Assembly: GCA_002753395.1 (NCBI GenBank)
Contig: PEAB01000009.1
Coordinates: forward strand, 5,127-69,126
Origin: Nitrospirae bacterium MYbinv3
GTDB taxonomy: Bacteria; Nitrospirota; Thermodesulfovibrionia; Thermodesulfovibrionales; Magnetobacteriaceae
Direction of reading: 5' to 3'
DNA: 64,000 nt
In this document: one piece after another, positions 1 to 64,000 of the stretch
Layout of the letters: each line of letters starts with the position of its first letter
How positions within the stretch are numbered: position 1 is the stretch's first letter
Program-made: the position numbers and the translations under genes
The notes under the pieces: generated by a model
What the model was told of the DNA's origin: nothing
Databases searched by the model: none
The model's input: the letters and a program-made list of their open reading frames with translations, nothing else

Positions 1-12
1 TAATATACAGCA

Positions 13-1497
13 ATGAACCTAACTGGAGAGAGGGGACAACATATGAGTGGCAAAGCGACGGTACTAGTCGTAGAGGATGAGATAATCATTGCCAAGGACA
101 TTCAAAGGAGTCTACAGGGTCTTGGCTACGTTGTTATGGCAGTTGTATCCTCCGGTGAGGAGGCGCTTAGAAAGATCATGCATCAGCAACCGGACTTAGC
201 GCTTATGGATATAATGTTACAGGGTGAGATGGATGGCATCGAGACGGCAGAATTGATAAGAAATCAATACGATATTCCTATCATTTATCTCACTGCCTAT
301 GCTGATGAAAGGATGCTTCAGCGTGCCAAGATTACTGAACCTTTCGGCTATATGCTTAAACCATTTGAGGACAGAGAGCTTCATACTAACATAGAGATGG
401 CCCTGTATAAGCACAAACTGGAACGAAAGCTCAGAGAAAGTCAACAGTGGCTCTCTATTATCCTCAACAGCATAGGCGACGCCGTTGTGGCCACCGATGT
501 AAACGGCGACGTTACGTTTATGAATCCTGCTGCCCAGCAGTTGACAAGATGCCTTTTGGAGAAGGCCTCGGGCAGGCCGCTGTCAGAGATATTTAACATC
601 ATCGACAACGCTCAAAATGAGACGCTACCCCTTCAATCACTTATCAAGAACGAAAAGGTTGATATCAGAAACCACAGGCTATTACTTCCTGACGGTCTGC
701 AATTGACAATAAGTGGCTGTACCTCGCCCTTAAAAGACAATAATGACAGATTCATGGGTGTGGTTATAACCTTCCAGGACCTTACCGAACTCAAGCAGGT
801 TGAGGAGGCTTTAAACAATCAGCGTGAGAAATTCATCTCTGTACTGCTGCACGATTTAAAAACACCATTAATCGCTATCTCAGGATATACCAGACGCCTT
901 TTGACAGGAAAAGCAAAAAACGTTGAAGAAAAAAGCGAAATCGTTACGAACATCCAAGACGTCTCACAGTACCTGCTTGACACTATCGAGGAGACATCGC
1001 GTTCACTAAAGGAAAAGGCCGAGTTGAACTCCTTCAATCCGCAGCAACTACAGTTTAATAAGATACTAACAGCAGCCATTTTGAACTGTCTGCCGGAGCT
1101 GGAAAACAGGGGCCTCAGCCTCGTAATCAACGACCAGGCAACCAATAGGCCCTCGACCATTGGTCAGATCACCCTGTCAGGCGATCACCGTCAGATCAAG
1201 ACCATGATAGAGAACCTCATGGGCAATGCCACTAAATACGCTAGAAGCGTTGTCAAGTTAAACTGTTACAAAGATGGTACGTACGTAAGATTCATTGTCT
1301 CTGACGATGGTCCCGGCATTGACAAAATGTATGTAGATAGGATATTTGACGCCTACTATCAGGTACCAGGCAGCATAAAGGGGACGGGTCTTGGGCTGTA
1401 TAGTGTGAAGAAGGTGGTAGAAAACCACAAGGGAACTATCTGCGTAAAGACACTTCAAAATCTAGGCTGCAGCTTTGAAGTCACCCTGCCACTGTGA
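13..1497 (+). CDS. Hybrid sensor histidine kinase (REC-PAS-HisKA-HATPase)
   Basis: N-terminal receiver (VLVVEDE, LMDIML, KPF), PAS segment, H-box LLHDLKTPL, N/G boxes NATKYA, DDGPGI, GTGLGL. Confidence 0.92.
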   Translation: MNLTGERGQHMSGKATVLVVEDEIIIAKDIQRSLQGLGYVVMAVVSSGEEALRKIMHQQPDLALMDIMLQGEMDGIETAELIRNQYDIPIIYLTAYADERMLQRAKITEPFGYMLKPFEDRELHTNIEMALYKHKLERKLRESQQWLSIILNSIGDAVVATDVNGDVTFMNPAAQQLTRCLLEKASGRPLSEIFNIIDNAQNETLPLQSLIKNEKVDIRNHRLLLPDGLQLTISGCTSPLKDNNDRFMGVVITFQDLTELKQVEEALNNQREKFISVLLHDLKTPLIAISGYTRRLLTGKAKNVEEKSEIVTNIQDVSQYLLDTIEETSRSLKEKAELNSFNPQQLQFNKILTAAILNCLPELENRGLSLVINDQATNRPSTIGQITLSGDHRQIKTMIENLMGNATKYARSVVKLNCYKDGTYVRFIVSDDGPGIDKMYVDRIFDAYYQVPGSIKGTGLGLYSVKKVVENHKGTICVKTLQNLGCSFEVTLPL

Positions 1498-1516
1498 ACT
1501 GAAATATTAGGGGAAC

Positions 1517-1589
1517 GTTTTAGAAATAGAAGGGGAGGCTCTGCCTCCCCTCAGACCCCCTCCGCAAGGGGACCAGTCCCCTTGACCCC
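1517..1589 (+). repeat. Family A double-hairpin interspersed repeat
   Basis: AGGGGAGGC-TCT-GCCTCCCCT plus AAGGGGAC-CA-GTCCCCTT-GACCCC; lies between convergent genes; further copies listed below. Confidence 0.9.
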
Positions 1590-1601
1590 GTTATATTCCC
1601 T

Positions 1602-2468
1602 TTAGAAGTTGTAAACTACATTGAAGCCATATACAAATGTCGAGTCGAGTTTGCCATTTGGGTTAAATGAAACACCGTTTATGCTCTTATGAGCCTTGTT
1701 TGATAACGGAAACCAATACTGTGCCAAAGGTTGTACCTGTAAGTTCTTTGCAACCGGAATAGTAAAGCCTGCGCTTAACATACCATCGTGTAACGCGTTA
1801 TACTTGGAGCCTGTGTAACTGCCTGATGACTCGAGTGTCCTCCAATAATTGGAGCTCCCGGCAAAGTACCCAAAACATACTCCTAAGTCCAGTGTAATCT
1901 CATTGTAGACAGGAAACGATTGACTGAACTTGAGATTAAAGTAAGTACCAGGATAGCCATCGAAATCCCTGTAAATGGATACAGTCGGGTTTGAAAAAAC
2001 ACCGTAAGTGCCTGATACAAACACCTCCTGTGTCTGTTTGGCATACTGCATTCCATAATACGTGTACCCCACAGTAAGACCGAGCTTATCAAAACTCCTG
2101 GTGTAACTCAGGGTCAAGTCTGATTCATTATAACTTGCCCTGCCAGATCTGTCAGGTACAAATGCCTGAGTTGCCTTCTCATGGGTATCAATGCTGCCCC
2201 AATAGCCAACGCTAAAGCCCTCTAAAGACAGCGTAATAGACGGCTGGATGACAATACTTTTTGTTCCAATTTCGTATCCCCTAAAGATGTACCTGTTTAA
2301 CACACCCAAGTTCATTGCTACTGAGGGCTTTAAGGGCTCAGCCTCCTTAGCTTCTTCCTTTTTGGCTTGTTCCTTGGCAGCCTCTTCTGCCTTAACTAAA
2401 CCCGTAAGAGCCATTAAAAGTGTCATTGTCATACATAATACAAACACAACCCTTATCCTGTTTAACAT
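1602..2468 (-). CDS. Putative outer-membrane beta-barrel (TorF/TIGR02001-like porin)
   Basis: Signal peptide, alternating beta-strand pattern, C-terminal aromatic VVYNF; start moved to ATG 2468 (GGAGG upstream, avoids overlap with amtB). Confidence 0.7.
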   Translation of the reverse strand: MLNRIRVVFVLCMTMTLLMALTGLVKAEEAAKEQAKKEEAKEAEPLKPSVAMNLGVLNRYIFRGYEIGTKSIVIQPSITLSLEGFSVGYWGSIDTHEKATQAFVPDRSGRASYNESDLTLSYTRSFDKLGLTVGYTYYGMQYAKQTQEVFVSGTYGVFSNPTVSIYRDFDGYPGTYFNLKFSQSFPVYNEITLDLGVCFGYFAGSSNYWRTLESSGSYTGSKYNALHDGMLSAGFTIPVAKNLQVQPLAQYWFPLSNKAHKSINGVSFNPNGKLDSTFVYGFNVVYNF

Positions 2469-2484
2469 TAGAACCTCCATTAGA

Positions 2485-3783
2485 TCAAGTCTCGCTATCA
2501 TATGCCTTTTCACCGTGCATAGAGAGATCGAGCCCGGCATATTCGTCCTCTTCTGAGGCCCTTAGGCCGACTATCAAGTCTACAATTTTAAAAAGCACAA
2601 TGGAAACCACAAAGACAAAAACGTATGTGGCTACAACAGCTATAAGCTGTTTGACAAAAAGCCCTGCGTTGCCATAAAGCAACCCGTTGTTGCCAGCATC
2701 GTTAATAGCCTTTGAAGCAAACAATCCGGTAGCCAATGCCCCAAACGTACCCCCTACCCCATGCACGCCAATAACATCAAGGGAGTCATCGTATCCGAGC
2801 TTTGGTTTCAGGCTAACCGCCACATAACAGAGCACACCAGCCACCATACCAATAAATATCGACGACATAGGACTGACAAAACCTGCTCCAGGGGTTATCG
2901 CAACAAGACCCGCCACCGCACCGCTGACAGCTCCAAGGGCTGTGGGTTTGCCTCTGTGCATCCATTCAGTAAACATCCATGCCATCGCTGCCATAGCAGT
3001 AGCCGTATTTGTAGTCACAAATGCAACTGATGCCAGTCCACTTGATGAGAGCGCGCTACCGGCGTTAAACCCAAACCATCCAAACCACAACAACGCCCCT
3101 CCCAATATCGTAAGAGGCAGATTGTGGGGCGGCATAGGCTCTCTTCCATACCCCTTGCGTTTACCCATAACTATTACCGCTGCAATTGCAGCAACAGCAG
3201 AGTTAATATGCACAACCGTACCGCCCGCAAAATCAAGCGCTCCGAGCTTGCCCACTATCCAGCCGCCTCCGCATACCCAATGACACAACGGTGCGTACAC
3301 GAACGTCAGCCATAGGGCTGAAAACAACAACAGGGCTGAAAACTTCATCCTCTCAGCAAAAGCCCCAGTAATAAGTGCCGGTGTTATAGCAGCAAACATC
3401 CCCTGATACATCATAAAGAGCAGATGCGGCACCGTCTTTGCGTAATCCGAAGGCTCCTGTCCAACAGAGTTCAAACCAAACCACGCAAAAGACCCGATCA
3501 CACCTCCAATGTCTGGGCCAAATGACAGTGTATACCCCCACAGCACCCAGATCACGCTTACCATACACAGCATAATAAAACTGTGCATGATAGTTCCAAG
3601 TACGTTCTTCCTCCTCACCATCCCGCCATAGAAAAACCCCAGCCCCGGCGTCATCAACATAACCAGCGCTGTGCTTATAAGCATCCAGGCCGTATCTCCA
3701 GTATCAATCTTCGGCGCCTCAGCAGCTAAGACCGCAGTACAAAACATCAGTACAAATAGTGTTGTCAGAATCACCTTTTTCAT
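2485..3783 (-). CDS. amtB: Ammonium transporter
   Basis: DFAGGTVVH, WFGWFGFNAGS, GVHG motifs; twin His present; adjacent to P-II gene. Confidence 0.97.
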   Translation of the reverse strand: MKKVILTTLFVLMFCTAVLAAEAPKIDTGDTAWMLISTALVMLMTPGLGFFYGGMVRRKNVLGTIMHSFIMLCMVSVIWVLWGYTLSFGPDIGGVIGSFAWFGLNSVGQEPSDYAKTVPHLLFMMYQGMFAAITPALITGAFAERMKFSALLLFSALWLTFVYAPLCHWVCGGGWIVGKLGALDFAGGTVVHINSAVAAIAAVIVMGKRKGYGREPMPPHNLPLTILGGALLWFGWFGFNAGSALSSSGLASVAFVTTNTATAMAAMAWMFTEWMHRGKPTALGAVSGAVAGLVAITPGAGFVSPMSSIFIGMVAGVLCYVAVSLKPKLGYDDSLDVIGVHGVGGTFGALATGLFASKAINDAGNNGLLYGNAGLFVKQLIAVVATYVFVFVVSIVLFKIVDLIVGLRASEEDEYAGLDLSMHGEKAYDSET

Positions 3784-3804
3784 TGCGCATCCTCCAGATT
3801 TTTA

Positions 3805-4161
<357 letters not shown>

Positions 4162-4173
4162 TTATATACTTAG

Positions 4174-4189
4174 AGCAATAACTGTGCCG
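4174..4189 (-). promoter_or_regulatory. Sigma-54 (-24/-12) promoter of glnK-amtB
   Basis: Minus strand CGGCAC-AGTTA-TTGCT = GG-N10-GC, about 30 nt upstream of the glnK start and its GGAGG. Confidence 0.75.
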
Positions 4190-4230
4190 CTGGAAGACGC
4201 CCATACCACAAAGCGTTTCACCAGGATTGA

Positions 4231-4263
4231 TACAATATTGTACGACAATGCTACAATTATGTA
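4231..4263. promoter_or_regulatory. Two tandem dyads, candidate activator sites
   Basis: TACAATATTGTA (4231-4242) and TACAATTATGTA (4252-4263), 21 bp apart, upstream of the sigma-54 motif. Confidence 0.4.
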
Positions 4264-4304
4264 GTTCGGGTGCATTAGAAAACATGGGAACTAAGATTAT
4301 TTAC

Positions 4305-4376
4305 GGAGTCAAGGGGACGAGTTCCCTTGTGGGTGGGTCTCAGGGAGGGCAAAGCCCTCCCTTCTATTTCTAAAAC
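4305..4376 (-). repeat. Family A repeat (reverse orientation)
   Basis: GGAGTCAAGGGGACGAGTTCCCTTG...GGGAGGGCAAAGCCCTCCC-TTCTATTTCTAAAAC, reverse complement of 1517-1589 pattern. Confidence 0.9.
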
Positions 4377-4462
4377 CCATCAAATTCTTATGCACCCTGT
4401 AATTGCGTTGACTTTGATGTATAGTTGCTGTCAGAATACACACGTGGAAAGCAATCAATGAT

Positions 4463-5140
4463 TTGCAGATGAAGATAGTTATCCTGTATGCCGTGGCTGT
4501 TGAGGGGCAATTGATAAATGAAACCAGTTTTTTGGGGCACAACGTTTTTTCGTATGAAACTGGTATGGGCAAGGTCAACGCTGCGCACATCTGTACACTG
4601 GCCATAGAGAGGCACTGTCCTGACCTTGTTATCTCAATTGGGATATGTGGGGCCTACCCGGGGACGGATATACAAATAGGGGACGTGGCCATTGCTGAAA
4701 GGGAGGTCTATGGCGATGAGGGTGTTGTCTTAAAAGACGGCTTTCACGGGTTGGAAAAAATCGGGATTGCCCTGTTTAAGGATGCAGATATGGAGTTCTT
4801 CAACGTCTTTGAGTTTGACAGGAGACTGATTGATAACGTCTTTAAAGGGTTGTCCGCTTCAGGTATGTTTAGGTATACCAAAGGGACGTTTCTGACCCTT
4901 TCAACGTGTACTGGTACGCTTGAGCGGGCTTTGCAGTTGAAGGAGATGTTCGACCCTATCTGTGAAAATATGGAAGGAGCGGCCATTGCTCACGTATGCG
5001 CCATCAGTCACACGCCATTGCTTGAGATCAGGGGCGTGAGCAATATCGTAGAGGACAGGGATATGAGCAAGTGGAACATAGAGCAAGCTGTAGAAAACTG
5101 CCAACAATCTGTTATACTACTTATAAATTCTATGAGGTAA
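4463..5140 (+). CDS. mqnB: Futalosine hydrolase (MTA/SAH nucleosidase family)
   Basis: GMGKVNAA, GICGAY, EVYGDEG, ENMEGAAIAHVC, RGVSNIVEDRD motifs. Confidence 0.8.
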   Translation: MQMKIVILYAVAVEGQLINETSFLGHNVFSYETGMGKVNAAHICTLAIERHCPDLVISIGICGAYPGTDIQIGDVAIAEREVYGDEGVVLKDGFHGLEKIGIALFKDADMEFFNVFEFDRRLIDNVFKGLSASGMFRYTKGTFLTLSTCTGTLERALQLKEMFDPICENMEGAAIAHVCAISHTPLLEIRGVSNIVEDRDMSKWNIEQAVENCQQSVILLINSMR

Positions 5141-5146
5141 GTATAG

Positions 5147-5713
5147 ATGATACCAAGCATTATAGGTCATAAAGTAGTGTGGCAAGGCAGGTTCCTTAAG
5201 GCCCTTATCCTGGATTATCAAACATCCAAGGGAGAGCGGATGAACTGGGAGGCATTTAAGAGGATCAACTGCGATGGAATTGTTGCAATAGTACCCTTTA
5301 CAGCTAACGATGAGACCATAGTGATCAAGCAGTTCAGGCCGCCCATAGGAAAGTACGTCATAGAGTTTCCAGCCGGCCTAAATGATCGTAACGAGCCACT
5401 GGAAGAGGTAGCCAAGAGGGAGCTGCTTGAAGAGACTGGTTACACAGCCAAGACAGTAGAAGAGATCGCCATAGGACCTCTTTCAGCCGGTGCATCTACA
5501 GAGGTACTCACCGTCTATGTAGCCATGGATGCGGTATATAATGGCGATCAGAAACTGGACAGAGGTGAGGATATCGAGATCATAAAGCTGCCCGTAAAAG
5601 ACTTCTACGAACGCCTCTACGCATTAGAAGATGAAAACACATTCGTTGATCTGAAGCTTTACGGGCTCTTTGTGTTAGCTATGAGGCATAAGGTGTATCA
5701 ACCCCCTGAATGA
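5147..5713 (+). CDS. NUDIX hydrolase (ADP-ribose pyrophosphatase-like)
   Basis: Nudix box GLNDRNEPLEEVAKRELLEETGY; QFRPP..EFPAG. Confidence 0.9.
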   Translation: MIPSIIGHKVVWQGRFLKALILDYQTSKGERMNWEAFKRINCDGIVAIVPFTANDETIVIKQFRPPIGKYVIEFPAGLNDRNEPLEEVAKRELLEETGYTAKTVEEIAIGPLSAGASTEVLTVYVAMDAVYNGDQKLDRGEDIEIIKLPVKDFYERLYALEDENTFVDLKLYGLFVLAMRHKVYQPPE

Positions 5714-5734
5714 CCGTAGGGAGGGGTTAATCAT

Positions 5735-6058
5735 CTAATCGGAATCAGAGGCAGGTGTTACCACTGCCATAACAACCAATCTCTCACCCTTAGAGGCTTT
5801 AAACCCGTGAGGGACCATTGGGTCGCATAAAATGGCTGTCTTGCTATCAGCCTCTATCTCCTCATCGCCAACCGTAAACACACCCCTGCCCTCTACACAG
5901 TACATAACAAGTCTCATAGGGGCCTTATGCGGCTGTATTTCCTGTCCTGGCTCCATGCACATAAGGGCGATGCGCATCTCAGGCTTATCCGAGAGCATTT
6001 GTTTGGAAAAGCTGTTGGTGTTAAACTTTATCAGTTTCTTTAGATCTAATACTTCCAT
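5735..6058 (-). CDS. Cupin domain protein
   Basis: PGQEIQPH..P, VEGRG, PHG cupin motifs. Confidence 0.8.
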   Translation of the reverse strand: MEVLDLKKLIKFNTNSFSKQMLSDKPEMRIALMCMEPGQEIQPHKAPMRLVMYCVEGRGVFTVGDEEIEADSKTAILCDPMVPHGFKASKGERLVVMAVVTPASDSD

Positions 6059-6172
6059 AAGTTTTAACCTCCATAGTTTTTATATAATATTAGCACATTG
6101 TTGTTGCATTGTTCTATGATATAAAACATAGTCTCTCTTGAGATCATGTGCCCTTCTTCAACCTCCTTACGT

Positions 6173-7174
6173 CTATGTGCGTCTTTTCGATGCATAAAGC
6201 ATCTCAAATAGCGTCATCCCCATCTGTAATGCTTCTAAGTCGTCCCTGGCCGTCCTGTCTAGACCAACGAGAAGCTCCTCTATGGCCTTTGTCTCAGGGG
6301 TGCCGTTTCTGCCATCCTTGATATCAATCTTATGGACTATCTCGGCTATGTTGTTAAGTGCGCCATCTTTAAGGCCAAAGACCCTGATAAGTACCTCAAA
6401 GGTGCAGAGTTCCCCTACGTGTGTGAAATCCCCCCCTCTAATATCAAACGTAACCGTATCCTTATCTATGCCTCCAACTGCCTCGTTGTCTACAAAATTA
6501 AACAACGCAGAGGTATCTATAAACCTCTTGATAAGCCATGCAGATGCAAGTCTATCTACAAAGGGACGCTTTCTTGTAACCCACACCTTTGCCTGATAAT
6601 CTTCCAGACGCTTAGTGGTCAAAAGCGGTATTGCCTGCTCCTGTACATCACTGCCTGCCAGATTTATAATCTCTCCTTTAACGACCACTATCTTCTCTTT
6701 CAAATCCCCTGCCTTGTTTGTTAAGAAAAAATCGATTTTCCTGATATCTTCAAACTCGTTTAAGAGCCTATTGCTCTGATCCATTAGTTTCTTTAGCTTT
6801 TTGGGGACTTTTTCAGAGCTGAGTATCTTGACGCTATTTAGATCTCTTTCAATACCCTGCAGTTTATCTTCTATGGCATCGTAGTCCTTTTCCCTTTGGA
6901 GGTTGAACATGTGAACGATTTCGCTATCCTTTAGCGTCTCAAACCTCTCTATCTTGATAAACTCACCATCACCATTGACAGCCGTCACCTCGCAGAGCAG
7001 CCACTGGAAGAACTCATAATGGGCGTCAGTGTAAGGCAGGACGTAGATCGAGTTTTTAAACTGCAAGGCGCCAGACTTTGCCAACCTTCTCCAGATCTTG
7101 ACCCTATTGTTGACAGGCATCGTCGGCACACTGTAAAAGAAGACAAGCCATTTGTTTTCATAGTCTTGTAACAT
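6173..7174 (-). CDS. chrB: Chromate resistance protein ChrB (N and C domains)
   Basis: RVKIWRRL N-domain; WVTRKRPFVDRLASAWLIKRFID and FDIRGGDFTH...CTFE C-domain. Confidence 0.85.
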   Translation of the reverse strand: MLQDYENKWLVFFYSVPTMPVNNRVKIWRRLAKSGALQFKNSIYVLPYTDAHYEFFQWLLCEVTAVNGDGEFIKIERFETLKDSEIVHMFNLQREKDYDAIEDKLQGIERDLNSVKILSSEKVPKKLKKLMDQSNRLLNEFEDIRKIDFFLTNKAGDLKEKIVVVKGEIINLAGSDVQEQAIPLLTTKRLEDYQAKVWVTRKRPFVDRLASAWLIKRFIDTSALFNFVDNEAVGGIDKDTVTFDIRGGDFTHVGELCTFEVLIRVFGLKDGALNNIAEIVHKIDIKDGRNGTPETKAIEELLVGLDRTARDDLEALQMGMTLFEMLYASKRRT

Positions 7175-7240
7175 GGATTAAATATATAATACTTGTTACA
7201 CACATGTCAACATATATTGTGACAGCCTCGTTAAAGGGAT

Positions 7241-7489
7241 TGTCTGAACTAGGATTACACGGATTAAAGGATTTACAGGAAAAAGTTTTAATTAACCCTA
7301 TACTTTTGCACTTTTTTATAAACCAGTATTTTATGCAGCTCTTGAAAATAGATTCACGCTTTCGCGGGAATAACAGCAAATGGTGTCTTTAGCTGTTCCA
7401 TGTCATTCCTGCGTAAGCAGGAATCCAGAAAGTGCAAAGCTATAATTAATCATGGCAATCCCTTAATCTGTTAAATCGTGGTTCAGACA
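7241..7489. mobile_element. Family D inverted-arm element with a family C MITE inserted at 7299-7444
   Basis: Arms TGTCTGAACTAGGATTACACGGATT and AATCCCTTAATCTGTTAAATCGTGGTTCAGACA; an empty version is at 42771-42878. Confidence 0.75.
7299..7444. mobile_element. Family C MITE (TA-bounded, two ATTCCY-N8-RGGAAT palindromes)
   Basis: Ends TATACTTTTGCACT / AGTGCAAAGCTATA (12/14 inverted match); near-identical copy at 28859-29024. Confidence 0.8.
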
Positions 7490-7527
7490 ATTTTTATTGC
7501 AACCATATGGAATATGACATTGTCAAA

Positions 7528-8721
7528 TTAAGTTTTGACCGCCGTCTTATCTTGCTTTTTGCGTATTTTTTTGTCTGGCTGCTTCTCTTTTTGATTACTT
7601 TTGACAAGAAAGTACAGTTTACCGTTTTGTCGCATGTTACCGGCCTGAATCTCGGCGTGCTGCCCTCTGCCCCAGAAAAAATCAACCTTTGTGGGGCCAA
7701 CAATCGCCTTGCCCGTGTCCATATTGACTACAAAGCGGGATAGAGGACAGAACCCCGTTATTTGCCCTGTTTCGTCCAACACTGCCTTTTGAGTGCTAAT
7801 ATACGAAAGACCCCCCTGCGGGTAAATCCGCAAATCTGTCGCTATTGACCTTCCCTCAACTAAAGGGACACTGCATGCCCCTATAGCTATGGATTCTTTT
7901 GTTGTAAAGAACACGTAACTGGGATTATGCGCCATGATCCTATCCATCTCCTCTGGATGCTCACGTAGATAGGCCTTGATGCCCTGCATTGAAACTGTCT
8001 TGTTGTCCATCTTGCCTTCTTCCAAGAGAAGTTTACCTATGCTCCTGTAGTCATGACCGTTTGTGCCAGCGTAGCCAACGGACAGAGTCTCTCCGGTGTT
8101 AAGCTCTATAATACCTGAGCCTTGTATGTGCAAAAAAAACAAATCCACACGGTCATCAACGTAGAGAAGCTCAAGCCCCCTATTGGAGAGAGCTCCCTCG
8201 TCAATCTCCTTGCGCGTTAAAAACGGCACGACACTGTTCAACTCACTTGGTGGTCTATACAAGGGATAAAGATATGTACCGTCTCTCCTTAAGCTTCCCC
8301 TCAGCTTCGGTACGAAGTATCCGGTATAGGTAACAGCCTCCGCTCTGCTGTTACCCTCATAGGCATAGACAGCATAGTTTTCACGAATGTGTTTGTTTAG
8401 TAACTTGGAGTTGCCTTTAAATCGTTTGATGGCATCTAAGAAGTCGTTCAAGGTCTCCTTTATCTGTTTTGCACTGTAGTGGTCTGCTCCATAGTTAAAC
8501 GTCTTGTCATCGTTTAATTTATTGAGATAGATGAGGTCCCGATTGATTGCCTCTGTTAGGCTGCTCAGACTAGAGTCATCGGTAAAGAGGGGGTATTCAG
8601 AGGGTTTGAGCCTTATCAAGGGCTGTTTAGATCCACCCGCCTTAGTCTCTGACGCTTCCCCTCGTATAGGGTGACACAGCAACAGACCTATACACAAAAG
8701 TAGCAAGAACAACGGGTGCAT
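7528..8721 (-). CDS. mltA: Lytic murein transglycosylase MltA
   Basis: YTGYFVP, FFLHIQGSG, YAGTNGH, NPSYVFF, DTGKAI.G..KVDFFWG (3D domain); start moved to ATG 8721 because the upstream extension translates a repeat. Confidence 0.9.
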   Translation of the reverse strand: MHPLFLLLLCIGLLLCHPIRGEASETKAGGSKQPLIRLKPSEYPLFTDDSSLSSLTEAINRDLIYLNKLNDDKTFNYGADHYSAKQIKETLNDFLDAIKRFKGNSKLLNKHIRENYAVYAYEGNSRAEAVTYTGYFVPKLRGSLRRDGTYLYPLYRPPSELNSVVPFLTRKEIDEGALSNRGLELLYVDDRVDLFFLHIQGSGIIELNTGETLSVGYAGTNGHDYRSIGKLLLEEGKMDNKTVSMQGIKAYLREHPEEMDRIMAHNPSYVFFTTKESIAIGACSVPLVEGRSIATDLRIYPQGGLSYISTQKAVLDETGQITGFCPLSRFVVNMDTGKAIVGPTKVDFFWGRGQHAEIQAGNMRQNGKLYFLVKSNQKEKQPDKKIRKKQDKTAVKT

Positions 8722-8742
8722 AAGAAAGTTGTGGGAAATTAT

Positions 8743-8766
8743 GTCATTCCTGCGAAAGCAGGAATC
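8743..8766. repeat. Solo family C palindrome
   Basis: GTCATTCCTGCGAAAGCAGGAATC in the mltA/murQ divergent region. Confidence 0.85.
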
Positions 8767-8878
8767 TATAAGCTCGTGAATTGCCCTGTCTTGCACGGCA
8801 ATGACAAGACGACCCATGAATTTTATATGCACCCAAGTCTTAGACATCGACTTCATTATACCAAAAAAATGTTAATAT

Positions 8879-9760
8879 ATGCACGTGACGACAGAAGAGG
8901 TCAACCCGAGCAGCAAAGATATAGACGCCCAGGGTGTAGAGGAAATATTTGCGATCATGAACGAACAGGACTCAGAGGTGGCCGCGGCGGTCAAGCGGGC
9001 GGGACCTGCTATCTGTAGGGCAATAAACGATGCCGTCGATACGATCAGAAACGGCGGCAGACTGCTCTATGTAGGTGCTGGTACCAGCGGGAGGCTTGGC
9101 GTCTTGGATGCCTCTGAGATGCCACCAACCTTTAGCGTCAGTCCCAGCCTGATAAGTGCGGTCATAGCAGGCGGACATCAGGCGATCACGACCTCTGTGG
9201 AAGGGGCCGAGGACGATGAGGAGGCCGGCACCAGGGTCATTAACAACATCGGTTGCAATGACATGATAATAGGCATTACCGCCTCTGGCAAGGCGCCTTT
9301 TGTATTGGCAGCGCTTAAGGAAGGCAAAAGAAGGTCGATTAAGTGTTGGCTTCTTACGTGCAACGATGTCTCTTACGATTTTGTTGATGGCACAATGGCA
9401 GTAATTACCGGAGCCGAGATTGTAGCAGGCTCAACAAGGCTCAAGGCTGGCACAGCCACGAAGATGGTTTTGAATATGATATCTACCATAGCGATGATCA
9501 GACTTGGCAGGGTCTACAGAGGCCACATGGTTGACGTAGTGCCCTCAAACGACAAGCTGCGCAGACGTGCCCTGAGGATCGTACAGGAGTTAACCGGCTG
9601 CTGCGCTGATAGAGCCTGCGAACTTCTTGAGATGGCCAGGGGCAGCGCAAAGACTGCTGTCCTTATGCAGCTTAGAGAGAATGATTACGAAATGGCTGTG
9701 CAATTACTGCAAGGAGCAGGCGGCAGTCTGAGACAGGCACTTGAGAAGGAGGCTAAATGA
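8879..9760 (+). CDS. murQ: N-acetylmuramic acid 6-phosphate etherase
   Basis: GAGTSGRLGVLDASEMPPTF, GAED, GSTRLKAGTATKMVLNMIST. Confidence 0.95.
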   Translation: MHVTTEEVNPSSKDIDAQGVEEIFAIMNEQDSEVAAAVKRAGPAICRAINDAVDTIRNGGRLLYVGAGTSGRLGVLDASEMPPTFSVSPSLISAVIAGGHQAITTSVEGAEDDEEAGTRVINNIGCNDMIIGITASGKAPFVLAALKEGKRRSIKCWLLTCNDVSYDFVDGTMAVITGAEIVAGSTRLKAGTATKMVLNMISTIAMIRLGRVYRGHMVDVVPSNDKLRRRALRIVQELTGCCADRACELLEMARGSAKTAVLMQLRENDYEMAVQLLQGAGGSLRQALEKEAK

Positions 9761-10896
9761 GTGAGTTTATGCGCATAATTGGGCTTATGTCTGGTACTTC
9801 ACATGATGGCGTTGATGCAGCCATCGTCGAGATAAAAGACGCCGGTGACTCTGGTCTGGACGTCGATGTCTCTGTCATAAGCCATTTGCACGTGCCCTAT
9901 GATAAAACATTAAGAGACAGTATAGGGCAGGCGTTTACGGGCAGCGCTGAGCAAATATGCAGTCTGAACTTTGTACTTGGCGAGGTGTTTGCACAGGCTG
10001 TGCTTATGCTTATACAAGAAGCGGGTCTTAGACATCAGGACATAGAGGCAATAGCCTCACACGGTCAGACAATCTACCATATCCCGCCAACGATTCACCG
10101 TAGAGTAGGCAGCACGCTTCAGATCGGAGAGTCCGCAGTTATAGCGGATAGAACCGGTATCTTAACTATATCGGACTTCAGGACGAGGGATATGGCAGCC
10201 GGTGGACACGGCGCCCCACTTGTTCCCCTTGCCGATTACATGCTCTTTAAGAAAGACAGGGTCGTAAGGGCAGTATTAAACGTTGGAGGGATCTCCAATG
10301 TCACAATAGTAAAGGAGAACCTAAACGACACGTTGGCCTTTGACATCGGACCAGGAAATTCTCTGATTGACGAGGCCGTTGCAATATACTCAAACGGCGC
10401 AGTGTTCTATGACAACAATGGTAATTTAGCCCGCGCTGGCAGCCCGCATATGCCTCTATTAGAGGAGCTTCTTTGTCATCCGTTTTTTAGACAACCACCG
10501 CCCAAATCCACTGGGCGCGAGATGTTTGGTACTGAGTTTGTAAAGGACATTTTAAGGTATTATGGCTCTCTGGCACAAACCGATATGCTATCAACCCTTA
10601 CGCATCTGACCGCACAGGTTGTCTTTGACGCAATCAGGCCATACAAGCCTCAAGAGGTGATAGTCAGCGGCGGGGGCAGCAGAAATGCCTTTCTGATGGA
10701 TCTATTGAACGAGAGGTTTAAGGAAAAGGGATGCAGGGTCAGCAGTATTGCCTCCTACGGCTTCCTGCCTGAGGCAAAAGAGGCGATATGCTTTGCCATA
10801 TTGGGGTATCTGACTCTAAAACACAGACCAGCCAACCTGCCATCTGCTACAGGGGCATCAAAGAGCGTACTACTAGGAAAGATAACACTGCCTTAG
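9757..10896 (+). CDS. anmK: Anhydro-N-acetylmuramic acid kinase
   Basis: IGLMSGTSHDGVD, SHGQTIYH, DFRTRDMAAGGHGAPLVP, DIGPGN, KSTGRE, PANLPSATGA. Confidence 0.95.
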   Translation: MSEFMRIIGLMSGTSHDGVDAAIVEIKDAGDSGLDVDVSVISHLHVPYDKTLRDSIGQAFTGSAEQICSLNFVLGEVFAQAVLMLIQEAGLRHQDIEAIASHGQTIYHIPPTIHRRVGSTLQIGESAVIADRTGILTISDFRTRDMAAGGHGAPLVPLADYMLFKKDRVVRAVLNVGGISNVTIVKENLNDTLAFDIGPGNSLIDEAVAIYSNGAVFYDNNGNLARAGSPHMPLLEELLCHPFFRQPPPKSTGREMFGTEFVKDILRYYGSLAQTDMLSTLTHLTAQVVFDAIRPYKPQEVIVSGGGSRNAFLMDLLNERFKEKGCRVSSIASYGFLPEAKEAICFAILGYLTLKHRPANLPSATGASKSVLLGKITLP

Positions 10897-10932
10897 AGTT
10901 CAAAAGGAAAGGGGGGGAGGCACCCAAGCCGC

Positions 10933-11000
10933 TTTGGAATAGAAGGGGAGGCTCTGCCTCCCCTCGGACCCCTCCGCAAGGGGACCAGTCCTCTTGACCC
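10933..11000 (+). repeat. Family A repeat
   Basis: GAATAGAAGGGGAGGCTCTGCCTCCCCTCGGACCCCTCCGCAAGGGGACCAGTCCTCTTGACCC between convergent genes. Confidence 0.9.
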
Positions 11001-11033
11001 AGTAAAGATATTTTACTCCCCTTTATACTTTTT

Positions 11034-11981
11034 TTACTTGTGAGCGCTCTGGGTGTGCGACTTGCCTTTATCCAGTTTACCCATCAGTTTAAGCGTGTAC
11101 GATACGAGGTGCCAGCGGTCATCCTCTTTCAGGGTGTCCTCGTAAGAAGGCATTCCAGTGCCATCTAAACCTGAGGTAAACGTCATATAGATATTCTCAG
11201 CGCTTGAGCCTTTCTTTAGCTCACCGGTTTGGAAGTTAAACGGCACGATCTTTTCACCCCAGTCATCCTTGATCTCTTCTGACTTGCTGCCATCACCCTT
11301 GCCGGTTTCACCGTGGCATTCCCAGCACTTCATGTTCTTATAAATGACCTTACCCTTGTTTACGGACTCCTCACTGCCTACCCACTTGGGTTTCTTTACA
11401 TCTATTGGTTTACAGGCCTGCTCCTCTGTAAACCTTGATGAAAAGGTCTTTATGTAGCTCTTGACGGCCTTTCTCTCATCAAACGGGATGCTCTTCAGAT
11501 CCGGCATAAACGACCGCGGTATCCCGTTGGTGATAGTGAGCAGTAAGTCTTCATCCGAGGGGAGACAACCCGTTGCTGTGGAACGAAACCTGTAAAGCCC
11601 CAGGGTAAAGTCCCTGGGACGGATCTCAATAATACGCCCTGTTGACTCCTCTTTACGTAATATCCCGGATGGCCCTTTACCGTTTCCTTCCTTACCATGG
11701 CATACCATACAACGGACTTTATATATCTTTTCACCTATCTTTGCCTCGGCAGCCTCATCTGCCTCAACCACGGCCCTCAAGCCTACGGATAGAAACATTA
11801 TACACAACAGCACCGTAAGCACGTACTTAAATCTTATCTCATGTAGCGGGCGACTAACACCATACGTATGGCTCATGTGGCTCACCCCTTTAGCTGGTCT
11901 ATCCATATATACCTCTTTTGCTATGAAGTATTGTCTATAAACAGGGCCAGACCCTGTTTTACCTTCTCTTAAGTCTGCCAC
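11034..11981 (-). CDS. Membrane-anchored diheme cytochrome c
   Basis: CMVCH and CWECH, one TM helix, PRDFT.G.YRFRST and GTGMPSY motifs; true start probably downstream of 11981. Confidence 0.85.
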   Translation of the reverse strand: MADLREGKTGSGPVYRQYFIAKEVYMDRPAKGVSHMSHTYGVSRPLHEIRFKYVLTVLLCIMFLSVGLRAVVEADEAAEAKIGEKIYKVRCMVCHGKEGNGKGPSGILRKEESTGRIIEIRPRDFTLGLYRFRSTATGCLPSDEDLLLTITNGIPRSFMPDLKSIPFDERKAVKSYIKTFSSRFTEEQACKPIDVKKPKWVGSEESVNKGKVIYKNMKCWECHGETGKGDGSKSEEIKDDWGEKIVPFNFQTGELKKGSSAENIYMTFTSGLDGTGMPSYEDTLKEDDRWHLVSYTLKLMGKLDKGKSHTQSAHK

Positions 11982-13393
11982 TACTTACTACCCTTTGAAG
12001 AGTCCCTGATATAAGCAACGACATCCACAATGTCCTGATTATTTAGCGCAAAATCCTCTTTTCCAAACGGCGGCATAGATGTTCCTTCTCTTCCGTCACG
12101 TATTGTAACGGCTAGAAACTCGGGATCGACCATCTTTGTAACTGTGGGGTTTTTAAGGTTTATACCAATGAGGTTCTCTCCGCCTTTGGCGTCCTGACCA
12201 TGACAAACGGCGCAGTGAGCAGCGTAAAGCTCCTTACCGTGATTGACGTCTCCTGTTAAGTCCTTAATCGGAAAGGGTTCGTGTGCCTCAGCGGGTCTCT
12301 TGCTTGCTATATAGCCTATTATGGATTTGACATCATCCTCACTGAGGCCGGAGGCCACTGTTTTCCATGCGGTCATCTGAGTGCCGTTGCGGCCCTCTTT
12401 GATGATCGTTTCGAGGTTTTTGTCATCAGCGATTTTCAAAAACGACGGATTCATTATCGCCGGTATTGTGCGCTTAAGAACCTCATCGTATAAACTTTGT
12501 GTGCCCTCTCCATGACAGGCAGAACAGAAAGTCTTGTACAAGGTCTCTCCTTCCTGTTTTGGCGGCTGTGCATATGTCTTGTATCTATACGCCTTTGGTA
12601 ACTCATCAGATCTCAGTGTCAATGCAAAGATGGTCAAGAGGTCTGACTCGGGGCCCTTGAGTTTGACCTTCATCTCACTCGTTGGGACGATTGCGCGAGG
12701 GTCATCAAAGTGCTGTTTTAACCAGGTTGGCACCGTGTGATCTCCGATGACATGCTTCATGGAGAAGTATGCAATTGGTTGATTACCTACGCCATCTAAG
12801 GGTTTTCCAAGGTCTCCCCCTACCTTGTTTATCTTGTGGCAACCTTGACAGCCCTTTTCTCTAAAGAGTCTATCGCCCTCGGCCACTTTATCACCGCCCT
12901 TTTTACTTAGCATGTCAAAGTCATGACACTTGGCACAAGAGCTCTGGATGTAGCTCAGCGGCAGGGTTGGATAATCCCAGTAGGTGTGTCCTTTGGCGTG
13001 TGCCTCTCTCTTGTTTGTGGCGCTGCCCTGTCCCTCGTGACAGACGGTACAGCCAAACTTATCCACCGGGTGGTTTGCTATGTAATCACCGCTGTGTTTC
13101 TTAAAAGGGAGTTTGGCATTTGCCACAAGCGGGTTGTCAATACCGATATGGCAGCTCGTGCAACGATCTTCCTTGTTGAAGGCGCTAAGGTATATCTGCT
13201 GCAGCTTCACCGGTATGGCCTCAGCCCTTTTTCTGGCTGCATCATCCTTTGCGTTTTTGATCAACAGGTCCTTGTATTCGAGCTGGTAGTACTTCCACTC
13301 AGGCATTACCCCATTGAATGCCACTAATGCCATGTAAGTCAGGAAAAGCAGCGATGATATCAATAGTACAGATAAATAAAATCTACTATACAT
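11981..13393 (-). CDS. Hexaheme cytochrome c, N-terminal membrane anchor
   Basis: Six CxxCH: CTSCH, CTVCH, CAKCH, CQGCH, CSACH, CAVCH. Confidence 0.9.
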   Translation of the reverse strand: MYSRFYLSVLLISSLLFLTYMALVAFNGVMPEWKYYQLEYKDLLIKNAKDDAARKRAEAIPVKLQQIYLSAFNKEDRCTSCHIGIDNPLVANAKLPFKKHSGDYIANHPVDKFGCTVCHEGQGSATNKREAHAKGHTYWDYPTLPLSYIQSSCAKCHDFDMLSKKGGDKVAEGDRLFREKGCQGCHKINKVGGDLGKPLDGVGNQPIAYFSMKHVIGDHTVPTWLKQHFDDPRAIVPTSEMKVKLKGPESDLLTIFALTLRSDELPKAYRYKTYAQPPKQEGETLYKTFCSACHGEGTQSLYDEVLKRTIPAIMNPSFLKIADDKNLETIIKEGRNGTQMTAWKTVASGLSEDDVKSIIGYIASKRPAEAHEPFPIKDLTGDVNHGKELYAAHCAVCHGQDAKGGENLIGINLKNPTVTKMVDPEFLAVTIRDGREGTSMPPFGKEDFALNNQDIVDVVAYIRDSSKGSK

Positions 13394-13438
13394 TTTTACC
13401 TCTTAGTTTATTATTCAATTTGTTAATCTCATCCGCCA

Positions 13439-14995
13439 TCAATGGATCGGCCACTGGTCCTTTGACCAATAAAATTCCCAGTTAGGTCCACGCAGCTCGG
13501 TAGCAAAGTATGTGAGTATCACGTAGCTGACCAAAAACATCACAAACATCGCCATAGCGCCCAACCTGGTTGAACCAGTCCTCTTAATAACATGCAGCGA
13601 CCATAGAATCACAAATCCGACCCAAATACTGCCAGGATTTACAAACGTGATTATAATCTGTGGAATATCAGGAAACCAGTTCCTAAGCCAGCCGAACTTT
13701 ACAGCAAAGATTAACATCCCTATTATCACTATCACGCTAATAACGAAGGCCTCCAACGACACGTTTCTACCCTGTTTGTCAGTAAACCAGATACCGACAT
13801 TGTACAGCTCTCTGTCGAGGTATGGTATTAGGACAAGCCCAAGGAGTGCCAGAGACGGCAGCCCTACACCACCCATGAAGGCCGAGTATGACAGCAGCTC
13901 CTGAAGACCAAGAAAGTACCACGGGGCCTTTGCAGGATTCTCCGGTATTAGCGGATTTGCCAGCTCCTTAAGTGGTGCGTCTACGTAGTAAGAGTACACC
14001 AGCGCAACAGCCAGGGTGAACATTAAAACGGCCAACTCTGCTACCAACAGGTTTGGCCAGCTCATCACGGTATTTTCTACGTCTCTATCCACGGCTGGGG
14101 TCTTACCTTGGGCAAGCTCCATAAGACCATAGGTCTTGTAAGTGGGGAATATGCCACCAGTCTTCTGAGGGGGAAACACATAGCCTGAGTCGCTCTCCTG
14201 TGCTGTAAAGACCTCTGGTTTTGTCATCCCGCCGTCTTTTCTTATACGCCAGAAGTGTATACCAATAAACACGTAGATCACCATTGGTAAGACCATGACG
14301 TGAAACATGTACACCCTGTTAAGTGCCTCTTTACCAGGTACCAGACCAGCAAGAAAAAACTCCGTAGATAAAGTCCCTACGTCAAAGAACCGAGTTATAT
14401 TCAGAGAATCGGTAAGCTCCTTTGGCGACTGCATGATGTTTGCTACGATAACCAAGGCCCAGTACGACAACTGATCCCACGGTAGTAGGTACCCCGTGAG
14501 GTTGAGCACATATACAAGGATCAAGAGCACGATGCCGATGACCCAGTTAAACTCCCTTCCGTTCTTGTACGATCCGGTAAAAAACACCCTGGCCATGTGC
14601 AGGAGCACAAAGATGATCATCCCCTCGCCGGCCCACTTGTGCATGTTCCTCATGACCTTGCCGCCAAAAACAACGAAGTTTATATTCTTAACAGACTTGA
14701 AGGCATTCTCCACTGACGGGTTGTAGTACACCATCAGGAAGACACCTGTGGCCACAACAGCCAAAAACAGGAAAAATGACATAAGACCCAGCCCAAGCGT
14801 GTAGGTAGGTCGTAGGGTGTTTATGTGTGTCTTTACGCCCTGTATGTGCATAAAGAAGTTGTTGTAGATTGCCGCTGCCCTTGTCTTATCAGAGGTAGGG
14901 GGTCCATTTCTGAAGACGGAGCCGACAAAGGTATTACCTATTGCCTTTAAATTATCTGTTAATCGAGCAAGTCCTGATTGACCATTATCGTTCAT
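13439..14995 (-). CDS. Cytochrome b of a Rieske/cyt b complex (b6-like N part fused to subunit IV-like C part)
   Basis: His pairs in RNMHKW...LLHMAR and MFHVMV...GIHFW; GYLLPWDQ; APWYFLGLQELL in place of PEWY. Confidence 0.9.
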   Translation of the reverse strand: MNDNGQSGLARLTDNLKAIGNTFVGSVFRNGPPTSDKTRAAAIYNNFFMHIQGVKTHINTLRPTYTLGLGLMSFFLFLAVVATGVFLMVYYNPSVENAFKSVKNINFVVFGGKVMRNMHKWAGEGMIIFVLLHMARVFFTGSYKNGREFNWVIGIVLLILVYVLNLTGYLLPWDQLSYWALVIVANIMQSPKELTDSLNITRFFDVGTLSTEFFLAGLVPGKEALNRVYMFHVMVLPMVIYVFIGIHFWRIRKDGGMTKPEVFTAQESDSGYVFPPQKTGGIFPTYKTYGLMELAQGKTPAVDRDVENTVMSWPNLLVAELAVLMFTLAVALVYSYYVDAPLKELANPLIPENPAKAPWYFLGLQELLSYSAFMGGVGLPSLALLGLVLIPYLDRELYNVGIWFTDKQGRNVSLEAFVISVIVIIGMLIFAVKFGWLRNWFPDIPQIIITFVNPGSIWVGFVILWSLHVIKRTGSTRLGAMAMFVMFLVSYVILTYFATELRGPNWEFYWSKDQWPIH

Positions 14996-15014
14996 AACTT
15001 ATATCCCTCTCTTG

Positions 15015-15491
15015 TTAAGCATATCTAATTTTTGTACCAGGAGGAACCTCCCGCGATGCGTCAACTACAAGGCTGCCATCTACGTCCTGTGTAATCTCAA
15101 ACCACGGCAACCCCCTAGGGGCGGGACCTCCAACTACCTTACCGGTAATGTTGAACTTTGAACCGTGGCATGGACACTGAAAGCCTGTCTCTGTGCTGTA
15201 GACCACACATCCCAGGTGGGTACACACGCTTGATATTGCGTAAAAGCCATTCTCATCAGAGAATATAAACACCTTCTTGTCATCGAGTTTCTTTACCGAA
15301 CCCACAGGGAAATTCTCAGGCTTACCGATCTTAAAGCTTCTTGACTCCTCGTACCTCACGTCGGCCCTAAAGTATCTTATAACACCAGCCAAAACGCCAA
15401 GACCTGCTGCTATCGCTGCAGCAAAGGCCGATAGAGTAAGAAAGTCTCGCCTGGAGACTCCTCCTTCCTTGTCTTGGGTCTCACTCATCAT
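15015..15491 (-). CDS. Rieske 2Fe-2S protein
   Basis: Tat-like SRRDFL, CTHLGC and CPCHGS, GPAPRGL. Confidence 0.95.
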   Translation of the reverse strand: MMSETQDKEGGVSRRDFLTLSAFAAAIAAGLGVLAGVIRYFRADVRYEESRSFKIGKPENFPVGSVKKLDDKKVFIFSDENGFYAISSVCTHLGCVVYSTETGFQCPCHGSKFNITGKVVGGPAPRGLPWFEITQDVDGSLVVDASREVPPGTKIRYA

Positions 15492-17317
15492 CTCTGTAAC
15501 ACCTCCTTAAATAAGAATCTTTCCATTGTTATAGCGTCAACAGGACACCTTTTAGCGCAGAAACCGCATCTGATGCACCTGTCCTCATCTTTGATAATGG
15601 CCGAACCGTACCCCTCAGGGGACTTGCCGTACCTGTTTGTGTAAAGTCTTGTAAGGGTCTCATCGCCCTTGATCTTATCTAAACTGACCAGCCGCAGACA
15701 GTACTCCGGGCATACGTCGGCACAGCCGCCACACAGTATACACCTGTCACCGTTAAAGATAGTGTTCACCGCACAGTTAAGACACCTGCTGCCCTGCTCC
15801 TCAGCCACCTCCTTGACAAAGCCTTTCTCTACAAGGTTGTATATGCTCTTGGCTCGTTCCTCAGTTGGGGCTGTGGGCACGTGCTGTCTCTTTAGCTTTT
15901 CAAAGTTACCTGGATGTGCCACCTCATTGTTTGCAACCTCTTTGGCAAAGCTCTCCTTGTGCATCTCGTATGTCTTAAGCGACAGCGGCTGTTCGCTTAT
16001 GTAGTTGTGGATATGTATAGCCGCCTTCTTACCGCTTGCCACGGCGTCGATAACCAGCTTAGGACCGTAGGCCAGATCGCCTGCCACATATAGCCCTTTA
16101 AGCGAGGTAGACACACCGTCTGGGTTAACGCTTATCATGCCGCGTTCGGTCATCTTAACCTCCAGGCCCGACTCGCCAAGGAAGGACAGGTCGAAGGTCT
16201 GCCCTACGGCAAAAAACACCGTATCGGTAGGCACGGTAATCGTATCTGAGTCGTCGTACCTGGGATTGAACCGTCCCTCACCGTCAAATAACGATATACA
16301 CCTCTTAAACGTCATAGATATCACACGGTTCTTGCCATCTAGGTTTATCGACAGAGGGCCATAGCTGTTTATCCTCTCTATGCCTTCCTCTTCTCCCTCC
16401 TCGATCTCTACTTTGTCAGCCAGCATTTGTTCAAACTCCTCGATACAGACTAAGGTAACGTACTCTACTCCCTTATGTCTCACCGAGGTCCTTGCCACAT
16501 CATAGGCAACGTTACCGCCACCGATGACCACTACCTTAGGCCCTATATGTACCTCTTTACCACAAAAGACATCTCTCAGGAAATCGACCCCGCCCAAAAC
16601 GCCTGCGCCCTTGCCGCCTTCTATTGGCAGCATCCTAGACCTCTTGGCACCCACTGCTATCAGTACCGCCAGGGAATTATCATACAACTCCTTCAGGTTG
16701 ACGTCCTTTCCTACCTGAACACCGAGCTTTATCTCAACACCCAGGGCCTTGATGGCGTCTATCTCTGCCTGCAATACCTCTCTGGAAAGCCTGTAGGGAG
16801 GTATTCCAACGGCGCACATCCCCCCTGCAATCTTCTCCATCTCGTAGATAACGGGCTTATATCCCATAAGAGCCAGTTCATGGGCACAGGCAAGCCCCGC
16901 TGGCCCTGCCCCAATTATAGATACCGGCTTAGAGGTATCCTCAGCAATGCCTATAATGCCACTGCCTTTTTCCTTAAAACCTTTTTTGAGGTTATCTACA
17001 AAAGCATTCTTGTCTTTGTATATCTCCACCCCAAACTTCTCAGTGACAAACCTCTTAAGCGCCCTGATAGACACAGCTGCGTCTATGCCCTTTCTCCTGC
17101 AGGCCAACTCACATGGGGCTGCGCAGATACGGCCGCATATTGAGGCTAGCGGGTTGGGCGTCCTCGCTATCCAATATGCCTTTTCGTAATCTCCATCGGC
17201 AATAGCCTTAACATATCCCCGTGAGTCCGTGTTCACAGGACATCCCGTCTGGCACTTTATGTTCTGCTTCCAGTACTTATAGTCGGGAATCACTACTTCA
17301 AATATACGTTTAATCAT
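15488..17317 (-). CDS. FAD/NAD(P)-binding iron-sulfur oxidoreductase (GltD/NfnB-like with C-terminal 2x[4Fe-4S])
   Basis: CQTGCP and CGRICAAPCELAC clusters, IIGAGPAG, VIGGGNVA, C-terminal CILCGGCADVCP and CIRCGFCAKRCP; overlaps the Rieske start by 4 nt. Confidence 0.9.
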   Translation of the reverse strand: MIKRIFEVVIPDYKYWKQNIKCQTGCPVNTDSRGYVKAIADGDYEKAYWIARTPNPLASICGRICAAPCELACRRKGIDAAVSIRALKRFVTEKFGVEIYKDKNAFVDNLKKGFKEKGSGIIGIAEDTSKPVSIIGAGPAGLACAHELALMGYKPVIYEMEKIAGGMCAVGIPPYRLSREVLQAEIDAIKALGVEIKLGVQVGKDVNLKELYDNSLAVLIAVGAKRSRMLPIEGGKGAGVLGGVDFLRDVFCGKEVHIGPKVVVIGGGNVAYDVARTSVRHKGVEYVTLVCIEEFEQMLADKVEIEEGEEEGIERINSYGPLSINLDGKNRVISMTFKRCISLFDGEGRFNPRYDDSDTITVPTDTVFFAVGQTFDLSFLGESGLEVKMTERGMISVNPDGVSTSLKGLYVAGDLAYGPKLVIDAVASGKKAAIHIHNYISEQPLSLKTYEMHKESFAKEVANNEVAHPGNFEKLKRQHVPTAPTEERAKSIYNLVEKGFVKEVAEEQGSRCLNCAVNTIFNGDRCILCGGCADVCPEYCLRLVSLDKIKGDETLTRLYTNRYGKSPEGYGSAIIKDEDRCIRCGFCAKRCPVDAITMERFLFKEVLQR

Positions 17318-17521
17318 ATATAGTCCTCTCTATATGCTTAGATTAATTAACGGCAGATGATCCTTAATCACACAAGGTTAAATAGAATCATCAACCGGAC
17401 TACATTACCACTAACCTGACACCGTTGACTTTTTACATGATACAGGATTCATTATGCTTTGTTCAAGTTTTTTTTGTAAATGAGATGCATAAGAATTTCA
17501 TGGGGGACAATAAAAATTAAT

Positions 17522-17602
17522 GGGGTCAAGGGGACTGGTCCCCTTGTGGGTGGGTCTGAGGGAGGGGGTTACGAACCCCTGCGGCAGAGGCAAAGCCCTC
17601 CC
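17522..17602 (-). repeat. Family A repeat with internal extra hairpin
   Basis: GGGGTCAAGGGGACTGGTCCCCTTG...GGGAG[GGGGTTACGAACCCC...]GGCAAAGCCCTCCC followed by a T tract. Confidence 0.85.
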
Positions 17603-17625
17603 TTTTTTTTTCTTTGTAAAAGGAT

Positions 17626-19824
17626 CTACCTCTGCAACTGTTGCAGGAGGCGCTCGGACTCGGCGAACCTCACCTCCGGCCTGGCCTGAAGTGCAAGCAG
17701 TGTTGCTCTGGGGTCTTTCTCCGGCGGCATGGTGATTATGTAGAGACCCTGCGACTCCTCTACCTTGGCTATAGCAGCGCCCAACTGGCTAATTAACTGC
17801 TCGGCCTGTTCTCTGTCCACGTACTCCTTAAATCTGATGATTATCCTCTCTTGCGTGGGCGACTTCTTAGGCTCAGGATAGGCCAGCCTGATCTCCTCCT
17901 TTATATAAGCGCCCTTTGCATCTGTGATCTTTTTAAGCTCATCTGCGTTGTGGATGATGTGAGGGGTTATGAACACCATGAGGTTTATCTTCTTTGTAGA
18001 CGTGGATTTCTGCTTAAAGAACCAGCCAAGGATGGGAATATCTCCAAGGAAGGGGACCTTTTGGAGGCTTTCCTGCTCCTTTTCCTGGATAAGCCCCCCG
18101 ATGACGACCGTTTCGTTGTCCTTGGCAAAGACGGTTGTCTTGGTTGACCGCTTGGTTGTGGTCGGCCCAACAGAGATGAGGATGTCCGAGTTAGATTCGC
18201 TCTTTACGGAGGATATCTCTTGATAAAGCTCGATTTTAAGATAGTCTCCCTCGGTTATATGCGGGGTGATCTTCAAGGATATACCAACATCTTTTCTCTC
18301 TATGGCGTTGAGTACGGAGAGGGAGCGTGTTGTATCAGTTTCACGTTTGGTTATAAACGGGACGTTTTCGCCCACCATGATCTCGGCCTCCTTGTTGTCA
18401 GAGGTAAGTATCTGTGGTGTAGAGAGGATGTTTACCACACCCTTAAACTCGTTAAGGTTAAACAGGGCGGCGTATCCTGGCACCGACATCGTGGAGGTCG
18501 TTGTAGTACCGTCTGAATTGAAGGTCGTATATGGGATGTTTACAAAGCTGCCCAGACCGCCTATACCAAAACCGCTTAGACCGTATATGATGTTCTGCAT
18601 CGTCGAGGAGTCGATCTGTCCAGAGCCAAAGGTTAGACGCGGCTGGCCATTTTCCTTGACCATAGCCCGCCACTTGGCCCCTAAATCCATGAGGTCGTCG
18701 ATGGAGACCTCTACGATCATGGCCTCAACAAAGACCTGCTTCCTGCGCCTGTCGAGCTTTTTTATGACCTCTATGATGTTCTTGTAGTCTGTCTGGGAGG
18801 CGATGATGACCAGCGAGTTAGTGGCCTCATCCGGTGTGATGAGGATGTCGCCTGAGGCTACAAAGGGCATGGCCTGCGCCTTTTCACCAGCCTTTTCCTG
18901 ACCTGGCTGCACACGCTTGATGAGATTGTCAAGCACCTTTGCAAGCTCGGCTGCGTTTGCGTTTTCTAAGAAATAAACGTTGATGCTGCCCTGTGCCTCC
19001 GGCGAAGGGACGTCAAGCATGTCTATTAACCTTATTATTGGCTCTCGATCGTTTCTGGAGCCAAATATGACCAGTGCGTTAAGCCTTTTGTCTGCCACTA
19101 CAAAGACGTCGCTTTTAGCAGTGGCCTGCTGCTGTGGTGTGCGTTTGTTCCCGCTCTTCTGAAAACCCTCGTTTAGCGCCTTTGCAAGGGGGTCGGCGCT
19201 GGCATTACGCAGGAACACTATATCTGGCTGATCCATCGTTGAGGGCTGGTCTATCTTTTTTAAGATGTGGAGTAACTTTTCCATGTTTGGCCCTGAGTCA
19301 ATTACCAACAGGATATTGCGGGGGCTAAATTCGCCTATGTAGCCGTCCTTTGAGACAATAGGCCTGAGAAACTGCACGGCTTCCTCGCTTGAGAGATTTT
19401 CCAGCTGTATGAGCCTGGCAATATGGCTTTCGTTTATGATGCGCTCATCCGTGGTTGATAACTCAATCCCCTTATGGCGTGCATCCACTGAGGGGACGAT
19501 CTTGTACGTGTTTGCTCCGGCTGAGACAACGGTATACCCCTTTAGCTCCAGAACCGATGTAAAGAGTCTAAAGGCGTCAGCCTTATTAAGAGGCGATGGC
19601 GCTATGATGGTGATCTTACCCTTGAGCTGTTCGTCAAATATGATGTTCTTGCTTGTAAGCTCGCTTACGAATTTCGCAATAGCTGGCAGTTCAACACCCA
19701 CAAAGTTAAACACGATCTTTTCATCTTCCTTCTTTTCTGCAGCTAAGGGGGTACCGCCGCACACCAAAAGGCAAATGAACACTAACGTGGTTAAAACATA
19801 CAGTTTTCTCATCCTTGTCCTCAC
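17626..19824 (-). CDS. gspD: Type II secretion secretin with extra C-terminal domain
   Basis: N0-N3 domains, QVFVEAMIVEV, STPQILTSDNKEAEIMVGENVPF, KVPFLGDIPILGWFF, LMVFITPHII. Confidence 0.93.
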   Translation of the reverse strand: MRTRMRKLYVLTTLVFICLLVCGGTPLAAEKKEDEKIVFNFVGVELPAIAKFVSELTSKNIIFDEQLKGKITIIAPSPLNKADAFRLFTSVLELKGYTVVSAGANTYKIVPSVDARHKGIELSTTDERIINESHIARLIQLENLSSEEAVQFLRPIVSKDGYIGEFSPRNILLVIDSGPNMEKLLHILKKIDQPSTMDQPDIVFLRNASADPLAKALNEGFQKSGNKRTPQQQATAKSDVFVVADKRLNALVIFGSRNDREPIIRLIDMLDVPSPEAQGSINVYFLENANAAELAKVLDNLIKRVQPGQEKAGEKAQAMPFVASGDILITPDEATNSLVIIASQTDYKNIIEVIKKLDRRRKQVFVEAMIVEVSIDDLMDLGAKWRAMVKENGQPRLTFGSGQIDSSTMQNIIYGLSGFGIGGLGSFVNIPYTTFNSDGTTTTSTMSVPGYAALFNLNEFKGVVNILSTPQILTSDNKEAEIMVGENVPFITKRETDTTRSLSVLNAIERKDVGISLKITPHITEGDYLKIELYQEISSVKSESNSDILISVGPTTTKRSTKTTVFAKDNETVVIGGLIQEKEQESLQKVPFLGDIPILGWFFKQKSTSTKKINLMVFITPHIIHNADELKKITDAKGAYIKEEIRLAYPEPKKSPTQERIIIRFKEYVDREQAEQLISQLGAAIAKVEESQGLYIITMPPEKDPRATLLALQARPEVRFAESERLLQQLQR

Positions 19825-19834
19825 GCGCCTCGCT

Positions 19835-20779
19835 TTATCTCATCTGATAGTTGAGGGTCACCTTCGTACCCCCTCGCAGTATGTCCAGTTGTAAGTCGTT
19901 AACGCCTCTGAGGGCGGTAAAGGCCTGAAGACCGGTCTCAGGGTTAGTGATATCATACCTGTTGACACTCAACAAAACGTCGCCATTTTTCAAGCCAAGT
20001 TGATCATATATACCGCCAGATTTAACCTCCTGGAGCATGAACCCCTCCTGTCTACCGTTGTTATATCTGGGCTGCAACCGTGCCTCTGTCATCAACGCCT
20101 TGGGATTGTCGAGGGCATCCTGCACCTTTCTGGCATCAAGGACGTAGGAGTTTGTTGCAGCAGGTCTGATGAAGTTATCTGATGCACCTGAAATTGTGGG
20201 TGCGTTTGGCACAGGCAGAGCAAAAGCAGTTTGTTGAGTTGGCGGGGTTAATCCTGTTGGTATCTCCGCCAGGGAAATCTTCGAGCCGTCTTTAAATATT
20301 ACGCTGTCGGGTAACACCTTTTCCAAGACAGCCATCTTAAAAACCTCGTCACCGGTTTTAAACACCTCCTGTGTGCCCTTGTCATCCTCGATTACGGCAT
20401 AACCTGTACCTTTATTGCCAGCAATGGTGCCCAGTAGTCTAAGCTTTATCGTTACCACTCCAGCAGGCTTTTTGGTGTTAGTAAGCGGAGAGAAGCCTTC
20501 TGCCTTTAGTCCAAAGGGGTTATTGGTAACAACCAGTGCGTAATCAAACAGGGATTTTTTTTGAGCAGAGTTAAGCATCTCCTGCCCAGCTTGCCCGTCT
20601 TTAGTTGACGATCTGTTATTAAAGACATCTCTGTTGCTAAAAGAGAGGAAGTCTCGCACCATGTATAAAGAGACCATTATTAAAACAGCAAACAACACTG
20701 CCCCTATAAGAAAAACGGACTTGCCCTTGCTTAAAATATTTGCTATTCTGTGCATCTCTGGTAATATGGATTGTACCAT
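19835..20779 (-). CDS. gspC: Type II secretion protein C (TM, HR and PDZ)
   Basis: LRLLGTIAG...YAVIED HR domain; C-terminal PDZ (QLGLKNGDVLLSVN); directly upstream of gspD. Confidence 0.85.
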   Translation of the reverse strand: MVQSILPEMHRIANILSKGKSVFLIGAVLFAVLIMVSLYMVRDFLSFSNRDVFNNRSSTKDGQAGQEMLNSAQKKSLFDYALVVTNNPFGLKAEGFSPLTNTKKPAGVVTIKLRLLGTIAGNKGTGYAVIEDDKGTQEVFKTGDEVFKMAVLEKVLPDSVIFKDGSKISLAEIPTGLTPPTQQTAFALPVPNAPTISGASDNFIRPAATNSYVLDARKVQDALDNPKALMTEARLQPRYNNGRQEGFMLQEVKSGGIYDQLGLKNGDVLLSVNRYDITNPETGLQAFTALRGVNDLQLDILRGGTKVTLNYQMR

Positions 20780-20792
20780 ACGTTAACAATAC

Positions 20793-21045
20793 GGGGTCAA
20801 GGGGACGACACAGGGCAATCGCATTTGAAAAAACTGTCTGAACCATGATTTAGGGGATTGAATATCACTACTTCTGCAGTACTACCATTTGTTCTGTATT
20901 TTGCACTTTTCTTTAAATAGCCGTTTAATGCGGTTTTGAAGATGGATTCCCGCTTTCGCGGGAATGACAGCAAGTGGCGTTTTAGCCTGCATTTGTCATT
21001 CCTGCGTAGGCAGGAATCCAAGAGATGAACAACTATAGCTTTAGA
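20793..21045. repeat. Chimeric repeat cluster: truncated A (20793-20808), D arm (20835-20852), B right end (20853-20886), C (20892-21045)
   Basis: Each segment matches the full-length copies elsewhere in the window. Confidence 0.75.
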
Positions 21046-21157
21046 CACCATTGTTATGGTGTAGAACAAATTAACCGTGGTGTGTCCAGTGATTTGACTT
21101 ATCATTGTAAATAAAGTGTACAATATCAGGCTAAGTATATTTAAAGGACTGGAATGG

Positions 21158-23203
21158 ATGACAATAAAGAGATTTATAATAAAAAGGCTATCTATGCTAT
21201 TTGCGGTGTATACGCTTTTTATATCGTTAAGCATATTTTTCAACTTTAATAGACTGACGATACAGAACATACGGGAGAAATCTCTCATAACCGCATCGAC
21301 GATAAAGGCTGGTCTGACGGCACACATGAACAGTGGTACGATGGACAAGAAGGAGTACTTTTTCGATGAGATCAAGCACCTCAAGGGTATCGATAAGCTG
21401 TGGTTGACGAGGATTGCGGACATCGGTCTGGGCGACAGGGTCAAGGCCGGACTGGATACGATTGACGAGGCTGCCATTAAGACGAAGGAGCCCCAGTTTG
21501 TTCCATATGACGTAAAGGGCGCACAACGCTATAGGGTAGCCGTCCCATACATAGCCTCTAACGAGGGCAACCTCAAGTGTCTGAACTGCCACCATGTAAC
21601 CGAACAAACGGCCATCGGCATCCTCAATATGGAGATGGACATCAGTGAGTTTCAGGAAAGCAACATACACTTTATAGTCTTTACGATAGTCTCTTTCCTT
21701 GTTGTTGCCTTACTTACAGCCCTTATACTCATCACCTCACTTCACAAAACGGTGGCACAACCCCTCAAGGCACTAATACACATGTTTGCAGATGCGGTCA
21801 AGGAGTACAAAAGCATTGATACCGAGGCATTTGAACTGCAGGAACACAAGTCCATCATTAAGGAGATGAACAATATCCTATACGAGATCAAGGAAAGAGA
21901 CAACGATATCCGAGCCTTAAATAACTTCTTAGAGACCATGGTGGCTCAGCGTACAGAGGAACTAGAGCAAAAGGCCGTAACTGACAGCCTTACAGGTCTC
22001 TATAACAGAAACAGACTCATAGAAGACCTCGAAAAAAACACAGATAATGAAAAATCCGTACTGCTCATTAATATAGACGATTTCTCACAGATAAACAACG
22101 TCTACGGAATGCGCATAGGCGATATGGTCTTAAAATCTGTTGCTGGTATTATAAAAAGGATACAACCAGAGAACTCTTACCTATACAGGATATCAGGTGA
22201 TGAATTTCTGCTTATGATTGTATCTCCAACGAATAACCAGCAGATAGATATTGCTCACAGCCTGAAGGACTACGTAAATAAGAACAATATAAACATCGTT
22301 GGCGAGGAGCTATACATCAAGATAACATTCACAATAGGGCTTGACACCAGCGTTGAGGAGGTGGTCGTAAGACATGCTGCAGTTGCCTTCATAGAGGCCA
22401 GGGAGCAGGGGAAGAACAGGGTACAAGTCTACTCACCCGATTCCCTGACAGAGCAGCGCTACAAGAACAACATATACTGGGCAAACGAACTTAAAAAGGC
22501 CATCGAACGACACGATATCATACCGTATTTTCAACCCATAATCGATAACTCAACCGGTAAGAAGAGTAAGTTCGAGGCACTAGTCAGGATGAAGGACAGC
22601 ACTGGGGCCGTTATATCTCCCATATATTTTCTTGAACCTGCTAGGAAAACCGGTATCTTTACCAGCATCACAAAGATTATGATAGACAAGACCTTTGAAT
22701 ACTTTAAAGACAAACCATACGAATTTGCTATAAACATCACAGACTTTGACTTTAAAGAAGGTTTTCTTATCAGCTATCTTACTGAAAGGACAAGGAAGTA
22801 CAACATACCACCGCCACAGGTAGTCCTAGAGATACTTGAGGGTATAAGCATGAAAGGGACAAAGGACACGATAGAACAGATAAACGAGCTGTGCGCAATG
22901 GGATTTAAGATAGCCATCGATGATTTTGGCACAGAGTATTCAAATTTCAGTAGATTGTTAGAGCTACGCGTTGATTACATAAAGATCGATGGCAGCTTTA
23001 TAAAGGGGCTTGCTAAGGACAAGAACAGCCGCAAAATCGTCAAGTCCATAACCGACTTTGCCCACAGCATAGACACCGAGGTCATAGCCGAGTTCGTCCA
23101 CTGCAAGGAGGTGCAGGACGTAGTCCTTGAGCTTGGCATCGATTACTCACAGGGGTACTACTTCTCCGAACCCATAAGAGACATAAACAAGCTAGGCCTA
23201 TGA
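21158..23203 (+). CDS. Membrane GGDEF-EAL protein (probable c-di-GMP phosphodiesterase)
   Basis: Two TM helices, periplasmic CLNCH, DSLTGLYNR, degenerate SGDEF, FEALVR, IAIDDFGT, IKIDGSFI; start set at ATG 21158. Confidence 0.88.
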   Translation: MTIKRFIIKRLSMLFAVYTLFISLSIFFNFNRLTIQNIREKSLITASTIKAGLTAHMNSGTMDKKEYFFDEIKHLKGIDKLWLTRIADIGLGDRVKAGLDTIDEAAIKTKEPQFVPYDVKGAQRYRVAVPYIASNEGNLKCLNCHHVTEQTAIGILNMEMDISEFQESNIHFIVFTIVSFLVVALLTALILITSLHKTVAQPLKALIHMFADAVKEYKSIDTEAFELQEHKSIIKEMNNILYEIKERDNDIRALNNFLETMVAQRTEELEQKAVTDSLTGLYNRNRLIEDLEKNTDNEKSVLLINIDDFSQINNVYGMRIGDMVLKSVAGIIKRIQPENSYLYRISGDEFLLMIVSPTNNQQIDIAHSLKDYVNKNNINIVGEELYIKITFTIGLDTSVEEVVVRHAAVAFIEAREQGKNRVQVYSPDSLTEQRYKNNIYWANELKKAIERHDIIPYFQPIIDNSTGKKSKFEALVRMKDSTGAVISPIYFLEPARKTGIFTSITKIMIDKTFEYFKDKPYEFAINITDFDFKEGFLISYLTERTRKYNIPPPQVVLEILEGISMKGTKDTIEQINELCAMGFKIAIDDFGTEYSNFSRLLELRVDYIKIDGSFIKGLAKDKNSRKIVKSITDFAHSIDTEVIAEFVHCKEVQDVVLELGIDYSQGYYFSEPIRDINKLGL

Positions 23204-24264
23204 TCCAAGGCAGCATCCGTAAGATAGGAAACTTCAAACTCCAGGTCAGACCTTTTTTGGATCGAGGCAAGATAATTTATAAATAGTTTTGTCTCTTGAC
23301 TTGTCACTACAGGGAAGCCGTAATTGCTGTTTGTGTGCTTTAAGGCATTCTTACCCTCTTTTAGCAGCCTTTCCTTAACAAATGAGATGTGCTTGATCAA
23401 TCTGTTTCTTAAATATTCATTAAGACTATCTATCGCATTTTCATTTACAACAGATGATATTGTTTTATACAGCCCTGGGTTTATCTCATATCCTATGCTA
23501 CTTCTGCATGAGGCCATAGATGCCAAAATAGTGGTACCAACACCTAAAAATGGGTCCAACACCATATCTCCCTTAGTTGAAAACATATTTATTAATCTGT
23601 ATGCTATTTCAAAGGGAAAAGCACCGCTTCTGTTTCTGCAAGACTTATCAAGCATGTTCTGAGGTGTCCCCTTTACATCCCACACATCGGAGTGCCACAC
23701 ATTTCTTTCTTCCCAAAAGAAGGCGCTCTGTTGTCTATTAAACTTCTCGCTTGCAGTCTTGAATTCACGTTTCGTCCCTTTTCTAAAAATCAGGATATAC
23801 TCATGCTCTAGCGTCACATAGGCCCCGGCTGGTAACATCCCGGAGCCCATGAACTTGTTGGGTGCATTGGTCTGCTTTCTCCATATAATGTTTGTCAGAT
23901 TACTAAATCCTAGATCCAAACAGTAGTTGAGGATGTACGAGTGGTTTGGATAAAGCCTAAAAACACCATCTACCGTTCGCGTTGCATCCCCAATGTTTAT
24001 GCAAGCAATACCTCCATTCTTCAGAACTCTATACAGTTCACCCCATACGGGATACATCTGTTCGTGCATTAATCTAAATGCCAGATTTCCGTCATTATCC
24101 CTTAAGGCGGAGGCAATCTGATCATCCCGCCCTGCAAACAGCTCATCCCACATCTCTATCATTGGGTAGGGAGGAGATGTTACGACAACGTCTACTGATT
24201 CAGCGGTTATCTCACTCATCGCCTCTGATGACTTGAGAATTATACTGTGTGATGTATGGATCAT
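23158..24264 (-). CDS. Solitary DNA methyltransferase, beta class (N4-C/N6-A)
   Basis: VVTSPPY precedes VLDPFLGVGTT; no nuclease gene adjacent; the upstream in-frame extension is repeat-derived. Confidence 0.88.
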   Translation of the reverse strand: MIHTSHSIILKSSEAMSEITAESVDVVVTSPPYPMIEMWDELFAGRDDQIASALRDNDGNLAFRLMHEQMYPVWGELYRVLKNGGIACINIGDATRTVDGVFRLYPNHSYILNYCLDLGFSNLTNIIWRKQTNAPNKFMGSGMLPAGAYVTLEHEYILIFRKGTKREFKTASEKFNRQQSAFFWEERNVWHSDVWDVKGTPQNMLDKSCRNRSGAFPFEIAYRLINMFSTKGDMVLDPFLGVGTTILASMASCRSSIGYEINPGLYKTISSVVNENAIDSLNEYLRNRLIKHISFVKERLLKEGKNALKHTNSNYGFPVVTSQETKLFINYLASIQKRSDLEFEVSYLTDAALDHRPSLFMSLMGSEK

Positions 24265-24438
24265 GTCGACAGGCAGTCCCTTGACCCCATTATATCGCAT
24301 GTTTATACACAATGCTCATATGCTGTGTACTTGTTGACAAACTTGATATCATTAACCATGCTAACATAAAGCGGAGTAAACTTCATAGTCATTTTATATA
24401 ATATCCAATGGCTTATAAGTACCTGCCCATAATTAATT

Positions 24439-24540
24439 GGTAGTCTTGCACAAGTAGTGGTGATAGTAAACTTAACACCCTCCCCTAACCCCTCCCATCA
24501 AGGGAGGGGGATTGAATATCACTACCTCTGCGGGACTAAT
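24439..24540. mobile_element. Family B MITE-like element (about 102 bp)
   Basis: Starts GGTAGTCTTGCACAAGTAGTG, internal CCCCTCCC-ATCAA-GGGAGGGG hairpin; right end slightly degraded. Confidence 0.75.
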
Positions 24541-24560
24541 TTGTTCTCCATCATACAAAT

Positions 24561-24695
24561 GGCGTCCAAAGCTATCCTCTTTAAAAAGCATGGTAAATTG
24601 TTTATGGTTTCAAGATTATGGATTCCCACTTTCGTGGGAATGACAGTAATGGCCGTTTTCCAAACATGTCATTCCTGTGTAAACAGGAATCCAGG
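24561..24695. repeat. Family C variant
   Basis: ATTCCCACTTTCGTGGGAAT and ATTCCTGTGTAAACAGGAAT; closely related inverted copy at about 48034-48200. Confidence 0.75.
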
Positions 24696-24727
24696 TAATA
24701 GTTCACCCATATGTGTATTAAGAAGGT

Positions 24728-24805
24728 AGGGCTTTACCCTCCCTCAGACCCACCCACAAGGGGACCAGTCCCCTTGTGCCCATTATATCGCATGTTTATC
24801 CACAA
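24728..24805 (+). repeat. Family A repeat plus 27-bp tail also present at 24286-24312
   Basis: CCCATTATATCGCATGTTTAT(A/C)CACAA follows an A-element end in both places. Confidence 0.75.
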
Positions 24806-24854
24806 AGTTTCTATCGTATACTGAACTATTACGAATCCAGAAAGCGTAAAAGCT

Positions 24855-24990
24855 CAGCAATTCTCACTGAATTTGTAGAATGGCTTTTTATAAGGATTTT
24901 ACTGTGTATATGAAAAATATTTTCGCGGTGTTTTTATAGTATATTACTTATATATCAATAAATTACATTCATTATCAGTGAGAATCGCTG
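24855..24990. mobile_element. Family E MITE copy 1 (136 bp)
   Basis: TIR CAGCAATTCTCACTGA / TCAGTGAGAATCGCTG (15/16); perfect 9-bp TSD GTAAAAGCT; IHF consensus at 24953-24965. Confidence 0.9.
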
Positions 24991-25028
24991 GTAAAAGCTA
25001 AGTTATCATGAAATATAAAGAAGATACG

Positions 25029-25182
25029 TCCAAAGCTATAGTTGTTCATCTTCTGGATTCCTGCCTGCGCAGGAATGACATCTACAAGCTAAAAGCGCCA
25101 CTTGTTGTCATTCCCGCGAAAGCGGGAATCCATCTTCAAAACCGTATTAAACGCCTATTAAGGAAAGCTGCAAAACACAGAA
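25029..25182. repeat. Family C element, inverted counterpart of 20892-21045
   Basis: Reverse complement aligns over about 150 bp with scattered mismatches. Confidence 0.85.
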
Positions 25183-25205
25183 TAAATTTGCCCTGACAAT
25201 CGCTG

Positions 25206-25342
25206 CAGCAATTCTCAATGAATTTGCCGAATGGCTTTTTACAACAGTTTTGCTGTGGGTATAAAATGTTTTTTTCGTAATGATCTTACAACAGATTGCT
25301 TAGATATCAATATGTTATATGTGTTTTCAGTGAGAACCGCTG
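25206..25342. mobile_element. Family E MITE copy 2 (137 bp)
   Basis: TIR CAGCAATTCTCAATGA / TCAGTGAGAACCGCTG (13/16); perfect 9-bp TSD CAATCGCTG; IHF consensus at 25305-25317. Confidence 0.9.
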
Positions 25343-25516
25343 CAATCGCTGCAGTACTCTTGACAATAGAATTACATTATGTTAATTTAAATGAAACGTG
25401 TTTCGATATAAATAAGTACAGTAGTATTGTGTAGAGAGTTCTATAATATTTCGACCTTGAATTGTGTTTCACAACTCAGGAAAAGAATTAGTTGTCATTT
25501 AAGGAAGATGATTTAG

Positions 25517-26404
25517 TTGAGTGATGATGTTAAAACGCCGCAAAGCGACTTAGACTCTTTAGTAAAGAGCAATACTGGTTGTGAAAAGACAATAGAGATG
25601 CAGCTATCCGAAGATGGACAGATTTTGAGGTTGGCTATGCTTGGCGAGATGTTAGCTAGCGTTGCTCACGAACTAAATACTCCGATTGGCTTTATATCCG
25701 CTAATTTATCTAATCTAAGTAAGTTCATTGATAAAATATTCCAATTACTTAATGCATATGAACATTACGCTTCTATAAATAGCTCTAATAGTGAAAAGAT
25801 AGAAATAGACAAAATAAAGAAAGAGATAAACTATGATTACCTTAAAGCGAGAATTCCAGAAATGATGGTGAGATCTATGAAAGCTTCAGACAGTTTGAAG
25901 ACTCTTATTAGGGACGTAAAAATCTCTTCCAGGGCAGATTCTTCTAAAGCTGAACCATCTGATATAAACGAGGCGTTAGAGAGTGCGGTTCATATTATTA
26001 TGTCTGAATATAAGAGCAAGGTAAAAATTAATAAAGATTATGATAAACTACCTCTGGTAGAATGTTACATAGGGAAATTGAATCAGGTATTTTTAAATAT
26101 ACTGTCAAATTCGTGTGAAGCTATAGAAGGGACAGGGGAGATCACAGTGAGAACCCGACATATAAAAGAAACTGTGACGATAGAGATTACAGATACAGGC
26201 AGTGGAATGTCTGATAAGGTACTAGAGAAGATTTTTCTACCTTTTTTTACAACAAAGGCAATAGGTTACGGCACAGGTCTGGGTCTTTCGATCAGCCATA
26301 GAATTATTGAGCAACATGGTGGTACACTATCAGCTGATAGCAAGTTAGGACAGGGGACAAAGTTTACTATAAAGTTACCAATCTGCCAGAAACAACAGAT
26401 ATGA
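25517..26404 (+). CDS. Soluble histidine kinase without sensor domain (NtrB-like)
   Basis: AHELNTP, LNQVFLNILSN, DTGSGM, FFTTK..GYGTGLGL. Confidence 0.88.
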   Translation: MSDDVKTPQSDLDSLVKSNTGCEKTIEMQLSEDGQILRLAMLGEMLASVAHELNTPIGFISANLSNLSKFIDKIFQLLNAYEHYASINSSNSEKIEIDKIKKEINYDYLKARIPEMMVRSMKASDSLKTLIRDVKISSRADSSKAEPSDINEALESAVHIIMSEYKSKVKINKDYDKLPLVECYIGKLNQVFLNILSNSCEAIEGTGEITVRTRHIKETVTIEITDTGSGMSDKVLEKIFLPFFTTKAIGYGTGLGLSISHRIIEQHGGTLSADSKLGQGTKFTIKLPICQKQQI

Positions 26405-26450
26405 AAACTACCTCCATTAAAGTGGGTAGATACAAGAAGGAGACATAAAA

Positions 26451-27242
26451 ATGAAAACAGACAAGGCAAAAACAGTGATATTGTGTGTGGATGATGAACA
26501 AGACATTCTAGACTCTTTACATGATACGTTTATGGATACTTATGATGTAAGAACAGCAATTAATGGGGCTGATGCCTTAAAAATAGTGCGTGGTGAAAAT
26601 ATAGCCGTAATCATTTCTGACCAAAGGATGCCAGTAATGACAGGTTCAGAGTTTCTTGCAGAGGTAAATAAGATTAAACCCAAAGTTAAAAAGATACTAT
26701 TAACAGGTTACAGCGATATCAATGCAGCCATAGACGCTATAAACAAAGGCTCTGTCAATAGTTATATACATAAGCCATGGGATGACTCGCATCTTATTAA
26801 GACAGTTGAAAATTTGGTTAACTTATACAATGCTGATATGTTCGCAAACAATATGCTTACTGAGAGCATGGACATCAAAGCTAAAATAGATCAATGGAAG
26901 TACCAACTTGAATTGTTAGAGAAGTTTATAGAAAGTTGTACGATGAGTGCCTGTGTTTTGGATAAAAAAGAGAAGATTGTATACATGAATAAAAAGGGTT
27001 TAGGGCTTCTTAAATATTCAAATATCAGGGATGTTAAAAATAAGGAACTAAAGAGTGTTTTTATAATAAACGATAATAAGAAGAAGGAGTTTAGAGAATT
27101 ATACGAAAAAGGAGGTATATCTAACTTATCGTTGGATGCAAAGTGCTCAGATGGTCAGATTGCCGGTATGCAGGCAAGTTTAACATTCATCGATGATCAT
27201 GTTATTGGTGTGTTCTTCAATTTGCCCAATAGTCGTCTATAA
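26451..27242 (+). CDS. Response regulator (REC plus PAS-like)
   Basis: ILCVDDE, IISDQRMP, LLTGY, KPW; C-terminal YMNKKG PAS-like segment. Confidence 0.85.
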   Translation: MKTDKAKTVILCVDDEQDILDSLHDTFMDTYDVRTAINGADALKIVRGENIAVIISDQRMPVMTGSEFLAEVNKIKPKVKKILLTGYSDINAAIDAINKGSVNSYIHKPWDDSHLIKTVENLVNLYNADMFANNMLTESMDIKAKIDQWKYQLELLEKFIESCTMSACVLDKKEKIVYMNKKGLGLLKYSNIRDVKNKELKSVFIINDNKKKEFRELYEKGGISNLSLDAKCSDGQIAGMQASLTFIDDHVIGVFFNLPNSRL

Positions 27243-27365
27243 AAAGGTGCATTTGTCAAAGAGACTGAGAACCACATTCAATAAATTTAGACAACTTTAC
27301 ATTCGTCATGTGCTATTATTAGTACATATGAATTATGTAAGTGCGATTGTATAGCGACCTGTTAG

Positions 27366-28721
27366 ATGAATAAGATGAATGATTTATCAAGAAAAGAAAT
27401 GATAGCTTTTATTGAATCAAATATGCTTTTTCAGAACATTTTGTGTGATGAGTGTTTCGATGAGGATGCCTTAAATAAAGCTTATGATATAATTAGTATT
27501 TCGAGTGCGAAAAAAGATGAATTAATCATAAAGGAATGGACAAGAGGTGAATCTTTAATCCTTATATTTAAAGGCGTAGCAGGGGTATTTATTGAAACAG
27601 ACGATGGTAAGGAAGTGAAAATAGCAACAGTGGAAGAAAGTGGCTTTTGGGGAGAAATGTATAGAGTAGAAGGTAAAAATCGCACCCCAATAATGAAAGC
27701 TGAGACGGATTGTCTGTTTGGAATCATTTATAGATATGAGTTCTGGGAATATTTCTACATATATCCTGAGATAGGTAGAAATGTGTTTTGGGGTGCTAAC
27801 CAGAACCTTGACATGTCTAATATAGGAATTGTAAGAGATATTGTGAAAAAAAGTGCAGAAAATCTCTCAAAAGTTAAAGATAAGCTTGAAAAACAAATAC
27901 AAGAAAAGACAAATCAACTGCGGCAAGATGACATTCAAAATTTAGAAATCGATAGAATGCATAGCTTAGGAATAATAGCAGCTGGTATAGCGCATGAGAT
28001 AAATAATCCCTTGAGTTTTATTAAAAGTGGTGTTGGTTTTATAGAAAAGATGGTTTCTAACTTGATAAAATATGGAAAGCATTGGAAAGAACAGGCAATA
28101 ATAAATATTTCTATCAACAAAGGCGCTGACACCATAGATGAGAAAACACTTGATCTAGATAATCTACAACGTTCGATAGTAAAGAAGATCAGCTCGATGA
28201 ATCGTGGTATTGAAAGAATTTCGAGAATAGTAAACACTTTACTATACATAGTATATCTAGATATTGATCCTTTAGTCAGTGCCGATTTAAATAGTAATAT
28301 AGATGAAGTTGTTAATAATTTAGGCACTAAGTATGCTAAAAATATCCAGTTGGTTAAGCAATTAGGCAAAATACCATTGTTAGTCTGTTCATCTAATGAG
28401 ATAAATCATTGTCTTCTTCAAATATTGACTAATGCAATAGATGCAATAGAGGGGTATGGTACAATAACCATAAGCACATTATACGATGAAGAAAGTAAGA
28501 TGATTGTAATAATGATAACGGATAATGGTAAGGGAATGACTAACGAGGTGTTGAAACAGGTTTTTATCCCTTTTTTCACAACAAAGCCTGTTGGTTCTGG
28601 TGCTGGCCTTGGAATGTATATAACAGAAGGGATTGTAAAACGTCACGGTGGTACAGTCGATATAACCAGCAAACCAGGTGAAGGAACAACAGTTACCCTA
28701 AAATTCCCCATATCTATCTAA
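27366..28721 (+). CDS. Cyclic-nucleotide-binding domain histidine kinase
   Basis: cNMP-like GFWGEM...RT...KAETDC; AHEINNPL, DNGKGM, FFTTKPVGSGAGLG. Confidence 0.85.
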   Translation: MNKMNDLSRKEMIAFIESNMLFQNILCDECFDEDALNKAYDIISISSAKKDELIIKEWTRGESLILIFKGVAGVFIETDDGKEVKIATVEESGFWGEMYRVEGKNRTPIMKAETDCLFGIIYRYEFWEYFYIYPEIGRNVFWGANQNLDMSNIGIVRDIVKKSAENLSKVKDKLEKQIQEKTNQLRQDDIQNLEIDRMHSLGIIAAGIAHEINNPLSFIKSGVGFIEKMVSNLIKYGKHWKEQAIINISINKGADTIDEKTLDLDNLQRSIVKKISSMNRGIERISRIVNTLLYIVYLDIDPLVSADLNSNIDEVVNNLGTKYAKNIQLVKQLGKIPLLVCSSNEINHCLLQILTNAIDAIEGYGTITISTLYDEESKMIVIMITDNGKGMTNEVLKQVFIPFFTTKPVGSGAGLGMYITEGIVKRHGGTVDITSKPGEGTTVTLKFPISI

Positions 28722-28737
28722 TAAATCATGTTTCTTT

Positions 28738-28839
28738 GGTAGCCCTGCACAAGTAGTGGTAACAGTAAACTTAACACCCTCCCCTAGCCCCTCCCATCAA
28801 GGGAGGGGGATTGAATATCACTACCTTTATAGGACTACC
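28738..28839. mobile_element. Family B MITE-like element (102 bp)
   Basis: GGTAGCCCTGCACAAGTAGTG...CACTACCTTTATAGGACTACC. Confidence 0.8.
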
Positions 28840-28858
28840 ATTGTTTATTGACATGTAT

Positions 28859-29024
28859 TATACTTTTGCACCTTTTTATAAACCAGCATTTTATGCAGCT
28901 TATGAAAATAGATTCCCGCTTTCGCGGGAATGACACCCAATGGCCGGGAATGACAGCAAGTGGCGCTTTTAGCTGTACCATGTCATTCCTGCGTAAGCAG
29001 GAATCCAGAGAGTGCAAAACTATA
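28859..29024. mobile_element. Family C MITE with internal 20-bp imperfect duplication
   Basis: TATACTTTTGCAC...GTGCAAAACTATA; GGGAATGACA at 28926 and 28946; abuts the end of the magnetosome cluster. Confidence 0.8.
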
Positions 29025-29049
29025 GAGGTACAAAGGTTTCAGTGCACTG

Positions 29050-29643
29050 CTACGTCAAGAGTCTTATGGTAACGTCCATCTTGTTTTCCGTCTCCTTACA
29101 GACTGTATATAACTGTCGCAAAACCTTATGGTAACCCTGCAGGTGAGGTAACATGCCTTCGTTCTGTTTGGATATCTGCTGCACTCCATTTTCTATATCT
29201 CTGAGCTTCTTGACTACTATGTCCCGCTCACTCCTGATGCCTTCCACCTCGTCTAAAAGATGAGTCTTAAGAGTCATGCAGTTGTCCATGTCCTCCATGA
29301 TGGTCTTTATGTGTATCTTTAATCTGTTGATGTCTCCAATGAGGTTCTCCCGTTTTGAGTTTAACGATTCTATGCTGTCATTGTAGCTGGTAGTCCTGTT
29401 GTTGGTGATGTTGATCTCGGCGTTGATTGCGGCTATTACAGCGTCTATCCCCTCCGTTTCGTTCTTGAGCTGCTTTATCTTGGACTCAAAACTCCTGTTT
29501 TCATTTTCAAGCTCAACCTGTCTGGCTCTTAACTCCTTTAACTCTGTCAGCTTCCCTCTGATTGTGTCCTTAACATCATCGTAGAGTAATTCGTAAGCGC
29601 TCTTTTCTGGTGTTTCTTGGTGTTTTCTTTTAGATTTATACAT
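29050..29643 (-). CDS. Coiled-coil magnetosome-cluster protein (probable Mad26 by position)
   Basis: Heptad-rich helical sequence; last gene of the cluster. Confidence 0.6.
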   Translation of the reverse strand: MYKSKRKHQETPEKSAYELLYDDVKDTIRGKLTELKELRARQVELENENRSFESKIKQLKNETEGIDAVIAAINAEINITNNRTTSYNDSIESLNSKRENLIGDINRLKIHIKTIMEDMDNCMTLKTHLLDEVEGIRSERDIVVKKLRDIENGVQQISKQNEGMLPHLQGYHKVLRQLYTVCKETENKMDVTIRLLT

Positions 29644-29647
29644 TGCT

Positions 29648-30373
29648 TTACTCAGCCTTTGTAATCTTATCGCTTACTGGCGCGTTTTTTTTAAGCGACT
29701 TGAGCTTTTCAAAGGTGACAATACGCTCACCCCTGAGCGTTCTAATCTCTTTTTCAAGTCTACCTATTGTCTCAATCGAGGAGGCATACTTTAGCTCCAT
29801 GTAGTTGATCTCTCTGATCAGGTCTGTGCGTTCCCCTTCCAGTTCCTCAACACGCTCCCTGGATAGCAGTTCTTTTCTCTTGAGGGTATCGATCTCCCTT
29901 TTCATATCACCAATGGAGGACTGGGCGAAATTCCTCTCATCGATCAGATGCTCAATCTCTGCCTGCAGCTCTTCTCTGGTTGCAGTCTCATCGGTAATGC
30001 GTTGCAGCTCCTTTTCAGCCTGCAGCTTTTCACGTCTGAGATCAGAGATGATCTCCTTTGATCCCCTCAGATCCTTGTCCAGAAGGGCGTTTATGGAAAG
30101 AACATTATTGAGCTGCTGCTCCATATTGCTTATTATCGCAAACATGTCGTTGATCGTCTTTTCTACGTCAACGGTGCTGATCGTTTCCTTTAAGAATTCG
30201 ATCCCTTTGATCCCAGAAAGCAGTGGTGTTGTCATCATGGCATTATTTTTGCGTTGTGTCTTGTTCTCAAAGGGAAACTCTAACGCCTCAGCATCAGGGT
30301 TAGACATCACTGTCAATTTGCTTGTATCAGATAGGTCAATCATCTCTTTTGCCGTCATATCTGTAGGTGTCAT
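29648..30373 (-). CDS. Coiled-coil magnetosome-cluster protein (probable Mad25 by position)
   Basis: Long heptad pattern; operon-coupled to neighbours. Confidence 0.6.
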   Translation of the reverse strand: MTPTDMTAKEMIDLSDTSKLTVMSNPDAEALEFPFENKTQRKNNAMMTTPLLSGIKGIEFLKETISTVDVEKTINDMFAIISNMEQQLNNVLSINALLDKDLRGSKEIISDLRREKLQAEKELQRITDETATREELQAEIEHLIDERNFAQSSIGDMKREIDTLKRKELLSRERVEELEGERTDLIREINYMELKYASSIETIGRLEKEIRTLRGERIVTFEKLKSLKKNAPVSDKITKAE

Positions 30374-30990
30374 ACGGTCTCCTTTTTATAAAACTCTACC
30401 TTGACGCTTTTGTTGATCTCTCTCATCTTGTTCAGAAGTACCTTCATGCCATTGTGTGTCTGTATGATCTTGTCCTCTAGACCGATGAGGTTTATGGTCT
30501 TCTTGGGTATATCGTTCTGTACCGAGTTAATACTTTCCTTATAGATTTTCATTTCACCCTTCATGAACTCAATATCCATGATGATGTTGCCAAGGACAAA
30601 TATTTCCTCGTTCAACTGCTCCGAGACACTGTCAGAGACATCGTTCAACCTTGATAACTCCTCCTGCAAGAAGTCAGTGTCAAAGACCAGGCTGTTTTCA
30701 TCTATCATTGGTTTGAGCTGCTTACTGCTGACCTCATTGGCATATCTGAGCAGTTTCTTGAGCTCCATCCTCTTTTCATGAAGTTGCAAATCAAGTATCT
30801 TTACGTCTTTTGTAAGGAGATCGTTCTTGTCCTCCAGCTCCTTGACCTGTTTTTTTACTAGATCCAGTTCTGTCTCGGTCTTTTTTAACATACCCTCCAC
30901 AATGGAGTCTGTATTTATTCCCTGCTGATGATCGATCATTGGTGTAGTCAGATTAGAAATTGAATCTGCTGGTTGCCCGTCTGTCATCAT
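30370..30990 (-). CDS. Coiled-coil magnetosome-cluster protein (probable Mad24 by position)
   Basis: Heptad pattern; follows the HEAT-repeat gene. Confidence 0.6.
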   Translation of the reverse strand: MMTDGQPADSISNLTTPMIDHQQGINTDSIVEGMLKKTETELDLVKKQVKELEDKNDLLTKDVKILDLQLHEKRMELKKLLRYANEVSSKQLKPMIDENSLVFDTDFLQEELSRLNDVSDSVSEQLNEEIFVLGNIIMDIEFMKGEMKIYKESINSVQNDIPKKTINLIGLEDKIIQTHNGMKVLLNKMREINKSVKVEFYKKETV

Positions 30991-30999
30991 AACTACTTC

Positions 31000-32601
31000 C
31001 TACTTGAGATATAACTCTATTAGCTCTGTTTTTGTAAAGGTGTCATCACACTCTATACCGCGTTGATTACACATGGCTATGATCTCGGACTTTGTTAGGT
31101 TACTAAGCTGTAACACTGACAAGGTGCTGTCGTCCTTGGTCTCTGTAGCTGCTGTTTCTTCTGTGTCTGCTATGGCCTCTAAGACTGCCTCTGTAATTGA
31201 CTCGTGGGTCTCTGTAGTGGCTGAAGCCTCCGCTGGCTCTTGAACCTGTGCCTGTGTTTGGGGGGAGTCTTCCACGTACTCTTGCACCTCTAACACATCT
31301 TCAACCGGGAGATCTAGGGACTCGATCTTTCCAAGTTTCTCTTTCTGCCACCAATCCTTTAGGTCTTCGATTGCCTTGGCAAGGTCCTTGCCAGAAAGCT
31401 GTGTGTCAAAAGTTATAGACTCACCTGTCAGGATATTTAATGACTCCAGGGTCTTTTCTCTGATCTCGACGCTGTCATCCCCCAGTAGTCTCATCATTGG
31501 TAAAACGGCCGTTTTGTTTTTCAGACTTGACAGAGTAATAACGGCGGCCTTTCTGACCTTTGGATCCTTGTCATTTAGGGACTGTACGAGGGAAGGTACT
31601 GCATCTGTAATGTCCTTCCAACCGATATATGTTGCGGCCATTCTTCTGATCTCGGGGTGCTCGTCCTTTAGCGAGTCAGTAAGTATCTGATTTATCTGTT
31701 GCCCTTCGCCAAGTTTGTATAGCCCCCTCAGGCTACTCAATCTGACCCTGTAGGCGGGGTCCGTTAGCAGGTCTACAAACAGCTCTGTTGCTTGAGTATC
31801 CCCGATATTTGTCAGGGAGTTGACTACCTCGGTGGTCAAAAACGGATTGTTGTAGTTAACCACCTCCAATAATATAGGTACAGCTGCCTTATTGCTCATC
31901 TTTCCAAGCTCTGCTGCTGCCAATATCTTTATCTCCATGTCGGAGTCAAGCAGATCTGCGGCTATTTTGCTAAAGATAGCGCGGTCGGAGTCGGTGTCAA
32001 ACTCACCGTGCTTAATAGCCTTGTCGGTCTTGGACTTGATATTGGTGTTGACTACGTGTGTGTCTACGTGTTTGAGCTTTTTCTTTGTTAACTTTGACTC
32101 TGACGACTTTTTCTCTTCGTCCTTTTTTTCTTTCTTTTTTAGTTGTTCAATTTTTTTAATCTCATCTAACTCGGTTATACGCCCCTTAAGCCTCTGTATC
32201 TCTTTCTCATACTCTTTTACGTCGCTTATCAACTTCTTTGCCTTTTCGGACTCGAGCTTTTCGGCCGTTGCTCCCTCCTGTCCTATTTCATAGAACAGAT
32301 CTTTAATCTTCTCTTCATACACGGCGATCTTGTTTTCTAACTCGCCAGACTCGTCTTGTTTGAATTTGATCTTAGATATACCACCAGCAACCAAGTCATT
32401 AGTCTTGGACGCTAGTTCCATAGTTTTTTTCATCAGTTCTGGGGTCATTTTCAACAGTTCTGGGGTTTTTTTCAACTGATTGTATACAGCGATCGTAAAG
32501 TCAGCGCTGACGTCATATGCGCTAACAATAAAGCTCCCAGTGTAATTCAATGCCCTTGCGATACCGCCCATAAATCCTTTTCTTTGCCCCTCTTCTTGCA
32601 T
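31000..32601 (-). CDS. mad23: HEAT-repeat magnetosome protein
   Basis: N-terminal coiled coil, repeated L.D....VR..A...L HEAT motifs, acidic linker; position after mamO-Cter. Confidence 0.75.
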   Translation of the reverse strand: MQEEGQRKGFMGGIARALNYTGSFIVSAYDVSADFTIAVYNQLKKTPELLKMTPELMKKTMELASKTNDLVAGGISKIKFKQDESGELENKIAVYEEKIKDLFYEIGQEGATAEKLESEKAKKLISDVKEYEKEIQRLKGRITELDEIKKIEQLKKKEKKDEEKKSSESKLTKKKLKHVDTHVVNTNIKSKTDKAIKHGEFDTDSDRAIFSKIAADLLDSDMEIKILAAAELGKMSNKAAVPILLEVVNYNNPFLTTEVVNSLTNIGDTQATELFVDLLTDPAYRVRLSSLRGLYKLGEGQQINQILTDSLKDEHPEIRRMAATYIGWKDITDAVPSLVQSLNDKDPKVRKAAVITLSSLKNKTAVLPMMRLLGDDSVEIREKTLESLNILTGESITFDTQLSGKDLAKAIEDLKDWWQKEKLGKIESLDLPVEDVLEVQEYVEDSPQTQAQVQEPAEASATTETHESITEAVLEAIADTEETAATETKDDSTLSVLQLSNLTKSEIIAMCNQRGIECDDTFTKTELIELYLK

Positions 32602-32638
32602 AGTATCCTCCTAGTTTTGTATATATCTTAATTTTTCC

Positions 32639-33661
32639 TTATGTGATATTCAAAAACAACTTGATGGACAAGAGCACCAATACAATTGCGATTATTTTTT
32701 TCAACATCTCTGAATGTGTCTTAAGTGAGGCCCTTGCCCCATAGTAAGCGCCCAGGATCGAACCGACTCCCAGAACAACAGCATAATCCATATTGATGGC
32801 ATTCAGGCCAAGAAAGGTTATAATCCCGAAAAAACTGGTTATAACGATTATAAAGTGAGACGTTGCTGTGGCCACATGAAGGGGCATGCCAATGAAGTTC
32901 ATAAAAGGCACGTGTATAATGCCTCCCCCTAGACCCAACAGACCAGATATGATACCCACAAAAAAGCTGCCTGAAAACCCTATGGCCATATCCGGGCTAT
33001 AGACGTAAGTCGTGCCAAAGGAGTCACGCAGCGTCCTGCGTGTAGGCAGACCGGCAACGTTCTCTCTTACCAAATAGAAGTCATTTACAAAAATCAATAT
33101 ATATGCCATAACGGTAAGTAATAGAGCGAATATGGCATAAAACGCATTAATACTGATGTTTAGAGCAAAGACAGCTCCCAAAATTACACCTGGGATGGCC
33201 ACCACTGAGTATTTTATGCCTAACTCATAGTCTATACGCCTCTGTGACACGTATGCAAACGTTCCTGAAAGCGCGTTGAGAAAGACTATAATCATGGATG
33301 TACCAACTGCATAGTGTGGGATAAACTTATAAAATATAATCAACACAGGGACAACCAAAAAGCCGCCGCCAGCCCCTATCAGTGTACCTATAAAGCCAAT
33401 AGAGACGCCTAAGATAAGGAGCACAACGATTTCAAAAAAACCATCTATTGGCTCATGAAGGTTCTGCCTGACGCCAACTTGGGGTATCGTCTCCTCTATT
33501 GCGGTATATCCTGTGGCACCCTGCACCAATGTTGATGATGGTGGCTGCTCAGCCATACCTAACGCTGAGGTAACATTGAACATCAGCCAAAGGACACACA
33601 AAATAAGCAGCAATAAACTAGTCATTAGTGTTTCTTTCTTTCCGGATAATTTCATTAGCAT
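32639..33661 (-). CDS. mamO: TauE/SafE-family membrane protein (MamO C-terminal part)
   Basis: GTLIGAGGGFLVVP and GLLGLGGGIIHVP repeats, ATATSHF; inside the cluster. Confidence 0.8.
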   Translation of the reverse strand: MLMKLSGKKETLMTSLLLLILCVLWLMFNVTSALGMAEQPPSSTLVQGATGYTAIEETIPQVGVRQNLHEPIDGFFEIVVLLILGVSIGFIGTLIGAGGGFLVVPVLIIFYKFIPHYAVGTSMIIVFLNALSGTFAYVSQRRIDYELGIKYSVVAIPGVILGAVFALNISINAFYAIFALLLTVMAYILIFVNDFYLVRENVAGLPTRRTLRDSFGTTYVYSPDMAIGFSGSFFVGIISGLLGLGGGIIHVPFMNFIGMPLHVATATSHFIIVITSFFGIITFLGLNAINMDYAVVLGVGSILGAYYGARASLKTHSEMLKKIIAIVLVLLSIKLFLNIT

Positions 33662-34813
33662 TTACTTTGCAGCCGCCTCTTCAAACAGTTGCAAGTGCTT
33701 ATCAATACCCTTGATCTCAGCACTTAGCAGTTCATTAACGGCCCCTATATAACCATTGATTTGTTCACTTAGATATATTTTTCGCTCATTTATGGTCGCT
33801 TCCCTTTCTTGCTCCGACAGCTTTTGTGCAAGCTCTTCAACCTGTTGTTTCTTTTCTTTTAACAGAAGCTTTCTTTTTTCAAATAGCTCAGTAAAGTGCT
33901 TCTCTTCCTCTATTGATTTGTGTATTCCCTTAATGCTGGCCTCAAGCCCCTGGAGCTTGCGCTGCTTGTCTGCGAGATCTGCCATAATGGTAATCCGCTG
34001 CTTTTTGAGGCTATCAATGTCGGCCAGGAGTACATCCTTGTCTTCTATTGAAGAGTAATAGGCTATCTTTTCCTTCAGATCTTTTTCAGAGGCAGAGAGT
34101 CTTTCTATTTCCTTGTTCACTTCTGCTAGTTTAGCCTGTTTCAGAGTAAGTTCTGCCTTATGCTTGCCAACCATATCCTGGAACATACGAATGTCTTGCT
34201 GTAGTCCCTTTATCTTTTTTCTGGTCTTTTCCTGCATAGCGGTAAGCTCGCTTTTATCCATGGTCAGATAAGGTTTACCAGCGTACTTGTCTTTCTGTTG
34301 CTGGAGTTCGTATATCTCGTTTGAGAGTTTGTCGACTATCTTTGTTTTTTCATCCACGTTGATCAAGATATCATGCTTTAGTTTACTTATTTCCTTGTAT
34401 GATCTCTCCAGTGTTTTAAACCTCTCGTATAGTTTATGAACGCTGTCTGTGAGGGTCTGCACCTGCATCTTTTTATCTTCAATTAGCCCTTGTGTATTTT
34501 CAAACTCCTTTAGTTTCTCAATCCAGATAAGTACCTTTGCTTTTTCTTCATTGTAACTCTTTAGTGATTCCCTGGATTGAACTATCTTTTTCTCCATATC
34601 AGATTTGATCGTTTTAAGCTCTGTGCTCCTTTTCCTGACAGTGTCTACTTTATCCTGTAGGGATTGAACGTCCCTGATCTTCTTGGCAATCTCAGACTTT
34701 AGGACAATTATCTGTTTTTTTATAACCAGCGTGTGTACCACGTTACCTATCAGGTCGATCATATCCTCCCTGCTATATGTCGTCTCCTTTGGGCTGTAAT
34801 CTCTGGTTGTCAT
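33662..34813 (-). CDS. Long coiled-coil protein (probable Man6 by position)
   Basis: Nearly continuous heptads over about 350 aa. Confidence 0.6.
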   Translation of the reverse strand: MTTRDYSPKETTYSREDMIDLIGNVVHTLVIKKQIIVLKSEIAKKIRDVQSLQDKVDTVRKRSTELKTIKSDMEKKIVQSRESLKSYNEEKAKVLIWIEKLKEFENTQGLIEDKKMQVQTLTDSVHKLYERFKTLERSYKEISKLKHDILINVDEKTKIVDKLSNEIYELQQQKDKYAGKPYLTMDKSELTAMQEKTRKKIKGLQQDIRMFQDMVGKHKAELTLKQAKLAEVNKEIERLSASEKDLKEKIAYYSSIEDKDVLLADIDSLKKQRITIMADLADKQRKLQGLEASIKGIHKSIEEEKHFTELFEKRKLLLKEKKQQVEELAQKLSEQEREATINERKIYLSEQINGYIGAVNELLSAEIKGIDKHLQLFEEAAAK

Positions 34814-35880
34814 AACCGCACCACCTGAGCTATGATAGCCATCTTGCTGTCGATAGCCTGCAGCTCGTTATCAAGGATCAACTTATGCATGTACGTCTCT
34901 CTAAGACCGTTAAGGGTTTTTTCTAGTACGCCTGTCAAATCACTGTGTCTTGCCTGCTGAGCTGCAACCGACAGAATTTCATTGTCCTTTGAGACGATCT
35001 CCGCATCTATTAGTTTTAACTCCTCCTTACTCTGTACATTGTTCGCGGCCAGCGTATCCAGCTCCTTCTGTTTAGCCTCCAGGTCCATCCTCAGGTCCTT
35101 TATTTGTTGCTCTAAGGAATCTACCTGGGGAGATACAAACTCGAACTCAGACCTCAAGGCTGCCCGTTCAAGGGTTAATTCATCCACACCACGGGTCTTT
35201 TCCTCAAGCTCTTTACAAAGCGCTTCATAATTACTTACTATGCTATTGAGTGATTTCACTAAGTCGGTCTCTCTTGATAGTGATCTATTTGCCGTATCGA
35301 GGTTGCTGATACACTCGTTATATTCGTCGTTTAGTGTTTCCTGCTCATTTTCGAGTTTCTCTGCCTGAATAAACACGGCTGCAATCTCTTGCAGTTGATG
35401 CACCTGCTCGCTCAGGGACTCCTTCTGTGATGTATTTATCAATATAGAGGATATATGGGATTGAAGTCTTGTCTTTAGCTCCTCAATGGTCAGATTTTCA
35501 TTATGGGTGAGAGTCTCAATATTGGTGATATCTGCCTTGATTTTTTCTTCATCTTCCTTTAAAATTGATAACCGCTTGTCCAGGAAATCGAGCTCCTTAA
35601 TAATCTCATCCGGGTTGCCGAGCTTAGTCTTCATGTTCTTGTAGCTCAGGATCACATCGTAGGCTACCTTTGCTTCCATGTCGTTCTTGACCAGCTCTGA
35701 CTTTAACTCTTTTAGCTTAGAGCTGTCTATTGCCATAGTAGAATTTAAGAGATTGAACTCGGCAATCAAGTCCTCTAATTCAACAGTCAGTTTATTGGAC
35801 TTCCTGCTTAACTCCTCAAACTCATTGTCATCTGCCCCGTTATTATTGGATGTACGTATTGCAACCATAGGAAAAATCAT
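34810..35880 (-). CDS. Long coiled-coil protein (probable Man5 by position)
   Basis: Nearly continuous heptads; 4-nt overlap with next gene. Confidence 0.6.
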   Translation of the reverse strand: MIFPMVAIRTSNNNGADDNEFEELSRKSNKLTVELEDLIAEFNLLNSTMAIDSSKLKELKSELVKNDMEAKVAYDVILSYKNMKTKLGNPDEIIKELDFLDKRLSILKEDEEKIKADITNIETLTHNENLTIEELKTRLQSHISSILINTSQKESLSEQVHQLQEIAAVFIQAEKLENEQETLNDEYNECISNLDTANRSLSRETDLVKSLNSIVSNYEALCKELEEKTRGVDELTLERAALRSEFEFVSPQVDSLEQQIKDLRMDLEAKQKELDTLAANNVQSKEELKLIDAEIVSKDNEILSVAAQQARHSDLTGVLEKTLNGLRETYMHKLILDNELQAIDSKMAIIAQVVRL

Positions 35881-35905
35881 CCCCCCTTCTGTGGTTTATG
35901 GAAGT

Positions 35906-36145
35906 AGATACCCGCTTTCGCTGGAATGACAGCAATAACTGTTTTAGCAGATATGTCATACCAAGTTGCGTTCATACCAGTATTGGGAGACTCTGTCTCC
36001 CCTCAGACCCCTCTGCAAGGGGACCAGTCCCCTTGACCCCATTATAATACAACATCTTACATTCTGTAACATAAGATACCTCTTTTAATGCAACTTAGTA
36101 TCATTCCTGCGTAAGTAGGAATCCAGAGAGCGTAAAACATAACTA
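35906..36145. repeat. Repeat cluster inside the magnetosome cluster: partial C (35906-35959), A (35984-36040), C palindrome (36103-36122)
   Basis: Direct match to families A and C. Confidence 0.8.
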
Positions 36146-36186
36146 TCAAGAAATATAAAGGAGATAGCAACATTTCAATCTCTACA

Positions 36187-36636
36187 TTAAGTTTCACTGA
36201 TAAACCTTTCCCAATTTTCCTGAAGTCTTCTAAGCGTTTCCTGTAACTCGTTTTTTTCCTTAACTGCCTGTGACGCTGCAATCTCTGTATGTTCCAGAGC
36301 CGCATTGAGGGTCATTAACTTGTCTTCTTTTTCCTGGATGACTTTGGCTAACTTTTGTTCATACAGGGCGATATTGTCCTGGAGTTTCTTGACCTGGGCC
36401 TTGAGTTCTTCATTTTCTCTCTCAACTCGGACTCTCTGTGACTCCATTATCTTGACAACGTCGTTTATCACCTGCTCAGACGTCTTCTTAAGCTCGCCTA
36501 TCACGGATTTCCTCGACCCTGTAATGTCTTTCACCTTAAAGGCCGCCACAAGCAGGTTATACAGGAGGGCATCCTTCTCACCCTCTTTCATGGCCTTTAC
36601 CTTTTGTTCAATGTTGCTTTCTACCATTTCTACCAT
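36187..36636 (-). CDS. Coiled-coil protein (probable Man4 by position)
   Basis: Heptad pattern; directly downstream of mamQ. Confidence 0.6.
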   Translation of the reverse strand: MVEMVESNIEQKVKAMKEGEKDALLYNLLVAAFKVKDITGSRKSVIGELKKTSEQVINDVVKIMESQRVRVERENEELKAQVKKLQDNIALYEQKLAKVIQEKEDKLMTLNAALEHTEIAASQAVKEKNELQETLRRLQENWERFISET

Positions 36637-36651
36637 AGCTTAAACCTCTTT

Positions 36652-37368
36652 TTACTTCATCTTAGGCGAAGACTTCGCTCCCTCTTCTGATTCAAATGCC
36701 ATAATGGGTCTAAAGGTAAACAACAGGTTAAACAGGTTAGCCGGAAACATGTTTAACCTCGAATTGTAAAACGTCACAGCCTTGTTGTAGTTGATACGCA
36801 TCTCTGCGATCCTTGTCTCGGTGTCAGAGAACTCCTTCATCAGCGCCTGATAAGCGTCGGAGGCCTTAAGGGCGGGATAGGCCTCTGCTACCGCCTGAAA
36901 CTTTGACAGCACGGAGGCCATTTCAAGCTCTTTTGGGGAGACACTGCCCGCAGTCTTAACGGGATTCTTGAGTGTCTCCTCTATAGACTTCACAGCGGAC
37001 CTCACGTCCGCTGTGTGCATAAACACGTTCTTTTCATATCCCATGTATTCCTTGACAACCGCTATGAGGTTTGGGATGAGGTCATTTCTACGCTGTAACT
37101 GTACGTTAATCTGTGCGCCCTCCATCTTTACCCTGTAGAGGTTTAGCGTAAAGGTGTTGTAATAGTATATGGCTGACGATACAAATGCCATACCGAGGGC
37201 AAAGATAGCGATCTTTACGGCGGCGGAGTGTCTGCTCCACAACTGGTGCCTGATGGTGGCAAGGGGGTTAATCCTCCTTATGCGCACAACAGGAGTGGCC
37301 TCAATAAGCCCAAGCTCTTTGGCATAGAGCTTTTTTATGATCCTGTTCAATTGAAGCTTTTCGCTCAT
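36652..37368 (-). CDS. mamQ: LemA-family magnetosome protein MamQ (copy I)
   Basis: QLQRRNDLIPNL, AVAEAYPALKAS, ETRIAEMRINYN, FPANL. Confidence 0.9.
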   Translation of the reverse strand: MSEKLQLNRIIKKLYAKELGLIEATPVVRIRRINPLATIRHQLWSRHSAAVKIAIFALGMAFVSSAIYYYNTFTLNLYRVKMEGAQINVQLQRRNDLIPNLIAVVKEYMGYEKNVFMHTADVRSAVKSIEETLKNPVKTAGSVSPKELEMASVLSKFQAVAEAYPALKASDAYQALMKEFSDTETRIAEMRINYNKAVTFYNSRLNMFPANLFNLLFTFRPIMAFESEEGAKSSPKMK

Positions 37369-39167
37369 TTACCCACCGTTATATAGATAAATTCACCCGA
37401 CCTGAGCACATCAAGCAATATGCCTTTGTTAGGCTTCAACTTGCCTGTTATCTCGATAAAGGACGCCATGTCATCGACATCCATCTTATTGATGCCTACT
37501 ATAATATCACCACGCATAAGACCGGCCTTTGCAAGCACCCCTTCTATGTCGGCGGCAAAAACACCATTTTTGACGTAAAACGCAAGCGGCTGCTTAAGCG
37601 GCTGAAACTCCGACCCCAACCAAACGAACTCGCGCACCTGTTTAATCTTACGATCCGGCAGAAACGGCGGCTGTTGATCGGTCTTGACCTTTATCTTTAT
37701 AGTTGCCTTGTTACGCAAGACCTCAAAGTCAAACTTTGCGCCTATTTTTTTCGTGGTCAACTCCTGCTTGAACTCAACAGGGGTGCTGACCCGCCTGCCA
37801 TCTACCCTGAGTATGATATCCCCTCTCTGCAGCCCGGCTGCCTCAGAAGTCGTTCGAGGGTATACCCTGTCCACCAGGACACCCGTTGGATGGATCATGC
37901 CGTTGTGATCGGCTATGACCGTGTCAACCGATTGAACGACTACACCTAAGAAAGGATCATCGTTGGTGTTGGCCTGCTGCGCTGCCTGTTGGTTTGCTAC
38001 TACCTGCTGAATCGGCCCCTGTTGGCCCATAGCCGGCATATTGCCTGGGACACCATTGTTGACGCACAGTTGCGGGTGACACGTAAGACACTTGCCTCTG
38101 TAAGGATGAGGAGGGGTTATGATCTGACCGTTGGGCAGCTTATAGATGTTTCCAACCTGTCTGCCGCTGCGCTGCCAAGCCACCAATTGCCCTCCGGCAA
38201 CTGGCACAGCCGCATTTTTGAAGTCAACCACGCCGGCAACCAGCTCGGAGGCCTTGGCTATTGGTACGGCAAAGGCAATACCGCTAAACCTTCCCATTGG
38301 TGAATAGATGGCTGTGTTGATACCAATTATCTCACCGTCAAGGTTGACAAGCGGTCCGCCGCTGTTTCCCTTGTTGATTGAGGCGTCGGTCTGGAGCATA
38401 TCCTCATATACGCGTCCGCCGATTGTTATTGTCCTGTTTCGGCTGCTGATTATGCCGTTTGTTATGGTCTGGTCAAAGCCATAGGGGCTCCCCATTGCGA
38501 GGACGAAGTCTCCGGTCTTTACGTTATTGGAGTCTCCCAACAATGCGTATGGAAACGGCCCAGGACCCTGCAGACGCAATAGCGCCAGGTCGTTTTCCTT
38601 GTCAACATTTACTATCTTTAGTTGATAATCCCGTGCGCCCTCGTCAATGTACACCGTTGCCTTCATCGCAACAGCGCCGGAGACAACATGGTAGCTGCTC
38701 AAGACATATCCGCTTGGTTCTATGATGACCCCCGACCCTATCCTGGTATAGTTTACGGTAGGCTCACCTTCATTGGGGTTTACGTTGTTGTTGTTTAGGT
38801 TATTTGGATCTGGCGCCTGAATGTTCTGCGCCCCACCAACGGCAACGTCTATACCAACAAGGGCTGGTCTGACGGCATCAATGACATCGTGATACGTCTT
38901 CTGGGATATCTTTCCCTTAGCGTAGGTTGCCCCTGCGGTGTTGTAAAAACCCGACATCTTACCCTTTGCCATCTTCTTATAGTCGTCGCTCTCTATGAGC
39001 TTTCTGACTATACTACCTTTCTGATAGCTCTCATAGGTGGCCCATCCAAGGGTCAATACGGCCATAATCACTATAGTCCATATCCACGGCTTATAACTCC
39101 TGGGGCAGCTCTCAACCGGATGCTCTATGGTCATATCCTTATCATCTTCTTTGTTGTAATCTTCCAT
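37365..39167 (-). CDS. mamE: HtrA-type protease with magnetochrome and two PDZ domains
   Basis: Triad SYHVV / NDLALL / GNSGGPL; one PH..RGKCLTCH magnetochrome; two PDZ. Confidence 0.93.
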   Translation of the reverse strand: MEDYNKEDDKDMTIEHPVESCPRSYKPWIWTIVIMAVLTLGWATYESYQKGSIVRKLIESDDYKKMAKGKMSGFYNTAGATYAKGKISQKTYHDVIDAVRPALVGIDVAVGGAQNIQAPDPNNLNNNNVNPNEGEPTVNYTRIGSGVIIEPSGYVLSSYHVVSGAVAMKATVYIDEGARDYQLKIVNVDKENDLALLRLQGPGPFPYALLGDSNNVKTGDFVLAMGSPYGFDQTITNGIISSRNRTITIGGRVYEDMLQTDASINKGNSGGPLVNLDGEIIGINTAIYSPMGRFSGIAFAVPIAKASELVAGVVDFKNAAVPVAGGQLVAWQRSGRQVGNIYKLPNGQIITPPHPYRGKCLTCHPQLCVNNGVPGNMPAMGQQGPIQQVVANQQAAQQANTNDDPFLGVVVQSVDTVIADHNGMIHPTGVLVDRVYPRTTSEAAGLQRGDIILRVDGRRVSTPVEFKQELTTKKIGAKFDFEVLRNKATIKIKVKTDQQPPFLPDRKIKQVREFVWLGSEFQPLKQPLAFYVKNGVFAADIEGVLAKAGLMRGDIIVGINKMDVDDMASFIEITGKLKPNKGILLDVLRSGEFIYITVGK

Positions 39168-39202
39168 AGCCTTCTCCTATCAAAATCACTTATGCCACAA
39201 CC

Positions 39203-39433
39203 CTAAGTGTTAGTTTCATTAGTTTCATGGTCGTCTGTCTTATTGACGTTGCTGTCCTTCATTTTAGCCGTAAGACCTGTGTTTCTTATCCCGGCAAGCA
39301 CCGCAATAAATCCACCAAAGATCAGAAACAACGGCAAGATCCCTACAAACACATCCACGATATACCACCAGTAGTTTGACAAACCCCATAGTCCCAAGCA
39401 TATTGCTATCAACCCAAAAACAATACTCAGCAT
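39203..39433 (-). CDS. mamI: Magnetosome membrane protein MamI
   Basis: MLSIVFGLIAICLGLWGL..YWW; two TM helices; resembles known MamI. Confidence 0.85.
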   Translation of the reverse strand: MLSIVFGLIAICLGLWGLSNYWWYIVDVFVGILPLFLIFGGFIAVLAGIRNTGLTAKMKDSNVNKTDDHETNETNT

Positions 39434-39475
39434 AGCACACTCCTTATGTCTTTATATTTAAATTTATTTACAACA

Positions 39476-40126
39476 CTAATACTTTGCATTCTTTTCTTCT
39501 TTCTCCAAGGCCTTCTTGAAATACTTCACGGCCTCATCTCTTAGTCCCTTGCCCTCGTAGGCCAGTCCGATGCTCTGATATGCCCTGATAAAGTCCTGCT
39601 TAAACGCGATAGTCTTCTCATAAGCCTCTATGGCCTTGTCGTGATCCGACATGCTGTCATAGACCAGACCGAGCTTATAATAGGCGTCTGCGTAACCGGC
39701 TTTTAGTTCAATGGCCCTCTGAAGCGCCTCTATAGCTGTCTGCTTCTCATCGAGTATGAACATGGCAGAGCCCAGGAGATAGTATCCCTCCGATGAGGCT
39801 GTATCCAGCACGACAAGCTTCTTCAGCGACTCAGAGGCTTCGTTAGGCAGTCCTAAATCCATATACGTCTTGCCAAGCCTCAGAAGGGCATCTATGTTTT
39901 CCGGGTCAGCCTTTAGCACCTTCTTATATGCCCTTATGGCGCCGTCAAAGTCCCTTTTTGCACTTTGCGTGTCACCAATCTTCATATAAATGGTTCTTGT
40001 TTCTTCACTGGATATCTGAAATATCTTGTTGTAGTAGCAGATCATTGTATCCAAAAACTTTAACGAATTGATCTTTGCCACTTTTAACAAGACCTGCACG
40101 TCATTTGTGTCAAACTTCTCCATCAT
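39476..40126 (-). CDS. mamA: TPR magnetosome protein MamA
   Basis: About five tandem TPR motifs; position next to mamI. Confidence 0.88.
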   Translation of the reverse strand: MMEKFDTNDVQVLLKVAKINSLKFLDTMICYYNKIFQISSEETRTIYMKIGDTQSAKRDFDGAIRAYKKVLKADPENIDALLRLGKTYMDLGLPNEASESLKKLVVLDTASSEGYYLLGSAMFILDEKQTAIEALQRAIELKAGYADAYYKLGLVYDSMSDHDKAIEAYEKTIAFKQDFIRAYQSIGLAYEGKGLRDEAVKYFKKALEKEEKNAKY

Positions 40127-40179
40127 CCTAAATCAAACCTCCATATTTCATATATACTAACTTAACTTAGCTATCCAAT

Positions 40180-40584
40180 TTAAAGAATTGCATGTCCTAT
40201 CAGCACAGTTATAAACCACGCAAAGAACACAAGCTGTTTGGCGTGATATAGAGTGTCATCCCTACCCAGTCCCATTTTATTGGCCTTCTGGTACATCGTA
40301 AACCCTGCCACTGCCATAAATATCGTTAGTAACATGGCTATCTGCAAGACAATGTTTCTCTCCTCTGCACTGTGTCCATGTATCATCACTATAAACAGCC
40401 CAATAAAATTCAGATACATGTGCAGGCCAAGGTACTTGTTAAAAAACGCCTTTACCTCGCTAACGCCCTTGAAGAACGTCCGTGCGATCATCATTGCTGG
40501 ATAGTACACGTTTGCCACTATTAGTACAACTAACGCAATATAACCAGTTAATTCAACCCCAATCATATCCCCCAGAACCTCCAC
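40180..40584 (-). CDS. mad2: Membrane protein with His-bearing helices (probable Mad2)
   Basis: Four hydrophobic segments (LGLHMYLN, MIHG, YHAK, IGH); between mamB and mamA. Confidence 0.6.
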   Translation of the reverse strand: MEVLGDMIGVELTGYIALVVLIVANVYYPAMMIARTFFKGVSEVKAFFNKYLGLHMYLNFIGLFIVMIHGHSAEERNIVLQIAMLLTIFMAVAGFTMYQKANKMGLGRDDTLYHAKQLVFFAWFITVLIGHAIL

Positions 40585-41456
40585 TTATTAATAGGCTGAG
40601 CCTTGACAAACACCTCGTCGATCTCATCAATATTTTGCGTAATTACCTTTTTTATCTGTTCTGCTATGTGGTGGACGCTTAGGACTGTCTCCACGCTCGC
40701 TACATCTATGATTACATCAACGGCACACTTCTGCCCCATACACCTCGACCTTACGCTATTTACACCCTCAACACCCTGTATCTTCATACACAGTTCAACT
40801 ATGTGCGTTATGACCTCCTTGTCCATAGAGACGTCTATAAGGCCATTTACCCCCTTTAGGAACATCTCAACGCTGATGTGAAAGACAAACAGGGAAACCA
40901 CACCTGCCGCTATCGTATCGGCCTGTGCGTAACCAATCTTGGTCCCTATCAATCCCAGGAGAACTGCTATCGAGGTCAGGCTGTCTGCCTTGCTCTCTGC
41001 AGCATCGGCTAACAGCGCAGGGCTGTTGAGTTGTATGGCGGCACACGTGTTTGACGTATACATTAGATAGCTAAATATCAGCGCTAGTATAGTAGCTGCT
41101 ATTGCAGCGTTTTCCGGTACCACGCGAGCCCCGCTTTTAAAGCTGTGCAGGGCATCTATAAATATCATTGTTGCACATATAAATATAAAGATACTTGCCG
41201 ATATGGTGCTGATATACTCTATCTTACCATGTCCAAAGGGGTGCCCCTTGTCCTTTGGCTTGGACGAGATTTTTAAGGCAATGAGGACAAACAGGGACGA
41301 TATAGCGTCGGCCACCGAGTGTATTCCATCGGCCACAAGCCCTTTACTGCCGGTTAACATCCCCACGGTAAATTTAAAGATTGATATGGTTACGTTACCA
41401 ACAAAACTCAGACGCGGCGACCATCTACCGCACATCTCACACTCAGAATACTTCAT
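40563..41456 (-). CDS. mamB: CDF transporter MamB
   Basis: MKYSECEMC, ADGIHSVAD, KPKDKGHPFGHGKIEY, ESKADS. Confidence 0.9.
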   Translation of the reverse strand: MKYSECEMCGRWSPRLSFVGNVTISIFKFTVGMLTGSKGLVADGIHSVADAISSLFVLIALKISSKPKDKGHPFGHGKIEYISTISASIFIFICATMIFIDALHSFKSGARVVPENAAIAATILALIFSYLMYTSNTCAAIQLNSPALLADAAESKADSLTSIAVLLGLIGTKIGYAQADTIAAGVVSLFVFHISVEMFLKGVNGLIDVSMDKEVITHIVELCMKIQGVEGVNSVRSRCMGQKCAVDVIIDVASVETVLSVHHIAEQIKKVITQNIDEIDEVFVKAQPINKWRFWGI

Positions 41457-41496
41457 AAACTATACCCTTAGCTCCTCCTTATCAATTCAGTCTCTG

Positions 41497-42084
41497 TCAT
41501 TTTATCAACTGTAAAAACGCCGGAGCCATATTTGCCCCATGCACTGTCTCGAAAAAATCCTCTTCCCTGAAGCCTGACAGATGGGCAAACAGGTTAAACG
41601 GAAACATCCGGCAAAACACGTTGTATTCAAACAGTAACTTGTTGTAGTTATGCAGCTCTCTACTTACCCGCATCCCTGCCTCCTGCATAGTCTCCATCAG
41701 AAACATGTAAGGCCCCTTTGCCCTTATCTTGGGATAGGACTCGGCTATAAGGTCGATATCCCTCATCAAACTTATAATGTCATCCTCTACCTGGCTCCTG
41801 ACCTTATTGGATGCACCTTCTTGTATCATAGCGTTAAGCGTAATCAAATGTTCAAACAACTGTCCTTCTATTTCTACGTATCGCTTTGCCACTGCAATGT
41901 TACCGTATACAATGTCATACCTGCGCTGCCTCTCAGCCTCTACCCTGCTGCTGGCTATGTGTACAAAGTGCTGCTTGTCTATAAGCCTGTTGTAGACCAA
42001 GTCCCTTTCCGCTACCATAAGTAAGACAAACACTATTGGTACAACAAAGATAAGGAACCTTTTTTTACCTAATCGCCAACGCAT
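41497..42084 (-). CDS. mamQ: LemA-family protein MamQ (copy II)
   Basis: ERQRRYD, IAESYPKI, YNVFCRMFPFNLFA. Confidence 0.8.
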   Translation of the reverse strand: MRWRLGKKRFLIFVVPIVFVLLMVAERDLVYNRLIDKQHFVHIASSRVEAERQRRYDIVYGNIAVAKRYVEIEGQLFEHLITLNAMIQEGASNKVRSQVEDDIISLMRDIDLIAESYPKIRAKGPYMFLMETMQEAGMRVSRELHNYNKLLFEYNVFCRMFPFNLFAHLSGFREEDFFETVHGANMAPAFLQLIK

Positions 42085-42746
42085 ACATCCAACGACACAG
42101 GGTCATGCCACGTACTGAAGTACTTCCGTGCCTGATTACCTAGCTTCATAGTTGATACTATGTTGATCGATGCCCCTAGTGGCACCCCAACAAGGGGCAG
42201 GAACTTAAACGTGCTCCTTATAAGCCTTGGGATCAACGCCTCTGCTACACCCTCTGTGGCCTTTGCAATACCTATCTTGAGATAGTTTTCGGCCAATTCG
42301 TCAATCAGCTTTCTGGTCACCCCGGCCGCTATGCCCTTTACGCACTGTGTTGAGCCTGAAAACCCAAGGATCGCAAGCGTTATCGCACGCAGTTCGTCCT
42401 CGTTGACATTGACCTCATAGGCTACGGATATGGCATAACAAAGCTCCACCTGTATCCTCAACAGGATAGCGATGTCTGCCGTTGTCGCCAGAACAATGGA
42501 GGCGATTGTCCCCAACCCTGGCACCGTGGCAAACACACCCGACACACCGCCTACAGTTCCTGCCTTTAAGGCGCTGTTACGTATCAGCTTGCTCGATACC
42601 TTGTAGGCTACGATCTTCTTCGGTACGCCTTCATATTCGCACTCCAGATCCTTCATAGTGTTCTGGATCTCGCCCTTCATATCCAACAGATTAGTGCCAG
42701 TTATTATCAACAGCTTCTCAAACCAATCAAACTCTTTCTCTTTCAT
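42069..42746 (-). CDS. EcsC-like protein (probable Mad31 by position)
   Basis: G.VGG...VPGLGT...ADIAILLRIQVELCYAI..AY motif; start moved to ATG 42746 because the upstream extension is repeat D. Confidence 0.65.
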   Translation of the reverse strand: MKEKEFDWFEKLLIITGTNLLDMKGEIQNTMKDLECEYEGVPKKIVAYKVSSKLIRNSALKAGTVGGVSGVFATVPGLGTIASIVLATTADIAILLRIQVELCYAISVAYEVNVNEDELRAITLAILGFSGSTQCVKGIAAGVTRKLIDELAENYLKIGIAKATEGVAEALIPRLIRSTFKFLPLVGVPLGASINIVSTMKLGNQARKYFSTWHDPVSLDVCVGD

Positions 42747-42770
42747 ATCTTTACTGCCTGGGCAGTTGAA

Positions 42771-42878
42771 TGTCTGAATTAGGATTACACGGATGAAAGG
42801 TTGTACAGGTGAAAGATACAAAGCTGTCTTTAACATAATCCTGGCAATCCCTTAATCCGTTAAATCGTGGTTCAACCA
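42771..42878. repeat. Family D element, empty form
   Basis: Same two arms as 7241-7489 without the C insertion. Confidence 0.8.
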
Positions 42879-42923
42879 TCTTTATTGTAAATATGTTATA
42901 AATACTTATCATCTCCAAACCGC

Positions 42924-43832
42924 TTATATGGTATATGGTTCTATAGAGAGGTTAATACCGGCAACATTGCCGACCTTCTTTTGTATGGTTTCTTCGACCT
43001 GGAGGCCAACTTTGTAGCCATCCTCATAGCTTAGGTCTTGTTTGACTTTTATAACCATGCTCACCCACACACCTTTACCGATCTTTCTTGCTATGACCTG
43101 TGTTACCCGTTCTACTCCTGGGACGAGCTTTGCTAGATCCTCCATGTGATCAATGGTACGTTGATTGATATTAGAGTCCATGACGCCATCTAGGGCGTCC
43201 TTGAGCATGACTACGCTTAACCTGACCAGGTCGATCGTCTCGATGACAGCCACGAGGGGGTCAAGAAAATACAATCCATAATGGGTGCCCAATATAGCCC
43301 CTGCAACCATGGCAGAGGAAATGGCATCTGAGTGATTGTGCGTTGCGTTGGCCAGCATCGATAGTGACCCCCTCTTGTGTCCAACGCACGAGAGATACGA
43401 CGCTATCTTGTAGTTTGCCACCACCGATATCAATGCCGCCCAGAACGCTATAAACTTCGGCTGTTCTATATCACCCTGGAAGGCAAGCCACACAGACTTT
43501 ATAGAGTGGATAAACAGAAACAGTGTTCCGATTATGATCAATACGCTAATGAGCAGTATGGCCACAAACTCTATCTTTTCGTGTCCGTAGGGGTGGTTGT
43601 CATCCGGTGGCTTTCCTGATACTATCACCACAACATAGACCACCAGCGAAGTCATAAAATCCTTCAATGAATACAAGGCATCAACGAGTATTGACTGACT
43701 GCCGCTAAATATTCCAATTACGGCTTTAAACAGCGCTAGCAGAAGGTTTGCAACAACAGCCACCAAGGTTGCCTTGCCTTCGCACTTATAGCACTCTTTG
43801 TAGACTATATGATCGTGTGGCAGTTTGTGCAT
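42924..43832 (-). CDS. mamM: CDF transporter MamM
   Basis: DALYSLKD, HPYGHEKIEF, HNHSDA, DPLVAVIETIDL are MamM-type motifs. Confidence 0.92.
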   Translation of the reverse strand: MHKLPHDHIVYKECYKCEGKATLVAVVANLLLALFKAVIGIFSGSQSILVDALYSLKDFMTSLVVYVVVIVSGKPPDDNHPYGHEKIEFVAILLISVLIIIGTLFLFIHSIKSVWLAFQGDIEQPKFIAFWAALISVVANYKIASYLSCVGHKRGSLSMLANATHNHSDAISSAMVAGAILGTHYGLYFLDPLVAVIETIDLVRLSVVMLKDALDGVMDSNINQRTIDHMEDLAKLVPGVERVTQVIARKIGKGVWVSMVIKVKQDLSYEDGYKVGLQVEETIQKKVGNVAGINLSIEPYTI

Positions 43833-44934
43833 TTACCTCTATCTCCGTGTGGTGGTTGTGCCCCCCACTTTATTGGTGGAGGTGTTGTTATCAACACATC
43901 GCCGGCATCCTTTGCCAATTGACCGGGATTCCTGGGTGTCTTTGATATTACATGACACCTGTCGCATGGACCGTAGTAGCCGTGTGGTCTTGTGGCGGTT
44001 GAGAGGATCATTGGCGCACCCTCCATCTGTGCCACGCCCAGGGCGTTGTTAGTTATGACTCGCACGTCTCTATTTTTACCGCCCCTGTATACGGATACGT
44101 TGGTCTGGTTTATCATTGCAACCTGCCTGGTTGATTTCTCAAATGTCTTTAGGTCCCTGACCTTCAGACCATTGATTGCGGTTATCACATCTCCCGCCAT
44201 AACGCCGGAGTCAGCTGCTGTTAGCGTAACCTCATCCACCAGCACGCCGGAGACGTTATCGGGTATACCGTTTGCCGCAGCCAGTTGAGGTGTCAGGGGG
44301 ACTACCTCTAGGCCTATCCAGTGTCCCTCTTGCAGGATCTTCTCTGTTGTCGTACCTGTGAGGTTGTTGGCAAGGTCGTTAGTCGCTGCGTCAGGGGTTC
44401 CAGGGAACTGTGCCTTTATAGGTGTATTGTTTGCTTGTACGTTGTTTGGCAGATCGGTTCGGGTGTCACCGCTTGATGGCGGCTGTTGTGCCAACGGATC
44501 TTGGGTGCCGTTGAGCGGGTCAGTGTATGGAGTTACAGCCTGCGGATTGTTAGCGTCCGGCTGAATCTGTTCCTGCTGGAGTTGATCAGGCTGAATTTGG
44601 GCATTTACCAGTTGATGCTTATTGGCCTGTCTCCAATTAAAAAGCCGCTTACCGGCAACCAGGATGACATCGGTAAGGCTCCCCTTGGGGGTGGATTTAT
44701 CCAGTTGTGCTTATTGGCCTGTCTCCAATTAAAAAGCCGCTTACCGGCAACCAGGATGACATCGGTAAGGCTCCCCTTGGGGGTGGATTTATCCAGTTGT
44801 CTTTCTCTTTTCTCCATATCCTTTATACCAAGCAAATCACGAACCGGCTCAGGTGGATGCAGATAGAAAAGAAACACGATGGCCAGCACCAGCCCAACGA
44901 TTATGTACTTTACTGCTCTAAAAAAGCCCTTCAT
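43805..44934 (-). pseudogene. mamP: mamP (TM, PDZ, two magnetochromes) frameshifted as assembled by a 92-bp duplication
   Basis: 3-prime part has GHWIGLEV PDZ, CDRCH and CTNCH; removing one 92-bp unit gives a single 1038-nt ORF (345 aa). Confidence 0.9.
44616..44799. repeat. Exact 2 x 92-bp tandem duplication
   Basis: 44616-44707 is identical to 44708-44799. Confidence 0.97.
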
Positions 44935-44976
44935 CGTAATATACCTTTCATCCTTGTCTTGCTGACATCCTTGTCT

Positions 44977-45129
44977 TCATGCTTCGCTTACGGCCAGCAG
45001 ACAGTCCAGCTTCTCTATTGCCTTATCCTTTATCTTGTCTATCAAGTCGGGGTTACTCCTGTATAGGATCTCGTAGGTCAACGCGCTAACAAATACGCCC
45101 AAAAATACACCTATCATAATCTTTGACAT
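44977..45129 (-). CDS. 50-aa membrane protein missing from the ORF track (probable Man3 by position)
   Basis: Hand translation MSKIMIGVFLGVFVSALTYEILYRSNPDLIDKIKDKAIEKLDCLLAVSEA; fills the gap between mad10 and mamP. Confidence 0.75.
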   Translation of the reverse strand: MSKIMIGVFLGVFVSALTYEILYRSNPDLIDKIKDKAIEKLDCLLAVSEA

Positions 45130-45136
45130 AAATTAT

Positions 45137-45736
45137 CTATACTCCTTCGTTTTGTGTGTAATCGTCTTGTGCTTGATCGTCGTTCTTGTCGCCGGCTACA
45201 ATGCTACCAATCACCGGTTCACTGATGATGTCCCCGGCCGAGGCATCAGCCGACTCAGTGATGACGTCCTCGGCTGCTGTTTCAAACGGCTCGCTGATGA
45301 CTATAGGTTCACTGACGACTTCAACAGCTAGAGTAACGTCAACGGCACCCTTCAACTCATCTGTTGAGTGTACGTAGGGGGAGGTCTGATCAACACCCGC
45401 TTCTTCGCCGCTGCAGGCCGATGTTGATGGATAGAGCCGCTGATTTCTATCTTTTAAGAGCGCCTCTGTCCTGCCTGCGACATCGTCAAATTCCTCAAAC
45501 AACCTAGTAAGCTCCTCATCTCTGGATACAAACACTCCGTGATCCAGGTTCCTACACTCAGTAAGCCGCTTCCCTAACCTCAGCAAGATATCGTTCTTCT
45601 TGCCGCGCAGGTCGCGTATGTCATACGTAAGTATAACCCCCTTTGCAGAGGCCTTTGCGGCATCGCTCACTTTATCTATCAAATCAACCATGTAATCACC
45701 CATGTGTAAAATCTTGTACCTTAAGCCCTTCTCCAT
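45137..45736 (-). CDS. mad10: Mad10-like magnetosome protein with acidic tail
   Basis: GVILTYDIRDLRGKK...LGKRL...DEELTRLF helical core as recalled for Mad10; D/E-rich C-terminus. Confidence 0.6.
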   Translation of the reverse strand: MEKGLRYKILHMGDYMVDLIDKVSDAAKASAKGVILTYDIRDLRGKKNDILLRLGKRLTECRNLDHGVFVSRDEELTRLFEEFDDVAGRTEALLKDRNQRLYPSTSACSGEEAGVDQTSPYVHSTDELKGAVDVTLAVEVVSEPIVISEPFETAAEDVITESADASAGDIISEPVIGSIVAGDKNDDQAQDDYTQNEGV

Positions 45737-45760
45737 TTAACCCTCCTATATGATATACGT

Positions 45761-46000
45761 TTAATGTTTTTTCAAGCTCAATCTTTTCTTCAAGACCTTG
45801 TTTCTGACACTATTAAAACTTAGTATCGACAGAGCGGTCAAAATAACCCCTATAAATATACTGATAATAATGATCAAACTCAGGTTAAAGTGAAAAGGGT
45901 TTCCCACGAAAAACTTCACCGGCACCTGCACATAGTTCTGATCCAGAAATACAGATATCAAAAAAAGAACTATCCCTGTTATAAGCAAATTTTTTAGCAA
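45761..46000 (-). CDS. Small LapA-like membrane protein (probable Man2 by position)
   Basis: QN...V.V.FF, two TM helices, basic C-terminus; ORF uses a TTG start. Confidence 0.6.
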   Translation of the reverse strand: MLKNLLITGIVLFLISVFLDQNYVQVPVKFFVGNPFHFNLSLIIIISIFIGVILTALSILSFNSVRNKVLKKRLSLKKH

Positions 46001-46045
46001 AACCGTTTACCCCTTACCGTCAGATATCTCTCTTCGTAATCATGG

Positions 46046-47107
46046 TTACTTCCCGCGTATCTCATCCCAGTACTCATCGGGCATGTCCTTACACAACATC
46101 ATTGCCCCGTTGGCCCCGGCAAACAGTGGTTCCTCTATCTTTATAACCTTTCCGTAGCCGAGTGTATTCCTCATGTAATCCTCTATCTCCTTGCGTAACC
46201 CTATTATCTGGCTGCCGCCGCCGGCAAGGAGGACGTTTTCCTTGAGGTTGTTCTGAAACTCAGGGTCAAATTCGGCTATAAGCGTTCGTATGCCCTCTAC
46301 TATGTCAGGGACTATAATCCTGCAGGCCTGTCGCAGCTCATCGGTCACGTCACGTTTTTCTGGCTTACCTCGAACAGGTACCTCTATAAACACCCTCTCC
46401 CCCTGCGCGGAGATGAAAGCGTTTTCTTCCTTAAATTTCTTAACCATACTGATTGTCAGATTGATGTCCTTGTATTTCTTTATAATCAGGTCGTAAAAAA
46501 CCTGGTCCACGTAATCCCCTGCCTTAAAGGTGGTTATCTGGTCCTCTTCCGAAGGTATCGTGCCGTGCATCCTGCACAGGTCAACCGTACCGGCGCCTAT
46601 GTCGATTATCAGAGCGTTTGAAAGCAGGTTCAACCCATATGCCACAGTAAAAGGTTCCGACGCTATCATTACACCATCGAGGATGCCTCGTGCCACATCA
46701 AGGAGGGCCTTCCTGTTCTTCCTGCTTGCAAGGGCTGGGGCCCCAATAACACCCCTTACGTTGAAATCAACCCCGCTTTCCTGTTCACCCTCCTTGGGAC
46801 AATCAACGAGGTGCTGAAGCAGCGCTTTTGCGACATAGAGAGCGTTCTTATACTCCTTTGATTCCACATCTATATCGGCATACTTGATCATACCCTTCTC
46901 AAAGGGCCTGAAGAGGTTTAACGCCATCCTGTGCTTGATAGCCTCATCGCCAAAAATAACGTCTCTGCCAAACATCTTCCGAGATACAGCATCCTTTGGA
47001 AAACCCACATAACTTGGCACAAATGTCCGGACCCCGTTATCGCATGCTATAACACTCCTTGATGTCCCAAGGTCTATTCCAATATTAAGTACCTTCGCTC
47101 TTGTCAT
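46046..47107 (-). CDS. mamK: Actin-like MamK
   Basis: IGIDLGTSRS, SEPFTVAYG, IDIGAGTVDLCRMHG, LLAGGGSQI, AGANGA. Confidence 0.95.
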   Translation of the reverse strand: MTRAKVLNIGIDLGTSRSVIACDNGVRTFVPSYVGFPKDAVSRKMFGRDVIFGDEAIKHRMALNLFRPFEKGMIKYADIDVESKEYKNALYVAKALLQHLVDCPKEGEQESGVDFNVRGVIGAPALASRKNRKALLDVARGILDGVMIASEPFTVAYGLNLLSNALIIDIGAGTVDLCRMHGTIPSEEDQITTFKAGDYVDQVFYDLIIKKYKDINLTISMVKKFKEENAFISAQGERVFIEVPVRGKPEKRDVTDELRQACRIIVPDIVEGIRTLIAEFDPEFQNNLKENVLLAGGGSQIIGLRKEIEDYMRNTLGYGKVIKIEEPLFAGANGAMMLCKDMPDEYWDEIRGK

Positions 47108-47165
47108 TATAACTATTCTCCGTTATGTATTAAGATAGACACAATTCAATTATAGCATAGCAAAA

Positions 47166-47612
47166 TTATGTCTCTTCTCTCAACATAATATTATCCTGCA
47201 GGACCCCTCTTAGTAGGGCCTTTTTATATTCGTCAACCTCTTTCTTGATAATCGTCATTGTGTCGTTTGAGACCACAATGCCGTGTTTTTCTATATTAGC
47301 GAGCCGTTCCTCTATCCTTCGTACCCTCTCCTCTATGACCTCCATCTTTTTATCCCGCTCAACATCTATATTCTTAAAAAAAGTCCTAAACTTCTTTAAC
47401 CATTGACCTACATAGCCAACAGGGGTAGCAACATATTTTAACGACTGACCAATAGGCGCGGTAACATAACCTAGCGAAGGCGCTATTAAATCCATCCCGC
47501 GCCTCATATAACTGTATGACAATAAACCAGTGTACTGAACCGAGGCGACGGAATATAGCCACGTCTCGTTCAACACTTCTTTGCCAGATGATATAATATC
47601 CTTATGGGTCAT
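47166..47612 (-). CDS. Magnetosome-cluster protein (probable Man1 by position)
   Basis: Directly upstream of mamK; C-terminal coiled coil. Confidence 0.55.
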   Translation of the reverse strand: MTHKDIISSGKEVLNETWLYSVASVQYTGLLSYSYMRRGMDLIAPSLGYVTAPIGQSLKYVATPVGYVGQWLKKFRTFFKNIDVERDKKMEVIEERVRRIEERLANIEKHGIVVSNDTMTIIKKEVDEYKKALLRGVLQDNIMLREET

Positions 47613-47707
47613 TTATATCTTACCTCCAAAAATTATCTATCGCTGCATTAAATCACAAAGACATTACAATCGTGTTACCTTACTATTAAAGACAGCATAA
47701 TATAGTA

Positions 47708-47778
47708 TTATAAGAGGGATTTATTCATTTATAAGAGGGATTTATTCATTTATAAGAGGGATTTATTCATTTATAAGA
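47708..47778. repeat. 21-bp tandem repeat, 3 exact copies plus 8 bp
   Basis: TTATAAGAGGGATTTATTCAT at 47708, 47729, 47750. Confidence 0.97.
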
Positions 47779-48033
47779 AGACGGTTTAGTGAAAACAAGT
47801 TATACACCATTTGTCCGTTAAATACGCCTCTTTATCATCTATTTATTTTGTACTAATCGCCTCCTTAAATAAGCAGCTCCTTGCTCCGCTTCGATTACCC
47901 ATCCCTATGTCATTTGCTGTTGTCGCAACTAAAAGAAGTATAACACAGTAAGGCATAAATGTCAAGTATTTTTTTCGGTGGGTGCATAAGGAAGTCGTGA
48001 GGTTTTGGTGTAGAATGGAGGGCTTAGCCATGG

Positions 48034-48200
48034 TAACTATGCTTTTACGCTTTCTGGATTCCTGTTTACCCCTGTTCAAGCCAGGGGCAGGCTGTGGAAT
48101 GACATATTTGGAAAACACTCATTACTGTCATTTCCACAAAAGTGGGGATCCATAGTCTTGAAACCATGAACATTTTTACCCTGCTTTTTAAAGAGGATAC
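48034..48200. repeat. Family C variant with extra hairpin in one palindrome
   Basis: Reverse complement resembles 24561-24695; CCCCTG-TTCAAGC-CAGGGG insert. Confidence 0.7.
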
Positions 48201-48202
48201 CT

Positions 48203-49105
48203 TTAACCAGTGCAGAGTTTCAGGGCGAGCTGTTTGATCTCTCTGGAAAAGGCGGAGACTGCATTGTAAGTTACCAGGGGGGTAGATTTCGCAAGTGATC
48301 TTCTTATTTCAGTGTCTTCCGATATAGACATGAGGACATCGCAGTTGATATCGAGAAACCTGCGTGCGATCCCCTTTATGGCATTACCAACGGTTTTTGA
48401 CTCTTGGAGGTTGTGAACCCTGTTTAGCACCAGAAGTGGGTTGTAGTTGGCAATAAACGCCCGTGCTGACTCTGTTACTTGAGCGTTTATTTCCCTGGCT
48501 TGATTAAAGAGGTCGTCGACGGTTGCTATTTGAGGGTGATTTTCAAAATCCATCGCATCCTCAATGAATTTGACAAGCTCGGATGTTCCTTTCGCCTTGA
48601 AATAGAATAGGAGTTTCTTGTATATCGACGTCTTAATGAAGCTGTATATCTTTATTAACGAGTTAACTTCCGGTGTCGTTATGAGGATCCCCTTGTTGGC
48701 AAAGAACAAAAAATCTACAACACTGTTCGATGAGCCAGCCGCAAGGTCAAGCAGTATGATCTCGGCATTGAGCCTCAGTACCTCTCTGACCAGTCTCATT
48801 TCTTGATGCTCGGACATATTGCTTATACCAGGGATGTTTGATACCCCACATACGACCTTTAGGTTCCTGATACTGGTATCAATTAGTATCGACGATAGAT
48901 TTGGTACCTTCTTTAGTATGAAGTCGTCCAAGTTTACGGTGTCCTTGATACCAAAAAAGGTATGCAGGTTGGCCCCGCCAAGGTCAAGGTCAACAGCTAT
49001 GACCTTTTTGTTTAACATTGCCAGGGCAGCAGCCAGGTTTGCCGATATCGTACTCTTTCCAACACCCCCCTTAGGACCAGCTATGGCTATGACCTGTTTG
49101 TCCAT
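48203..49105 (-). CDS. MinD/ParA/FlhG-family ATPase
   Basis: Deviant Walker A GPKGGVGKS, VDLDLGGANLH, LLDLAAG, ITTPE. Confidence 0.9.
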   Translation of the reverse strand: MDKQVIAIAGPKGGVGKSTISANLAAALAMLNKKVIAVDLDLGGANLHTFFGIKDTVNLDDFILKKVPNLSSILIDTSIRNLKVVCGVSNIPGISNMSEHQEMRLVREVLRLNAEIILLDLAAGSSNSVVDFLFFANKGILITTPEVNSLIKIYSFIKTSIYKKLLFYFKAKGTSELVKFIEDAMDFENHPQIATVDDLFNQAREINAQVTESARAFIANYNPLLVLNRVHNLQESKTVGNAIKGIARRFLDINCDVLMSISEDTEIRRSLAKSTPLVTYNAVSAFSREIKQLALKLCTG

Positions 49106-49139
49106 TTATAGAACAATCTCCTCTCTATCATTGATGTGA

Positions 49140-49619
49140 TTATTTTAGGTTGAGAAACCCGCGCAGGTTATTTAAAAGCGTATCGTCATCTTTGGGTGGG
49201 GGAGGAGATTGCGAATTTCCAGAATCTTTTGAATCCAAAAGACCTTTTACCTTTGAAACGATGAGATCTGGATCAATGGGGAAGGGATTACAAAAATCTA
49301 TGCTTGCGCACTGCACATCAAAGTCCACATTGTCGTTGGAATCCATCAGGACGATTACATGCATCTGTGCAAACACATCTGAGGCGGCCTGCTTAAATGC
49401 CTTTAGTTCAGCATGTGTATAGCTGTAAGCGTCAATGATTACAATCCTGGATATGACAGGGGGAGTTAAACCATCGCTTTTATCACAATATATAGAAAGC
49501 CTATAATTCATAGGCCTGTTATCGGATAAGACAGCAGATACACTCCCCTGTTGCAATGCGTGAAGTATAACCTTTGCTCTAATAGCATTGGCAGAGAATA
49601 TACATACGCTTTCAGGCAT
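49140..49619 (-). CDS. Hypothetical protein with degenerate receiver-like fold
   Basis: IVIIDA and NPFPIDPDLIVSKVKGLL resemble the receiver beta3 and beta5-alpha5 segments; acidic pocket and Lys not conserved. Confidence 0.5.
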   Translation of the reverse strand: MPESVCIFSANAIRAKVILHALQQGSVSAVLSDNRPMNYRLSIYCDKSDGLTPPVISRIVIIDAYSYTHAELKAFKQAASDVFAQMHVIVLMDSNDNVDFDVQCASIDFCNPFPIDPDLIVSKVKGLLDSKDSGNSQSPPPPKDDDTLLNNLRGFLNLK

Positions 49620-49629
49620 TACAGGTCTA

Positions 49630-50856
49630 TTATTCCAAAGTTAAGGCCATCTTTAGCGCCCCCTTTGCCGTGGCATTGAGGGGATCTTTGGCTATCCTTA
49701 CCTCTGATATGTCGATGGGCATGTTGATCATCCTGAGTACATCATTAAATTTCTCCTTAAACCCCTTGGGCATAGCAGTTCCACCACTTAACACAATGGG
49801 TATTGGGGCTGATATTTTGGGGATGTTTTCGGAAGATGAGATCACTCTACTCAGGTTTTCAACTAACGTGTTGATAAGGTCCATGTAATAGACGTGCAGG
49901 GCAGTCTCCATTCTGTTCTTGGGAAGGACTGAGAGGTCAAGGACTTCTTCCTTTGTAACCTTTATTTTGGTTGCCGGCTCGCCTATCTCACGGCTGACCA
50001 TCGCATCTATATAATCACCGCCCCTCTGGATGCTGAAGGTAATTACCGGTACGGACAGGTACGCCAGACACACATTACACATACCCCCTCCCATGCTTAT
50101 CCCAATACCAGTAAAGTTATCATCTACAAGCTCTTCCATGACAATGGCCAACGCCTCGTTAATGGAGATTGGCGTGTAACCAAAACTACCAAGGTACATC
50201 TTTATGATCGACTCATATCCCGCCACAAATGTAGGGTTATCCACGGGAACCCCAGGGATGCTAAAACATATGTATTCACCAAGTTTTCTTGGCTTCTTCA
50301 CAAGCGTATTTATTATCGCCTGTATGATTGTTATACCATCTTCTTCCTTCGAGCTTAGAAGTCCTTTCTCCATCGGTCTACGGGTGTTTTCGTTAAACAT
50401 GTTTGCAAAGCTCTCAGCGGAATATCCAAGAATGTAGTACAACTTGTTTTTTTCAAAAAACAATACATTATTTTGTGTCAATATCTTCTTAGTAAACATG
50501 GACTGTACGACAGGAAAAAAAGCGTTTAATTGCTTAACTATGTATAGATTGCCTCCCTTGTTCTGAGCCATGACAATATTACTGGTACCAAGGTCAAGCC
50601 CTACTGGCCCCTCAGAGGTTTCTACGTTTTTTGAGGTTGACATTGACACATCAGGCGCTGCTACCCTCTGTTGAGGTGAGGCCATGGGTGGCACCTCCTC
50701 TGCCATATCTCTCATAGCGTAGACAGGTGCCTCTACTGTGAGAGATACTTCATCCCGGGTAACCTTTTCATCTGCTTGCTTGCGCTGCTCCATCTCCGTT
50801 ATCCGGCTCCTTAGCAGCTCAACCTCATCCCTATACTTATTGAACTCATCCGCCAT
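49630..50856 (-). CDS. mad28: Actin-like Mad28 with N-terminal coiled-coil extension
   Basis: VGLDLGTSNIV, INEALA, GISMGGGMCNV, RGGDYID, VLSGGTAMP. Confidence 0.8.
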   Translation of the reverse strand: MADEFNKYRDEVELLRSRITEMEQRKQADEKVTRDEVSLTVEAPVYAMRDMAEEVPPMASPQQRVAAPDVSMSTSKNVETSEGPVGLDLGTSNIVMAQNKGGNLYIVKQLNAFFPVVQSMFTKKILTQNNVLFFEKNKLYYILGYSAESFANMFNENTRRPMEKGLLSSKEEDGITIIQAIINTLVKKPRKLGEYICFSIPGVPVDNPTFVAGYESIIKMYLGSFGYTPISINEALAIVMEELVDDNFTGIGISMGGGMCNVCLAYLSVPVITFSIQRGGDYIDAMVSREIGEPATKIKVTKEEVLDLSVLPKNRMETALHVYYMDLINTLVENLSRVISSSENIPKISAPIPIVLSGGTAMPKGFKEKFNDVLRMINMPIDISEVRIAKDPLNATAKGALKMALTLE

Positions 50857-51229
50857 AGTGAAATTCCCTCCTAAATTTTTTATTAGTTATACCATAGCTC
50901 ATGTTACGCAAAAGCACAGTAAAAAGCATTATTATAAAGTTAAGCATAACTCAATGTTCAAGTATTTTGCAAGATAGGGTGCATCTGAAGTGTAATCATA
51001 GTATATCCTCCTTTGTAGCGACAAGCTAAGTGTTTTGAGGAAGGCAGGGATGAATCTATATTTACTATCCTTTGGGTTGTTCATGATGAAAAGCAGGAAT
51101 AGTCCTATGCCAAATGCGAGACTATATCTTTTAAGTGCTCTCCATATCTCTCCTTAAAGAGGTTACCTGTGTATAAACCTATAAGAAACGCCATCATTAA
51201 CACCACCAAAAACTTATTGATGATCTCTG

Positions 51230-51351
51230 GAGCCTCTTGCAAAAGTACATGTTATATAAAATATAGCAAAAAACTCACTTTGTAAGTAGTTGATATTAAA
51301 TAGTATTTTGGGGGCACGATAATTGCCTGATTTGAGTTTTGCAAGAGGCTC
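51230..51351. mobile_element. Family F MITE-like element (122 bp)
   Basis: Perfect 15-bp TIR GAGCCTCTTGCAAAA / TTTTGCAAGAGGCTC; IHF consensus on minus strand 51283-51295; no clean TSD. Confidence 0.7.
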
Positions 51352-51386
51352 TACTATTTTAATAAAAATATCAAACAGCCTTCATG

Positions 51387-52346
51387 TCAATAAAGCCCAT
51401 CGCCGTCAATAAACATCTCCTGTGTGTATCGGAGCATGTAGTAGTTGTCCTTAAACTCCCCGATAACCGGTGCAACAACTTGCCCCTTAAGCAGCCTTAT
51501 CAAAAACAACGGGCTGTTAGCGCCGGCAGCAAAACTCAGGGCAGCTCCACCTCCAAAACGCGGGTTCACCTCTATGAATTTAACACACCCCTCGTCTAAG
51601 AAACACTGCACCGTGTTGTGCCCCCTGAGAGAGAGCTCAACGGCAAGCCTCTCTGCCTCTTCAATCAGTTGAGGGTTCTTGCTCGTCCTACCGGTAAACG
51701 ACTCACCGCCAAGGACGGCTATACGCTCACGGGGGACAACCGATATAACCCGTCCATTGAAGTCCACAAATACATCGATAGTGTACTCTGGCGCCTGTAT
51801 AAACTCCTGAATGAGTATATCAGGCGTCTCTTCAAACACCCTCATCAACTCCTTCCTGGAATGGATCAAGAAGATACCCCTACCCCCCTTGCCAGTATGC
51901 GGCTTTGCAAACAGAGGGTAGACAATATCCTTCCTTAATTGCCCTGCATCATACAATTGGGGTACAGAAAAAATCATTTTTGTGCAAAACTCGTAAAACA
52001 ACCGCTTGTCCTGACACGTACTGATCGTCGGGGGTGATGAGACCATCACTGTGGTACCTATCTCAGCAAAACGCTCACGATGTTGTGAAAAGATCAGCAA
52101 CTCCTCATCCCCTTTTGGAATAAGAAGCCTGACCTCACGATCCCTGCATATCTCTAACAATCTGGGTATAAACCATGGATCTGCATCAAAAGGCACAAGG
52201 AGATGTTCATCGGCTACATATAGGGCAGCCGACAGTGGACTGACATCAGCGGCTATGACTCTGCCGCCTCCCTCAGAACTCAGAGCATCTTTGAACGAAT
52301 TAATCAGACCTACCTTACGGGAGGCACTTGTTATCAGGACGTTCAT
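51387..52346 (-). CDS. ATP-grasp protein (carbamoyl-phosphate-synthase-like, surface-polysaccharide associated)
   Basis: FAKPHTGKGG, IQEFIQAPEYTID, FIEVNPRFGGG. Confidence 0.85.
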   Translation of the reverse strand: MNVLITSASRKVGLINSFKDALSSEGGGRVIAADVSPLSAALYVADEHLLVPFDADPWFIPRLLEICRDREVRLLIPKGDEELLIFSQHRERFAEIGTTVMVSSPPTISTCQDKRLFYEFCTKMIFSVPQLYDAGQLRKDIVYPLFAKPHTGKGGRGIFLIHSRKELMRVFEETPDILIQEFIQAPEYTIDVFVDFNGRVISVVPRERIAVLGGESFTGRTSKNPQLIEEAERLAVELSLRGHNTVQCFLDEGCVKFIEVNPRFGGGAALSFAAGANSPLFLIRLLKGQVVAPVIGEFKDNYYMLRYTQEMFIDGDGLY

Positions 52347-52349
52347 AAG

Positions 52350-53306
52350 CTAGCCGCTGAGATTTGTAGACCCTTTTAGGGTCCTTTCGTACTCTATAAC
52401 CCTTCGTATCCCTTCATTCACAGAGAGTGAGGGTGTCCATCCTGTCAGTTCTTTAAGTCTCGATAGATTAGCACAACTGCGCTCAATTGGCTCTACCGTG
52501 CCCTTGTCAATATACTCAAGGCCCACTTCAGTCTTTAAGATGTCGAGCACATCAGAAATGGTGGTCAACACACCAGAGCCAAGGTTTACAACCCCGCGCG
52601 CCTCTTGACAGCAGGCCAACTGATAAAGCCCCAGAGCGACGTCTGCGGCGTAGATAAAATCAAAGCCGTTTTCCTTGTTGTACACCTCAACGATCTGCCC
52701 CTGAAGCGCCATCCGTATCCACCTTGAGATTACATCCTTTGAGCCACATCCAAACACCCTGTAAATCCTTGCATTTATGTAGCGCAACGCTGGATTAACA
52801 ACGTCGGTAACGAACTTCAGCTCCCGCTCTGTGTAGTACTTTGAAGCCCCAGTGATGTTTCTGGGGCTAACCATGTCGTCTTCAGTGAGATAGCGAGTTG
52901 CCGGATTTTTTTCTGAGTGCATATACAGTTCGTTCGAGTAGATAAGATAACTTGAGGCAAATACAAACACCTTTAGACTGGACGACTGTCCCGCAAGCTC
53001 AACCATCAGGTGGCTTAAACGTGTGTTGTCCTGCCAGTTCCTGTTCCAAAACCCTGGAGACTCACTCGACCTCTCAAAGGCGGCGGCTAAGTGAAAGACT
53101 ACCTCCGGGGCAAAATCCTTTATCGCCTCAATGGAGTTGCTAGCGATATCACATTTGATGTGAATAACCCCATTTAGTGCAGCATTGTCAAGCGGCATCC
53201 TGTCAATGGAGAGTACGTTTGCGCCATCTTCAGCCAATAGAGACAGCAGTTGCCGCCCAATCACACCGGCTCCACCGGTTACCAAAACCCGTTTATTATT
53301 CATCAT
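52350..53306 (-). CDS. NAD-dependent epimerase/dehydratase
   Basis: LVTGGAGVIG, FHLAA, ASSYLIY, TGASK (Tyr of YxxxK replaced). Confidence 0.85.
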   Translation of the reverse strand: MMNNKRVLVTGGAGVIGRQLLSLLAEDGANVLSIDRMPLDNAALNGVIHIKCDIASNSIEAIKDFAPEVVFHLAAAFERSSESPGFWNRNWQDNTRLSHLMVELAGQSSSLKVFVFASSYLIYSNELYMHSEKNPATRYLTEDDMVSPRNITGASKYYTERELKFVTDVVNPALRYINARIYRVFGCGSKDVISRWIRMALQGQIVEVYNKENGFDFIYAADVALGLYQLACCQEARGVVNLGSGVLTTISDVLDILKTEVGLEYIDKGTVEPIERSCANLSRLKELTGWTPSLSVNEGIRRVIEYERTLKGSTNLSG

Positions 53307-54292
53307 AATAGACTCATCTCCTTAATTACTTCTTGGCAGCCACTACCGGTAACGGTCTGCTGCCCCTTGATACTCATTTGATTACGCATGTCCCTATCTG
53401 CCATGAGGTCTGTTAATAGTGTACAGACATCGTGTTCCGTGGTGGTTTCAAACCAGCCGGCATCGACAAACAGACCGTGCTTATTCAACCCTCCAACCAG
53501 ATAATCCTCTATTGTGGCAACCCGTCCTACGATAGAAGGTACACCCATAAACGCAAGCTCCCAGACGGTTGTCCCCCCCGATGTGATTGCTGCATCAGCC
53601 CATGACATAAGCGCTGGCATGTCTGTTACGTTTTGAAGGATTGTGAACCTGCTTGCCATCTTCATAGCCTTGATACGCTCAAGGTGGGGGTTGCCAGCCC
53701 CCAGGACTACCGTGATGTCTAAATCTGAAACGTCAATTATGGATTTTAGAATTTTCTCTGTGAAATTGCCCTTGTCTATGCCGCCAAGCGTTATTAGGAG
53801 GTTCTTACCTGCGTTTGAGATATGTTTTGTTTTAAAAAGGAAACTTAGGAACTCGTTTCTCAGCATGACGTATTTGACTCCTAAGAGCAGTCTGGTGTGT
53901 TCAGGGTAGTTGTAATGAAGGTCGTGGGCGTGGAGGTTCTGGTTTACAACGATATCGACGTCGTATATAGGAAGACTGCCCATGTCGTCTATTGCAAGCA
54001 CCCTGCATCCACAGCCGCGGAGGAAGTCGTGATATGTCTCGTCAAAATGGACGCCGTCAACGACTATCCAGTCAGGTCTTTGGGATTTTATAAGTTCGAT
54101 CTCTTCTTTTAGGCTTATAAAGTCAAAGCCTTCTTTTATGATCCTCTCGATGAGGCCTTTTGGGTCGCACCTAGAGATAAAGACGACTTTTACGTCATGC
54201 CTGACCAACGACTGACCCAGGGCCAGGCAGCGCATCACATGCCCTGTGCCAATACCCTCAAAGGCATCCGCTCGCATAATAACCGTCTTCAT
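53303..54292 (-). CDS. pseG: PseG/SpsG-like UDP-sugar hydrolase (nonulosonate pathway)
   Basis: RADA...IGTGHVMRCLALG, VLAIDD, LLGVKYVMLR, ITLGGID, SGGTTVWELAFMGVP. Confidence 0.75.
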   Translation of the reverse strand: MKTVIMRADAFEGIGTGHVMRCLALGQSLVRHDVKVVFISRCDPKGLIERIIKEGFDFISLKEEIELIKSQRPDWIVVDGVHFDETYHDFLRGCGCRVLAIDDMGSLPIYDVDIVVNQNLHAHDLHYNYPEHTRLLLGVKYVMLRNEFLSFLFKTKHISNAGKNLLITLGGIDKGNFTEKILKSIIDVSDLDITVVLGAGNPHLERIKAMKMASRFTILQNVTDMPALMSWADAAITSGGTTVWELAFMGVPSIVGRVATIEDYLVGGLNKHGLFVDAGWFETTTEHDVCTLLTDLMADRDMRNQMSIKGQQTVTGSGCQEVIKEMSLL

Positions 54293-54300
54293 AGAGTTAA

Positions 54301-54360
54301 GAAGGGGGAGCTCCGCTCCCCCTCAGACCCCCTCGCAAGGGGACCAGTCCCCTTGACCCC
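54301..54360 (+). repeat. Family A repeat
   Basis: GGGGGAGC-TCC-GCTCCCCC plus AAGGGGACCAGTCCCCTTGACCCC. Confidence 0.9.
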
Positions 54361-54395
54361 ATTTGTCATGGTAAGTTTGATAAAATATCCTTATT

Positions 54396-54890
54396 CTACT
54401 GATTTGCACTTTTCTTGCTGGATACTGCTGTTGACAACCAAAACAGCAAAAACAACACTGATGCAACAACCGTTAATCCACCAGCAATAATCATAAAGAC
54501 GCTGTTTCTCAAGAGGATAGCAGTGATCTTTAGGCTGCTCAGGGGAGTGAAGTCTAAGGCAATGTTACACAAGAGGCGTTTTTCAGTCTTTAGTCGTAAG
54601 GAAAACAGAAAGACGTTTAGGAAGCCTGAGCCGGTTATGTTTCCTACCGGCACGATGACAACGTCAAAGCGCTGTTGTTCTAGTTCGTTGGGCAGCCTAA
54701 AAAGACTAAAGGCGTCCGTGTAGGGATAGACGTAGACGTGGTTGACGTCGGTGTACTTTTCTGCTGCTAGTTTGCCATGTTGGTGGGTCAACAGAGATAT
54801 CTCACTTTGGGGGTACATGGCTTTGAGCCTGGCCAGTACCCTATCCAAGAGTTGAAAGCTGGTAGAGCGTATGATTAAGATTTTCGTCAT
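54396..54890 (-). CDS. Hypothetical protein (glycosyltransferase-9 N-domain-like, C-terminal TM)
   Basis: KILIIRS, YPQSEISLL, FDVVIV resemble the heptosyltransferase N-domain; weak. Confidence 0.4.
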   Translation of the reverse strand: MTKILIIRSTSFQLLDRVLARLKAMYPQSEISLLTHQHGKLAAEKYTDVNHVYVYPYTDAFSLFRLPNELEQQRFDVVIVPVGNITGSGFLNVFLFSLRLKTEKRLLCNIALDFTPLSSLKITAILLRNSVFMIIAGGLTVVASVLFLLFWLSTAVSSKKSANQ

Positions 54891-55699
54891 GTAATAACAG
54901 TTACTTGTTCATATAATTTAGGTATCTTGTCTTGCCGTAATCTGAATTTTGTTCCATGATTGTGACCTGTCCTTGCATCAAAGTCAACTAGTATATCCGC
55001 ATGTTCAATAGCAGTTAAAAACTTTTCAAAGCTGAATTTCTGAAGCATCATAATCTTTTCATAAGAAAAATACTCTGCCCCGTCTTCATTTTTAACTTTT
55101 GCTTGTACATAAAAACAATTTAAGAGCTTAGTTCCAGCCTTATGAAATAAATCATCGAAACCCCAATATGGTTGAGGGTTAAGCTCACCTAATCCGGCCT
55201 TGTTTTCAACTGATTTCAACCATATAGAATGTTTCTCAGAAACAGATAGGGCATCAAATGAGATTAAAACCTTTTTTTCACTTCGATTAATTGTAACCAT
55301 AAACCCCCTATCGCTTCTTGATTGACCATGAATTGTCTGGCGAAAACTCATTTCTTCAGCATGATATTTTGCTCCAGCCTCTTGATGGGGCCAACCATAT
55401 TTAAGAAGGAATATCTTAGGTACAAATTTTAATGCACGTGGTGAGGGTTCCATGTGAAAAAGAGTTATTAATGAAGTTGAATTTAATCTTTGACATTTCA
55501 ATTCCCATTCAGCAGCATTAGGGATTGGTAGGTTATTTTCTTTAATACCTAATAAATCTTCTATAGTGTTGCCAATTCCACCTGCATTTCCGGTGCGTGC
55601 ATTTTTTATCCATCCCATCTCTTTAATACCCATCAGCTTATCTATTAACTCATCTTTTGTGTATGTATTCATTTTATCTAAATTATCTGAGGTTTCCAA
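54887..55699 (-). CDS. MvaI/BcnI-family restriction endonuclease
   Basis: NAGGIGNTIEDLLGIKENN, EWELK, ITLFHMEP, HNHGTKFR; AT-rich; coupled to a methylase. Confidence 0.85.
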   Translation of the reverse strand: METSDNLDKMNTYTKDELIDKLMGIKEMGWIKNARTGNAGGIGNTIEDLLGIKENNLPIPNAAEWELKCQRLNSTSLITLFHMEPSPRALKFVPKIFLLKYGWPHQEAGAKYHAEEMSFRQTIHGQSRSDRGFMVTINRSEKKVLISFDALSVSEKHSIWLKSVENKAGLGELNPQPYWGFDDLFHKAGTKLLNCFYVQAKVKNEDGAEYFSYEKIMMLQKFSFEKFLTAIEHADILVDFDARTGHNHGTKFRLRQDKIPKLYEQVTVIT

Positions 55700-56565
55700 A
55701 AGTCAAGCAAATATTCAAAGGTTACACCCATTGTTATATAATTACTTGGCCATCCGAATATCCCAATTTGATTTACAATATTTGTTCTATCCCAAATAAT
55801 AATGTTTCGTAATTCATAGCCTCTTGACCTCAATTCTTCTATTAAAGATACATGTATTGTAATTCTCTGGTTGTCCCACCACATATCAGGGACATTTATA
55901 ATACAATGCCCCTTTGGCTTTAGCAGGGGCAAGATCGACTGAAAAATATCACCCATAGCTTGACAATAGTCATTTAACGGCATTGTTCCCAGGTCTCTTG
56001 TGTCTTGTGAATATTGCTCTATCTTGCCAAGCTGCTCATTATTCCTAAAACGCCTTGACTTGTTTTTCCTTTCTCTATTTAGGAGGTTTGAGTAAGGAGG
56101 AGATGTCCAAACAAGACTTATCGTCTCCTTCTCAAAAAATTTATAGATATTTCTGGCATCATCATTTATGAAAAGTTGCTGAGAGGAATTAAAGATACAA
56201 ACATTATTCAATCTTGATAATGAAAGGGCGCCATAACTCTCTTGTAAATCAAATTGAACTGCATTACGGTCTAAATCACGTGCGGCAACAAGGGTTGTAC
56301 CACTTCCCACAAAGGGATCAACAACTAATTCGCCTTCATGCGTGAAAAGCGCAATTACCTTCTGTGCCAGTGAGATTGGAAATGTTGCAGGATGCAGCTT
56401 CTTGTCTCTTATATCCCTCTTTTCATAAGTAAACTGCCAAACCCCAAGTTGACTTTTTAGCCATTCCTTTGGTGTCATGCAATTAATATGAGTTGGTTTA
56501 CAATTGCACGTTCTCTTATAAGCAATGTCAATTGGCTTTGTTATCTCAGTATCAGATGAGTTCAT
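55678..56565 (-). CDS. N4-cytosine DNA methyltransferase
   Basis: HPATFP, VVDPFVGSGTT, WTSPPY; overlaps the nuclease start. Confidence 0.88.
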   Translation of the reverse strand: MNSSDTEITKPIDIAYKRTCNCKPTHINCMTPKEWLKSQLGVWQFTYEKRDIRDKKLHPATFPISLAQKVIALFTHEGELVVDPFVGSGTTLVAARDLDRNAVQFDLQESYGALSLSRLNNVCIFNSSQQLFINDDARNIYKFFEKETISLVWTSPPYSNLLNRERKNKSRRFRNNEQLGKIEQYSQDTRDLGTMPLNDYCQAMGDIFQSILPLLKPKGHCIINVPDMWWDNQRITIHVSLIEELRSRGYELRNIIIWDRTNIVNQIGIFGWPSNYITMGVTFEYLLDFWKPQII

Positions 56566-56578
56566 TCTTAGCGAAATA

Positions 56579-57685
56579 TCATATCAGTTGTCTTATGTAT
56601 TCCTCAACAGCGTTTATGTCTGACCATACCTTTAAGGGGTCTTTGGTGACCTTAAAGACGGTATCTGGGTCTTTTAGACCATTGCCGGTTAGGGTGCAAA
56701 CGATGGTGGAGTCTTTTTTAAAGTAGCCTCTGGCGTTTAGCTTTATTAGACCTGCTATTGAGGCAGCGCTGGCGGGTTCGCAAAAGACGCCCTCCATCCG
56801 TGCAGCTAATGTGTAGGCATCTAATATCTCCTCGTCGGTGACCATGTCTATCAGGCCGCCCGATTCGTCCCTGGCTTGCTCGGCAAACTTCCAGCTGGCC
56901 GGGTTGCCAATCCTGATGGCAGAGGCTATGGTCTCAGGGGTTTTGACCACGCTCCCTCTAACAATAGGGGCCGCGCCAGATGCCTGGATCCCTACCATAA
57001 CAGGGAGCGTGTCCACCTTGGCATTGTCTTTGTACTCCTTGTACCCCTTCCAGTAGGCCGTGATGTTACCGGCATTTCCCACCGGAAGCACATGATAGTC
57101 AGGTGGTGCGCCTAACTGATCGCAGACCTCAAAGGCCGCTGTTTTCTGACCAGCTATCCTGTAAGGATTTATTGAGTTGACAAGGGTTATAGGGTATTTC
57201 TCTACTACCCCTTTTACAATCTTGAGCGCCTCATCAAAGTTCCCCTTTATCTGCAATACAGCGGCCCCATGAATAAGGGCCTGAACGAGCTTGCCAAGCG
57301 CAATCTTGCCCTCAGGTATCAATACAATGCAGCAGATGCCAGCTCTTGCCGCATAGGCCGCAGCAGAGGCCGATGTATTACCGGTAGAGGCGCAGATAAC
57401 AGCCCGTGCCCCATCCTCAAGGGCCTTGGATATGGCTAGGGTCATTCCACGGTCCTTAAACGAACCAGTAGGATTAAGACCATCGAACTTAAAATAGACC
57501 CTGCCCTCAAATCCTATCTTATTACACAAGTTCATGGCGCTGATCAAAGGCGTATTGCCCTCGTTTAGCGAAACAACCGGTGTGCTTGCACTAACTGGCA
57601 GGTAATCCCTGTATGTTTCGATAATACCGTTCCACGCTGTGTTTTTTTTCACTAACACGCTGCCCAGGTCGTCTTCATTGACCAT
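56579..57685 (-). CDS. thrC: Threonine synthase (canonical short type)
   Basis: [46 protein letters not shown]. Confidence 0.93.
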
Positions 57686-57693
57686 TTATCCTC

Positions 57694-57930
57694 CTATTGA
57701 ATTATATCTCCTTCGACGAGTTCAACGTCCACACCTGCTTGTCTAAGGGCCGCAATAGCCTGGTCAACCTTTTCGTTTTCGCCATCTATCTCTAATATCA
57801 TCTCCCCGACGGTCTCTGTCACGCGAGCCCTTCGGATGTTTGGTATCACGTCAAACTGTTTAGCTACCGTGTATATAACGGGTTCCTTAATTAGGTGTTG
57901 CGGAAACGTTAGTTTTATTCGCTTTTTCAT
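57694..57930 (-). CDS. Stand-alone NIL domain protein
   Basis: LTFP....EPVI......FDV..NIRRA.V....G.MILE; start set at ATG 57930. Confidence 0.8.
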   Translation of the reverse strand: MKKRIKLTFPQHLIKEPVIYTVAKQFDVIPNIRRARVTETVGEMILEIDGENEKVDQAIAALRQAGVDVELVEGDIIQ

Positions 57931-57947
57931 CTTATCCCCCGGTGTAG

Positions 57948-58226
57948 TCAAAAGCAGCCCCCTGCAATGGCAGGAACGATGGAGAGCTCATCGCCGTCTT
58001 TGAGAACTGACTCTTCCGCCTTTAAAAACCTTATATCCTCTTCATTTACATATATGTTAACAAATCTCCTTATCTTTCCCCCCTCCGATATCCTCTCCGC
58101 AATACCTGGATATCTGGTGTCAAGGTCTCCAATAATGGAGATAACAGTACCAGCATTAGCCTCTACCTCCTGTTTACCCTCCGTTAGTCTCTGTAGAGGA
58201 GTGGGAATTCTTACTTTTACAGACAT
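57948..58226 (-). CDS. MoaD/CysO-like ubiquitin-fold sulfur carrier ending GG-CF
   Basis: VRIPTPL, FVNIYVNEEDIRFL, SIVPAIAGGCF; DNA reads GGG GGC TGC TTT TGA. Confidence 0.9.
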   Translation of the reverse strand: MSVKVRIPTPLQRLTEGKQEVEANAGTVISIIGDLDTRYPGIAERISEGGKIRRFVNIYVNEEDIRFLKAEESVLKDGDELSIVPAIAGGCF

Positions 58227-58237
58227 AAAGCCTCCAT

Positions 58238-59473
58238 TTATCTGATCTTACTTAATACTTCCTCAAAGGATTTCATGTTTGGTGTTATATGGTGCGGCTT
58301 AACAGTCTTACCGTTAAGTGCCTCCTGAGTCTTTAATCCATTACCGGTTACACAGATAACGGTTGTCTCGTCCCTTCCTATTATGCCACGCTCTATGAGT
58401 TTACGAGTGACTGCCACGGTGACACCGCCTGCTGTCTCAGCAAATATGCCCTCTGTACGTGCCAACAGTTTTATGCCATCTATAATTTCGTCATCTGTTA
58501 CGTCCTCGCCCGCTCCCCCGGTTTCCTGCACAATCTTAGTGGCATAATAACCATCGGCAGGGTTTCCTATGGCAAGAGATTTAGCTATCGTATGGGGCTT
58601 GATCGGTCTTATGACATCGGTCTTACTCTTAAGCGCATGGACTATGGGGTTACACCCCAGAGCCTGTGCAGCAAAGACCCTCGTATTGAGCTTCTCAATA
58701 ATGCCGATCTCATAGAATTCCTTAAAGCTCTTCCATACCTTTGTCAGCAGAGAACCGCTTGCACAGGGAACAACCACGTTGTCTGGGGCAACCCAGTCTA
58801 ATTGCTCTATCGTCTCAAAACCAAGCGTCTTTGATCCCTCGGCATAAAACGGCCTTATGTTTATGTTTACGAATGCCCACCTATACTTATTCGCTATCTC
58901 ACTGCACAACCGGTTAACCTCGTCATAGTTACCATCAACTGCTATAAGGTTCGGCTCATAAATGAGCGACGCCACTATCTTACTTGCCTCAAGGGTGGCG
59001 GGTATAAAGATAAACCTTTTAAATCCGGATTTAGCGCCGTGTGCTGAAACGGAATGAGCCAGATTCCCCGTTGATGCACAGGCAACGGTATCAAAACCAA
59101 ACTCCTTGGCCTTAGTAAGGGCAACCGCCACAACCCGATCCTTAAACGAAAGGGTTGGATGCACAACGGTATCATCCTTTACGTATAGGTTATTAACACC
59201 AAGCTCACTGGCAAGGTTCTCTGTCCGTACCAGTGGCGTGAAACCAGAATGGAGACCTACCTGTGGTTCACCATCTATAGGTAGCAACTCCCTGTACCTC
59301 CAAAGGTTCTTCTGTCGTTGAAGTATCGTCTCTCTCGTAAGAGCCTGCTTTACAGCCTTATAGTCATAAACAACCTCAAGAGGACCAAAACAAAACTCAC
59401 ACACGTAAATCGGCTCTATCGGATACTCCCTTGCACATTCCCGGCACTTCAATCCCACAACAAAACCCATCAA
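58238..59473 (-). CDS. Threonine-synthase-like PLP enzyme with N-terminal Zn ribbon
   Basis: CREC/CEFC, HPTLSFKDR, CASTGNLA, ETAGG, TGNGLKT. Confidence 0.88.
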   Translation of the reverse strand: MMGFVVGLKCRECAREYPIEPIYVCEFCFGPLEVVYDYKAVKQALTRETILQRQKNLWRYRELLPIDGEPQVGLHSGFTPLVRTENLASELGVNNLYVKDDTVVHPTLSFKDRVVAVALTKAKEFGFDTVACASTGNLAHSVSAHGAKSGFKRFIFIPATLEASKIVASLIYEPNLIAVDGNYDEVNRLCSEIANKYRWAFVNINIRPFYAEGSKTLGFETIEQLDWVAPDNVVVPCASGSLLTKVWKSFKEFYEIGIIEKLNTRVFAAQALGCNPIVHALKSKTDVIRPIKPHTIAKSLAIGNPADGYYATKIVQETGGAGEDVTDDEIIDGIKLLARTEGIFAETAGGVTVAVTRKLIERGIIGRDETTVICVTGNGLKTQEALNGKTVKPHHITPNMKSFEEVLSKIR

Positions 59474-59610
59474 TTAACCTCCTTTCTTTCAAAGCATTAG
59501 TATCTTTTACTCTGACTATTGTAATTAATTCTAACAGCTTTTTGAAAGGGGACGAATTGCCTCATCTAAAATCTATACGAAACAAAACCCGTTGCCTCAC
59601 ATAAAAATAT

Positions 59611-59889
59611 GGTAGTCCTGCACAAGTAGTGGTAACAGTAAACTTAACACCCTCCCCTCACCCCTAATGCTGTTGACTTAAGCATTATTGATGTATAGCA
59701 AGTAACATCTTTAGCAGCCACGCCTGACATTTACGGGGTCAAGGGGACGAGTCCCCTTGTGGGAGGGTCTAGGGAGGGCAAAGCCCTCTCTATTTTTTAG
59801 CATCTTCACAGCCTTAAGTCAACAGCATTACCCCTAACCCCTCCCACCAAGGGAGAGGGATTGAATATCACTCCCTCTGCAGGACTACC
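59611..59889. mobile_element. Family B element interrupted by an IS4-like MITE
   Basis: TIR GGTAGTCCTGCA (12/12, 18/21 extended); matches the 102-bp uninterrupted copies. Confidence 0.85.
59665..59830. mobile_element. IS4-family-like MITE (166 bp) containing a family A repeat at 59735-59790
   Basis: Perfect 18-bp TIR TAATGCTGTTGACTTAAG; 11-bp TSD CCCCT(C/A)ACCCC at 59654-59664 and 59831-59841. Confidence 0.85.
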
Positions 59890-59911
59890 CAAAATAGCGC
59901 CATCACTACTT

Positions 59912-60226
59912 CTACAGGACTACCAAGTTTATTAGCTCCTCAGAAAGTCGATCTTCATAGAGGAATTCTCGCACGTAAAAATGCAGCTTAATGTCTGGAA
60001 TCTCAGGGGGTGACTTTATTTTTGTACAATCTTTCCAGAACTCTGGCAGCTTCTCTGGATGCCTTAGTACCTGCTTACTTAGATCCTGCCAAACGCTTAT
60101 CCACTCTTTAGTATAATGGTCTTTTAGGTCTGCCTCCTGGATTTCTTTAATCCACTGCCAGTACCGCCCGCTGTTGAGCAGTTTATCGAGTTCCTTTCTT
60201 ACCCTCTTTTCTTTTGACTTATTCAA
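59912..60226 (-). pseudogene. Truncated hypothetical gene downstream of the hsp70 paralog
   Basis: Frame runs into a solo family B terminus (59902-59924), which supplies the TAG stop. Confidence 0.6.
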
Positions 60227-61951
60227 TGTCCTCTAAGTCTTCCTCTATATCTTCTATCTTTTCAATAAGCTCTCCCTCAAGGTCATCTATTATACCATCA
60301 TCTTCTTTATCTCTTAATGCACGTTGATACCTCTCACCAATCTCTATCAACTCATCCCTCTGTTTAGCATCAATATCCTGTCTGTCAGAGAGGGCTTTAT
60401 ACCTTGAGATTATGTAATTCAATATCTCTTGATCTCCGCTGTCAGTCCCCTTTTCCCTAACCTCTTTGGTGCGCACATCAAGGGTAACCTCTTTGCGGTT
60501 GTCATACCCTTTCTGATCCACAGTGATGTGGACGATGCCCTCCTTGTCGTAGGCAAACTCCGTTGTAACGATAGTGTTGCTTGGAGCCGGCTTTAGTGTA
60601 AAGAAGAACTCCCCTATTAAGGTATTCTCTTTACACGAGTAACTCTCTCCTTGATATACCTGTACCTTAACGGCTTCCTAATTTCTAACCATTGTATAAT
60701 AACTCTCTGACTTGCGTACTGGTATCTTTGTGTTTCTTCTTATAATCACTGAGAAGTAATCGGCGTCACCGGTCTGCATATCAAAATCGTCCGCTGTTTT
60801 TACCCCCAGGGAATGTGCTGTAACATCAAGCAGGATATGACCTATGTGCTCACCGGTTATAAGCCCGCTCTGAACTGCAGCGCCAAGAGAGACACACAGA
60901 TCAGGGTCTACAGAGTGCAGTATCGGTCGATCAAAGATACCCTCTAAAGACTTTTGAACAATCGGCGTCCTTGTGGATCCCCCAACTAACAGTACCTCGC
61001 TAATGTCCTTGCTTGAAAGGTTTGCCTCTATCAGGGCATCGTGAACCTTTTCGATGGTCTTTTCAACGAGGTTTCTTATCATCTCCTCATATTCAACCCT
61101 GGAGACCTCCAGGTTGAGGTTTACGGGTTCACCATCCATCATTACAACAGAGGCCTCCTTTACAACTGCAAAGGGGCTGTCAGACAGAAGTATCTTTGTC
61201 CTCTCTGCTATACTTTTTAGCCTTACTTGTAGGACAACATCAGGCGTTGAGAGATCAAGACCCGTTTTCTCTCTTAACCTGCGAACAAACATATCAACAA
61301 GGCTTTGGTCAAAGTCGTCTCCACCTAAGGCGGTGTCCCCGCATGAGGCCAACACCTCCTTTATCTCGCCCTTTATCTCAAGTATGGAGACGTCAAACGT
61401 CCCGCCGCCTAGGTCGTAAACGAGAATATAGAGGGTACTGAGTTTGTCAGTCATAGAGACATAGTCATAGACTAAGGATGCTGCCGTCGGTTCGTTGACA
61501 ATCCGCAGTACCTCAAGGCCAGCCAACTCACCTGCCGATATAGTTGCCCGCCTCTGCGCGTCGTTAAAGTAGGCCGGAACTGTTATAACAACCTTTTTTA
61601 TCTCAGAACCTATATGCTTTTCAGCCCTTTCTATTAGACGTTTGAGGATAAAGGATGATATCTCAGGGGGTGAAAACTCCTTATTGCAAGCTTCACCATT
61701 GTCTCCTTTCCCATGAGCCTCTTTATTGACCTTACAGTGTGCTGAGGATAAGCAGATAAACGATTAAGAGCCTCCCGGCCAACCAATATCTGTCTCTTTT
61801 TTTCATCATAGTTTACGACAGAGGGCATAATTGGAGTGTCAGCCTCTACAGGGATGATAACAGGTTTTCCATTTTTCAGGTAAGATATGCACGAGTTTGT
61901 GGTTCCCAGATCGATTCCACAAATAATTGATTGTCCTTTGGGATCTTTCAC
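60219..61951 (-). pseudogene. Hsp70/DnaK paralog with a 1-bp deletion near 61688 and an in-frame TAG at 60678-60680
   Basis: GIDLGTTNS, ITVPAYFNDAQR, NEPTAA, DLGGGTFDVS, LGGDDFD, VGGSTR; repaired length about 577 aa. Confidence 0.9.
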
Positions 61952-61954
61952 GTT

Positions 61955-62542
61955 TTAGTCTCCTTTATAATCTCCTATTATGACCTTTGCCGGCTTTACG
62001 ATGTTCTCTCTATACCGAAACCCTGGCTAGAGAACTCGTTCAACAACTGGGTTGTCAACTTCACCGTCTGTTTGCGAGCAGACGTTCCCTACAGCCTCAT
62101 GGAGCACCGGATCGAAAGGTAAGCTGATGTCCCGTATGACCTCAATGTTGAACAAAGAAAGAACGGCTTCCAATTTCTGCCATACTATCTCCATTGCTTC
62201 CTCCTGACCGGCTGATAGATCCTGGCTCTGTCTAAAGGAATCACTCAGAAAGAAAAAGTTATCAGTAAGGTCTATGAAAGGCTGTAAGTCTTGAAGATTT
62301 TTTTGATTAATCCTTTCAATGATATCATTTCTTATGACCTCCATAGATATCCCCTGTCTTCTTATTGCCTTCTTTATATCTTTTATTTCGTTGAACAACT
62401 CATCAGACTGCGCTTTTTGAGCATAATCAAGCAATTGAACGGGCTTCTTAGAGTGTCTTTGTTGAAACTCATTGATAAAGTTTCCTATACTTCTTATATA
62501 GCGTCCAAAGTTCTTAAAGCGCTCTTTAGCTTTTTTAAACAT
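61955..62542 (-). pseudogene. GrpE-like gene with in-frame TAG at 62027-62029
   Basis: FDPVLHEAV, then VL*PGFRYRENIVKPAKVII, the GrpE C-terminal motif continuing past the stop. Confidence 0.85.
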
Positions 62543-62596
62543 CAGTGATGAAACACAAAAGTAGATTCCGTTGTCAATGAGGGGGCATCTGTTTAA

Positions 62597-62974
62597 CTAG
62601 AGTTCAAAGACGTCCTTTTTGTGTTCTAAAGTCTTTTGGTAGCCAACTATGGATTTGTTATCTGAGAGCTTTACACTTATTATATCAAATCTGACCGACG
62701 GCTCAGAGGTCAATCCTTGCAGGTATAACTGGGCTGTCTTTAAGATCTTTTGCCTTTTTCTGTATGTAATGCTCTCGTAAGGCTGACCAAAGTCATCGCT
62801 CCTCCTGGTCTTTACCTCTATAAACACGATTGTCTCACCATCCTTGGCTATGATGTCGAGTTCGCCAACAGTATTTCTATAGTTTCTCTCTATAATCGAG
62901 TAACCAAGCCTCTTAAGATGGCGCGCTGCAACCCATTCGCCGTATCTGCCTATCATAAGGTTTGCTGTCGACAT
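62597..62974 (-). CDS. yraN: YraN/UPF0102 family protein
   Basis: GRYGE..AA..L, ERNYR...GELDII, VFIEVKTR, RFDII. Confidence 0.93.
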   Translation of the reverse strand: MSTANLMIGRYGEWVAARHLKRLGYSIIERNYRNTVGELDIIAKDGETIVFIEVKTRRSDDFGQPYESITYRKRQKILKTAQLYLQGLTSEPSVRFDIISVKLSDNKSIVGYQKTLEHKKDVFEL

Positions 62975-63071
62975 TAATCACCTTACAGGTTGACTGGCAA
63001 GTAGTAAACATAATTGGGGGAGACAGGCTGTAAAGCTGTTATGCATTATGAAGCTAGTCTCACCCCTGTTG

Positions 63072-63497
63072 TTACTTTTTATCAGCAGGTGCTTCTTTGC
63101 TACCGGTATCAGATTGCTGCTTGTCCTTAGCAGGAGTGTTTGCTTGAGCTGGTTTTTGCTCTTGATTATCCTTCTGTGGTACTACACCGATCTCTCCAGC
63201 AGGAAGCTTGGCTTTGCCTGGGGCAGTAGAGGAGGTGTGTGGTAGAGCAGGTGCTTCTATTACAGACACCCGCTTTGCCTCAAGAAACGAAAGCAAAAAG
63301 GAGGTAATCATAAACACTATCGCTGTTGTAGTCGTTAGTTTGGTTAAAAACGTAGCCGCCCCGCGTGTACCAAACACGGTCTGACTTGAGCCGCCAAAGG
63401 CTGCACCCATCTGTGCCCCCTTGGAACTCTGGATAAGCACGACAAAGACGATTACGAAACAAACTATTATATGTAATATCATCAATAAGATATGCAT
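63072..63497 (-). CDS. secG: Preprotein translocase subunit SecG
   Basis: VLIQSSKGAQMGAAFGGSSQTVFG; follows tpiA. Confidence 0.93.
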   Translation of the reverse strand: MHILLMILHIIVCFVIVFVVLIQSSKGAQMGAAFGGSSQTVFGTRGAATFLTKLTTTTAIVFMITSFLLSFLEAKRVSVIEAPALPHTSSTAPGKAKLPAGEIGVVPQKDNQEQKPAQANTPAKDKQQSDTGSKEAPADKK

Positions 63498-63504
63498 TTA
63501 ACCC

Positions 63505-64000
63505 TTACCTGAACTTTACGATTTTTGCAAAGCTGTCTGCCTTAAGGCTTGCCCCGCCCACCAAGGCGCCATTGACGTCTGGCTGTGACATAAGCTCGGC
63601 GATGTTTTCTGGTTTGACGCTACCGCCGTACTGTATCCGTATCTCATTGGCCTTATCACCGTATAGTGCCTTGAGTTGTTCCCTTACGTAGACATGTGCC
63701 TCCTGTGCCTGCTGTGGTGTTGCCGTAACGCCTGTGCCGATTGCCCAGATTGGTTCATATGCTATTACCAGTTTTTCAGGGGCAACGTCTTTTAGACCAC
63801 CCTCTATCTCTCTCTTTATGATATCAAAGGTCTTGCCGCTATTTCTCTCTGGCCGGGTTTCTCCTATGCAATACATGACGCTTAGACCTGCGGCCATGGC
63901 GGCCTTTACTTTTTTGTTGCAGAACTCGTCGCTTTCATTAAAGTACTGCCTCCTCTCGGAATGACCTACAATAACGTAGGAGCAGCCAACGTCTATAAGC
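63505..64000 (-). CDS. tpiA: Triosephosphate isomerase, 5-prime part outside the window
   Basis: GHSERR, AYEPIWAIGTG, YGGSVKP, LVGGASL. Confidence 0.97.
   Translation of the reverse strand, partial: LIDVGCSYVIVGHSERRQYFNESDEFCNKKVKAAMAAGLSVMYCIGETRPERNSGKTFDIIKREIEGGLKDVAPEKLVIAYEPIWAIGTGVTATPQQAQEAHVYVREQLKALYGDKANEIRIQYGGSVKPENIAELMSQPDVNGALVGGASLKADSFAKIVKFR

What the first reader, a model, noticed from the sequence alone, without database searches (positions are those of the whole stretch)
11034..17317. Anammox-type Rieske/cytochrome b operon with an NAD(P)-flavoprotein and 8 c-type hemes
Seen: one operon encodes a GltD/NfnB-like FAD/Fe-S protein, Rieske, fused cytochrome b, hexaheme and diheme cytochromes c. 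The b subunit has b6-type spacing (14 residues) between the second His pair, APWY instead of PEWY, and no Cys at the usual heme ci site (YTLGLG). Established: anammox planctomycetes have atypical bc complexes with an NAD(P) oxidoreductase subunit, proposed to bifurcate quinol electrons. Inference: this organism may link the menaquinone pool (mqnB is 6 kb away) to NAD(P)H/ferredoxin and a periplasmic heme wire.
Basis: partly seen in the sequence, partly recalled or inferred. Interest (0 to 1): 0.7.

Follow-up and report, generated by a model that had tools for sequence, protein, structure and literature searches.

The report
Flavoprotein-linked Rieske/cytochrome b respiratory operon
A magnetotactic Nitrospirota bacterium carries a real five-gene operon for an unusual "complex III" with an NAD(H)-type iron-sulfur flavoprotein on the inside and eight c-type hemes on the outside; the design is known from anammox bacteria, occurs in many phyla, and its function has never been tested.

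Summary
On the minus strand, 11034-17317 encodes a GltD/NfnB-like 4x[4Fe-4S] flavoprotein, a TAT Rieske protein, a fused nine-helix cytochrome b6+subunit IV, a hexaheme and a diheme cytochrome c. The cytochrome b has 13/14 His spacing, APWY, and no heme cN cysteine. The genes are tightly coupled (ATGA overlap).

Four subunits are homologous to the Kuenenia R/b-2 and R/b-3 complexes. The best PDB hit of the Rieske protein is Kuste4569. APWY and an N-terminal histidine (His50, equivalent to Kuste4571 His43) are shared.

"Anammox-type" is too narrow. In the flavoprotein and cytochrome b trees the window falls in a Nitrospirota/Desulfobacterota clade. That clade sits inside a large multi-phylum clade (Acidobacteriota, Chlamydiota, Verrucomicrobiota and others), separate from both anammox paralogues. 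This matches cytochrome b "subfamily G" of Dibrova et al.

Paralogues of the diheme cytochrome sit next to nosZ and a heme-copper oxidase in the same genome. In relatives the operon abuts nosZ, cbb3-like or Nxr/Nar-like genes.

Most likely it is a menaquinol:cytochrome c oxidoreductase whose low-potential branch reaches NAD+ through the flavoprotein. This mechanism is inferred, not shown. It is a new member of a known kind, of moderate interest.

The parts
17437..17480 (-). Candidate sigma-70-like promoter upstream of the flavoprotein gene, inside the 308-nt intergenic gap to the T2SS secretin gene
   Evidence: Consensus match only: TTTACA-18-CATAAT, 10 of 12. The region holds 12 such sites against 8.4 expected, so this is weak evidence.
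15488..17317 (-). Cytoplasmic GltD/NfnB-like Fe-S flavoprotein, 609 aa. It has an N-terminal 2x[4Fe-4S] Fer4_20 domain, FAD and NAD(P) Rossmann domains, and a C-terminal 2x[4Fe-4S] ferredoxin domain. No signal peptide or TM segment.
   Evidence: Pfam and NCBIfam hits. PDB relatives are NfnABC 9bov (1.3e-76) and NfnB 4ylf (6.4e-53). All Cys motifs are conserved, and the end of beta-2 reads VCIEE where the NADPH enzymes have VYRR. No TM-like segment.
15015..15491 (-). Rieske [2Fe-2S] subunit, 158 aa, with TAT signal RRDFL, one TM anchor, and motifs CTHLGC / CPCHGSKF. Its ATG overlaps the flavoprotein stop codon (ATGA), with GGAGG upstream.
   Evidence: (best PDB hit Kuste4569).
13439..14995 (-). 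Fused cytochrome b6 + subunit IV, 518 aa, about 9 TM helices. Heme ligands H119/H133 and H232/H247. N-terminal extension with invariant His50. TYTLGLG in place of CxGG. APWY at 357-360.
11981..13393 (-). Membrane-anchored hexaheme cytochrome c, 470 aa. It has an N-terminal TM helix with PEWKYYQLEY, four multiheme-type CXXCH motifs, and two C-terminal class-I (CcoP-like) domains.
   Evidence: The N-terminal anchor motif is shared with the Kuenenia hexaheme. tblastn to the Kuenenia R/b-3 octaheme gives 6e-34.
11034..11981 (-). Diheme class-I cytochrome c, 315 aa from a GTG start that overlaps the hexaheme stop by 1 nt. The true start may lie further downstream. It has one hydrophobic signal/anchor segment at 54-72.
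   Evidence: Paralogues in the same genome lie directly upstream of nosZ (56% identity) and next to a heme-copper oxidase (51% identity).

Best explanation
The operon encodes one membrane complex of the Rieske/cytochrome b superfamily, belonging to cytochrome b subfamily G.

Proposed mechanism:
1. Menaquinol is oxidised at the Qo site, which is formed by the fused b6+subunit IV protein and the Rieske protein.
2. One electron goes to the Rieske cluster and on through the anchored hexaheme and the diheme cytochrome c. From there it reaches periplasmic or high-potential terminal enzymes, here N2O reductase and a heme-copper oxidase.
3. The second electron crosses the membrane through hemes bL and bH. 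It is not used to reduce quinone at a Qi site. It passes instead, possibly through an extra heme ligated by His50 at the dimer interface, into the four [4Fe-4S] clusters and FAD of the cytoplasmic flavoprotein, which reduces NAD+.

This would give a sulfur-oxidising, Wood-Ljungdahl autotroph NADH from menaquinol without spending proton-motive force.

Shown here: the gene set, the cofactor motifs, the topology signals, homology to the anammox complexes, conserved linkage, and linkage of the c-cytochrome family to nosZ and oxidase genes.

Inferred: physical association of the flavoprotein, the direction of electron flow, the NAD versus NADP preference, and the extra heme.
For: - Parts and cofactor motifs.
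- Tight coupling: ATGA overlap with an internal GGAGG. The operon is self-contained; its neighbours are murein recycling and T2SS genes.
- Conserved linkage: flavoprotein-Rieske-cyt b-multiheme in 19/19 close loci and across at least 10 phyla. The flavoprotein and cytochrome b trees show the same major clades.
- Homology to the Kuenenia complexes. For those complexes, co-migration of subunits, high-potential Rieske proteins (+303 and +335 mV) and an AF3 path b heme -> 4 FeS -> FAD are reported (Hauser 2025, PMC12954380).
- No obvious Qi chemistry: no heme cN cysteine, and a b6-type WRIRKDGG rather than a bc1-type His/Asp.
- His50 aligns with Kuste4571 His43 and Kustd1481 His62.
- In the same genome, the operon's Rieske protein keeps the potential-raising Ser (CPCHGSKF), while the canonical b6-linked Rieske protein has Gly (CPCHGGKY).
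- High-potential outlet: P0005 paralogues lie next to nosZ and a heme-copper oxidase in the own genome. In relatives, nosZ, cbb3-like or type-II DMSO-reductase genes lie inside or right after the operon.
- Physiology of Nitrospirae magnetotactic bacteria (WL autotrophy, sulfur oxidation, denitrification): PMC8353452.
- Menaquinone by the futalosine route.
Against:
- The same module occurs in apparent heterotrophs and aerobes (Acidobacteriota, Verrucomicrobiota, environmental Chlamydiota). These have no obvious need to make NADH from quinol.
- His50 is equally invariant in subfamily members with no adjacent flavoprotein gene (21 of 22), so it is not a specific marker of flavoprotein wiring.
- The genome also has a complete complex I with NuoF and NuoD, so reverse electron transport is available anyway.
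- The predicted gain in Rieske potential from Ser with Phe, compared with Gly with Tyr, is modest.
- The Kuenenia mechanism itself is still a proposal.
Confidence: 0.45

Rival explanations
1. Same complex, opposite direction. The flavoprotein oxidises NAD(H) and feeds electrons through its Fe-S chain into the b hemes. The complex then works as an NADH:menaquinone or NADH:cytochrome c oxidoreductase, or the flavoprotein primes or relieves the Q cycle. It does not make NADH.
For: - The module is common in heterotrophic and aerobic phyla.
- The Glu-type beta-2 motif (VCIEE) of the window clade suggests NADH, the catabolic carrier, whereas Kuenenia has YRR.
- The operon is linked to terminal oxidases and NosZ, as expected of a respiratory input module.
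- The GltD/NfnB modules of known enzymes normally take hydride from NAD(P)H (family knowledge; PDB relatives).
Against: - There is no recognisable Qi site to hand the electrons to quinone.
- Reducing quinone at Qo would need a second electron from the high-potential Rieske side, which is uphill.
- The genome already has complex I.
- The Ser-bearing Rieske protein fits bifurcation better (PMC12954380).
Confidence: 0.3
2. The flavoprotein is wired to the complex, but its physiological partner is not NAD(P). It could be ferredoxin or another low-potential carrier docking at the ferredoxin-like domain, or the FAD could itself bifurcate as in NfnB.
For: - The closest solved relatives are bifurcating Nfn-type enzymes: 9bov/9bp5, 9n5u, 4ylf, 5jca.
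- WL autotrophy needs reduced ferredoxin (PMC8353452).
- The NADPH-type YRR motif is absent.
Against: - Both Rossmann motifs (GAGPAG and GGGNVAYDVAR) are intact.
- No NfnA-like [2Fe-2S]/FAD partner gene is in the operon.
- Ferredoxin reduction from menaquinol would need even lower b-heme potentials.
Confidence: 0.15
3. The flavoprotein is only co-transcribed. It is a soluble enzyme with a separate role, and the rest is an ordinary menaquinol:cytochrome c reductase with a normal Q cycle.
For: - No direct evidence of association exists in this organism.
- Some subfamily members lack an adjacent flavoprotein gene (22 loci).
Against: - Adjacency is conserved across many phyla despite shuffling of gene order (Flavo-Rieske-b, Rieske-Flavo-b, Rieske-b-Flavo, Flavo-b-Rieske).
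- The genes are translationally coupled.
- The flavoprotein and cytochrome b trees are congruent.
- Subunits co-migrate in Kuenenia (cited in PMC12954380).
- The heme cN / Qi features are missing.
Confidence: 0.07

Closest known systems
Kuenenia stuttgartiensis R/b-2 complex (Kuste4569-4574; Kartal 2013, de Almeida 2016, Hauser 2025)
   Same: - It has a Rieske protein, an NAD(P)-type 4-cluster flavoprotein, a b6-like cytochrome b with an N-terminal His extension, a subunit-IV part with 5 TM helices and APWY, and a TM-anchored hexaheme with the PEWK.YQ.EY motif.
- The window's Rieske protein hits 9rk4 at 1.5e-26.
- Identities to the window's proteins: Rieske 46%, flavoprotein 34%, b6 part 38%, subunit-IV part 51%.
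   Different: - b6 and subunit IV are separate genes, and b6 carries the heme cN cysteine (WCMGG).
- Gene order is Rieske-flavoprotein-b.
- The flavoprotein has the YRR (NADPH-like) motif.
- An HAO-like octaheme follows, rather than a diheme c.
- It belongs to a separate clade in both trees.
Kuenenia R/b-3 complex (Kustd1480-1485)
   Same: - It has the same subunit types, APWY, and the His62 equivalent.
- Its Rieske protein has Ser with Phe (CPCHGSGF), the same Ser/Phe pairing as the window's CPCHGSKF.
- Its octaheme aligns with the window's hexaheme at 6e-34.
- Cytochrome b (b6 part) is 42% identical and the flavoprotein 37% identical.
   Different: - Cytochrome b is split and has CxGG.
- Gene order is Rieske-b-flavoprotein-SUIV.
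- It has a 947-aa octaheme.
- The flavoprotein carries the YRR motif and groups with Chloroflexota flavoproteins, not with the window.
Cytochrome b subfamily G / clade G' of Dibrova et al. 2013 and 2017 (PMC5600118)
   Same: - It is taxonomically very broad.
- It co-occurs with large NAD(P)-binding Fe-S oxidoreductases.
- Long (fused) members lack CxGG and short members keep it. This is reproduced here: 58 fused without Cys, 57 split with Cys, 1 exception.
   Different: I could not place the window against their reference sequences (for example DAMO_0768). Assignment to G or G' therefore rests on the described features, not on a joint tree.
Cytochrome b6f complex (cyanobacteria and chloroplasts) and the genome's own b6-type complex on contig C128
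   Same: - Cytochrome b6 chains are the best PDB hits (1.4e-32).
- The helix-D His spacing is 14 residues.
- The Rieske fold is shared.
   Different: - The window's complex has no heme cN cysteine and a fused subunit IV with 5 helices.
- It has APWY rather than PEWY.
- It has an N-terminal extension.
- It has multiheme c in place of cytochrome f.
- It has a flavoprotein subunit.
- The own b6 lies outside the clade (98*).
NfnB / GltD / NfnABC (Bfu-type) NADPH-binding Fe-S flavoproteins
   Same: - It shares the Fer4_20 two-cluster domain plus the FAD and NAD(P) Rossmann domains.
- E-values are 1e-76 to 1e-41 to solved structures.
   Different: - It has an extra C-terminal 2x[4Fe-4S] ferredoxin domain.
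- It has no NfnA or GltB partner gene.
- CIE replaces YRR at the 2'-phosphate site.
- It is always encoded with a Rieske/cytochrome b pair.

Membership tests
Rieske/cytochrome b (bc1/b6f) superfamily | Rieske [2Fe-2S] boxes CxHxGC and CxCHxS/G, with an export signal and a membrane anchor | tested here: met
   CTHLGC and CPCHGS motifs, RRDFL TAT motif, TM segment at 20-38.
Rieske/cytochrome b (bc1/b6f) superfamily | Four His heme ligands on helices B and D | tested here: met
   H119/H133 and H232/H247 are invariant in 11 relatives. Spacing is 13 and 14 residues.
Rieske/cytochrome b (bc1/b6f) superfamily | PEWY-type Qo motif in the ef loop | tested here: inconclusive
   The motif position is conserved but reads APWY, with no acidic residue. 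140 of 142 subfamily loci have APWY. Kuenenia R/b-1 has PEWY.
NAD(P)-oxidoreductase-bearing R/b complexes (anammox R/b-2 and R/b-3; subfamily G) | A GltD-like 4-cluster flavoprotein gene in the operon, homologous to Kuste4570 and Kustd1483 | tested here: met
   tblastn E-values are 5e-78 to 2e-105 to the Brocadiales proteins. All Cys motifs align.
NAD(P)-oxidoreductase-bearing R/b complexes (anammox R/b-2 and R/b-3; subfamily G) | Cytochrome b clusters with R/b-2 and R/b-3, apart from canonical b6 and R/b-1 | tested here: met
   SH-aLRT 98* for the branch that excludes the own b6 and Kuenenia R/b-1. Within the clade, the window is not sister to the anammox sequences.
NAD(P)-oxidoreductase-bearing R/b complexes (anammox R/b-2 and R/b-3; subfamily G) | N-terminal extension with the His proposed to bind an inter-monomer heme b | tested here: met
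   His50 aligns with Kuste4571 His43 and Kustd1481 His62. It is invariant in 137 of 138 sequences, including those without an adjacent flavoprotein gene.
NAD(P)-oxidoreductase-bearing R/b complexes (anammox R/b-2 and R/b-3; subfamily G) | Split b6 plus subunit IV, with the heme cN CxGG cysteine (the anammox form) | tested here: not met
   The window has a single 518-aa protein with TYTLGLG. This matches the fused members of subfamily G, not the anammox form.
NAD(P)-oxidoreductase-bearing R/b complexes (anammox R/b-2 and R/b-3; subfamily G) | Physical association of the flavoprotein with the membrane complex, and quinol-driven NAD(P)+ reduction | not testable with these tools
   Only genetic linkage, translational coupling and congruent trees are available.
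NfnB/GltD flavoprotein family | Fer4_20 two-cluster domain plus FAD and NAD(P) Rossmann motifs | tested here: met
   Pfam and NCBIfam hits, PDB relatives, and motifs GAGPAG and GGGNVAYDVAR.
NfnB/GltD flavoprotein family | NADPH-type YRR motif at the end of beta-2 | tested here: not met
   The window has VCIEE where NfnABC, Kuenenia and Chloroflexota have VYRR. NADH preference is inferred from the general Rossmann-fold rule. It was not measured.
Cytochrome b6f complex proper | Heme cN cysteine, separate 3-helix subunit IV, cytochrome f | tested here: not met
   None of the three is present.

The most novel reading that the evidence does not exclude
The complex is an obligate quinol-bifurcating NAD+ reductase. 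Each menaquinol oxidised would send one electron to N2O or O2 through the heme wire, and one to NAD+ through bL, bH, a fifth heme bound between the two His50 residues of the dimer, and four Fe-S clusters. About 58 fused members keep the flavoprotein without heme cN. The exit path would therefore be the His50 heme, not heme cN. That would settle the wiring question left open for the anammox complexes and extend the mechanism to many phyla.
Probability: 0.3. Interest if true: 0.75.

Novelty: new member of a known kind. Interest (0 to 1): 0.4.

Why it matters
The function of flavoprotein-bearing Rieske/cytochrome b complexes is an open question. It has been argued almost entirely from anammox bacteria. 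This locus adds three things.

- A magnetotactic, sulfur-oxidising, Wood-Ljungdahl autotroph carries the module alongside a canonical b6-type complex and complex I.
- The fused variants without heme cN still keep the flavoprotein, the APWY Qo motif and the N-terminal histidine. This narrows the possible electron exit route.
- The c-cytochromes of the operon belong to a family encoded beside nosZ and heme-copper oxidases. This ties the high-potential branch to N2O and O2 reduction.

If the bifurcation model is right, many denitrifiers and microaerophiles would make NADH directly from quinol. That would change the energy budgets assumed for them. The organism itself is uncultured, so it is not a good test system.

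Tried and rejected
- I expected the window's proteins to be sister to the Kuenenia paralogues. Both trees reject this. The anammox R/b-2 and R/b-3 proteins form their own clades.
- I tested whether His50 marks flavoprotein-linked complexes only. It does not. It is present in 116/116 loci with an adjacent flavoprotein gene and 21/22 without.
- I tested whether the flavoprotein compensates for a complex I that lacks its NADH module. It does not. NuoF and NuoD lie together on contig C72.
- I looked for papers on Magnetobacterium with Rieske and cytochrome b. There were none. Zhang 2021 (PMC8353452) does not discuss the operon.
- The terminator scan found nothing convincing after the diheme gene, and promoter hits are near background.
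- I considered a functional link to the magnetosome cluster 12 kb away. Nothing supports it beyond proximity.
The taxonomic census is therefore a sample, not complete.
- I did not run structure prediction. The tool returns no coordinates or cofactors, so it could not test the His50-heme or docking question.
- One search failed on a frame error and was repeated.

Full report
**1. What is there**

The minus strand of 11034-17317 holds five ORFs with small gaps or overlaps. They are P0001 (609 aa), P0002 (158 aa), P0003 (518 aa), P0004 (470 aa) and P0005 (315 aa).

- P0001 has an N-terminal Fer4_20 domain, a Pyr_redox_2 FAD/NAD(P) module and a C-terminal two-cluster ferredoxin domain. Its best NCBIfam match is PRK12771 (3.9e-118), and it also matches GltD-, NfnB- and YgfK-like families. 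It has no hydrophobic segment.
- P0002 is a TAT-exported (RRDFL), single-anchor Rieske protein with CTHLGC and CPCHGS motifs.
- P0003 matches cytochrome b/b6 N-terminal models (1.2e-34), and its C-terminal part matches ExtQ/subunit-IV-like models.
- P0003 has about nine hydrophobic helices. Its heme ligands are H119/H133 and H232/H247, with 13 and 14 residues between them. APWY lies at 357-360, and TYTLGLG lies where b6 has CxGG.
- P0004 has six CXXCH motifs behind an N-terminal anchor. P0005 has two.
- The flavoprotein stop and the Rieske start overlap as ATGA, with GGAGG nine bases upstream. The hexaheme stop overlaps the proposed GTG start of the diheme gene.
- The flanking genes are unrelated: MltA/MurQ/AnmK on one side and a type II secretion secretin on the other.
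- The ORF at 4463-5140 is futalosine hydrolase, above its curated cut-off.

**2. Whose genome**

The closest loci are from Candidatus Magnetobacterium casense and Ca. M. cryptolimnobacter (cytochrome b 87% identical). The window itself carries a magnetosome gene cluster at about 29-51 kb. The genome is 3.7 Mb and 96.6% complete.

It has three cytochrome b genes:
- this one;
- a canonical Rieske + b6 pair with YCLGG on contig C128;
- a 640-aa cytochrome b-like gene beside heme-copper oxidase subunits on C142.

It also has a complex I cluster with NuoD and NuoF.

**3. Relation to the anammox complexes**

The best solved-structure match of the Rieske protein is 9rk4 (1.5e-26), ahead of all b6f Rieske proteins. 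9rk3 scores 2.2e-16. Hauser et al. 2025 identify 9rk4 as Kuste4569 and 9rk3 as Kustd1480.

I fetched Brocadiales loci using the Kuste4569 fragment and the R/b-1 and R/b-3 loci from a Kuenenia genome.

Identities to the window's proteins:

| Complex | Rieske | Flavoprotein | b6 part | Subunit IV part | Multiheme c |
|---|---|---|---|---|---|
| R/b-2 | 46% | 34-40% | 37-38% | 44-51% | no tblastn hit reported |
| R/b-3 | 31% | 37% | 42% | 36% | octaheme 31%, E 6e-34 |

Shared derived features:
- the APWY motif, whereas Kuenenia R/b-1 has PEWY;
- an N-terminal cytoplasmic extension in which His50 aligns with Kuste4571 His43 and Kustd1481 His62, the residues that AlphaFold3 models use to bind an extra inter-monomer heme b;
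- the PEWK.YQ.EY anchor motif of the multiheme subunit;
- all four Fe-S cysteine motifs of the flavoprotein.

Differences:
- The window's cytochrome b is fused and lacks the heme cN cysteine.
- The two extra helices of its subunit-IV part lie before, not after, the conserved RGPxW helix.
- The gene order is different.
- The last gene is a diheme c rather than an HAO-like octaheme.
- The flavoprotein has VCIEE where the Kuenenia and Brocadia proteins have VYRR.

**4. The family is much wider than anammox**

A scan with an alignment of fused cytochromes b returned 80 further loci.

The flavoprotein-Rieske-cytochrome b-multiheme arrangement recurs in many groups: Nitrospirota, Thermodesulfobacteriota, non-anammox Planctomycetota, Abyssobacteria, Omnitrophota, Calditrichota, Acidobacteriota, Verrucomicrobiota, Chlamydiota (Waddliaceae, Parachlamydiaceae) and Zixibacteria. 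In Chloroflexota it occurs with a different gene order.

In a sample of 301 Nitrospirota genomes, about 60 have a full-length orthologue. These include 7 of the 9 genomes sampled from the window's own family (the window's genome among them).

The flavoprotein trees show three groups:
- Brocadiales R/b-2;
- Brocadiales R/b-3 together with Chloroflexota;
- a 56-row multi-phylum clade (SH-aLRT 97-98).

The window sits in the third group, inside a 19-row Nitrospirota + Thermodesulfobacteriota clade (100*).

The cytochrome b tree is congruent. It places the genome's own b6 and Kuenenia R/b-1 outside the whole group (98*).

Fusion and loss of CxGG go together: 58 fused without Cys, 57 split with Cys, and one exception.

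This is what Dibrova et al. 2017 describe for cytochrome b subfamily G: it is taxonomically diverse, it co-occurs with NAD(P)-binding Fe-S oxidoreductases, and its long members lack CxGG. The kind is therefore known. I found no paper describing it in magnetotactic Nitrospirota.

**5. Clues to function**

The high-potential side:
- P0005 has paralogues in the same genome directly upstream of nosZ (56% identity) and beside a heme-copper oxidase (51% identity).
- In a related Nitrospirota locus (L017), a TAT-type nosZ (830 bits) and a nosR-like gene follow the diheme genes.
- In Desulfocapsaceae and Desulfobacteraceae loci, cbb3-like CcoN/CcoO genes follow.
- In L015 and L016, a four-gene type II DMSO-reductase cassette (Nxr/Nar-like) sits between cytochrome b and the hexaheme. 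L092 has a gap of similar size at the same place, which I did not annotate.

The low-potential side:
- There is neither a heme cN site nor a bc1-type Qi His/Asp. The b6-type WRIRKDGG motif is kept.
- The operon's Rieske protein keeps the Ser that raises cluster potential (CPCHGSKF).
- The canonical Rieske protein of the same menaquinone-based cell has Gly at that position (CPCHGGKY).
- Hauser et al. measured +303 and +335 mV for the Ser-bearing Kuenenia proteins. They argue that this implies a very low heme bP potential, enough for NAD(P)+ reduction.

Nitrospirae magnetotactic bacteria are predicted to be Wood-Ljungdahl autotrophs that oxidise sulfur and denitrify near the oxic-anoxic transition. 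A quinol-driven source of NADH would suit them.

**6. What remains open**

- Association of the flavoprotein with the complex is inferred from linkage, coupling and tree congruence only.
- The direction of electron flow is unknown. The presence of the module in many heterotrophs, and the NADH-like motif, keep the reverse direction alive.
- His50 is invariant whether or not a flavoprotein gene is adjacent. It is a subfamily signature, not proof of wiring.
- Earlier notes of this scan describe the same module in other phyla, and its links to nosZ and cbb3. I had already reached those points independently. I treat the notes as agreement, not as support.

**7. Verdict**

The operon is real and was accurately described. 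Subunit by subunit it is homologous to the anammox NAD(P)-linked Rieske/cytochrome b complexes. It belongs to a separate and very widespread branch of the same family. It is a new member of a known, biochemically uncharacterised kind. Its interest lies in the open mechanism, not in this particular locus.

Noticed in passing
window 29000-51000, minus strand: A magnetosome gene cluster. It has two LemA/MamQ-like genes, a trypsin-PDZ MamE/O-like gene, a TPR MamA-like gene, two cation-efflux MamB/M-like genes, a magnetochrome-PDZ MamP-like gene, an MreB/actin MamK-like gene, a Volactin-family actin, a ParA-like ATPase, and TauE- and HEAT-repeat proteins. It starts about 12 kb from the operon.
   Followed up: partly
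L001:7621-7980 and L002:7620-7967: Ca. Magnetobacterium cryptolimnobacter and Ca. M. casense carry a second, N-terminally shorter Rieske gene between the Rieske and cytochrome b genes (62-63% identical to P0002). The window has only a 19-nt gap there.
   Followed up: no
L015:5504-11745, L016:9772-16241; probably L092: In L015 and L016 a type II DMSO-reductase cassette (TAT-signal Mo subunit of about 1160 aa, Fe-S subunit, heme-b gamma subunit, chaperone; Nxr/Nar/Ebd-like) is inserted between the cytochrome b and hexaheme genes. L092 has a gap of about 6 kb at the same place, but I did not annotate it.
   Followed up: partly
own genome C158:33686-49954: A nos cluster led by a P0005-like diheme cytochrome c: nosZ, a NosR-like gene, an ABC pair, and two copies of a 243-316-aa protein that is also found between the diheme genes of the Desulfobacterota operons and has no NCBIfam family match. 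These are followed by a 583-aa membrane protein and further c-type cytochromes.
   Followed up: partly
own genome C142:1380-9232: A 640-aa cytochrome b-like protein lies next to a heme O synthase-like gene, heme-copper oxidase subunits I and II, and another P0005-like diheme cytochrome c. This is a third cytochrome b system in the genome.
   Followed up: no
flavoprotein alignment, window residues 287-300: The R/b-linked flavoproteins fall into two dinucleotide-motif classes. YRR is found in the Kuenenia/Brocadia-type R/b-2 clade (which also holds one Scalindua paralogue), R/b-3 and Chloroflexota. C/S-[LI]-E is found in the window's multi-phylum clade and in a second Scalindua R/b-2 paralogue. 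Ca. Scalindua sediminis carries one of each.
   Followed up: partly
window 24000-28000: G+C drops to 0.34-0.38, against about 0.45-0.49 elsewhere. The stretch holds a DNA methylase gene, histidine kinases and a response regulator, and lies between the T2SS/GGDEF-EAL genes and the magnetosome cluster. It may be an island border.
   Followed up: no
G265 (same family, 6.0 Mb genome): One relative carries two copies of the flavoprotein gene, 73% and 53% identical to P0001. The module can therefore be duplicated or acquired twice within this family.
   Followed up: no

Follow-up and report, generated by a model that had tools for sequence, protein, structure and literature searches.

An exact 92-bp tandem duplication that splits mamP in the Nitrospirae draft genome MYbinv3 is probably technical in origin

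Introduction

Magnetotactic Nitrospirae have been described with the magnetosome gene order man1-mamK-man2-mad10-man3-mamP-mamM-mad31-mamQ-mamB and onward (PMC8353452). The MamP proteins of known structure (PDB codes: 4JJ0 and 4JJ3) and those of Magnetobacterium have a transmembrane (TM) anchor, a PDZ domain and two CXXCH magnetochromes, and their gene sits between man3 and mamM. The mamP locus that is the subject of this article has, when read with one copy of its repeat unit, all of these parts and the same position. It differs in being split by a 92-nt duplication, found in the present record only, and its linker between anchor and PDZ domain is shorter than in the closest relatives (a protein of 345 aa versus 356-376 aa).

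Inactivation by tandem duplication, or at contingency loci, is reversible, and spontaneous non-magnetic mutants of Magnetospirillum arise from rearrangements of the magnetosome island. An exact tandem duplication that shifts the reading frame resembles such systems in that it could in principle revert by loss of a unit, the gene switched off being one of biomineralization. What sets our locus apart is that there is no short-repeat tract, no allele series and no relative that carries the repeat. Lasken and Stockwell are said to have described, in 2007, chimeric junctions that form during multiple displacement amplification (MDA). The likeness is plain enough: the DNA behind our draft had been amplified, and the junctions lie at short microhomologies between nearby sites. 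MDA chimeras, however, are mostly inverted and each is rare, whereas every event described below is a direct tandem copy, and the draft showed no foldbacks.

A third kind of precedent comes from assembly. Chen, Anantharaman, Shaiber, Eren and Banfield (2020; PMC7111523) described local errors in metagenome-assembled genomes (MAGs) that include Ns inserted despite overlap, wrong repeat numbers and the artificial concatenation of identical sequence. The mamP duplication fits this documented class of error, in that the consensus departs from an independent assembly of the same site, genes are broken, identical sequence is doubled and the events recur. The difference is that this paper does not describe the form seen here, duplications in two copies and without Ns, of 90-105 bp and with short homology at the junction, in a metaSPAdes assembly at k = 121.

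The mamP locus in the draft

The window analyzed here is a 64,000-nucleotide stretch of Nitrospirae bacterium MYbinv3 (GCA_002753395.1, PEAB01000009.1:5127-69126), and positions are counted from its first letter. In this record, the mamP locus spans 43805-44934 on the minus strand, a length of 1130 nt; minus one repeat unit, it is 1038 nt, which is 345 codons and a stop. Direct comparison within the window finds 44616-44707 equal to 44708-44799 at all 92 positions, and the Tandem Repeats Finder (TRF) output holds a single array there, of 92-bp period and 2.2 copies, at 44603-44800. An exact repeat of 92 nt cannot be of chance origin. Identity at period 92 runs for 93 nt, the homology past the unit being 1 nt (T). 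The two-copy junction, 44707/44708, reads ATCCAGTTG followed directly by TGCTTATT, with GGATTTATCCAGTTG and TGCTTATTGGCC likewise on its two sides. In the one-copy form, ACCAGTTGATGCTT and ATCCAGTTGTCTTT stand 92 nt apart, as do GCATTTACCAGTTGATGCTT and TTTATCCAGTTGTCTTTC.

The copy nearer the 5' end of the gene (44708-44799) is in the correct frame and supplies codons 46-76. The second copy (44616-44707) is out of frame for the N-terminal ORF and in frame for what follows. The upstream product is an ORF of 109 aa (44605-44934, minus strand) that begins with the ATG at 44934, is correct as far as RQANKH76 and then continues out of frame through the second copy to a stop at 44605; it thus consists of 76 correct and 33 out-of-frame residues, and it contains the TM helix, KYIIVGLVLAIVFLFYL (44860-44910). 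Downstream lies an open frame of 301 codons (43805-44710, minus strand) that holds the PDZ domain (Pfam PDZ_2, 44057-44317) and the two magnetochrome CXXCH motifs, CDRCH (43952-43966) and CTNCH (43817-43831), all on the minus strand. Its first start codon is the TTG at 44494, from which 229 aa would be read to the stop at 43805. The N-terminal anchor and the redox domains are therefore separate in the record, by a frameshift after residue 76, and are one polypeptide in the second assembly introduced below.

Much of this had been anticipated in an initial annotation of the sequence. It had called an exact 92-bp tandem duplication, a split between a 109-aa ORF with the TM segment and a frame with the PDZ domain and two magnetochromes, and a product of 345 aa once one unit is removed; the 92 matching positions out of 92 together with TRF, the ORF analysis and the translation agree with it on each count. 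Its account of the ends of the duplication fared less well. The 7-mer CCAGTTG, which it took to bound the event, does occur where a sequence search places it (44608-44614, 44701-44707 and 44793-44799), and the two copies in the one-copy gene are indeed spaced 93 nt versus a duplication period of 92, so that they are out of register, as the annotation itself had seen in remarking that the junction lacks one A. The 7-mer does not, however, bound the duplication, where the exact homology is 1 nt. Slippage between flanking direct repeats was rejected because of this mismatch between spacing and period, as was a phase-variable contingency locus, there being just two 92-nt units here, and one copy with no repeat in the relatives and in the second assembly.

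MamP and its neighbors

With one copy of the unit, the gene is predicted to encode an intact MamP of 345 aa composed of a membrane anchor, a linker, a PDZ domain and two CXXCH heme domains. Pfam MCR (PF18509) is matched in two stretches with E = 3.9e-14 and PDZ_2 with E = 9e-9, PDB entry 4JJ0 (MamP) matches residues 169-345 with E = 2.9e-41, and both CDRCH and CTNCH are invariant in an alignment of MamP with its relatives. All the defining features are present in the one-copy reading, which by sequence makes this an ordinary MamP, with the predicted role of an iron-oxidizing redox protein in magnetite biomineralization. The mamP identification and domain layout of the initial annotation are thus in keeping with Pfam, the PDB match and the gene context.

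That context is a familiar one. A mamM-like cation diffusion facilitator (CDF) gene lies at 42924-43832 on the minus strand, its start overlapping the mamP stop by 28 nt, and the other neighbors of mamP are a MamK-like actin and small man/mad-type ORFs; further out are an EcsC-like protein, LemA/MamQ, a second CDF, MamI, MamE and a second LemA. The gene order agrees with that published for magnetotactic Nitrospirae, man3-mamP-mamM included, and is a standard man1-mad26 cluster in which the remaining magnetosome genes are intact. The closest MamP proteins, at 64-68% identity over the full length, are those of Candidatus Magnetobacterium casense (MYR-1), XYR, M. bavaricum and nDJH13bin1. Within the duplicated segment of mamP, these sister genomes have no repeat and no length variation at the site; all are one-copy and full-length.

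The cluster has other repeats of its own. A perfect 21-bp tandem repeat of 3.4 copies (TTATAAGAGGGATTTATTCAT) occupies intergenic DNA at 47708-47778, upstream on the man1/mamK side, and could be a regulatory site. Short interspersed elements of ~110-175 bp also lie inside the cluster, at about 48029-48204, 35959-36102 and 51230-51351 (positions carried over from 6731-6906, 18742-18885 and 3565-3686 of the contig of the second assembly). They recur on dozens of contigs at 84-99% identity, and many contig ends carry them. Their appearance is MITE-like, and contig breaks are probably due mainly to these elements.

Two assemblies

MYbinv3 (PEAB00000000) is a Lake Miyun MAG from Supplementary Table 2 of Lin et al. 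2018 (PMC5955933), and the draft amounts to 3,713,224 bp in 175 scaffolds, with 44.44% GC and a shortest contig of 2504 bp. According to that study, cells were enriched magnetically and their DNA was 'extracted and amplified' before sequencing, reads were 2 x 125 or 150 nt, and assembly was by metaSPAdes with --only-assembler (no error correction) and -k 31,41,...,121, scaffolds of at least 2500 bp being kept (PMC5955933). The shortest contig and the largest exact overlap between contig ends, 121 nt (one contig overlapping itself included), are consistent with the 2500-bp cut-off and with k = 121. We set aside the unmerged contig overlaps (15-121 nt) as evidence of anything else, because they are mostly MITE-like repeats at contig ends; the 121-nt maximum alone is informative, since it gives k.

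The second assembly has a different history. Lin et al. 2020 (PMC7602337) used metaSPAdes 3.13 with defaults followed by MetaWRAP re-assembly, sourced their site MY to 'Lin et al., 2018' and noted that a different approach, applied to the same samples, had yielded genomes of >99% ANI to the earlier MAGs. Their nMY_bin4 is 3.93 Mb, has 44.04% GC and is labeled 'Magnetobacterium sp002753395'. We infer that GCA_015232145.1 is nMY_bin4 and that it comes from the same sample as MYbinv3. The two assemblies were compared as assembled sequences, locus by locus, with loci found through exact protein matches.

A protein cluster look-up turned up the one-copy MamP directly: protein P0121 of GCA_015232145.1 equals the de-duplicated 345-aa translation, residue for residue. 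It is encoded on contig JADGAF010000008.1 (L001), which over 21 kb is identical to the window bar four local differences. One is the 92-nt insertion in the draft at 44616-44707, the second repeat copy, which is missing from L001. Another is a 4-nt block in mamK at 46798-46801, GACA in the draft versus CCAG in L001, by which the conserved MamK sequence LVDLAKEG becomes LVDCPKEG, Leu-Ala giving way to Cys-Pro. The remaining two are a 19-nt indel at 51114, within a small repeat-derived ORF, and a 3-nt block at 52112-52114, CTT versus TGG, with a Thr-Arg to Lys-Gly change in an ATP-grasp protein. Leu-Ala is kept in MamK of L001 and of the three closest relatives, leaving the draft as the odd one out, and the error at this site lies with the draft. 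The 34-mer across the two-copy mamP junction found no match in JGI metagenome contigs.

Duplications elsewhere

The whole draft was scanned for exact tandem duplications with periods of 25-1000. Exact two-copy duplications in complex sequence numbered four, and the one in mamP (44616-44799; period 92, run 93, junction homology 1 nt) is the frameshift among them. In a gene for an RND/CusA-like pump, 102 bp are doubled at C64:28456-28659 (run 107, junction homology 5 nt), adding 34 residues inside the conserved TM core (GIAIAIGAMVDASI) of a 1068-aa RND pump. An amidohydrolase has its first 34 residues doubled by a 102-bp duplication at C141:1899-2102 (run 107, homology 5 nt), and in a TP-rich linker the doubled unit is 90 bp, at C125:9492-9671 (run 113, junction homology 23 nt). 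All three of these loci are one-copy in GCA_015232145.1, DNA alignments giving insertions of 102, 102 and 90 nt in the draft, and the predicted one-copy pump of 1068 aa is found there exactly.

A fifth case came from another organism. MYbin3, a MAG of another genus, stems from the same lake site and was published in that 2018 study too, and in the 2.5 of its 2.9 Mb that were scanned there is one event of the same kind: an exact 105-bp duplication in two copies (run 110, homology 5 nt) at L195:15862-16071 (G001:C50:75862-76071), which doubles 35 residues in the conserved N-terminal part of a TrpE/PabB-like enzyme. The one-copy protein, of 506 aa, is on record from an NCBI Nitrospirae MAG, otherwise different by one residue. 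Periods of 25-89 are not represented among the complex two-copy duplications of the draft or of the scanned 2.5 Mb of MYbin3, and 0.7 Mb of loci taken from 45 further MAGs contained no such duplication of any size.

Side by side, the five have periods of 90, 92, 102, 102 and 105, runs of 113, 93, 107, 107 and 110, and, in the same order, junction homologies of 23, 1, 5, 5 and 5 nt. Every run falls between 91 and 121, just under k = 121. That all five should lie within 90-105 has a probability of about 0.003 if sizes are uniform over 25-120. Four of the five are multiples of 3 and so in frame, for which the chance is about 0.045.

Two other regularities were seen. With k = 91 and 101, both in the assembler series, k + 1 gives the periods 92, 102 and 102; as a rule this was rejected, because 90 and 105 do not fit. 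The homology is exactly 5 nt at three of the five junctions. The draft also contains, at C170:21249-21323, a gap of 75 Ns with identical 79-nt flanks in a genuine 75-bp tandem array, which encodes an EREEERKE-type repeat protein. We considered this gap as a case of Ns inserted despite overlap and rejected it, since the second assembly has 71 nt of the true array in its place.

Origin of the duplications

In our judgement, which draws on the assembled sequences, the 92-bp mamP duplication probably has a technical origin, in sequencing, amplification or assembly, and would not be the consensus of the cells. This is favored because the re-assembly from the same site is one-copy and because four similar events, missing from later assemblies, occur in two MAGs. 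A case in a second organism of that site and study implicates the data and the pipeline, and four divergence-free duplications of ~100 bp fixed in one genome, mostly in conserved cores, are biologically unlikely. Real duplications resolved at k = 121 should vary widely in size, so the clustering at 90-105 also counts toward a technical origin. The initial annotation had offered a choice between a scaffolding artifact and a reversible switch. The artifact is the branch now favored, given the one-copy gene in the same-site re-assembly and the recurrence at four other loci; the biological-switch reading is unsupported, with sister genomes that lack the repeat and a 7-mer that is not the junction. 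Scaffolding, though, is not the best name for the route. Random end-to-end abutting of contigs by a scaffolder was rejected as the sole cause, because homologies of 5, 5, 5 and 23 nt are far above chance and there are no Ns; the non-random junctions argue against blind joining of overlapping contigs and suggest that junction-bearing molecules existed at some frequency.

We suppose that the duplications stem from a combination of amplified DNA, metaSPAdes with --only-assembler and a k series from 31 to 121 that comes near the read length, and amplification could have supplied the junctions by template switching in vitro. Our best guess is that a minority of library molecules would carry template-switch junctions at short microhomologies. 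With k greater than the periodic run, the graph would split into one branch for the true allele and another for the junction allele. The true branch would be just k minus the run, that is 8-28 edges, and its contigs would be too short to serve as seeds at the next k. Raw reads would give few k-mers as k neared the read length, and the short true branch would be lost at the highest k while the long junction branch was carried into the scaffolds. Loss of the branch in this way would explain why only runs just below k = 121 appear. By such a route, the assembler may have promoted a minor junction.

There are weak points in this explanation. The default k of metaSPAdes is ~55-77. With a re-assembly k shorter than the 92-nt unit, a true duplication would be a loop in the graph that could be collapsed, and likewise at the other four loci, so a duplication missing from the re-assembly counts for less than might appear. 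With k = 121, above the unit length, a de Bruijn graph would resolve a true duplication and does not normally invent one. The microhomologies of 5, 5, 5 and 23 nt suggest that junction molecules existed, whether in the cells or after amplification, and the in-frame length of four of the five hints at real alleles under selection. Foldback (inverted) chimeras are the commonest amplification artifact, and none is visible in the draft, where inverted repeats with arms of at least 40 nt within 3 kb come down to 7 IS-like pairs only.

That the duplication is a real allele of one sort or another we consider unlikely. It may be a minority allele in the Lake Miyun population, rather improbable in our estimation, that shifts the mamP frame after codon 76 and can revert, the k = 121 assembly having followed it and the re-assembly the major allele. 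The anchor would be cut from the PDZ and heme domains, the redox domains would not be exported and MamP would be lost reversibly and heritably. The junction microhomology, 5-23 nt at the other four junctions, is as expected of template switching, and a graph at k = 121 would hold the junction path only if reads or contigs from an earlier k had supplied it; exact copies mean a very recent event, and tandem duplications are intrinsically reversible. Against this, the reading needs five polymorphisms at appreciable frequency in two organisms, all of 90-105 bp and mostly in conserved protein cores. Relatives show neither repeat nor length variation at the mamP site, the junction 34-mer is absent from the JGI contigs, amplification before sequencing provides an in-vitro source of the same junctions, and the cells were collected magnetically. 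On this biological footing, a subpopulation of an uncultured relative of Magnetobacterium would carry a recent, revertible mamP knockout that gives reversible, heritable heterogeneity in magnetite crystal formation, and the four other duplications would reflect an unusually high rate of microhomology-mediated events of ~100 bp. We regard that as distinctly improbable.

Fixation would make mamP a fresh pseudogene, with the copies collapsed in the re-assembly owing to a k below the unit length, and this we hold to be very unlikely. It has in its favor that the draft, at k = 121, exceeds the unit and is the assembly able to resolve two copies, that the re-assembly at its default k falls below it, and that all five loci differ between assemblies in one direction, as systematic collapse predicts. 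Yet the re-assembly did resolve the 75-bp multi-copy array that is left as a gap in the draft, and has the 33-bp arrays unchanged. Four fixed, divergence-free events of ~100 bp in one genome are implausible, the more so with one adding 34 residues in the TM core of an RND pump, and there is no biological reason for the 90-105-bp range (the uniform expectation given above). The magnetosome cluster is otherwise intact, and magnetic enrichment had been used to obtain the cells. A technical origin remains the reading we prefer.

What the duplication means

The main value of these observations is as a data-quality warning on the MYbinv3 draft. It holds at least four exact duplications that break or lengthen genes (mamP, the RND pump, the amidohydrolase and the TP-rich protein), along with block substitutions. 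The draft is among the 13 representative magnetotactic Nitrospirae genomes in a gene-cluster comparison (PMC8353452), and it appears, from the GTDB species label and a one-genome-per-species library, to serve as the species reference. Gene-content and pseudogene calls made from it, 'mamP disrupted' included, need comparison with the later re-assembly; by itself the draft is no basis for the claim that mamP, or any of the other three genes, is disrupted or lengthened. If the duplication proved real, an uncultured magnetotactic bacterium would have a natural and reversible knockout of its magnetite redox protein. As the sequences stand, this organism most likely makes a normal MamP.

Follow-up and report, generated by a model that had tools for sequence, protein, structure and literature searches.

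We analyzed a 64,000-nucleotide stretch of the Nitrospirae bacterium MYbinv3 genome (contig PEAB01000009.1, positions 5,127 to 69,126; the window), in which mad28, a small unnamed gene and mad29 lie as three co-oriented open reading frames on the minus strand. The product of the first gene (49630..50856), 408 aa long, belongs to the Volactin/Mad28 family of actin-like filament proteins and starts with a variable N-terminal stretch of about 80 aa. The second (49140..49619) encodes a 159-aa pseudo-receiver that we propose as a Mad28-to-Mad29 adaptor, and its start at 49619 is backed by the conservation of residues 1-36. The third (48203..49105) encodes a 300-aa deviant-Walker-A ATPase of the MinD/FlhG type. 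The gaps are 10 and 34 bp, and the geometry given in an earlier note on this DNA agrees to the base with the list of open reading frames. A strong ribosome-binding site (AGGAGG) is located 8 nt 5' of the mad28 ATG, and a sigma-70-like promoter candidate for the three-gene unit (TGAACA-18-TATAAT, minus strand, 50931..50960), a consensus match only at 10 of 12 positions, is located about 75 nt 5' of the same ATG. The unit ends in a 590-bp intergenic spacer (47613..48202, minus strand), within which no intrinsic terminator was detected. The spacer holds a separate promoter-like site for the man1-like/mamK operon downstream, found by a consensus scan at 47965-47937 (TTGACA-17-TATACT with an upstream TG, 11/12).

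A complete Nitrospirota magnetosome cluster extends from 50856 down to about 29050 with the three genes at its 5' end, in agreement with the placement at the cluster head in the earlier note. The cluster encodes MamK (495 bits), MamP, MamM, MamB, MamA, MamE, two MamQ and MamO-Cter, together with a HEAT-repeat protein at the Mad23 position and coiled-coil proteins at the Man5/6 and Mad24-26 positions; past 51387 the genes encode ATP-grasp and sugar-modifying proteins. The note also saw no MamJ or MamY anchors, and the models of both proteins found no match among the open reading frames of the cluster. The ATPase is 87% identical over 100% of its length to ‘magnetosome protein Mad29-2’ of Ca. 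Magnetobacterium bavaricum. Because of this match, the family membership of Mad28 and the surrounding magnetosome genes, the two outer genes are almost certainly the mad28 and mad29 of a Ca. Magnetobacterium-type magnetosome cluster.

The window Mad28 matched the Pfam Volactin model PF25216 over profile positions 3-321 of 321 (E=1.6e-79; 268.2 bits against a cut-off of 35), and it stayed far below the cut-offs of the MamK and MreB models, with a weak MamK match. Its identity to Mad28 from Ca. Magnetobacterium loci is 76-87%, and in the Mad28 tree it groups within the Nitrospirota trio clade (100% SH-aLRT). The 408-aa protein is Mad28 and is predicted to form filaments. Mad28 of BW-1 shows ATP-dependent polymerization in vitro into actin-like filaments (PMC10653835). 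A role in chain positioning was demonstrated genetically in RS-1 in 2025, where Mad28 is needed to hold the chain at positive cell curvature and its deletion mispositions the chain (PMC12748827, PMC12713370). The protein binds membranes, localizes in a curvature-dependent manner, is enriched on mature magnetosomes and co-localizes with them (PMC12748827, PMC12713370, PMC10653835), and it senses curvature even in E. coli (PMC12748827, PMC12713370). Mad25 was its sole interactor in an RS-1 two-hybrid screen that did not include the small protein and Mad29 (PMC12748827, PMC12713370). Mad28-like actins also stand alone in about 38 Desulfobulbia genomes without a magnetochrome match, and because these genomes are non-magnetotactic, the Mad28-type filament itself is not magnetosome-specific.

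The gene trio recurs in other magnetotactic genomes. A scan of species-representative genomes anchored on Mad28 gave 72 loci, about 22 of which carried mad28, the small gene and mad29 in this order; all of these belonged to magnetotactic Nitrospirota or to Desulfobacterota, within pattern-based scans that did not reach Omnitrophota and other phyla reported to have Mad28. The order in the Desulfobacterota trio loci was mad23-24-25-26-mad28-small-mad29, and the small gene was directly 3' of mad28 in every intact trio locus. A second scan, anchored on Mad29, gave 14 loci with a true Mad29: 11 had an intact Mad28 gene and the small gene directly upstream, two had the small gene and a Mad28 remnant, and one was an orphan. 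When six metagenome contexts of Mad29 homologues were picked at random, five contained the trio. With true Mad29 defined as at least 240 bits in Nitrospirota, the protein was found in 6/6 genomes of the window's family and in 0/245 other Nitrospirota (251 genomes sampled); outside this phylum it was confined to Desulfobacterota of the magnetotactic type, and ATPases at 38% identity or less all lacked Mad28 and the small protein as neighbors. Dozens of loci in two phyla share this gene order, so the linkage of the trio is far beyond chance. The genes are also found uncoupled: Mad29 is an orphan in loci L001 and L118, mad28 adjoins mamK without the small gene or mad29 in L008, L009 and L017, and in L054 and L069 mad29 lies 1.4-2.3 kb away and is encoded on the opposite strand.

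In the small protein, which we analyzed further, a CheY-like (beta-alpha)5 domain (residues ~1-135) is joined by a disordered linker to an amphipathic helix at the C-terminus that is conserved (residues 145-156, ...DDTLLNNLRGFLNLK). The family of this protein forms roughly 100 clusters at 50% identity and occurs in two architectures only. In the first, represented by 34 distinct sequences, the domain stands alone with its C-terminal tail; Mad29 lies within 3 kb of 32 of these, and the remaining two are at contig ends. Almost all of the 34 directly follow a Mad28 paralogue, the exceptions without an intact Mad28 gene within 500 bp being L113 and L120, which both have only a Mad28 remnant, and L121, in which Mad28 ends about 530 bp upstream. 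In the second architecture, the domain is fused to a class A penicillin-binding protein (PBP) as its cytoplasmic N-terminus; this form lacks the tail and is not accompanied by its own Mad29. Each of the five fusion forms in the retrieved loci directly follows a Mad28 paralogue (further fusion clusters are known, as sequences only, from the representative search), and the window genome, like others, carries such a second Mad28 paralogue followed by a class A PBP headed by the same pseudo-receiver domain. Since both architectures follow Mad28 and only the tailed form has Mad29, the globular domain appears to track Mad28 and the tail to track Mad29. This co-occurrence would fit a Mad29-binding tail as well as a membrane-anchor tail that is replaced by the transmembrane helix in the PBP fusions. 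The tail is amphipathic (hydrophobic moment ~0.5) yet net neutral to acidic, and for this reason a protein-binding peptide seems to fit better than a membrane anchor.

The PBP fusions raise the possibility that the system serves mainly cell shape or the cell wall, in the manner of MreB or the archaeal volactin, and affects magnetosomes indirectly through curvature or peptidoglycan synthesis. The Pfam family of Mad28 is named for volactin, the cell-shape actin of Haloferax, and the lone actins of Desulfobulbia and the curvature sensing in E. coli point in the same direction. However, the tailed small protein and Mad29 occur only in magnetotactic genomes, mostly within magnetosome clusters, Mad28 is enriched on and co-localized with magnetosomes, and deletion of mad28 shifts the chain with no shape defect reported. 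We therefore regard the cell-shape explanation as rather unlikely and favor chain positioning as the task of the tailed form.

The window Mad29 is 45-47% identical to Mad29 of Ca. Magnetoovum and belongs to a clade with 99% SH-aLRT support. It contains the deviant Walker A motif GPKGGVGKS with the signature Lys, and GPKGGVGK(S/T), D39xD41 and D120 are invariant in 32 Mad29 homologues, which bears out the deviant-Walker-A ATPase named in the earlier note; the catalytic residues are intact and the protein is a predicted ATPase switch. The AlphaFold2 model (pLDDT 88.6) matched, in this order, FleN/FlhG (TM 0.83-0.90), MinD and Soj. Compared with FleN, Mad29 has about 65 additional residues (~160-225) that form a helical insert specific to the family; the insert is conserved and confidently modeled and could be a docking surface. 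The protein ends with its last core helix (residues 285-299) and has no extra C-terminal segment.

We compared Mad29 with MinD and FlhG. As a MinD it scored 73.6 bits with TIGR01968 (cut-off 212.9) and 94.1 bits with TIGR01969 (cut-off 201.75); it is in a separate clade from minC-adjacent MinD genes, and the genome has its own minC-minD pair at C24. As an FlhG it is rejected on position, phylogeny and sequence: the gene is not between flhF and fliA and has the pseudo-receiver gene and mad28 as neighbors, eight FlhG genes identified by their neighbors group apart from Mad29 and its sister group (100% SH-aLRT), and the N-terminal FlhF-activating extension is absent, with only MDK before strand 1. 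In the alignments, the counterpart of Mad29 residue 4 is residue 16 in FleN and residue 31 in FlhG. Mad29 is thus a well-supported clade of its own, and the module idea was not refuted by the phylogeny of the ATPase.

Two explanations center on Mad29. The protein may be ParA/McdA-like, using the nucleoid as a matrix for chain segregation at division, with the small protein as a McdB/ParB-like cargo adaptor. The deviant Walker A motif, the lack of a recognizable membrane-targeting helix in Mad29 and the short terminal peptide of its small partner, similar to those of ParA partners, agree with such a role, as do the scpA-scpB chromosome-organization neighborhoods in which the nearest non-magnetosome relatives of Mad29 are found. 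We nevertheless consider it unlikely: Mad29 is nearer to FlhG/MinD than to Soj/ParA in both sequence and fold, and deletion of mad28 leads to mispositioning relative to curvature, with no segregation failure reported. Alternatively, Mad29 may be an FlhG/FleN-type regulator independent of Mad28 that links magnetosome formation to flagellar number or placement, or to transcription, with the small protein as its FliM-like or receiver-like partner. FleN and FlhG are its nearest solved sequences and folds, JGI labels many of the homologues ‘FlhG’, and FlhG is activated by a short N-terminal peptide of FliM/FliY. This explanation appears quite improbable, however, as a canonical flhF-flhG-fliA locus is present at another place in the genome (C9:21806-24681), with its flhG (C9:22588-23427) in a different clade, the three residues before strand 1 of Mad29 leave no FlhF-activating segment, flagellated non-magnetotactic relatives lack Mad29, and Mad29 is strictly syntenic with Mad28.

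The 159-aa protein alone had no Pfam match, and the receiver model PF00072 stayed under threshold. A 22-sequence profile of its family matched the solved receivers RR468, Spo0F and CheY at E~1e-6, and the AlphaFold2 model (pLDDT 74) has receiver topology, with receivers as the best PDB fold matches by Foldseek (TM 0.65-0.72), including the CpaE-type atypical receivers 4dad and 4dn6. In the alignment to RR468, the phospho-acceptor D63, invariant in the 22 homologues, is the only residue of the phospho-pocket that is kept. The acidic pair of receivers is replaced by S9/A10 in the window protein, the Thr by M92 (Gly in the family consensus) and the Lys by F113 (Asp in the family consensus). Because only the Asp is retained and the Pfam model is below threshold, the protein is a pseudo-receiver and not a response regulator, and the receiver-like protein without a phospho-pocket described in the earlier note is confirmed apart from D63. 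That it is a true signaling receiver, phosphorylated at D63 by an unlinked kinase and switching Mad28 or Mad29, is highly improbable, given that the invariant D63 and the receiver fold are set against the replacement of the metal-binding acidic pair, the Thr/Ser and the Lys across the family, the absence of a kinase gene from the trio and the use of the same domain as a fixed PBP N-terminus.

We propose that the pseudo-receiver is a receiver-fold adaptor, not phosphorylatable in the usual way, whose globular domain would dock on the Mad28 filament. Its C-terminal helix, on the flexible linker, would recruit and probably stimulate the Mad29 ATPase dimer, much as peptides of MinE, FliM/FliY and ParB/McdB act on MinD, FlhG and ParA, and the ATP-driven dimer cycle of Mad29 would be the switch for where, or how many, chain bundles guided by Mad28 form. 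We offer this specific adaptor mechanism tentatively. It is quite likely that all three genes act together in magnetosome chain positioning, and we place the probability that the trio as a whole is a cytoskeletal accessory operon placing magnetosome chains in the Nitrospirota cluster at about 0.6. A joint reading, in which the pseudo-receiver is a dedicated coupler of Mad28 filaments, linking them to the Mad29 switch in its stand-alone form and to a class A PBP in its fused form, is possible but doubtful. If it holds, an organelle-positioning machine would combine an actin-like filament with a MinD/ParA-type ATPase, engines that occur apart from each other in known systems. In the PBP-fused form, a class A PBP would be attached directly to the second Mad28 filament, and paralogous filament-adaptor modules would organize chain placement and local wall synthesis or curvature.

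The filament, adaptor and ATPase module suggested in the earlier note withstood the checks on linkage, on non-magnetotactic relatives and on ATPase phylogeny; the distribution pattern supports the idea without proving it. The novelty of the ATPase did not survive. The note knew of no magnetosome role for either accessory gene, which stands for the small gene, but the ATPase is the named mad29, and its domain was already proposed to power chain-bundle assembly (PMC9840458). The literature searched contained no experiment on Mad29 or the small protein, and neither a name nor a description or functional study for the middle gene. As a locus, this is one more ordinary example of a gene set already published; new here is that the middle gene encodes a receiver fold keeping only the phospho-Asp, which follows Mad28 paralogues in two forms.

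In Alphaproteobacteria, magnetosome chains are organized by MamJ, MamY and McaAB. To our knowledge, deep-branching magnetotactic bacteria have none of these, and chain placement in them, with several bundles in Ca. Magnetobacterium, is just starting to be understood. The analysis highlights three testable points: a pseudo-receiver with a putative partner-binding tail, a Mad29 switch found in magnetotactic bacteria only, and a receiver domain that heads a PBP beside a second Mad28. The idea is directly testable because genetics works in RS-1, whose gene cluster is reported with mad28 and mad29, and because FSS-1, with two genes between its mad28 and mad29, and BW-1, with the full trio (L121), are in culture.

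The closest known counterpart is the 2.6-kb region of Ca. Magnetomonas plexicatena LBB01, published as ‘mad28, mad29 and a hypothetical protein’ (Uzun et al. 2022, PMC9376291), which has the same three genes, order and size as the trio analyzed here. The LBB01 trio is 1.7 Mb from the main cluster, whereas the window trio abuts its cluster, upstream of the man1-like gene and mamK; in Ca. M. casense MYR-1, again unlike the window, the trio sits on a separate contig (L086). The Mad28 proteins of Solidesulfovibrio magneticus RS-1 and its relatives are of the same family (PMC12748827, PMC12713370, PMC10653835), although the window Mad28 comes from Nitrospirota, which form several chain bundles. Mad29 resembles FlhG/FleN in its closest solved sequences (75 bits), its fold and its deviant Walker A ATP-dimer switch, but differs in its separate clade, missing N-terminal extension, 65-aa helical insert and lack of flagellar neighbors. 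MinD-MinE, ParA-ParB and McdA-McdB likewise pair an ATPase of this superfamily with a small partner bearing a terminal peptide and position structures or organelles; the window operon, in contrast, includes an actin-like filament gene, and Mad29 differs from MinD in that no membrane-targeting helix is seen and the model score is far below cut-off. CpaE/TadZ combines a pseudo-receiver and a MinD/ParA ATPase as the localization factor of the Tad pilus, a resemblance in fold only: there both parts are one polypeptide, whereas in the window they are two genes and the receiver co-varies with the actin rather than the ATPase. With separate genes and no pilus genes nearby, the trio was rejected as a CpaE/TadZ. 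ParM-ParR resembles the trio in having an actin-like gene followed by a small adaptor gene, and MreB-RodZ-PBP resembles the paralogous module in joining a filament to a peptidoglycan synthase via a cytoplasmic domain. In the trio no DNA centromere is involved, and the proposed adaptor is a receiver fold, as opposed to the ribbon-helix-helix of ParR and the helix-turn-helix of RodZ.

The three genes lie co-oriented on the minus strand as mad28 (49630-50856, 408 aa), a small unnamed gene (49140-49619, 159 aa) and mad29 (48203-49105, 300 aa), with a gap of 10 bp after mad28 and of 34 bp after the small gene. The ORF list reproduced exactly the coordinates, orientation and gaps reported in the earlier note, which had placed the trio at the head of the magnetosome cluster. 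Downstream on the same strand, profile matches outlined a complete Nitrospirota magnetosome cluster with MamK (495 bits), MamP with magnetochrome, MamM, MamB, MamA, MamE, two MamQ and MamO-Cter, together with a HEAT-repeat protein in the Mad23 position and coiled-coil proteins in the Man5/6 and Mad24-26 positions. ATP-grasp and sugar-modifying genes lie upstream of 51387, and the two flanks together confirm that the trio heads the cluster. Such a set of magnetosome genes has been published, and the locus counts as already known: Uzun et al. (2022, PMC9376291) had described a region of 2.6 kb comprising mad28, mad29 and a hypothetical protein. Our analysis adds what kind of protein the middle gene encodes and how it is conserved, the logic of its co-occurrence at the domain level, a clear split between Mad29 on one side and FlhG and MinD on the other, and a link to a penicillin-binding protein (PBP), each of which is testable in existing model strains.

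The trio looks like a transcription unit of its own, judging from a candidate sigma-70-like promoter some 75 nt upstream of mad28 and from the 590-bp spacer that separates mad29 from the next operon (a man1-like gene and mamK) and carries a separate, very good promoter-like site (47965-47937, 11-of-12 sigma-70-like). The terminator scan found no intrinsic terminator after mad29, and no RNA family from Rfam was found in 47000-51500. mad28 has a strong ribosome-binding site, the small gene is likely translationally coupled to mad28 since it starts so close to the mad28 stop, and the mad29 start is preceded by a GAGAGGAG site of its own. Between mad29 and the man1-like/mamK operon, just downstream of the 47965-47937 site, we also observed a perfect 21-bp tandem repeat of 3.4 copies (47708-47778, TTATAAGAGGGATTTATTCAT), which may be a regulator binding array.

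The earlier note had asked whether the trio is linked in other magnetotactic genomes, and linkage was found in Nitrospirota, Desulfobacterota and metagenome contexts. A Mad28-seeded scan of species-representative genomes yielded 72 loci and recovered the trio in about 11 Nitrospirota and eight Desulfobacterota loci, where in the latter it comes after mad23-24-25-26. A Mad29-seeded scan gave 14 loci with at least 40% identity, and intact Mad28 and the small gene were directly upstream of Mad29 in 11 of them, including the cultured Desulfamplus magnetovallimortis, whose middle gene matches the small-protein profile weakly (26 bits, locus L121). The other Mad29 loci comprised two with a Mad28 remnant and one orphan; locus L114 is truncated by the beginning of its contig. 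Of six metagenome contexts around Mad29 homologues, five had the trio, beside FeoAB, MamK, MamI/MamA or Mad23-like genes. Both scans were pattern-based; Mad28 is reported from further phyla too, among them Omnitrophota, Bdellovibrionota and Elusimicrobiota.

As to whether the trio is equally present in non-magnetotactic relatives, matches at the level of Mad29 (at least 240 bits) occurred in all six genomes of the window's family, Magnetobacteriaceae, and nowhere else among 251 Nitrospirota, in which other ATPases scored at most 174 bits. In a wider scan, neither Mad28 nor the small gene was found next to any ATPase of 38% identity or below. The answer is therefore no for Mad29 across these 251 genomes, whereas a Mad28-like actin alone does occur in genomes without a magnetochrome match. 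Magnetochrome (PF18509), used as the genome-wide marker of magnetotaxis, gave two false negatives: genomes G001 and G002 were without a match, yet their fetched flanks hold full mam sets on the trio contig, so they were not counted as non-magnetotactic trio carriers. MamK (NF040964) was not a clean marker either, because Desulfurivibrio dismutans, with no magnetochrome match in the scan, scored above its cut-off.

Stand-alone Mad28-like actins, 60-68% identical over the core, were observed in about 38 Desulfobulbia/Desulfurivibrio genomes without a magnetochrome match (loci L011, L012, L021-L031, L034, L036-L056, L070 and L074-L077; for example L031:7911-8996 of D. dismutans). This Desulfobulbia group nests inside the Mad28 tree; it may be left over from a lost magnetotaxis or represent a cytoskeleton that was co-opted. 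D. dismutans carries two MamK-family genes, one of them above the NCBIfam cut-off (recorded together with L081:8235-11044). The stand-alone Mad28-like gene L026, from a metagenome-assembled genome labelled Deltaproteobacteria, groups with the Desulfobulbia-type copies; that genome has a magnetosome-type cluster (L082, G016:C29:12001-32000) with mad23, mad31, two mamK, mamM, mamE, mamP, mamB, mad2 and mamQ, and with a 521-aa protein that bears five magnetochrome repeats.

The window's Mad28 matched the whole of the Pfam Volactin model (PF25216, E=1.6e-79, 268 bits), matched MamK and MreB weakly, and was 76-87% identical to the Mad28 loci of Ca. Magnetobacterium genomes. PF25216 is named after volactin, the cell-shape actin of Haloferax volcanii, and this shared family is mentioned neither in the volactin paper nor in the Mad28 literature searched. 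In strain RS-1, Mad28 is enriched on late magnetosomes, and upon deletion of mad28 the chain leaves positive cell curvature (PMC12748827). Curvature-dependent localisation in E. coli and membrane binding (PMC12713370), as well as polymerisation in vitro (PMC10653835), have also been reported; these three papers do not mention Mad29 or the small gene. Two further observations concern the copy number and integrity of mad28. Ca. Magnetobacterium casense MYR-1 has three Mad28 genes: one is divergent from mamK, with neither the small gene nor mad29 alongside (L008:6024-9245), a second belongs to a trio on a different contig (L086) and the third adjoins a PBP fusion (L064). In two Desulfobacterota loci (L113:301-1927 and L120:3202-4891) the small gene and mad29 are intact, and the Mad28 upstream of them has shrunk to a remnant of about 110-130 aa.

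Over its entire length the ATPase shared 87% identity with the database entry 'magnetosome protein Mad29-2 [Ca. Magnetobacterium bavaricum]'; with Mad29 of Ca. Magnetoovum the figure was 45-47%. In line with these database names, mad29 was reportedly named in Lefevre 2013 and Kolinko 2016. The Walker A motif (signature lysine included), the DxD switch and Walker B do not vary across 32 homologues, and a confident structure model (pLDDT 88.6) matched FleN/FlhG best, then MinD and then Soj, the same order as in the sequence search. Motifs and model together characterize Mad29 as a predicted FlhG-like ATPase with intact catalytic residues. It is, however, without the N-terminal segment of FlhG/FleN and, unlike FlhG/FleN, MinD and Soj, carries a helical insert (about 65 residues, roughly 160-225) that is conserved, and stops at the last core helix without an additional segment for membrane targeting.

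We built a tree with FlhG and MinD references assigned by gene neighbourhood, taken from seven other genomes and from the window's own, where a minC-minD locus and a canonical flhF-flhG-fliA locus lie elsewhere. Mad29 formed its own clade (99% SH-aLRT) with a second ATPase group as sister, both together apart from FlhG and MinD, so the possibility raised in the earlier note that the protein clusters with flagellar FlhG was not borne out. The closest relatives outside magnetosome clusters are 33-36% identical, almost full-length and widespread in non-magnetotactic Nitrospirota. Their neighbourhoods read scpA-(HEAT)-scpB-ATPase-DnaJ/HTH_25 (L109:3523-7801, L111:4001-7419 and, in the window's own genome, C50:2843-4000), a setting that tentatively points to a chromosome-organisation ATPase as the ancestor of Mad29. 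A 2022 review noted the ATPase domain of Mad29 and proposed that such ATPases power the assembly of chain bundles (PMC9840458), and the literature searched held no ParA/MinD-type treatment of Mad29 beyond 'ATPase domain'. The suggestion that both accessory genes had been given no magnetosome role hence holds for the small gene only.

The small protein had no Pfam match, and word-based searches with it or with the PBP head reached close relatives only, every one of those of the small protein named 'hypothetical', so that a profile search was required. A family assembled from positional homologues in 21 other loci (20-78% identical to the window protein) matched solved receiver domains at E~1e-6. 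The AlphaFold2 model (pLDDT 74) showed strand-helix alternation from 1 to 5 with the fourth helix left unmodelled; a disordered linker leads from there to a terminal helix (145-156). Foldseek returned receivers. The profile, the model and these matches together establish the receiver fold, and the protein is a pseudo-receiver. Aligned to RR468, the family keeps an invariant phospho-Asp (D63) and has replaced the acidic pair, Thr and Lys of the phospho-pocket throughout, in agreement with the receiver-like protein without a phospho-pocket described before. The public gene call (P0121, 123 aa) begins at Met37; conservation in the 21 homologues of residues 1-36, which include strand 1 and helix 1 of the fold, favours the 159-aa start. 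At its very C-terminus the protein has a conserved amphipathic motif, roughly [DE]-x-L-x3-L-[KR]-x-F-L-x-[LI]-x.

In a profile search of 1.8 billion representative proteins, counted up to the point where generic receivers begin, the family comprised roughly 100 clusters with two architectures only. The first is the stand-alone protein with its C-terminal tail (34 distinct sequences in the fetched loci), which had Mad29 within 3 kb in 32 of the 34, the remaining two lying at contig ends. The second is the cytoplasmic N-terminus (about 125-150 aa) of a class A PBP with transglycosylase and transpeptidase, and has neither the tail nor a Mad29 of its own. Such a PBP directly follows a second Mad28 paralogue, about 350 aa long and lacking an N-terminal extension, outside the window in the same genome (C5:266-1354 and C5:1409-3628) and in L062, L063, L064, L066 and L123:5037-8559; in L123, from a Desulfobacteraceae, both modules adjoin in the order mad28, small gene, mad29, mad28-II, PBP. 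We found no description of the Mad28-PBP pair in the literature searched on Mad28 and Mad29. Both architectures lie directly after a Mad28 paralogue in nearly every fetched locus (exceptions L113, L120 and L121). Across both architectures, then, the globular domain goes with the actin and the tail with the ATPase. Candidates for a natural fusion of the domain to actin or Mad29 were rejected: the long family members are all PBP fusions, weaker long matches are generic multi-receiver signalling proteins, and P0256 has no similarity to Mad28.

The earlier note had proposed an ATPase-adaptor-filament system that positions magnetosome chains. This interpretation is partly supported, in that none of its three tests (linkage, non-magnetotactic relatives, FlhG clustering) refutes it, while the ATPase already has a magnetosome name and a role proposal. 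We infer from the domain-level co-occurrence, a pattern expected of an adaptor, that the small protein may connect Mad28 to Mad29. Alternatively, the tail could be a MinD-like membrane anchor, replaced in the PBPs by a transmembrane helix; its hydrophobic moment is similar to that of such an anchor, but it carries a net charge that ranges from neutral to -3, which makes this less likely than partner binding. The adaptor reading has counterparts in known systems. CpaE-type pilus ATPases have atypical receiver domains that ranked high among the Foldseek matches and resemble the small protein in fold, and MinE, FliM/FliY and ParB/McdB each offer a short peptide to the ATPase they work with, much as the pattern of the tail and Mad29 would suggest for the small protein.

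What the first reader, a model, noticed from the sequence alone, without database searches (positions are those of the whole stretch)
56579..59473. Second threonine-synthase-like enzyme, masked sulfur carrier (GG-CF) and NIL protein: possible thiocarboxylate route to a sulfur amino acid
Seen: a Zn-ribbon ThrC paralog, a MoaD/CysO-like protein whose diglycine is capped by Cys-Phe, a stand-alone NIL domain and canonical thrC form one operon. Established: capped carriers are unmasked by JAMM proteases (QbsE/QbsD, HcyS/HcyD, CysO/Mec), ThrC acts on O-phosphohomoserine, and NIL domains occur in MetN and in methanogen homocysteine biosynthesis. Inference: the paralog may transfer thiocarboxylate sulfur to O-phosphohomoserine to make homocysteine. 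No JAMM or MoeB gene lies in this window.
Basis: partly seen in the sequence, partly recalled or inferred. Interest (0 to 1): 0.65.

Follow-up and report, generated by a model that had tools for sequence, protein, structure and literature searches.

The report
MetM/MetO homocysteine operon with NIL, thrC
Four tightly packed genes in this magnetotactic Nitrospirota genome most likely encode the recently described MetM/MetO route, which makes the methionine precursor homocysteine from O-phosphohomoserine using a sulfur-carrying protein; here the operon also holds the ordinary threonine synthase and a small methionine-sensor-like NIL protein that published accounts of the route do not mention.

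Summary
On the minus strand, 8-17 bases apart, lie four genes: a 410-aa threonine-synthase paralogue with a zinc ribbon, a 92-aa CysO-like carrier ending GG-CF, a 78-aa NIL protein, and canonical thrC.

- **Family:** the paralogue is 53-80% identical to relatives across many phyla. A carrier gene follows in 70 of 80 loci, and a SAM riboswitch precedes the gene in 7 of 16.
- **Missing parts:** the genome encodes them elsewhere: one JAMM protease beside cysM, a hom-tusA-moeB operon, and the homoserine phosphotransferase HomK. In a relative these same kinds of genes form one cluster (hom-tusA-thiF-JAB-metM-metO-NIL-thrC-homK-lysC).
- **Other routes:** no metX, metA or DUF39 was found. A MetY-like gene exists.
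- **NIL:** it has the fold of the methionine-binding C2 domain of MetN and keeps its key Asn. It lies beside metM/metO in 37 of 80 loci and is often fused behind the carrier's GG, but it is dispensable in many genomes. I found no paper describing it in this role.
- **Open point:** no methionine synthase was detected.

Verdict: a known pathway in a new variant. Interest is moderate.

The parts
58238..59470 (-). metM-like gene: a 410-aa ThrC-family PLP enzyme, the predicted MetO-thiocarboxylate-dependent homocysteine synthase. The PLP lysine is K110, in the SFKDR motif.
   Evidence: PALP 217.6 bits. It is 53-80% identical to 80 loci from many phyla, but only 35% identical to the operon's own ThrC and scores at most 206 bits against solved ThrCs. 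K110 and R112 are invariant.
59390..59446 (-). N-terminal zinc-ribbon-like motif, C9-x2-C12 ... C24-x2-C27, in the metM-like protein.
   Evidence: Pfam NinF 32.9 bits. The four Cys are invariant or at least 90% conserved in 30 diverse homologues.
57948..58226 (-). metO-like gene: a 92-aa CysO-type ubiquitin-like sulfur carrier.
   Evidence: ThiS family 58.2 bits. It scores 84 bits to the ThiS/MoaD-family chain 4N6E_B and 77 bits to chain 3DWG_C (Cfp10A, which I recall as M. tuberculosis CysO). It is one of only two ThiS-family genes in the genome. A carrier gene follows metM in 70 of 80 loci.
57951..57962 (-). Carrier C-terminus: G89-G90 followed by the cap C91-F92.
   Evidence: Read directly from the sequence.
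57694..57930 (-). Stand-alone NIL-domain protein of 78 aa (85 aa if the TTG at 57951 is used). N31 is the counterpart of MetN N295.
   Evidence: PF09383 67.6 bits. AF2 model pLDDT 92.4 with a beta-alpha-beta-beta-alpha-beta fold. The best fold match is the E. coli MetN C2 domain, 3TUI_C, TM 0.86, rmsd 0.9 A. N31 aligns to MetN N295. There is no conserved Cys.
56579..57685 (-). Canonical threonine synthase thrC, 368 aa.
   Evidence: TIGR00260 332.5 bits. It scores 502, 440, 433 and 430 bits to solved threonine synthases 2ZSJ, 1UIM, 2D1F and 6CGQ. It is the only such gene in the genome.
59518..59546 (-). Sigma-70-like promoter match (TTCAAA-17-TACAAT) about 45 nt upstream of metM. There is no riboswitch.
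   Evidence: Consensus scan, a weak match. Rfam E-value scan of 55500-61000 returned nothing.

Best explanation
This is a four-gene operon at the O-phosphohomoserine branch point.

**Substrate supply.** Homoserine dehydrogenase (contig C99) and the non-canonical homoserine phosphotransferase HomK (C39) supply O-phosphohomoserine. ThrC converts it to threonine. The ThrC paralogue, MetM, converts it to homocysteine.

**Sulfur supply.** Sulfur comes from the C-terminal thiocarboxylate of the carrier MetO.
- MetO is made with a GG-CF tail that has to be trimmed. The genome's only JAMM/Mec-type protease (C105, next to a cysM-like gene) is the candidate.
- The exposed Gly is adenylated by the MoeB-type E1 on C99.
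- This E1 has no rhodanese domain. It probably receives sulfur from the TusA-like protein encoded 12 bases upstream of it.

**Chemistry.** MetM eliminates phosphate from PLP-bound O-phosphohomoserine and adds the thiocarboxylate sulfur at C-gamma. Homocysteine is then released, either directly or, by analogy with CysM/CysO/Mec, after an S-to-N acyl shift and JAMM hydrolysis.

**Shared carrier.** The genome has only one CysO/MetO-type carrier, so the same protein probably also serves the CysM-like enzyme.

**NIL.** The NIL protein is an accessory part, not a catalytic one. It has the fold and the key Asn of the methionine-binding C2 domain of MetN. It most likely binds methionine, or a close metabolite, and tunes MetM/MetO relative to ThrC.

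**Shown here:** gene content, family membership, synteny, fold.

**Inferred:** every enzymatic step, the processing of the carrier, and the ligand and target of NIL.
For: **Published pathway.** MetM, MetO, Mec and MoeZ are described for S. albulus. MetM homologues occur in cyanobacteria at 51.6% identity, each with a MetO-like neighbour.

**Family.**
- The window protein is 56-60% identical to cyanobacterial homologues and 56-61% identical to actinobacterial ones.
- A carrier gene follows metM in 70 of 80 loci.
- SAM-I riboswitches lie directly upstream of 7 of 16 homologous genes tested.
- A ThiF-MetM fusion exists.

**Distinct from ThrC.** MetM is 35% identical to the operon's ThrC. It scores at most 206 bits against solved ThrCs, where ThrC itself scores 430-502 bits.

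**Helpers in the same genome.**
- One JAB protein with the motif HSHPDHDAYFSEED, beside cysM.
- A hom-tusA-moeB operon.
- HomK at 542.5 bits, above its cut-off.

**Synteny in relatives.**
- In a relative whose MetM is 81% identical, the cluster reads hom-tusA-thiF-JAB-metM-metO-NIL-thrC-homK-lysC.
- Its Hom, TusA, ThiF and HomK are 71%, 72%, 78% and 63% identical to the proteins scattered across this genome.
- An unrelated phylum has MetM, a MetO::NIL fusion, ThiF, TusA, a CysM-like gene and JAB together.

**Alternative routes are weak.** No MetX, MetA or DUF39 was found.

**NIL.** The Asn and the GG are invariant in 87 fusion proteins. N295 of MetN contacts L-methionine, and the N295A change abolishes binding (PMC6233128).
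Against: - **No direct comparison with the reference.** I could not compare the window proteins with the characterised S. albulus proteins. The paper is not held and no Streptomyces sequence was retrieved, so orthology rests on an indirect chain.
- **A second candidate enzyme.** A MetY-like protein passing TIGR01326 (651 bits) exists in the genome.
- **No methionine synthase.** No MetH or MetE domain was detected in this genome. The MetH homocysteine domain is also absent from 24 of the 26 genomes searched: this one and 25 relatives of the order. The fate of the product is therefore unverified.
- **E1 differs from MoeZ.** It lacks the rhodanese domain.
- **The JAB is not the syntenic one.** The genome's only JAB is 30% identical to the JAB of the relative's cluster.
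- **NIL is dispensable.** Twenty of 43 MetM genomes without an adjacent NIL have no NIL domain at all. AF2 of a natural MetO-NIL fusion gave pTM 0.54, so no fixed contact between the two domains was predicted.
- **No local regulation signal.** There is no riboswitch here.
- **No expression or biochemical data.**
Confidence: 0.75

Rival explanations
1. The carrier is essentially CysO. It serves the CysM-like cysteine synthase, as in M. tuberculosis, while the ThrC paralogue uses free sulfide or does other gamma-replacement chemistry without the carrier.
For: The carrier's best matches among solved structures are the ThiS/MoaD-family chains 4N6E_B and 3DWG_C, which I recall as CysO proteins. The only JAMM gene in the genome sits beside a cysM-like gene, not beside metM. 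CysM-like genes lie in 26 of the 80 metM loci.
Against: The carrier gene follows metM directly in 70 of 80 loci, including cyanobacterial loci that have no CysM nearby. S. albulus MetM needs MetO-thiocarboxylate. The CysM-like protein is not especially close to the CysO-dependent M. tuberculosis enzyme: 179 bits, against 235 bits for ordinary cysteine synthases. Dual use of one carrier is more likely than exclusive use by CysM.
Confidence: 0.1
2. Homocysteine is made mainly by the MetY-like sulfhydrylase, with sulfide or with the carrier thiocarboxylate as in the Wolinella HcyS/MetY system. The ThrC paralogue is a redundant or differently specialised enzyme, for example a second threonine synthase, a deaminase or a cysteate-type synthase.
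For: A MetY-like protein is present: Cys_Met_Meta_PP 437 bits and TIGR01326 651 bits. MetY lies directly after metM in two Acidobacteriota loci. The M. aeruginosa homologue showed threonine deaminase activity in vitro.
Against: No MetX or MetA was found to make an O-acyl-homoserine substrate. Cysteate synthase TIGR03844 scores only 59.8 bits against a cut-off of 324.9. A canonical ThrC already sits in the same operon. Homologues carry SAM riboswitches.
Confidence: 0.1
3. NIL is not a metabolite sensor. It is a carrier-associated module: a removable C-terminal cap or chaperone that keeps MetO inactive or protected until a JAMM protease frees the GG end. The split form seen here would be a relic of that arrangement.
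For: Natural MetO-GG-linker-NIL fusions occur in 5 of 80 loci. All 120 top database hits to one such fusion carry both domains. The GG is invariant at the junction and the linker is mostly 5-10 residues. The junction has lower model confidence than the two domains. JAB genes lie in the fusion clusters. In the window the carrier is also capped, and NIL starts 17 bases later.
Against: The NIL fold and its Asn are those of a ligand-binding regulatory domain. Chloroflexota place NIL before the carrier, in the order metM-NIL-metO. The two roles do not exclude each other.
Confidence: 0.25

Closest known systems
MetM/MetO (with Mec and MoeZ) O-phospho-L-homoserine route to homocysteine, Streptomyces albulus (Hasebe et al. 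2024; listed in GapMind 2026, PMC13759103)
   Same: A ThrC-family PLP enzyme is followed by a GG sulfur carrier. A JAMM hydrolase and an E1 are present in the genome. O-phosphohomoserine is available. Homologues in other phyla are SAM-riboswitch controlled, as reported for S. albulus.
   Different: The window has no SAM riboswitch. The E1 lacks the rhodanese domain and is paired with a TusA-like protein. An extra NIL gene is present. Canonical thrC is in the same operon. The cap is CF. Identity to the S. albulus proteins could not be measured.
CysM/CysO/Mec cysteine synthesis, Mycobacterium tuberculosis
   Same: The carrier matches the ThiS/MoaD-family chains 3DWG_C and 4N6E_B (CysO proteins, from my recall) over its full length at 77-84 bits. 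A CysM-like gene sits next to the JAMM gene. The logic of thiocarboxylate addition followed by JAMM hydrolysis is the same.
   Different: The acceptor enzyme encoded beside the carrier is ThrC-like, and the substrate is O-phosphohomoserine, not O-phosphoserine. The CysM-like protein is not specifically close to M. tuberculosis CysM.
HcyS/HcyD/HcyF/MetY protein-thiocarboxylate homocysteine pathway, Wolinella succinogenes (from my own knowledge)
   Same: It also uses a capped ubiquitin-like carrier, a JAMM protease and an E1, and its product is homocysteine.
   Different: Its acceptor enzyme is MetY acting on O-acetylhomoserine. Here no acyltransferase was found, and the MetY-like gene lies elsewhere in the genome.
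C2 (NIL) regulatory domain of the MetN subunit of the E. coli MetNI methionine importer
   Same: The fold matches (TM 0.86, rmsd 0.9 A). The NI(R/I) motif is conserved, and its Asn aligns to N295, which contacts L-methionine.
   Different: The protein here stands alone, or is fused to the carrier in other genomes, and is not attached to an ABC ATPase. Its ligand and target are unknown.
DUF39 (MA1821) plus NIL/ferredoxin (MA1822) homocysteine pathway of methanogens and Desulfovibrio
   Same: A NIL domain is linked to homocysteine synthesis.
   Different: No DUF39 gene is present in the genome. This NIL has no ferredoxin domain and no conserved Cys. The substrate is O-phosphohomoserine rather than aspartate semialdehyde.

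Membership tests
MetM/MetO thiocarboxylate-dependent homocysteine synthesis | A ThrC-family PLP enzyme that is distinct from the housekeeping threonine synthase | tested here: met
   PALP 217.6 bits. 35% identity to the operon's ThrC. At most 206 bits to solved ThrCs, where ThrC itself scores 430-502 bits.
MetM/MetO thiocarboxylate-dependent homocysteine synthesis | An adjacent ThiS/MoaD-family carrier with a C-terminal GG | tested here: met
   The carrier gene lies 11 bases downstream, and its GG is at residues 89-90. The pairing is conserved in 70 of 80 loci.
MetM/MetO thiocarboxylate-dependent homocysteine synthesis | Sequence orthology to the characterised S. albulus MetM (A0A059WBP2) and MetO (A0A059W7F4) | not testable with these tools
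   The reference sequences could not be obtained. The indirect chain is this: the M. aeruginosa homologue is 51.6% identical to S. albulus MetM and its neighbour is 47% identical to MetO, and the window protein is 56-60% identical to cyanobacterial homologues.
MetM/MetO thiocarboxylate-dependent homocysteine synthesis | A Mec-type JAMM hydrolase in the genome | tested here: met
   One Prok-JAB protein at 76.7 bits, carrying the HxH...S..D motif, lies beside cysM on C105. It is only 30% identical to the JAB of the relative's syntenic cluster.
MetM/MetO thiocarboxylate-dependent homocysteine synthesis | A MoeZ-type E1 (adenylyltransferase fused to rhodanese) | tested here: inconclusive
   The MoeB-type E1 on C99 scores 308 bits against a cut-off of 266 for NF004281. 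It is 266 aa long and has no rhodanese domain. A TusA-like gene lies 12 bases upstream. The orthologous pair sits next to metM in a relative.
MetM/MetO thiocarboxylate-dependent homocysteine synthesis | A supply of O-phosphohomoserine | tested here: met
   HomK TIGR02535 scores 542.5 bits against a cut-off of 446.3. A motif search over the genome's ORFs found no ThrB-type GHMP kinase.
MetM/MetO thiocarboxylate-dependent homocysteine synthesis | Catalysis: O-phosphohomoserine plus MetO-thiocarboxylate gives homocysteine | not testable with these tools
   This needs an enzyme assay.
Canonical threonine synthase (the 368-aa protein) | Full-length, high-scoring match to characterised ThrC | tested here: met
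   TIGR00260 332.5 bits. 502 bits to 2ZSJ and 430-440 bits to 1UIM, 2D1F and 6CGQ.
NIL / MetN C2 regulatory domain | Domain profile, beta-alpha-beta-beta-alpha-beta fold, and a conserved Asn at the MetN N295 position | tested here: met
   PF09383 67.6 bits. TM 0.86 to 3TUI_C. N31 aligns to N295, and this Asn is invariant in 87 fusion proteins.
NIL / MetN C2 regulatory domain | Binds L-methionine and transmits inhibition | not testable with these tools
   This needs binding and kinetic assays.
DUF39 + NIL/ferredoxin homocysteine pathway | A DUF39 (HcyBio) protein, and a NIL domain fused to 4Fe-4S ferredoxin | tested here: not met
   PF01837 is absent from the genome. The NIL protein is 78 aa long and has no Cys.
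Cysteate synthase (ThrC paralogue of methanogens) | Match to TIGR03844 above its cut-off | tested here: not met
   59.8 bits against a cut-off of 324.9.

The most novel reading that the evidence does not exclude
NIL is a dedicated third component of protein-thiocarboxylate sulfur amino-acid synthesis. In many lineages it is translated as a carrier-GG-NIL precursor that a JAMM protease must cut, much as ubiquitin is made fused to other proteins. Once freed, it acts as a methionine-responsive brake. In this lineage the brake would sit at the O-phosphohomoserine fork between ThrC and MetM, replacing the SAM riboswitch that other phyla use. Separately, the order seems to lack the usual methionine synthases, so an unrecognised homocysteine methylation step may accompany this operon.
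Probability: 0.3. Interest if true: 0.65.

Novelty: new variant of a known kind. Interest (0 to 1): 0.4.

Why it matters
**Annotation.** Databases label MetM "threonine synthase" and the carrier "MoaD". Methionine synthesis in Nitrospirota, cyanobacteria, Chloroflexota, Planctomycetota, Verrucomicrobiota and others is therefore mis-annotated, and false auxotrophies are predicted.

**Reading of this locus.** This locus, together with the intact cluster of a relative, gives a coherent genomic account of the whole route. It runs from aspartate kinase to homocysteine and threonine, and it includes a TusA-plus-E1 sulfur relay in place of MoeZ.

**NIL.** The recurrent NIL partner and its fusions to the carrier point to an undescribed layer of control or maturation, which can be tested with a few purified proteins.

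**Open question.** The apparent lack of MetH and MetE in the order raises the question of how the pathway is completed.

Tried and rejected
1. **Reading Hasebe et al. 2024.** The paper is not held under its DOI or its PMC id.
2. **Fetching a Streptomyces MetM.** I queried with a 72.7%-GC actinobacterial homologue. The top 120 hits were all Acidimicrobiia or unnamed.
3. **Riboswitch or leader upstream of metM.** Nothing was found in the window or in the nearest relative, L017.
4. **Methionine synthase.**
   - PF02574 and PF01717 gave no hit.
   - A motif search gave nothing.
   - A zinc-site pattern over ORFs of 290-420 aa gave only unrelated proteins.
5. **Canonical ThrB by GHMP motif.** None was found, only IspE and a sugar-kinase-like ORF.
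6. **Whether the CysM-like protein is specifically the CysO-dependent type.** Sequence does not say.
7. **AF2 of a natural MetO-NIL fusion.** The aim was to see an interface between the two domains. The model gave pTM 0.54 and no fixed arrangement, which is a weak negative.
8. **Cap versus NIL association.** Seventeen of 23 capped carriers have an adjacent NIL, against 16 of 44 free-GG carriers. About 20 cyanobacterial loci, all with a free GG and no NIL, drive the difference, so I do not rely on it.
9. **DUF39/NIL-ferredoxin pathway and cysteate synthase.** Both were rejected.
Full report
**What is there**

The window belongs to a 3.7-Mb Nitrospirota assembly that is 96.6% complete. Its closest named relative is Candidatus Magnetobacterium, whose MetM-like protein is 89% identical.

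Four ORFs lie head to tail on the minus strand.
- **ThrC paralogue.** 410 aa, counted from the ATG at 59470, which follows AAGGAGG.
- **Carrier.** A 92-aa ThiS-family protein ending AIAGG-CF.
- **NIL protein.** 78 aa from the ATG at 57930, or 85 aa from an overlapping TTG.
- **ThrC.** 368 aa.

The gaps between them are 11, 17 and 8 bases, each with a Shine-Dalgarno-like run.

Pfam gives PALP plus a 4-Cys motif scored as NinF, then ThiS, NIL and PALP. The four cysteines and the PLP lysine K110 are invariant or nearly so in 30 diverse homologues.

**Two different enzymes**

The 368-aa protein is the housekeeping threonine synthase. It scores 502 bits against Aquifex ThrC and 430-440 bits against three further solved threonine synthases, 1UIM, 2D1F and 6CGQ.

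The 410-aa protein scores only 170-206 bits against those same four and is 35% identical to its operon partner. Yet it is 53-80% identical to proteins in 80 genomes. These include Nitrospirota, cyanobacteria, Actinomycetota, Chloroflexota, Planctomycetota, Verrucomicrobiota, Acidobacteriota and Aquificaceae.

TIGR00260 passes both proteins, so the database label "threonine synthase" does not separate them. Cysteate synthase is excluded: 59.8 bits against a cut-off of 324.9.

**Link to the known pathway**

GapMind 2026 lists the S. albulus route, citing Hasebe et al. 2024. [quoted passage not shown] GapMind notes that MetM is "often misannotated" as threonine synthase.

A cyanobacterial study reports a MetM homologue at 51.6% identity with a MetO-like neighbour at 47%. 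It also states that S. albulus metM has a SAM riboswitch.

My comparisons fit this.
- A carrier gene follows the MetM-like gene in 70 of 80 loci.
- SAM-I riboswitches at 68-96 bits lie 70-260 nt upstream of 7 of 16 homologues from six phyla.
- A ThiF-MetM fusion exists.

I could not obtain the S. albulus sequences or the paper itself. Orthology is therefore well supported but indirect.

- **JAMM protease.** The genome has one clear JAMM protein, 152 aa with the motif HSHPDHDAYFSEED. It lies immediately downstream of a CysM-like gene and a second CysK-like gene.
- **E1 enzymes.** There are three.
  - One is 266 aa, has no rhodanese domain and passes the MoeB subfamily model. It lies in the operon hom, tusA-like, moeB.
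  - The second is a 244-aa MoeB/ThiF-type protein standing alone on contig C7.
  - The third belongs to an unrelated E1/E2/JAB cluster.
- **Carriers.** Only two ThiS-family genes exist: ThiS itself and the window's carrier.
- **Substrate.** O-phosphohomoserine can be made by HomK. A motif search over the genome's ORFs found no ThrB-type GHMP kinase.
- **Other routes.** MetX, MetA and DUF39 are absent.
- **MetY.** A MetY-like protein is present. It passes the O-acetylhomoserine sulfhydrylase subfamily model and carries a ~25-residue insertion. No enzyme to make its usual substrate was found.

**The strongest contextual evidence**

A Thermodesulfovibrionales relative whose MetM is 81% identical carries all of this in one row. 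The order is: aminotransferase, homoserine dehydrogenase, TusA, ThiF, JAB, MetM, MetO, NIL, ThrC, HomK, aspartate kinase.

Its Hom, TusA, ThiF and HomK are 71%, 72%, 78% and 63% identical to the proteins that this genome encodes on contigs C99 and C39. The window's operon is therefore a fragment of a larger aspartate-family and sulfur-carrier cluster. The C99 E1 with its TusA partner is the cognate activating system.

The complete genome of Ca. Magnetomonas has metM-metO-NIL-thrC, then a restriction-modification insert, then homK. In the window a methyltransferase and a partner gene likewise follow thrC.

Other phyla carry related sets.
- Ca. Acidulodesulfobacterium has MetM, a MetO::NIL fusion, ThiF, TusA, a CysM-like gene and JAB in one operon.
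- Nitrospira-type loci read CysM-MoeB-MetM-MetO-NIL-MoeB-Mec.

One carrier thus appears to serve both a CysM-like and a MetM enzyme.

**The cap**

The caps share no consensus. The nearest relatives have SC, AFIM, RGI and K, where the window has CF.

The cap is therefore a masking tail to be removed, not a motif with its own function. The genome's JAMM protein is the candidate for trimming. It is only 30% identical to the JAB of the relative's cluster.

**The NIL protein**

- **Fold and key residue.**
  - The AF2 model is confident (pLDDT 92.4) and has a beta-alpha-beta-beta-alpha-beta fold.
  - Its best structural matches are the C2 domain of E. coli MetN (TM 0.86, rmsd 0.9 A) and other MetN NIL domains.
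  - ACT domains of SerA and SerB come next.
  - N31 aligns with MetN N295, and A35 with A299.
  - This Asn is invariant in 87 carrier-NIL fusions.
  - The family has no conserved cysteine, so a persulfide role is unlikely.
- **Distribution.** NIL lies beside metM/metO in 37 of 80 loci. The order is metM-metO-NIL in most phyla and metM-NIL-metO in Chloroflexota.
- **Fusions.** It is fused after the carrier's GG in five loci. All 120 best database hits to one such fusion carry both domains. The junction GG is invariant and the linker is mostly 5-10 residues, ending in the basic residues that begin the free NIL proteins.
- **Model of a fusion.** Both domains are confident, but pTM is 0.54 and confidence dips at the junction. 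This points to two independent domains on a flexible, cleavable tether.
- **Not essential.** Of 43 MetM genomes with no adjacent NIL, 20 have no NIL domain at all. Most of the rest are cyanobacteria, whose NIL genes lie away from metM.

The searches I could run found no paper that links NIL to this pathway. Many earlier notes of this scan describe the same association in other genomes. I treat those as leads, and the tests above are my own.

**How it most likely works**

HomK makes O-phosphohomoserine, and ThrC and MetM compete for it. MetO is trimmed by the JAMM protein, adenylated by the C99 E1 and thiocarboxylated through the TusA-like protein. MetM adds that sulfur to the substrate to give homocysteine. 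The same carrier probably also feeds the CysM-like enzyme.

NIL probably binds methionine or a close relative and tunes the branch. It stands in an operon that, unlike many homologues, has no SAM riboswitch. All enzymatic steps and the role of NIL are inferences.

**What remains unexplained**

- **Methionine synthase.**
  - I found no MetH homocysteine domain and no MetE-type domain in this genome.
  - The MetH domain is present in only 2 of the 26 genomes searched, this one and 25 relatives of the order.
  - PF01717 does not detect the MesC-only Methanosarcina control (PMC7857596). A divergent core methionine synthase may therefore have escaped.
  - My pattern search gave no candidate.
- **MetY-like enzyme.** Its role is also open.

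**Verdict**

The thiocarboxylate route from O-phosphohomoserine is already published, so the core is not new.

The variant features here are the following:
- the recurrent NIL partner, and its carrier fusions elsewhere;
- thrC in the same operon;
- a TusA-plus-E1 pair instead of MoeZ;
- one carrier apparently shared with CysM;
- no riboswitch.

Noticed in passing
own genome, contig C91:16841-21117 (minus strand): An E1-like protein (413 aa), an E2/UBC-like protein (182 aa) and a 714-aa protein with an E2-like N-terminus and a JAB motif (HTHPNNLNVFMSTTDM) lie together. The cluster looks like a bacterial ubiquitin-type conjugation or defence cluster (Bil/Cap2-like), not sulfur metabolism.
   Followed up: no
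own genome and 25 relatives of the order: No MetH homocysteine domain (PF02574) and no MetE-type domain (PF01717) was found in this genome. PF02574 is present in only 2 of the 26 genomes searched. The enzyme that methylates homocysteine in this lineage is not identified.
   Followed up: partly
own genome, contig C21:28310-29674: A MetY-like O-acetylhomoserine sulfhydrylase homologue (454 aa, ~25-residue insertion near residue 100) is present, although no MetX or MetA acyltransferase was detected. MetY also follows metM directly in two Acidobacteriota loci (L047, L068).
   Followed up: partly
window 59611-59924: Inverted-repeat, MITE-like elements lie about 140 nt upstream of metM. In a relative, this is the position where the JAB, ThiF, TusA and hom genes precede metM, so the elements may mark the breakpoint that scattered the cluster.
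   Followed up: no
window 54887-56565 (minus strand): A DNA methyltransferase-like gene (295 aa, SPPY motif) and an overlapping 270-aa partner lie directly after thrC. Ca. Magnetomonas has a different restriction-modification insert at the same place, between thrC and homK (L102).
   Followed up: partly
window 60678-61951 (minus strand): An Hsp70/DnaK-like gene is read as two separate ORFs, a 105-aa N-terminal part and a 282-aa part. It may be a frameshift, a pseudogene or an assembly error.
   Followed up: no
P0210, P0244, P0180, P0216, P0218 (distant homologues): Zinc-ribbon ThrC-like proteins occur fused to a LeuA allosteric domain, to a PadR DNA-binding domain, or to a ThiF E1 domain.
   Followed up: no
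L037:8481-9032: A Nitrospinaceae locus encodes a 183-aa protein with two tandem NIL domains, next to a TusA-like gene and downstream of metM-metO-moeB-cysM.
   Followed up: no
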